From Candidatus Hadarchaeales archaeon (GTDB lineage: Archaea; Hadarchaeota; Hadarchaeia; Hadarchaeales; Hadarchaeaceae): a stretch of 12,669 nt of DNA. The stretch's first letter is position 1. Each line of letters begins with the position of its first letter. Below are positions 1-12,669 of the stretch, piece after piece. Position numbers and translations under genes: made by a program. A model generated the notes under the pieces. That model did not search any database. It worked only from the letters and a program-made list of their open reading frames with translations, and was not told the origin of the DNA. Where the stretch lies: contig JAWCLG010000021.1 of the NCBI GenBank assembly GCA_038851075.1, forward strand, positions 1 through 12,669, given 5' to 3'.

Positions 1-17
1 TCTAGGCAGTAAAGGCT

Positions 18-1073
18 TCATTTTAGTACTCTTTCCCACTTCACGTTTTCTTCAAACAGCTTTTTCATCAGATTGAGCCTGCCCGTGTCGTTGGGCTTTA
101 TCCTGCCGACTATCCCTTGGATCATGTTCAGAGTTGTATAGGTGTCATATGGGACCACTATTATCGGTGTTTTCACCTCGTCAGCCCTGGGAAGTATCTT
201 GACGCTGGGGTAGAGGTTTCCTGTGACTATGATGGCAGAGGTTCCAGTTTCCAGGGCTGCCGAGATGATATCTGTCCTGTCGCCGCCCACTATTACAGCC
301 TTGTTCGTCGTCTTTCTAAAGTATCTCATCGCGCTCTCCATGGACATGGCACCCACCAAAAAGTTCTGAACAAGGTTGTCCATGCCCTCCTTCCCGGCAA
401 TGACCTCGCCTCCCAGGAATTCCTGTATTTCCCTTACCCGCAGGGCGCCCAATATGTCACGGTTTGGTATGGAACCCAGCAGCTCTATTCCCTCTGATTC
501 CAGCACCGATCTCGTTATTCTCTCAAGTTCGGGGTATTCCTCAGGTACCCTGTTCAGTATAACTCCGGCCGGAGGTACCCCCAGATCCTCACAGAACTTC
601 ACGGTCAGTAGTAGTTCGTCGATGAAGGAATCATCCCTGACCCTAACAATTATGATGATCTTCGAGCCGAACTCCCTTGCCAGCTCCGGCGCGGCACATT
701 TGATAGAGGTACCTCCAAAGATGGAGTTGGGACCATCTATTAGCATGAGGTCTTTCCCATCCGAGACCTTTTTGTAACAGCTGATTATCCTCTCCCTGAT
801 TTCCTCCCTCCTGGAAAATGTTTTCTCGAGAAATCTCTGGCGGTCCAGTACTATCGGACACAGGTCGCCGAGCTCCTCCTTCAGATTGAGTATCTCCCTG
901 ACATTTTTGGCGTCTTCATCAGATGGCTCTCCCGCCATAACGCCATATCCGATGGGCTTGAAGTAGCCAACTCTTTTTCCAAGTTCGCTAGCTTTGAGGG
1001 CCATTGAAACTATAACGCTGGTCTTCCCAGACCATTCCGTCGGAGAGATAACGTATAATGAGGGAACTTTCAT
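18..1073 (-). CDS. Phosphotransacetylase-family protein: BioD-like P-loop N-terminal domain plus DRTGG domain, with no Pta catalytic domain (~351 aa)
   Basis: P-loop SPTEWSGKTS, then GYFKPIG, LMLIDG and GVILNRV (BioD/Pta-N motifs). DRTGG region LVGAMS...IVGGDRTDI...IIVTG...VPYDTYTT. Start moved to ATG at 1073 (MKVPS) because SD AGGAGGT lies at 1090-1084, overlapping the upstream stop. Confidence 0.88.
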   Translation of the reverse strand: MKVPSLYVISPTEWSGKTSVIVSMALKASELGKRVGYFKPIGYGVMAGEPSDEDAKNVREILNLKEELGDLCPIVLDRQRFLEKTFSRREEIRERIISCYKKVSDGKDLMLIDGPNSIFGGTSIKCAAPELAREFGSKIIIIVRVRDDSFIDELLLTVKFCEDLGVPPAGVILNRVPEEYPELERITRSVLESEGIELLGSIPNRDILGALRVREIQEFLGGEVIAGKEGMDNLVQNFLVGAMSMESAMRYFRKTTNKAVIVGGDRTDIISAALETGTSAIIVTGNLYPSVKILPRADEVKTPIIVVPYDTYTTLNMIQGIVGRIKPNDTGRLNLMKKLFEENVKWERVLK

Positions 1074-1083
1074 AATCTGACCC

Positions 1084-1090
1084 ACCTCCT
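1084..1090 (-). promoter_or_regulatory. Shine-Dalgarno site AGGAGGT for the DRTGG gene, overlapping the TAA stop of the acyl-CoA synthetase (suggests translational coupling)
   Basis: Minus strand reads TAAGGAGGTGGGTCAGATTATG. Confidence 0.8.
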
Positions 1091-3189
1091 TATTGAGAGA
1101 TGGTCGCTCTTATATCTATTGCGAGGCATCCCTTTCCCTCCTCGTATACGAATAGGGGGTTCAGCTCCAGCTCAAGGATGTTGTCCAGAGTGCTCATAAT
1201 GTGGGAGACCCTGAGCAATGTTTCTATCACGGATCCGATATCTGATGGAGGCTCTCCCCTGACACCTCTCAAGAGCGTGTATGCCTTCGTCCGCTTTATT
1301 AGTTCGCTGGCTTCATCCCTCGATAAGGGGCACAGGGCATGTGCGACGTCCCTCAGAAAGTTTACATATACTCCCCCCAAACCGAACATCAGAACTGGCC
1401 CGAACTGAAAGTCCCTGACTGCCCCAATTATGACCTCTTTTCCAGCGGGTGCCATGTGATATACCATTACCCCCATTGTCCTGCATCCCGGCATGGCAGT
1501 CCTTACCCTCCTCATGATCTCCTCATAACTTCTCCTCACTCCCTCTTCGCTCCCGACATTCAGTTTGACTCCGCCGAGATCCGTTTTGTGAACGACATCA
1601 GGGGAGACTATCTTCATGGCGACAGGATAGCCAACGCGCTCTGCGGCATCAACGGCCTCATCCGGGCTTTTTGCGATCACCACCTCCGGAACTTTTATGT
1701 TCGCCGCCCTGGCGATTCTAATGCATTCGTCTATTGTCAGGTTGACTCTGTTCTCCTCCTTGGCCCTACCGATAATTTCCTCGATATGCTGATAGTCGAT
1801 GTCATTGAATGTGGGGGGGAGGTCCTCGGGCTGGGATTGCATGGTAGAATACATGTACATATGTCCCAGTACGTTTGCAGCGGATTCAGGGAACTCATAG
1901 TTCGGCAATCCATTGCTTTCAAGTATGGCAATGGGCTCCCCGGTTATTCCCATAAAAACGGGGAGGATAGTTTTTTCGTTGTACTTTTTGGATATCTCGG
2001 ACAGGACCCCCGCTATCTCCCTCGCAGGAGTCATGGCCTGTGGAGTAACGATGACTATTGCCCCCGAGATTTTTGGGCTTGAGATGGCGATGTCCAGGGC
2101 ATTCCTGTACCTCTCGTGGTCGGCATCCCCGAGGATGTCAACCGGATTGTGGATCGCGGCGTGCGGCGGCAAAAGCGCGTGCAACTTTGTGATAGTTTCT
2201 TGATCCAGAACGGGTATCTCAAGCAATGCCTTTTCGCACGAGTCCGCAGCCAGAATTCCAGGTCCGCCGCCGTTTGTGAATATCAGCACCCCATTTCCCC
2301 TCATGATCGGCAGGCTGAAGCCCCTTACCAGGTCAAAAAGCTCCTCCAAGCTGGATGCTCTTACTATTCTGGCCTTCCTGCAGGCAGCTGTAAATGCCAC
2401 ATCTGAGCCAGCGAGGGACCCGGTATGGGACGAAACAGCTCTCACGCCCGTTTCGGTGGTGCCGGATTTCAAGACGATAACCGGTTTTTCGCGGGAGACC
2501 TTCCTGCAGACGCTGATGAATCGCCTTCCATCCTTCACCCCCTCCACATACATCCCGATCGCCCTTGTTTCATCGTCATAAGCCAGAATATCGAGGAAAT
2601 CGGTTGCTGTTAGATCCGCCTCGTTTCCAAGGCTTATGAACTTTGTAAAGCCAATTCCCCTCTGGATGGACCAGTTCAGCATGGCACTTCCCAGCGCACC
2701 GCTCTGGGAGAGCAGTGCGATTTTTCCCCTTTTTGGTGCAGCTCCCGCAAACGTGGCGTTCAGCCCTATACTCGTGTTGATGAGGCCGAGGCAGTTGGGG
2801 CCCTGCATCCTCATTCCGTATTTTCTGCACACCTGGACCAGCTCCCTTTCAAGTTTGAGCCCTTCGGCGCCGGTTTCCCCGAAGCCCGCGGATATCACAA
2901 TGAGGCCCTTCACGCCCTTTTCCCCGCATTCAGCTGCCACAGATGGCACAATTCTTGCAGGAACGCAGATGACGGCGAGATCGATCTCCTCGGTTATGTC
3001 CTTCACGCTTTTGTAACACCTTAGCCCCAAAATCTCCTCGGCTCTGGGATTCACGGGATATACCTGCCCATCAAAACCCCCTCCCAATATGTTCTTCAGC
3101 ACTCTGTAGCCCACCTTCTCTGGCTCCCGGCTTGCCCCGATAACGGCTATCGCCTCTGGTTGAAGCAGTTTTTCAATTCCCACAAGCAT
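1090..3189 (-). CDS. acdAB: ADP-forming acetate/acyl-CoA ligase (ACD), fused alpha-beta subunits (699 aa)
   Basis: CoA-binding domain AVIGAS...YPVNP, IVISAGFGE, GPNCLG, SQSGALG, SLGNEAD. Phospho-His motif SSHTGSLAG (His codon 2425-2427), then TNGGGPG and NPVDILGDA. C-terminal ATP-grasp GYPVAMKIVSPDVVHKTDLGGV (His codon 1588-1590), FGPVLMFGLGG, ELELNPL. The start may instead be GTG at 3183, which has better spacing from GAGGGG. Confidence 0.93.
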   Translation of the reverse strand: MLVGIEKLLQPEAIAVIGASREPEKVGYRVLKNILGGGFDGQVYPVNPRAEEILGLRCYKSVKDITEEIDLAVICVPARIVPSVAAECGEKGVKGLIVISAGFGETGAEGLKLERELVQVCRKYGMRMQGPNCLGLINTSIGLNATFAGAAPKRGKIALLSQSGALGSAMLNWSIQRGIGFTKFISLGNEADLTATDFLDILAYDDETRAIGMYVEGVKDGRRFISVCRKVSREKPVIVLKSGTTETGVRAVSSHTGSLAGSDVAFTAACRKARIVRASSLEELFDLVRGFSLPIMRGNGVLIFTNGGGPGILAADSCEKALLEIPVLDQETITKLHALLPPHAAIHNPVDILGDADHERYRNALDIAISSPKISGAIVIVTPQAMTPAREIAGVLSEISKKYNEKTILPVFMGITGEPIAILESNGLPNYEFPESAANVLGHMYMYSTMQSQPEDLPPTFNDIDYQHIEEIIGRAKEENRVNLTIDECIRIARAANIKVPEVVIAKSPDEAVDAAERVGYPVAMKIVSPDVVHKTDLGGVKLNVGSEEGVRRSYEEIMRRVRTAMPGCRTMGVMVYHMAPAGKEVIIGAVRDFQFGPVLMFGLGGVYVNFLRDVAHALCPLSRDEASELIKRTKAYTLLRGVRGEPPSDIGSVIETLLRVSHIMSTLDNILELELNPLFVYEEGKGCLAIDIRATISQ

Positions 3190-3290
3190 GCCCCTCTGAC
3201 GTTGACACTTAGGTGTTAATTTACTTATCCCTCTTCTCCGGCTCGAGTGTTTTTATTTAATCTCAGGAACACAGATGATAATGTGGCAAC
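3190..3290. promoter_or_regulatory. Divergent promoter region with TATA-like boxes for both directions
   Basis: 101-bp intergenic region. TTTTATTTAA at 3251-3260 lies ~30-40 bp before ATG 3291. Minus-strand TAAATTAA at ~3216-3223 lies ~30 bp before ATG 3189. Confidence 0.55.
3202..3219. repeat. 18-bp imperfect palindrome, candidate operator
   Basis: TTGACACTTAGGTGTTAA, in which 7 of 9 arm pairs are Watson-Crick complementary. Confidence 0.45.
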
Positions 3291-5141
3291 ATGGAGCAAG
3301 ACCCGCTCAAGATCTACGAGGGGCGTAAAATGAGCCTTGACGAGGCCCTGGCGCTAATAAAGACCGGGGATCACATATTCATAGGTTCAGCCTGCGGCGA
3401 GCCCCAGTATCTTGTGAGGGGGCTTGTGGAAAAGGCGAGCCACCTCTCTGACAATGAGATACTCCATGTTCACACGCTTGGTGTGGCACCGTATACCGAG
3501 CCGAGGTATTCTGACAGGTTCAGGCTCAATGCATTCTTCGTGGGAACAAATGCCAGGGAGGCTGTCGCTGACGGAAGGGCTGACTACACGCCTGTTTTTC
3601 TCTCCGAACTACCGAGGCTCATCTCACGTGGTTTTGTGCCCATCGATGTGGCATTGATTCAAGTCACCCCACCCGATGAGCACGGGTTCTGTAGCCTTGG
3701 TGTTTCGGTTGAGATAACCAAGACGGCTACCAAGGTGGCCAAGCTCATAATCGCCCAAGTCAACCGCCACATGCCCAGGGTGCTCGGAGATAGCTTCATT
3801 CATGTCAGCGAGATAGACGCGGTCGTGGAGCACGATGAGCCAATTTTGGAGCTTCCTCCCTCAGAAGGCGACATAGTTTCGGACAGAATTGCCAGGTATG
3901 TTTCAGATCTGGTTGAGGATGGTTCCACTCTTCAGATAGGTATTGGCACGGTGCCGAATGCAATTCTGAGCGCCCTCATGGACAAGAAGGACCTCGGGAT
4001 CCATACTGAGCTTCTGACGGAGGGAGTGGTGGATCTCGTTGAAGAGGGAGTGGTGACCTGCGAAAAGAAGACGATAAACAGGGGCAAGATAATCGCCTCC
4101 TTTGCTATGGGCACTCGCAGGCTCTACGACTTCATAGACAACAATCCCATGGTGGAGTTCTACGAGTCAGACTATGTTAACGATCCCTTTGTAATAGGTC
4201 AGCATGAGAAAATGGTTGCGATAAATCAGGCCCTTGAGATAGACCTTACCGGGCAGGTTTGTGCCGATTCCATAGGTTACAGGTTCTACAGCGGACTTGG
4301 GGGACAGGCTGACTTCGTGCGAGGGGCTCTCAGGTCGAAGGGCGGCAAAGCGATAATGGTGTTTCCGTCCACGGCCAAAGAGGGGGAGTACTCCAGGATA
4401 AAGTCGGTCCTCAGCGAGGGGGCAGGTGTGGTTCTGACAAGAGGCGACGTGGACTATGTGGTCACAGAATATGGTGTAGCCTCCCTTAGGGGAAAGACGG
4501 TGAAGGAGCGCGCTCTTGCCCTTATAAACATAGCTCACCCAAAGTTCAGAAATCAGCTTCTTGAGTGGGCCAAGGAGAGAAAACTGATCCCTCAGGAGAT
4601 ACTCCCCTTCCCAGAGGTGGAATACCCGGAGGAGCTAAAGAGGCGGATAGTTCTCAAGGACGGCACGTCAGTCCTGCTGCGCCCAATAAAGCCTTCTGAC
4701 GCGACCCTGAAGCAGCACCTCTTCTACGCCCTTTCAAAGGAGAGCGTGACCACAAGATTCCTCGGTTCTCTGAAGGCGATGCCCATGAAAAGGGTCTGGC
4801 CTTACGTGACGGTGGATTATGAAAATGAGATGGCAATAGTTGCAACAATAGAGGAGGGAGGTGTGGAAACCATGATTGGAATAGGAAGCTATGTGAAGAT
4901 CCCGAGGACTGACACAGCAGAGGTTGCGTTCTTGGTCAGAGACGACTGGCAAAACAGGGGGCTTGGGACCCATCTTCTGAACTACATGATCGAAATAGCC
5001 TCCAAGAAGGGAATTAAGAGCCTTATAGCATGGGTTTCCGTGAACAACACGAGGATGATGCACCTCTTCAGGAAATGTGGATACCCGATGAGGTACAAGG
5101 TGGAAGGGGATCTTTATCACGTGGTGATAGATCTCAGGTGA
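3291..5141 (+). CDS. Acetyl-CoA hydrolase/CoA-transferase (family I, 4-hydroxybutyrate CoA-transferase-like) fused to a C-terminal GNAT N-acetyltransferase (616 aa)
   Basis: GRADYTPVFLSE, DVALIQVTPPDEHGFCSLGVSV, LQIGIG, LGIHTE (catalytic Glu, codon 4008-4010), DLTGQV, SGLGGQADF, VVTEYGVA, IAHPKFR. GNAT from ~4620: LKDGTSVLLRPIKPSD, DYENEMAIVA, AEVAFLVRDDWQNRGLG, NTRMMHLFRKCG. Confidence 0.92.
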   Translation: MEQDPLKIYEGRKMSLDEALALIKTGDHIFIGSACGEPQYLVRGLVEKASHLSDNEILHVHTLGVAPYTEPRYSDRFRLNAFFVGTNAREAVADGRADYTPVFLSELPRLISRGFVPIDVALIQVTPPDEHGFCSLGVSVEITKTATKVAKLIIAQVNRHMPRVLGDSFIHVSEIDAVVEHDEPILELPPSEGDIVSDRIARYVSDLVEDGSTLQIGIGTVPNAILSALMDKKDLGIHTELLTEGVVDLVEEGVVTCEKKTINRGKIIASFAMGTRRLYDFIDNNPMVEFYESDYVNDPFVIGQHEKMVAINQALEIDLTGQVCADSIGYRFYSGLGGQADFVRGALRSKGGKAIMVFPSTAKEGEYSRIKSVLSEGAGVVLTRGDVDYVVTEYGVASLRGKTVKERALALINIAHPKFRNQLLEWAKERKLIPQEILPFPEVEYPEELKRRIVLKDGTSVLLRPIKPSDATLKQHLFYALSKESVTTRFLGSLKAMPMKRVWPYVTVDYENEMAIVATIEEGGVETMIGIGSYVKIPRTDTAEVAFLVRDDWQNRGLGTHLLNYMIEIASKKGIKSLIAWVSVNNTRMMHLFRKCGYPMRYKVEGDLYHVVIDLR

Positions 5142-5142
5142 A

Positions 5143-7854
5143 CTATGCCTTTCCCAAGAATTTTTCTCCCTCAACTTCCTTCAACTTCGCAGGTAGATAT
5201 TCGTTCACCACGTATGCAAGGCCGTACTTCGCAAACGCCTGCTGTTCAGCCTTTCTTCCCAGCTCCATCATCTTCTTTATTTCAGTCTGCCAGAAATCAG
5301 TGTTGTAGCGCGGGTCCTTCTGGAGCTGCTTCAGTCGCGCTATGTCCAGCTCGCGCAGCTTGTCGGTTGGCAGGCTGTAGTTGACAATGTCGCTCGCGGT
5401 CACCCCTATGTACTTGGCGTCCGGCACCGCGAGCTCGTGGTTGATGTAGGCAAGCTTGGCGCTCCCGGAGATCACCACCATTGCTATGTGGAAGCCAAAC
5501 GGGTCTCCGTCACAGTCGCCGACCCCGATTGGGCCCAGGCCCGCTACAACCGTTTTCGTGTCCGCTACCTCCAAATCATAAACTGGGCCGTTGGGGCTCA
5601 CTTTTGATATCCTTTTCACCGGGATTAGCCCCACTCTATTTTCGACGATATGTCCAATCCTTTCTAGAATTTGCATCTGGTTTTTAATCTCCTCGAATCT
5701 CTCCGTAACCCTATAACTCTTCAGCCCGCCACACCTCCCGCCCACGACCTCAACAAATCCGTATCTTCTCAGGTGATTCAAAATTGATCTTACGCTTGAG
5801 GGATGAATACCCGGGTTGTTCGTTGAGTTGACATCAGTTATAAGTTGGGAGCTCGTGAATTCCCCCTTTCCCATCCGGGCGAGCGAGAGGAGCACTTTCG
5901 CCGTCTTCTTCAGGGGCGCTGACTGGATGATCCTTTTGAGCCTGTCATAGGAGATCCTCCCGTCCTTCCACGCTGCCGGGGGCAATAACCTGCCAAGCCG
6001 ACCCCTCAAAAGAATTCTAAGGAATCCCCGGGCTTGTGCTAAGATGTGGCTGGGAAACCTAAAGACGAATGGGTCCTTGGAAGACTTGCTCTCAGGAGTT
6101 TCTCCGCCTAAATCCCGGACGATCTTGGAAAGCAATCTCAGGGTTTTGGCGTTTGAAATCTCTATGACATAAGTTCTTCCGGGATTTTCTGTCTTCGAGG
6201 ATCGAACAGTTGCAAACCCACCCAGTTGGATGATGAGGTTCAAAATGCCCGCCGCGAGTTCCCGGCTAACTGTCTTGGCCCACAATGACCTTAGCGACCT
6301 GAAGCTGCGAACAGGCCTGTAGGAACCATCTCCTCTGAAGTATCCGCGCAGAAATTCCATCTTCAATTCGTCCGGCGCATTGAAGATGATGTCGGGCACC
6401 CTTTTGGAGTAAGCATCCTCCCCCGTTCTCAGCACCTTTTGGAAAAACTCCGCCAGAAAATTCCCGCCGAAGTTTATGGAAACCGAGCTTGGATTCGTGG
6501 GATGTGCGTGGGGTGTGCAGCCAAATATTTTTTTCACGCAGCTCATCACGTCCTCAATGTATTCTTTCTCATGTTTTCCGAAGGAGATCGTGATCTGCCC
6601 CCGGCTGATGCAGCCTTCAGCTGCAAAGTAACCGAGCAACCTGCACAGTTCTGGGGTGAGAGGCAATTTTCTCGGGAACCTCAGCTCCGATTTTCCCCAC
6701 CGCACCCAATCATCTTGCGCATGGATTTTTTTGAGGAGATCGGGTAATGCTTCGGAAATCAGGTCGAGTATATCAATTTCATGCATTCGGTTGTTGTTTG
6801 GCAGCCCGAAACAAACAGGAATCAAATCTCCCTCCTTTACCTCACAGGCCAGCCTGAACCTGAACCTCTTCCCGTCAAAAACTATCATCGGATGGTCGTC
6901 CGTTACCCTTATGGAATAGCCGCCCTCCAAAGTGATCTCATACATCTCGCTTGCGTCTTCCCGTCTGATCGCTCTAACAATCGGTTTGACGACGGGTTTT
7001 CCGTCCATCGAGAATGAAACAACCCCGCTGTCCTTGAAAACACGGAAGTTTTCTGCCACTTCCCTGACCTTCACCATTTTCAGGTTTCCATCTTTCATCA
7101 CCAGCACAGGCTCATCGCCGTGCAGGCAGAACAGGTAAACTGGTAGCCCCAACTCCTCGTTTGCCCTCTTCAGAAATCTTCTGGTGGCGCGGGCCGCCTG
7201 TCCCTTCAGCCCCACAATCAAGGCATCGAACTTCTTCCAGGCTTCCTCCTGTACAAATCTGTGGTACATACCCATCGTCTCTATCGCTATCACCCGCTTG
7301 GCCCTGCACCTCAGGAACTCCACATCATCTATGGTGGGCGGGATTGTGTAGCCTCCACGCCCGGCCTTGGTGGCATCTATTACCGCATTATCTTCCCTGA
7401 TGGTGATCTGTCCGTACACAGCCGCGCCGTCTTCCTCAGGGACCAGCCCCATGTTCTCCCTCTTGACCCCAAAGGTAGCTTCCAGATCCTCAACCATCAG
7501 ATCGGATTCGCCCTGGTCGCGAAAAGGACCGGTCTCCCACCCCTCAGCCGTGTAGTACATCTCCCTGAGAGTTGCAAACTTTTTCTGCTCGATCAGCTCC
7601 TTTGCAAACTCGGCGGTGCACAGGAGCTGGGCGAACTTTTTTACCTGCTTCATGCTGCCCGCAGTTCTGATCCCGTATCGCGGGCCGAGCACGAAGTACC
7701 CGTTCTTTTCATCGTATACTATGTTTGATGTGCTCCTTGAAGGTATCCTGAGCTTGGGTGGCTGTCCTTTTTCTATCTCCTCCAGAACGATCTTTCCGAG
7801 ATCAGCCAGCTTTTCGAGGGCCTTTTTGCCATGCGATCTCTCAGGCTTCGGCAT
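5143..7854 (-). CDS. top6A: DNA topoisomerase VI subunit A precursor containing an intein (903 aa precursor, ~365 aa spliced)
   Basis: TLREMYY (catalytic Tyr motif), ESDLMVEDLE, Toprim IAIETMG, KGQAARATRRFL, LPVYLF|CDGDPFG (DxD motif restored on intein removal), SGSAKLA, KAEQQA. Start ATG at 7854 is preceded by CAGGTG. The gene overlaps the top6B stop by 14 bp. Confidence 0.95.
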   Translation of the reverse strand: MPKPERSHGKKALEKLADLGKIVLEEIEKGQPPKLRIPSRSTSNIVYDEKNGYFVLGPRYGIRTAGSMKQVKKFAQLLCTAEFAKELIEQKKFATLREMYYTAEGWETGPFRDQGESDLMVEDLEATFGVKRENMGLVPEEDGAAVYGQITIREDNAVIDATKAGRGGYTIPPTIDDVEFLRCRAKRVIAIETMGMYHRFVQEEAWKKFDALIVGLKGQAARATRRFLKRANEELGLPVYLFCLHGDEPVLVMKDGNLKMVKVREVAENFRVFKDSGVVSFSMDGKPVVKPIVRAIRREDASEMYEITLEGGYSIRVTDDHPMIVFDGKRFRFRLACEVKEGDLIPVCFGLPNNNRMHEIDILDLISEALPDLLKKIHAQDDWVRWGKSELRFPRKLPLTPELCRLLGYFAAEGCISRGQITISFGKHEKEYIEDVMSCVKKIFGCTPHAHPTNPSSVSINFGGNFLAEFFQKVLRTGEDAYSKRVPDIIFNAPDELKMEFLRGYFRGDGSYRPVRSFRSLRSLWAKTVSRELAAGILNLIIQLGGFATVRSSKTENPGRTYVIEISNAKTLRLLSKIVRDLGGETPESKSSKDPFVFRFPSHILAQARGFLRILLRGRLGRLLPPAAWKDGRISYDRLKRIIQSAPLKKTAKVLLSLARMGKGEFTSSQLITDVNSTNNPGIHPSSVRSILNHLRRYGFVEVVGGRCGGLKSYRVTERFEEIKNQMQILERIGHIVENRVGLIPVKRISKVSPNGPVYDLEVADTKTVVAGLGPIGVGDCDGDPFGFHIAMVVISGSAKLAYINHELAVPDAKYIGVTASDIVNYSLPTDKLRELDIARLKQLQKDPRYNTDFWQTEIKKMMELGRKAEQQAFAKYGLAYVVNEYLPAKLKEVEGEKFLGKA
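5161..5167 (+). terminator. Possible archaeal oligo-T terminator for the CoA-transferase/GNAT gene
   Basis: TTTTTCT lies 20 bp after the TGA, inside the antisense 3' end of top6A. It could simply reflect Glu/Lys codons on the other strand. Confidence 0.25.
5515..7128 (-). mobile_element. Top6A intein with LAGLIDADG homing endonuclease (538 aa), atypical C-terminus Gly-Asp
   Basis: Block A CLHGDEPVLV, block B IRVTDDHPMIV, block C LLGYFAAEG (~6613-6640), block E FLRGYFRGDGS (~6322-6354), block F VYDLEVADTKTVVAG, C-terminal end IGVGD followed by Cys+1. Confidence 0.92.
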
Positions 7855-10800
7855 GGTCAACACCTGTTATCCTCTTGAGCAATGGCTTTATGTCAGGTTC
7901 CTTCATGCCGGCAAGTTTCGCGGCCTTTCGCGCGATTATGGGAAGATATCGCTCGAATATTCCGGCACGCTCCTGCTTTTCCTTGGACCTTATCTTACGA
8001 TACAGGTATTTTCTGAGCTCCCTGGCTGCCTCCATCATCGCCGCTCTTATCTCATCCACGATCTCGGGTTCGTCCGCTATTGATTGCTTGCCGGCGGAGG
8101 TGTATGGAACATAGGCCGACGATACGTTGACGAAGAGTGTGACAGGATCAGCCTCAGGATCTATGCCATATCTCCTCCAGTCAATACTTTTCGCGGCAAG
8201 CGTGATGGCGCATCCCCCCTGATCAAATATCAGGGGCGCGCGGTTCGCAAATCTCATGATGTCCATTCCAGCCTCTCCTTCCCCCTCCATGTTTTTACCT
8301 TCGAGCGGCTTTCCCGCGTTTCCCCCGTAGGCTATCCCTACCTCAACTATGAATGGCAGACCTCCCCTGTACACCTTTGGAGGACGCGTTACAACGTGCA
8401 GGAACTCCGGATTGAGTATCTGTCTCATTCCCTTTTCTATCTCCTGTGCACCAATGGGCCTGAGACCGGATGTCGGTGGGGCGAGCAGCTTTACCTGCTT
8501 AAACGCAGACACAATCCGCTCTGCCTCCTCCCATGTTAGTTCGGATGGCTTTTTTGTCTGGAGAACCCCAGCCAGCCTGCAGACTTCCCCGGCCTTGTTT
8601 TTGCTCACCCTTGAGAGTTCAGTTGAAAGAAACGTGGCAAGGTTCCGCGCCTTGGTCCTCTTTGCCAGAGTGAGCAGGTCATCCGCCATGATTCCCCACG
8701 GGTGAAGGGGCATCGGCTTTGGAACCTCAGGAACTTTATCTGTTGCGTTCTCAAAGACGGTCATTACACCATCCGGCTCCACAAATGTTATGTGGACATG
8801 CGGGTTGGCTATTGCCGTCATCTTGAGGTAGTTGAATGGACCGTATCTGGAGCGCATGTATGCGACATCCCTCACGTCAAATTCCACCCTAGTTCCCCGC
8901 CACTTTCCCCTAATTTTTTCTTTTCTGAGAACTTTGCCCTCGTTTTTATCTACGTCTATCATCACATCCATCTGGGTTATCTCACCGTCACCGGTTGACG
9001 TTGTGACCGTTGTGGGCCTGCCGCTTGTGATCTGGGCAAACATACAGGCACCGCTATTGTGGACGATCAATCCGTTTGCCACGAAATTGTGCGAGTTTTC
9101 AACCGTTAAATCATAAACATAAGGCTCGGGGGCGGGGCACATCTTTGTGTTGGTCACCTTTAACCAAATTAAATCGCTGTTGGCAATTGTTCTGAGGTAC
9201 TCTAACTCAACGCTGGGGTCATCGAGATCTTCAATAATGCCCAAGGCCTTTGTCAATGTCCCCTGTGTCATGCATTGTTTGTAAAACGAGCTCCATACCC
9301 TGCCAGGGATATCCTTGTAAGGAATTTTGTGCCAGCGATAAAGTTTCCCCACTTTGTCCTGGATACCGGGGAATAGGTCAAGATTTGTGGAGTCCAGTTT
9401 TATTGACTTGATAAACTTTTGGAGCAACTCCCGCTTCCTTCGAGATGTGAACCCTATGGTATTGGCAAATCTGGTGAGATTTTCTTTCCCACTTATAACC
9501 AGCTGATAGCTTAATTTATCCTTTTTTCTGTTCTCCCTAAATCTGGAGATGATCCCAAACCGTAACAACAACAGAACCGTTTTTTCCACCACTTCCCGGC
9601 TCATCAGACCGAAAGTGACTTCGCGATAGGGTCGAGAGAGCCCACCGTCCGTATCGAATAAACCACGGAGATATGCTTTGACCAAATCGTCTGAAAGATT
9701 CAACACTTGCTCGGGCAGATGTAGGGATGTTGTTTTGTCACCAGGGGGGACCCCAAAATAGTTCAGGATTTCTGCCACGATTGATGACGAAGTCTCCAAC
9801 GTGAAATTACCGACTCTTTCATCGAAGTACTCCCTTGCTTCTAGACCGAACAGCTCTCTGAGGGCTTTCTTCATTCTGTTTACCAGTTCTTTGTCCTTAT
9901 TGTGGAAAAACAGGCTATAACCCCATCTGTTGTCGGTGGGGCTCCCGACGTGGCCATCCCCCGCCATCGCCCCAACAAACCACATCAGCTCTGCGTTCAC
10001 GCGGGGGGGTATGTTCACATACGATCCATTTCGACCTATTCGGGTTATCAAATCTGAGATCTCGGTTATCCCGTTTTCTTTGGCGAGAATTTTGAACTCT
10101 GCAAGGGTTGGTCTGCCGTGCGGGTTTCCATTCGGCATTTTCCTGCTCCAGCTTCTAAGCCGTCCGTAGGAGATCCCCAATTGTTTTGACGCTTTTCTGA
10201 GGCTCCCGTGTTTCTTTTTGATGGCATTGACAAACTTCGACGTAAGCTCCGGCAAGTCCACCCGGAGACCATCTTTTTTCAGAATATCCAAAGTTCGCAG
10301 TTCGTTGATGGCAGGCGTTACGGGCAGGCGCCTTGCGGCAGCTATGAACATGCCCCTCTTCACATCCCTTGCCTCGATCCATGTTGGTTCTCCTTCGCGG
10401 AGGACCAGAACAGGATTTTCTGGTGTTAGCCTGATCTTTCTTCCGGTCAAGACTTTTAATTCCACCATCTGACTGGGAGCAGGAATTTTCCAACACTTCA
10501 CGATTTTCGTCCCTCGTAATCTGAGGTCTTGTCCCAAAGCGATAACTTCAGAGTTTCTCATGTCGCTGGCAACTATATCGGCAATTCGTTTGATCGAACC
10601 GTCAGAGAGAGGCACATAGGTGTCGCCAGTCATGCAGACGCCAATGCCCTGTTGTCCGCGTTGCTGTTGGTGCCGATGCAGCTTCGTCCCCGCGAGCATC
10701 TTGCCGAACACATCCGGGATGAACTTCTCCGGGATTCCAGAGGCGTTGTCCTCAAGCACCACCCTGAAGTGTTCTGGGTCGTCGTTGACCTTTTTGATGG

Positions 10801-10990
10801 CAACGTATACCTTGGGTAGGATCCCCATCTCCTCGCTGGCGTCAATGGAATTGGTCACCCCTTCGTGGATTATTGTAGTGAGGGACCTGATCTTTCCCGT
10901 ATACCCAAGCATTGCGGCGTTCTTCCTGAAGAACTCGCTGACGCTGTGCTCCCTGAACTCCTTGAAAAGCTCATCCGCAGCGCTTTTCAT
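7841..10990 (-). CDS. top6B: DNA topoisomerase VI subunit B precursor containing an intein (~1049 aa precursor, ~522 aa spliced). Alternative start at 11014.
   Basis: SVSEFFRKNAAMLGY, GHKL N-box HEGVTNSIDA, EDNASGIP, FGKMLAGTK, RGQQGIGV|SGACMFAQ, GTRVEF, IANPH, H2TH region, RFANRAPL, VPYTSAGKQSIA (transducer Lys). ATG 10990 is preferred because of the GGGGA SD-like motif and promoter spacing. Confidence 0.94.
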   Translation of the reverse strand: MKSAADELFKEFREHSVSEFFRKNAAMLGYTGKIRSLTTIIHEGVTNSIDASEEMGILPKVYVAIKKVNDDPEHFRVVLEDNASGIPEKFIPDVFGKMLAGTKLHRHQQQRGQQGIGVCMTGDTYVPLSDGSIKRIADIVASDMRNSEVIALGQDLRLRGTKIVKCWKIPAPSQMVELKVLTGRKIRLTPENPVLVLREGEPTWIEARDVKRGMFIAAARRLPVTPAINELRTLDILKKDGLRVDLPELTSKFVNAIKKKHGSLRKASKQLGISYGRLRSWSRKMPNGNPHGRPTLAEFKILAKENGITEISDLITRIGRNGSYVNIPPRVNAELMWFVGAMAGDGHVGSPTDNRWGYSLFFHNKDKELVNRMKKALRELFGLEAREYFDERVGNFTLETSSSIVAEILNYFGVPPGDKTTSLHLPEQVLNLSDDLVKAYLRGLFDTDGGLSRPYREVTFGLMSREVVEKTVLLLLRFGIISRFRENRKKDKLSYQLVISGKENLTRFANTIGFTSRRKRELLQKFIKSIKLDSTNLDLFPGIQDKVGKLYRWHKIPYKDIPGRVWSSFYKQCMTQGTLTKALGIIEDLDDPSVELEYLRTIANSDLIWLKVTNTKMCPAPEPYVYDLTVENSHNFVANGLIVHNSGACMFAQITSGRPTTVTTSTGDGEITQMDVMIDVDKNEGKVLRKEKIRGKWRGTRVEFDVRDVAYMRSRYGPFNYLKMTAIANPHVHITFVEPDGVMTVFENATDKVPEVPKPMPLHPWGIMADDLLTLAKRTKARNLATFLSTELSRVSKNKAGEVCRLAGVLQTKKPSELTWEEAERIVSAFKQVKLLAPPTSGLRPIGAQEIEKGMRQILNPEFLHVVTRPPKVYRGGLPFIVEVGIAYGGNAGKPLEGKNMEGEGEAGMDIMRFANRAPLIFDQGGCAITLAAKSIDWRRYGIDPEADPVTLFVNVSSAYVPYTSAGKQSIADEPEIVDEIRAAMMEAARELRKYLYRKIRSKEKQERAGIFERYLPIIARKAAKLAGMKEPDIKPLLKRITGVDHAEA
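9056..10636 (-). mobile_element. Top6B intein with LAGLIDADG homing endonuclease (527 aa)
   Basis: Block A CMTGDTYVPLSDG, block B IRLTPENPVLV, block C WFVGAMAGDG, block E YLRGLFDTDGG, blocks F/G VYDLTVENSHNFVANGLIVHN followed by Ser+1. Inserted directly after the ATP-lid GQQGIG motif. Confidence 0.95.
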
Positions 10991-11018
10991 GCTTTCCCCG
11001 TTAGAATTTCTCATCCTA

Positions 11019-11041
11019 ACTTAAGCAATTTTCGTTTTTTT
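11019..11041 (-). promoter_or_regulatory. Putative BRE/TATA promoter for top6BA
   Basis: Minus strand reads AAAAAACGAAAATTGCTTAAGTT, a purine-rich BRE-like run followed by CTTAAG, ~30 bp before ATG 10990. Confidence 0.45.
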
Positions 11042-11043
11042 GC

Positions 11044-12669
11044 TCAGAAGCCGCGTTTTTCGGACCTTTTTGCCCAGAGGGCAATTATGGAAGGCAGGAT
11101 CAGTATGGCGGAGATGAAGGCGAAGAGGATGAGGAGCGCCGTTAGGGTTCCAAATCTCATCAACGCTGGCATCCGTGACATTGCCAGAATCCCGAATACG
11201 CCTATCGTTGTGGCCGCCGCGGCAACCAGCGCCCTCCCCACGTGGGTAACTGTCGTGTGAATGTGTCCAATTCTCTCGCCACCCTTTCTTCTTTCCTCCA
11301 GGAACCTGTGGACCATGTGGATTCCATAGTCTATTCCCACCCCTATTACAAGGGAGGAGATGCCCATCGTCAGGATGTCCATTGCCCACCCCATGCTCTT
11401 GATGGCACCAAATTCCCAAACGGTTGTCAGGAGGAGCGGAATCAGGGTGATCCCTCCCAGGACTATAGATCTGAAGGCCACCGCAACAACGATCAGGCAG
11501 AGGAGCATCGCCAGAATCGTGGTCCTCATCATCCCGCCCGAGATGGATTCCGATATATCTCCGATGATGACCGGGATTCCGCCCACCGCGGGCTTTCCAT
11601 CAACGTACATATCGATCTGCCGGATTGCCATGTTCTCTATTGTCTCTCTGACGGTTCTGCTTGCGCTTGCCATTTCCTTGTCGCTTTTTGCGTCAACATA
11701 AAAGTATATCACGGCAGTGTTGTCCTTGACTAGCCTACTCAGCTCCTTGTTATCCATCCCAGAGACTATCATTTCGATCTGTTCCCTTGTGAGGTCTTCG
11801 AGGGAAACATTTCCATACACCTGTTTGACGATCTCCTTCACGGTGCTGGCCAGGCTGTAGGATCCTGTTATTATCTCGTTTTTCCCCACCGCTGCGTTTT
11901 CCACGCTCAGCATCTCCTGCAGCGCTTTTGGATCCATGTAGTCACCGTGGACAAGGACAACCATCACATAGCGCCCTCCAAACTCCTCAGAGAGGTGGTC
12001 AAGCGCGACCATGGAGGGCACATCCGACGGCAGGAAGGTCTTAAATGACATCTCTGTCCTAATGTCAGACGCCATCAGCCCGCATGCCACCGTGACCAAT
12101 ACTGCCGCCGCTATGATGAATTTACCATAAGACTCGGAGGCACCGGCGGCCTTTCCAAGTGCCCTGTCCACAATTCTTCCCCTTTCCATCTCTCTTCTTC
12201 CTATGTGTCTTCCTCCTCGCAGCACGAGAAGGGCAGGCAGGAAGCACGTTGATAGCAGGAACGAAAAGCCGATCCCCAGCGCGGCGAATATTCCAAGAGT
12301 CCCTATGGCTGGCAGCTCGGATGCCATGAAGGATCCAAATCCTATAATTGTTGTCACCGCCGCAAGGACCACCGCAACTCCCGTGGTCTTCATCGATGAG
12401 CTGGCGGCCTTCAGCGGCGCGCTGCCCTTTCTGAGCTCTTCGTGATATCTGTTGAGCATGTGGATCGAGTAGTCGATTCCCAGCCCCAGCACGAGGGGTA
12501 TGAGAGCGACGTGAATCATTGTGAACTTCAATCCGGTAAGTCCCATGATCCCTACAGCCCACAGCGCGCTCAGTCCGACCACAGCAAGGGATGCCGCTAT
12601 GTCAGAAAATCGCTTGAAAGTTAGCAGGAGTATCGTGAGAACTAGGACTACCGCCGCTGGAATGAGCAC
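11044..12669 (-). CDS. RND superfamily MMPL/HAE3-type transporter, 5'-truncated by the window edge
   Basis: Two internal transmembrane repeats with LGLGIDYSIH and IGVGIDYGIH motifs, AAVTTIIGF and AAATTIGVF, and a large extracytoplasmic loop between them. The frame is open to the window end. Confidence 0.9.
   Translation of the reverse strand: MLIPAAVVLVLTILLLTFKRFSDIAASLAVVGLSALWAVGIMGLTGLKFTMIHVALIPLVLGLGIDYSIHMLNRYHEELRKGSAPLKAASSSMKTTGVAVVLAAVTTIIGFGSFMASELPAIGTLGIFAALGIGFSFLLSTCFLPALLVLRGGRHIGRREMERGRIVDRALGKAAGASESYGKFIIAAAVLVTVACGLMASDIRTEMSFKTFLPSDVPSMVALDHLSEEFGGRYVMVVLVHGDYMDPKALQEMLSVENAAVGKNEIITGSYSLASTVKEIVKQVYGNVSLEDLTREQIEMIVSGMDNKELSRLVKDNTAVIYFYVDAKSDKEMASASRTVRETIENMAIRQIDMYVDGKPAVGGIPVIIGDISESISGGMMRTTILAMLLCLIVVAVAFRSIVLGGITLIPLLLTTVWEFGAIKSMGWAMDILTMGISSLVIGVGIDYGIHMVHRFLEERRKGGERIGHIHTTVTHVGRALVAAAATTIGVFGILAMSRMPALMRFGTLTALLILFAFISAILILPSIIALWAKRSEKRGF

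Follow-up and report, generated by a model that had tools for sequence, protein, structure and literature searches.

The Chy RIR1 intein of Carboxydothermus hydrogenoformans reportedly ends in aspartate and splices, and work from 2004 by Amitai, Dassa and Pietrokovski is said to have found that every substitution tested at that terminal Asp abolishes splicing and leads to N- and C-terminal cleavage. The same intein is cited in two articles (PMC4760082; PMC4031507). According to the latter, a review from 2014, Asp, Gln and Glu can each cyclise as the C-terminal residue, the penultimate His is lacking in approximately 5% of functional inteins, and the His residues at F:13 and G:6 are not required in all inteins. 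Section 6 of that review interprets Gln ends as steps by which an active site is re-optimised once a catalytic residue has been lost. Because Asp ends already appear there beside Gln and Glu ends, the Asp-ended intein considered here does not represent a novel type. For inteins in Top6 proteins, the available portion of Novikova et al. (PMC4760082) lists those of Top6B and not those of Top6A, and that of Villain et al. (PMC9348778) mentions only the removal of inteins from Top6A and Top6B. The accessible parts of PMC11842431, PMC10804359 and PMC8529194 contribute nothing specific, and our literature search found no account of an Asp-ended Top6A intein; Top6A or Asp-ended inteins may appear in the supplementary tables of PMC4760082.

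The window, a 12,669-nucleotide stretch of DNA from a Candidatus Hadarchaeales archaeon whose source is labelled as a hot-spring metagenome, carries a top6A gene that is interrupted in frame by an intein (Table 1). Pfam models matching the complete frame are TP6A_N, Topo_VI_alpha, a split TOP6A-Spo11_Toprim, Intein_splicing and LAGLIDADG_3. Its identity as Top6A is given by the TP6A_N (5Y-CAP) and Toprim domains, by PF04406, PF20768 and PF21180, and by the operon shared with top6B. The database copy of the protein (P0003, 903 aa) begins at an ATG three codons downstream of the GTG used here.

Table 1. Features of the top6A gene, its intein and the adjoining top6B gene, in window coordinates. 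A slash marks the splice junction.
Feature	Position	Strand	Remarks
top6A precursor ORF	5143..7863	(-)	906 codons from GTG 7863
N-extein	7129..7863	(-)	residues 1-245, last residues LPVYLF
Top6A intein	5515..7128	(-)	538 aa, Cys1 to Asp538 (precursor residues 246-783)
Cys1 (Cys246), N-terminal nucleophile	7126..7128	(-)	codon TGC
Block B Thr-Asp-Asp-His	6892..6903	(-)	T321...H324, kept
Predicted LAGLIDADG homing endonuclease core	6325..6639	(-)	two motifs
LAGLIDADG motif 1	6613-6639	(-)	LLGYFAAEG
LAGLIDADG motif 2	6325-6354	(-)	FLRGYFRGDG
Block F	5539..5583	(-)	VYDLEVADTKTVVAG; Asp763 (F:4) kept
Lys770	5554-5556	(-)	codon AAA, block-F His column
Block G	5515..5538	(-)	LGPIGVGD
Penultimate Gly782	5518-5520	(-)	codon GGC
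Terminal Asp783	5515-5517	(-)	codon GAC
C-extein	5143..5514	(-)	including stop codon
+1 Cys784	5512-5514	(-)	codon TGT
Toprim Asp-Gly-Asp	5503-5511	(-)	directly after +1 Cys
top6B	7841..11014	(-)	same operon, upstream; 23-nt overlap with top6A
Canonical Top6B intein	10636..9056	(-)	residues 127-653; C-terminus NSHNFVANGLIVHN/S

On the minus strand, positions 5520-5500 read ggc gac tgt gac gga gac ccg (G-D-C-D-G-D-P), which bears out the Gly-Asp/Cys end proposed for this intein. The restored host sequence that had been predicted is likewise supported: in silico excision from Cys(7128) to Asp(5515) yields LPVYLF/CDGDPFG, and contig C3 of the same bin holds an uninterrupted orthologue with exactly this string. 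Other intein boundaries were considered and rejected, because the precursor carries two Cys residues against a single one in the host motif, such that only Cys...Asp/Cys supplies both nucleophiles.

Profiles for the HINT domain (PF14890, E = 1.3e-12, 48.3 bits with a cut-off of 35.8) and for LAGLIDADG proteins (PF14528, E = 1.1e-14) match the insertion, which has acidic residues in both endonuclease motifs and carries a LAGLIDADG homing endonuclease as its predicted nuclease. The AF2 model of the intein (pLDDT 87, pTM 0.87) finds its best Foldseek matches in three archaeal inteins of solved structure that contain a homing endonuclease, the TliVMA intein (7qss), PI-PkoII (2cw7) and PI-PfuI (1dq3), all of which have the same HINT plus LAGLIDADG fold (E = 4e-21 to 1e-15) at sequence identities of 14-16%. 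Cys1, the +1 Cys, the block B Thr-x-x-His and the block F Asp (F:4) are all present, as is characteristic of class-1 inteins. None of the residues of a canonical step 3 is in place, however: Asp783 occurs where Asn is expected, Gly782 where the G:6 His is expected, and Lys770 in the column of the block-F His (F:13 in PMC4031507), a column that we assigned by alignment and not by numbering. The terminal Asp adjoins the +1 nucleophile, and the remaining splicing residues are intact, as in other inteins of the Asp-ended type. The corresponding C-terminal stretch of the neighbouring Top6B intein is VYDLTVENSHNFVANGLIVHN/S, and this intein offers an internal control.

We consider it likely that the Top6A intein is a splicing-competent class-1 intein whose branched intermediate is resolved by histidine-free Asp cyclisation. 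Its place is in the Top6A Toprim domain, just ahead of the metal-binding Asp-x-Asp. For steps 1 and 2 the intein would rely on the standard residues, namely Cys1 and the +1 Cys together with the block B Thr-x-x-His and the block F Asp (F:4). In step 3, Asp783 would most likely release the intein from the branched thioester, with its carboxylate attacking its own main-chain carbonyl to form a cyclic anhydride without participation of a block-F or penultimate His. Lys770 may orient or ion-pair with this carboxylate, or may protonate the leaving amine, and a high growth temperature may help the reaction along.

Among Top6A-hosted homologues, all 25 carry His in the block-F column, confirming that the block-F His is missing where this allele has Lys770, and all 25 end in Asn; the position before that Asn is filled by His in 19, by Lys in 4 and by Ser in 2. 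The closest homologues are 44-46% identical, have exteins that are 82-88% identical, and end in Gln-His-Asn. Inteins at the same site (P0004-P0006 from metagenomes and P0007-P0019 of the Micrarchaeota type) share the location before the Toprim Asp-x-Asp and the overall architecture, but they differ in having the block-F His, in ending with (Gln/Leu)-His-Asn, Lys-Asn or Ser-Asn, and in lacking 14 deviations that distinguish the splicing domain of the Asp-ended allele. For P0004, extein identity to this allele is 87.7%. Our protein homology search, in which the 8000 candidates sharing most words were scored, returned no homologue above 46% identity, and no relative above 38% was found among 1.84 billion representatives. 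A scan of GTDB genome contigs identified three distant loci, a scan of metagenome contigs found no relative of the intein, and the Asp-ended Top6A intein is absent from all 65 genomes of the class. Judged from these sequences, the allele is unique in its family, and it appears to have arisen by an Asn-to-Asp switch, recent and independent, among inteins that otherwise end in Asn.

Asp ends had been called very rare, which does not hold for this archaeal class, wherein 7 of the 11 TFB (TFIIB) inteins found in 65 genomes end in Asp. These seven (G000:C27, G041, G030, G023, G025, G032 and G013) are 44-70% identical and end in Phe-Asp (three), Arg-Asp (three) or Lys-Asp (one); the C27 representative comes from the same G001-like population as the window and is polymorphic with an intein-free allele. 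Like the Top6A intein, they have a terminal Asp, no penultimate His, a block B Thr-x-x-His and a LAGLIDADG domain. They differ in having Ser1 and a +1 Thr rather than two Cys residues, in carrying Phe, Arg or Lys rather than Gly at the penultimate position, in their host gene, and in forming conserved lineages where the Top6A allele is a singleton. A second group resides in FlaI/TadA/VirB11-like ATPases of DPANN archaea (P0090 and 16 others), all 17 of which start with Cys and end in Phe-Asp/Thr (46-79% identity). They share Cys1, the terminal Asp and, in most cases, a block-F Lys (Lys in 14, Thr in 3) with the Top6A intein, but differ in host, +1 Thr and penultimate Phe, and are unrelated to it beyond the family level. 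In the sequences sampled here, Asp ends occur often both in DPANN and in a thermophilic class of archaea.

A block-F His is found in 74 of 178 sampled intein C-termini, and both His residues are missing from 3 of 3 Asp-ended versus 3 of 175 Asn-ended members of this sample. A penultimate His is absent from every Asp-ended intein sampled (the 17 DPANN ATPase inteins, the seven TFB inteins, P0117 and the Top6A intein), and the penultimate Gly of the Top6A intein recurs in none of the others, in which Phe, Arg or Lys was seen. The Asp-ended radical-SAM intein P0117 is a singleton without close relatives, and was therefore rejected as evidence that Asp ends are conserved; some Asp-ended alleles may accordingly be short-lived. 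The conserved TFB and ATPase inteins, which never have a penultimate His, suggest that the Asp-ended variant is under-appreciated in archaea.

We regard it as extremely improbable that the terminal codons were misassembled or misread in sequencing. Depth of the MAG is low (word depth of approximately 5-10 in run X1), and no positive sign of error was found. A Logan contig of run X1, which is a separate assembly though possibly of the source sample, is 3007 nt long and spans window positions 3738-6744 with six differences (4357, 4385, 4835, 5551, 6181 and 6406). None of these affects the Lys, Gly, Asp and Cys key codons, and the GAC at 5515-5517, whose confirmation the original prediction had called for, is reproduced; the three differences inside the intein are all synonymous. 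An error would have to account for three separate codons, two of which need two base changes each, and His-Asn is absent in every other reading frame of minus strand 5520-5500, such that no frameshift of the junction yields it. Near-identical sequence is present in the runs of two studies. The sequencing runs listed with the window sequence include no RNA runs, and no read joints skipping the top6A intein were seen in X1. A joint in X1 from 8969 to 10680 (1710 nt, side 35) does not fit the Top6B intein borders at 9056-10636. Also highly improbable is the idea that the gene is a dead paralogue, backed up by an intein-free top6BA operon. A second intact top6A, which had been named as a danger to the proposal, is formally present: bin G000 contains the window contig (C21) and the intein-free operon on C3, and synteny with C3:57486-66866 extends over the entire window, at 68-77% nucleotide identity. 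However, the two ends of the window correspond, at 99.8% identity, to the end of G001:C2 and the start of G001:C33, and the remainder of each of these contigs is collinear with G000:C3 at approximately 71%. The C21 and C3 copies, which are collinear but only approximately 71-77% identical, are therefore orthologues of two species binned together, and the apparent second copy is explained by mis-binning: on this sequence evidence, the window contig comes from a sister species, the one represented by genome G001, and the intein-free operon from a different organism. This mixing of contigs from two sister species matters for any gene-copy count in the MAG. No other top6A was found in G001 (86% complete), and no GyrA match was found in G000 or G001; a second top6A or a gyrase could lie in the missing part of G001. 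Of the 39 relatives for which a match was obtained, 38 carry one top6A locus each, whereas G040 matches on two contigs; relatives have uninterrupted frames of 360-376 aa. As no type II topoisomerase other than topoisomerase VI was found in this organism, the cell appears to rely on an intein in which the three textbook step-3 residues are all missing.

A recent inactivation of step 3, leaving an intein that is splicing-defective or badly impaired in a top6A allele that is pseudogene-bound or a deleterious metagenome variant, is an unlikely explanation, though one with several observations on its side. All three step-3 residues differ from those of the 25 homologues, in a combination shared by no close relative. 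Furthermore, of the columns on which 15 or more of 16 same-site inteins agree, the splicing domain is changed at 14 of 33 (9 of 19 in its N-terminal part and 5 of 14 in its C-terminal part), as might also result from relaxed constraint on splicing; eight of the 14 are conservative swaps. The Asn-to-Asp substitution could be the latest in this intein, and inactivating. Yet the exteins bear no mark of relaxation. Of 206 columns that do not vary among 14 other Top6A proteins, C21 departs at one and C3 likewise at one, and nine assignable changes fall on each branch since the two split. The N-extein is 88% identical in amino acid sequence to its C3 orthologue, and the C21 extein is as near to outgroups as C3, or nearer. 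By these measures the host gene is under selection, with exteins as constrained as intein-free orthologues. The endonuclease plus linker part keeps all 52 of its family-conserved columns, and the intein itself, on this comparison, is under selection. A broken intein is also at odds with the intact reading frame of the sole top6A found in its organism, with recovery of near-identical sequence in runs of two studies, and with the conservation of Asp-ended inteins in the same lineage. The step-3 changes do not amount to one recent slip, because His-to-Lys and His-to-Gly each take two base changes. Lineage-specific remodelling limited to the splicing domain appears to have accompanied the Asn-to-Asp switch. 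Acquisition of a foreign splicing domain by recombination was rejected, as the identity to P0004 by part (N-terminal 38%, endonuclease 55%, linker 46%, C-terminal 45%) fits acceleration instead. We consider it very unlikely that the intein is cleaved at one or both junctions without ligation, leaving Top6A as two non-covalent pieces, or that an unspliced precursor is tolerated. Cleavage at the N- and C-termini is what terminal-Asp substitutions in the Chy intein reportedly gave, and no sequence feature speaks against it. Nevertheless, the insertion lies in the core of the fold, directly before the Toprim Asp-x-Asp, the two Cys residues required for ligation (Cys1 and +1) are both kept, and the single ORFs of relatives include no split Top6A.

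We therefore continue to favour an adapted, Asp-based step 3 over decay, as the original prediction had proposed, given the sole top6A copy, the constrained exteins, the intact endonuclease domain and the conservation of Asp-ended inteins in other clades. That proposal had named, as jointly telling against it, homologues that all end in Asn and an allele that does not splice, and the first half of this pair is what the 25 homologues exhibit. More tentatively, and with doubt prevailing, Asp-ended inteins might constitute a distinct, evolutionarily stable mechanistic subclass, with the Top6A intein as an independent recent switch that combines compensatory remodelling of the splicing domain with a fixed endonuclease. 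If so, this intein would form a natural before-and-after pair with the canonical relative at the same site that has 88% identical exteins, a pair suited to studying how the branched intermediate can be resolved through an anhydride, independently of histidine and possibly with the aid of heat. If it splices, the intein would offer intein chemists a natural thermophilic Cys/Cys element with Asp-based, histidine-free C-terminal cleavage, and residues could be swapped with those of its canonical counterpart at the same site; uses might include understanding step-3 catalysis and the design of pH- or temperature-controlled cleavage tags.

Several described inteins share parts of this arrangement. 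The Pab PolII intein (PDB 2lcj) is a weak sequence match, and only to the N-terminal part of the Top6A intein. In the Gln-ended inteins of Pyrococcus abyssi and Methanoculleus marisnigri Pol II and of the Chilo iridescent virus RNR, a residue other than Asn likewise cyclises in step 3, but that residue is Gln and not Asp. The Chy RIR1 intein resembles the Top6A intein in its class-1 type, its terminal Asp and its thermophilic host organism, and the mechanism proposed for it is Asp cyclisation or a variant thereof; it differs in residing in a ribonucleotide reductase and in a bacterium. With Chy RIR1 as precedent, the Asp-ended Top6A intein is a new example of a rare, already known variant.

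Excision of the Top6A intein yields LPVYLF↓CDGDPFG (arrow, splice junction), identical to the uninterrupted orthologue on contig C3 of the same bin, and its borders are unambiguous because no other cut provides a nucleophile at both position 1 and position +1. The element starts CLHGDEP, carries RVTDDH in block B, two LAGLIDADG motifs, VYDLEVADTKTVVAG in block F and LGPIGVGD in block G, and is followed by CDGDPFG; the adjacent Top6B intein terminates NSHNFVANGLIVHN↓S. The precursor retains the residues that serve steps 1 and 2 (N-S shift and trans-thioesterification), namely Cys1, Thr-x-x-His, the block-F Asp and the +1 Cys; it has none of the three to which step 3 is normally ascribed. An AF2 model of the intein is confident (pLDDT 87, pTM 0.87) and matches solved full-size archaeal inteins.

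The Gly-Asp↓Cys end without either C-terminal histidine, as described in the original prediction, is borne out by an independent Logan assembly of X1, a public sequencing run labelled hot springs metagenome. Its 3007-nt contig spans window positions 3738-6744 with six differences, none of the six in the codons of Lys770, Gly782, Asp783 or Cys784 (precursor numbering), which rules out an assembly slip at the terminal codons; the three differences within the intein are all synonymous. Elsewhere, an X1 contig connects window position 8969 directly with 10680, leaving out 1710 nt; its shorter arm is only 35 nt long. The borders of the top6B intein do not match this joint, and the contig probably stems from a related organism. 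Both genes of the operon are interrupted by LAGLIDADG inteins, and their neighbours encode an RND-type transporter, a CoA-transferase/acetyltransferase fusion, an ADP-forming acyl-CoA ligase and a DRTGG/CBS protein.

Coordinates of the intein-bearing genes, their inteins and an adjacent open reading frame (window positions unless a contig or locus is named)
Feature	Location	Strand	Remarks
top6B	7841-11014	minus	operon with top6A, 23-nt overlap
top6B intein	9056-10636		
top6A	5143-7863	minus	906-codon precursor
Top6A intein	7128..5515	minus	residues 246-783 of precursor
616-aa ORF	3291-5141	plus	CoA-transferase-like part (residues 7-429), GNAT/Pat-like acetyltransferase part (453-598)
TFB (TFIIB) gene with 484-aa LAGLIDADG intein	G000:C27:544-1995, locus L042	plus	intein ends ...PECKNFIAGRGWLLAFD↓TIHDKG
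Other intein-bearing TFB genes	loci L051-L060		genomes G041, G030, G023, G025, G032, G013, G018, G028, G022, G012

Among the matches listed for an intein query, 25 Top6A proteins carry a homologous intein, 18 at the same site and 7 at a downstream Toprim site. All 25 have His in the block-F column and a final Asn, preceded by His (19), Lys (4) or Ser (2), so that tabulating the homologues brings out no second Asp end: the Asp-ended allele is a singleton. The closest three among the matches listed are 44-46% identical, with exteins 82-88% identical, and end HTFVGGLGPI(V/I)QHN↓CDGDPFG; no closer relative was found in a representative library, in 65 genomes of the class or in contig scans. In the same-site inteins of proteins P0014-P0016 and P0019, Gln replaces the block B His (VTSSQS or VTASQS) and the penultimate residue is Lys (QLKN↓T), which we read as another non-canonical active site within the family. 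The second insertion site, deeper in the Toprim domain (...GV(W/Y/T)A↓SVTGDEP ... LHN↓SDI...), is occupied in P0020, P0021, P0024, P0025 and P0027-P0029, whose source names are Thaumarchaeota/Nitrososphaerota; P0020 and P0021 have two intein C-termini apiece.

Decay could take the form of a dead paralogue backed by a second copy, and the bin G000 (a 1.0-Mb, 29-contig archaeal MAG, 88% complete), whose 12,669-nt contig C21 is the whole window, does contain on contig C3 a top6BA operon that lacks inteins; positions 57486-66866 of C3 are syntenic with the whole window at 68-77% nucleotide identity. However, both ends of the window match G001, the genome of the other species in the genus, at 99.8%: the initial 1097 bases fall at the end of its contig C2 and the final 876 at the start of its contig C33. 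The remainder of those two contigs is collinear with C3 at ~71%. This makes the window the G001-type orthologue of the C3 region, and the dead-paralogue reading is rejected: a second intact top6A, which would have counted against the original prediction, is present in the bin but belongs to a different species from the intein-bearing one. The two operons are a binning artefact of a MAG that mixes contigs from two sister species. Several more small contigs (C14, C20/C23, C24/C25, C26, C27, plus the end of C8) repeat stretches of larger contigs at 67-97%, a mixing not revealed by the contamination estimate of 0.21%. No other top6A was found in G001 (86% complete), and a GyrA match is absent from both genomes; at that completeness, no type II topoisomerase subunit A was found in its own G001-type organism besides the one encoded by the intein-bearing gene. 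Of 40 relatives searched, 39 gave a match, and 38 of these have a single, uninterrupted top6A locus. G040, from the same order, has two loci (contigs C104 and C10), whose products share 81% and 71% identity with the C3 protein, and may be another mixed bin.

The record of selection bears on decay of the intein in place. Since the two exteins split, nine amino-acid changes can be assigned to each branch; of the 206 columns without variation across 14 other Top6A proteins, each protein changes 1, and the window extein is as near to outgroups as the C3 extein, or nearer. The host gene has not been drifting. For the intein, we compared 17 full-length same-site sequences at columns shared by 15 or more of the remaining 16. 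This intein retains all 52 such columns across the endonuclease and linker. Of those in the splicing parts, it departs at 9 of 19 N-terminal ones (D3H, I21V, A36V, V39F, H56R, S80P, P91F, K92R, V109L) and at 5 of 14 C-terminal ones (L494I, H525K, F527V, G529A, N538D), 8 of these 14 changes being conservative. In the remaining same-site inteins, each splicing part has 0-5 deviating columns; P0018 alone approaches the level seen here, with deviations spread evenly over all domains. Because the departures are confined to the splicing parts while the endonuclease, linker and exteins are conserved, the splicing domain appears to have been remodelled on this lineage, with the endonuclease and host protein under strict constraint. 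Such a pattern would be expected from an active site that has moved to a different solution, not from an essential gene whose intein had died.

Asp ends also recur elsewhere. From 203 sampled hits, 25 were left out because their alignment stopped short of the final profile position; the 178 counted C-termini comprise 175 ending in Asn and 3 in Asp. Both histidines are absent from all 3 Asp-ended versus 3 of the 175 Asn-ended inteins, and only 74 of the 178 have the block-F His. Of the two Asp-ended C-termini besides that of Top6A, one is in the radical-SAM protein P0117, where a search for close relatives of the intein found none. The other heads a clade of 17 inteins hosted by FlaI/TadA/VirB11-like ATPases (P0090, P0218-P0232, P0173; 46-79% identical), every one with a Cys start and a Phe-Asp↓Thr end, and with Lys (14) or Thr (3) in the block-F column; their border is fixed because uninterrupted hosts read GP(T/S)(F/I)↓(T/S)IRKF. 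Sources for two members are Pacearchaeota and Nanoarchaeota, and several of the proteins hold two or three inteins.

A TFB intein occupies one site in 11 of the 65 class genomes, Asp-ended in seven (Phe-Asp in three, Arg-Asp in three, Lys-Asp in one; four families, 44-70% identity save one 95% pair) and Asn-ended in four (His-Asn in two, Ser-Asn in two); that of G018 is a shorter form of 340 aa. The bin's own example, with a Phe-Asp↓Thr end and Lys in the block-F His column, lies on contig C27, which is G001-like (99% and 96% to G001:C43). G001's own TFB allele is intein-free, and synonymous differences between the two alleles cluster no more than ~55 nt from the insertion point, the pattern expected of a homing or co-conversion tract. 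Asp-ended inteins without the penultimate His are conserved in the same archaeal lineage, and on that ground would be functional. With 7 of 11 class TFB inteins Asp-ended, the original prediction overstated the rarity of such ends.

Cyclisation of Asp, Gln or Glu is accepted as a variant step 3, and the F:13 and G:6 histidines as dispensable in some inteins, in the review PMC4031507. In the Top6A intein, Asp783 would cyclise onto its own carbonyl to form an anhydride, freeing the C-extein amine, and an S-N shift would then complete extein ligation. Its carboxylate would not need deprotonation by a block-F His. Lys770, which has counterparts in the ATPase clade and in three of the TFB inteins, may hold this carboxylate in place or protonate the leaving group, and heat may reduce the need for catalysis in this step.

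We therefore think it likely, from the constraint on extein and endonuclease and the conserved Asp ends elsewhere, that the intein is adapted and not decayed, as first proposed, but the variant is not new in kind. Asp-ended inteins are a known kind: the Chy RIR1 intein ends in Asp and reportedly splices, an observation attributed to Amitai et al. in 2004. The article texts searched contained no description of an Asp-ended Top6A intein or of the TFB or ATPase clades. The Top6A intein points to an under-described Asp-ended subclass, and, set beside a canonical same-site relative, it offers a natural before/after comparison for Asp-based intein chemistry that is independent of histidine. It is a new member of the Asp-ended kind, in a new host gene, with a penultimate Gly and an origin within an otherwise Asn-ended family.
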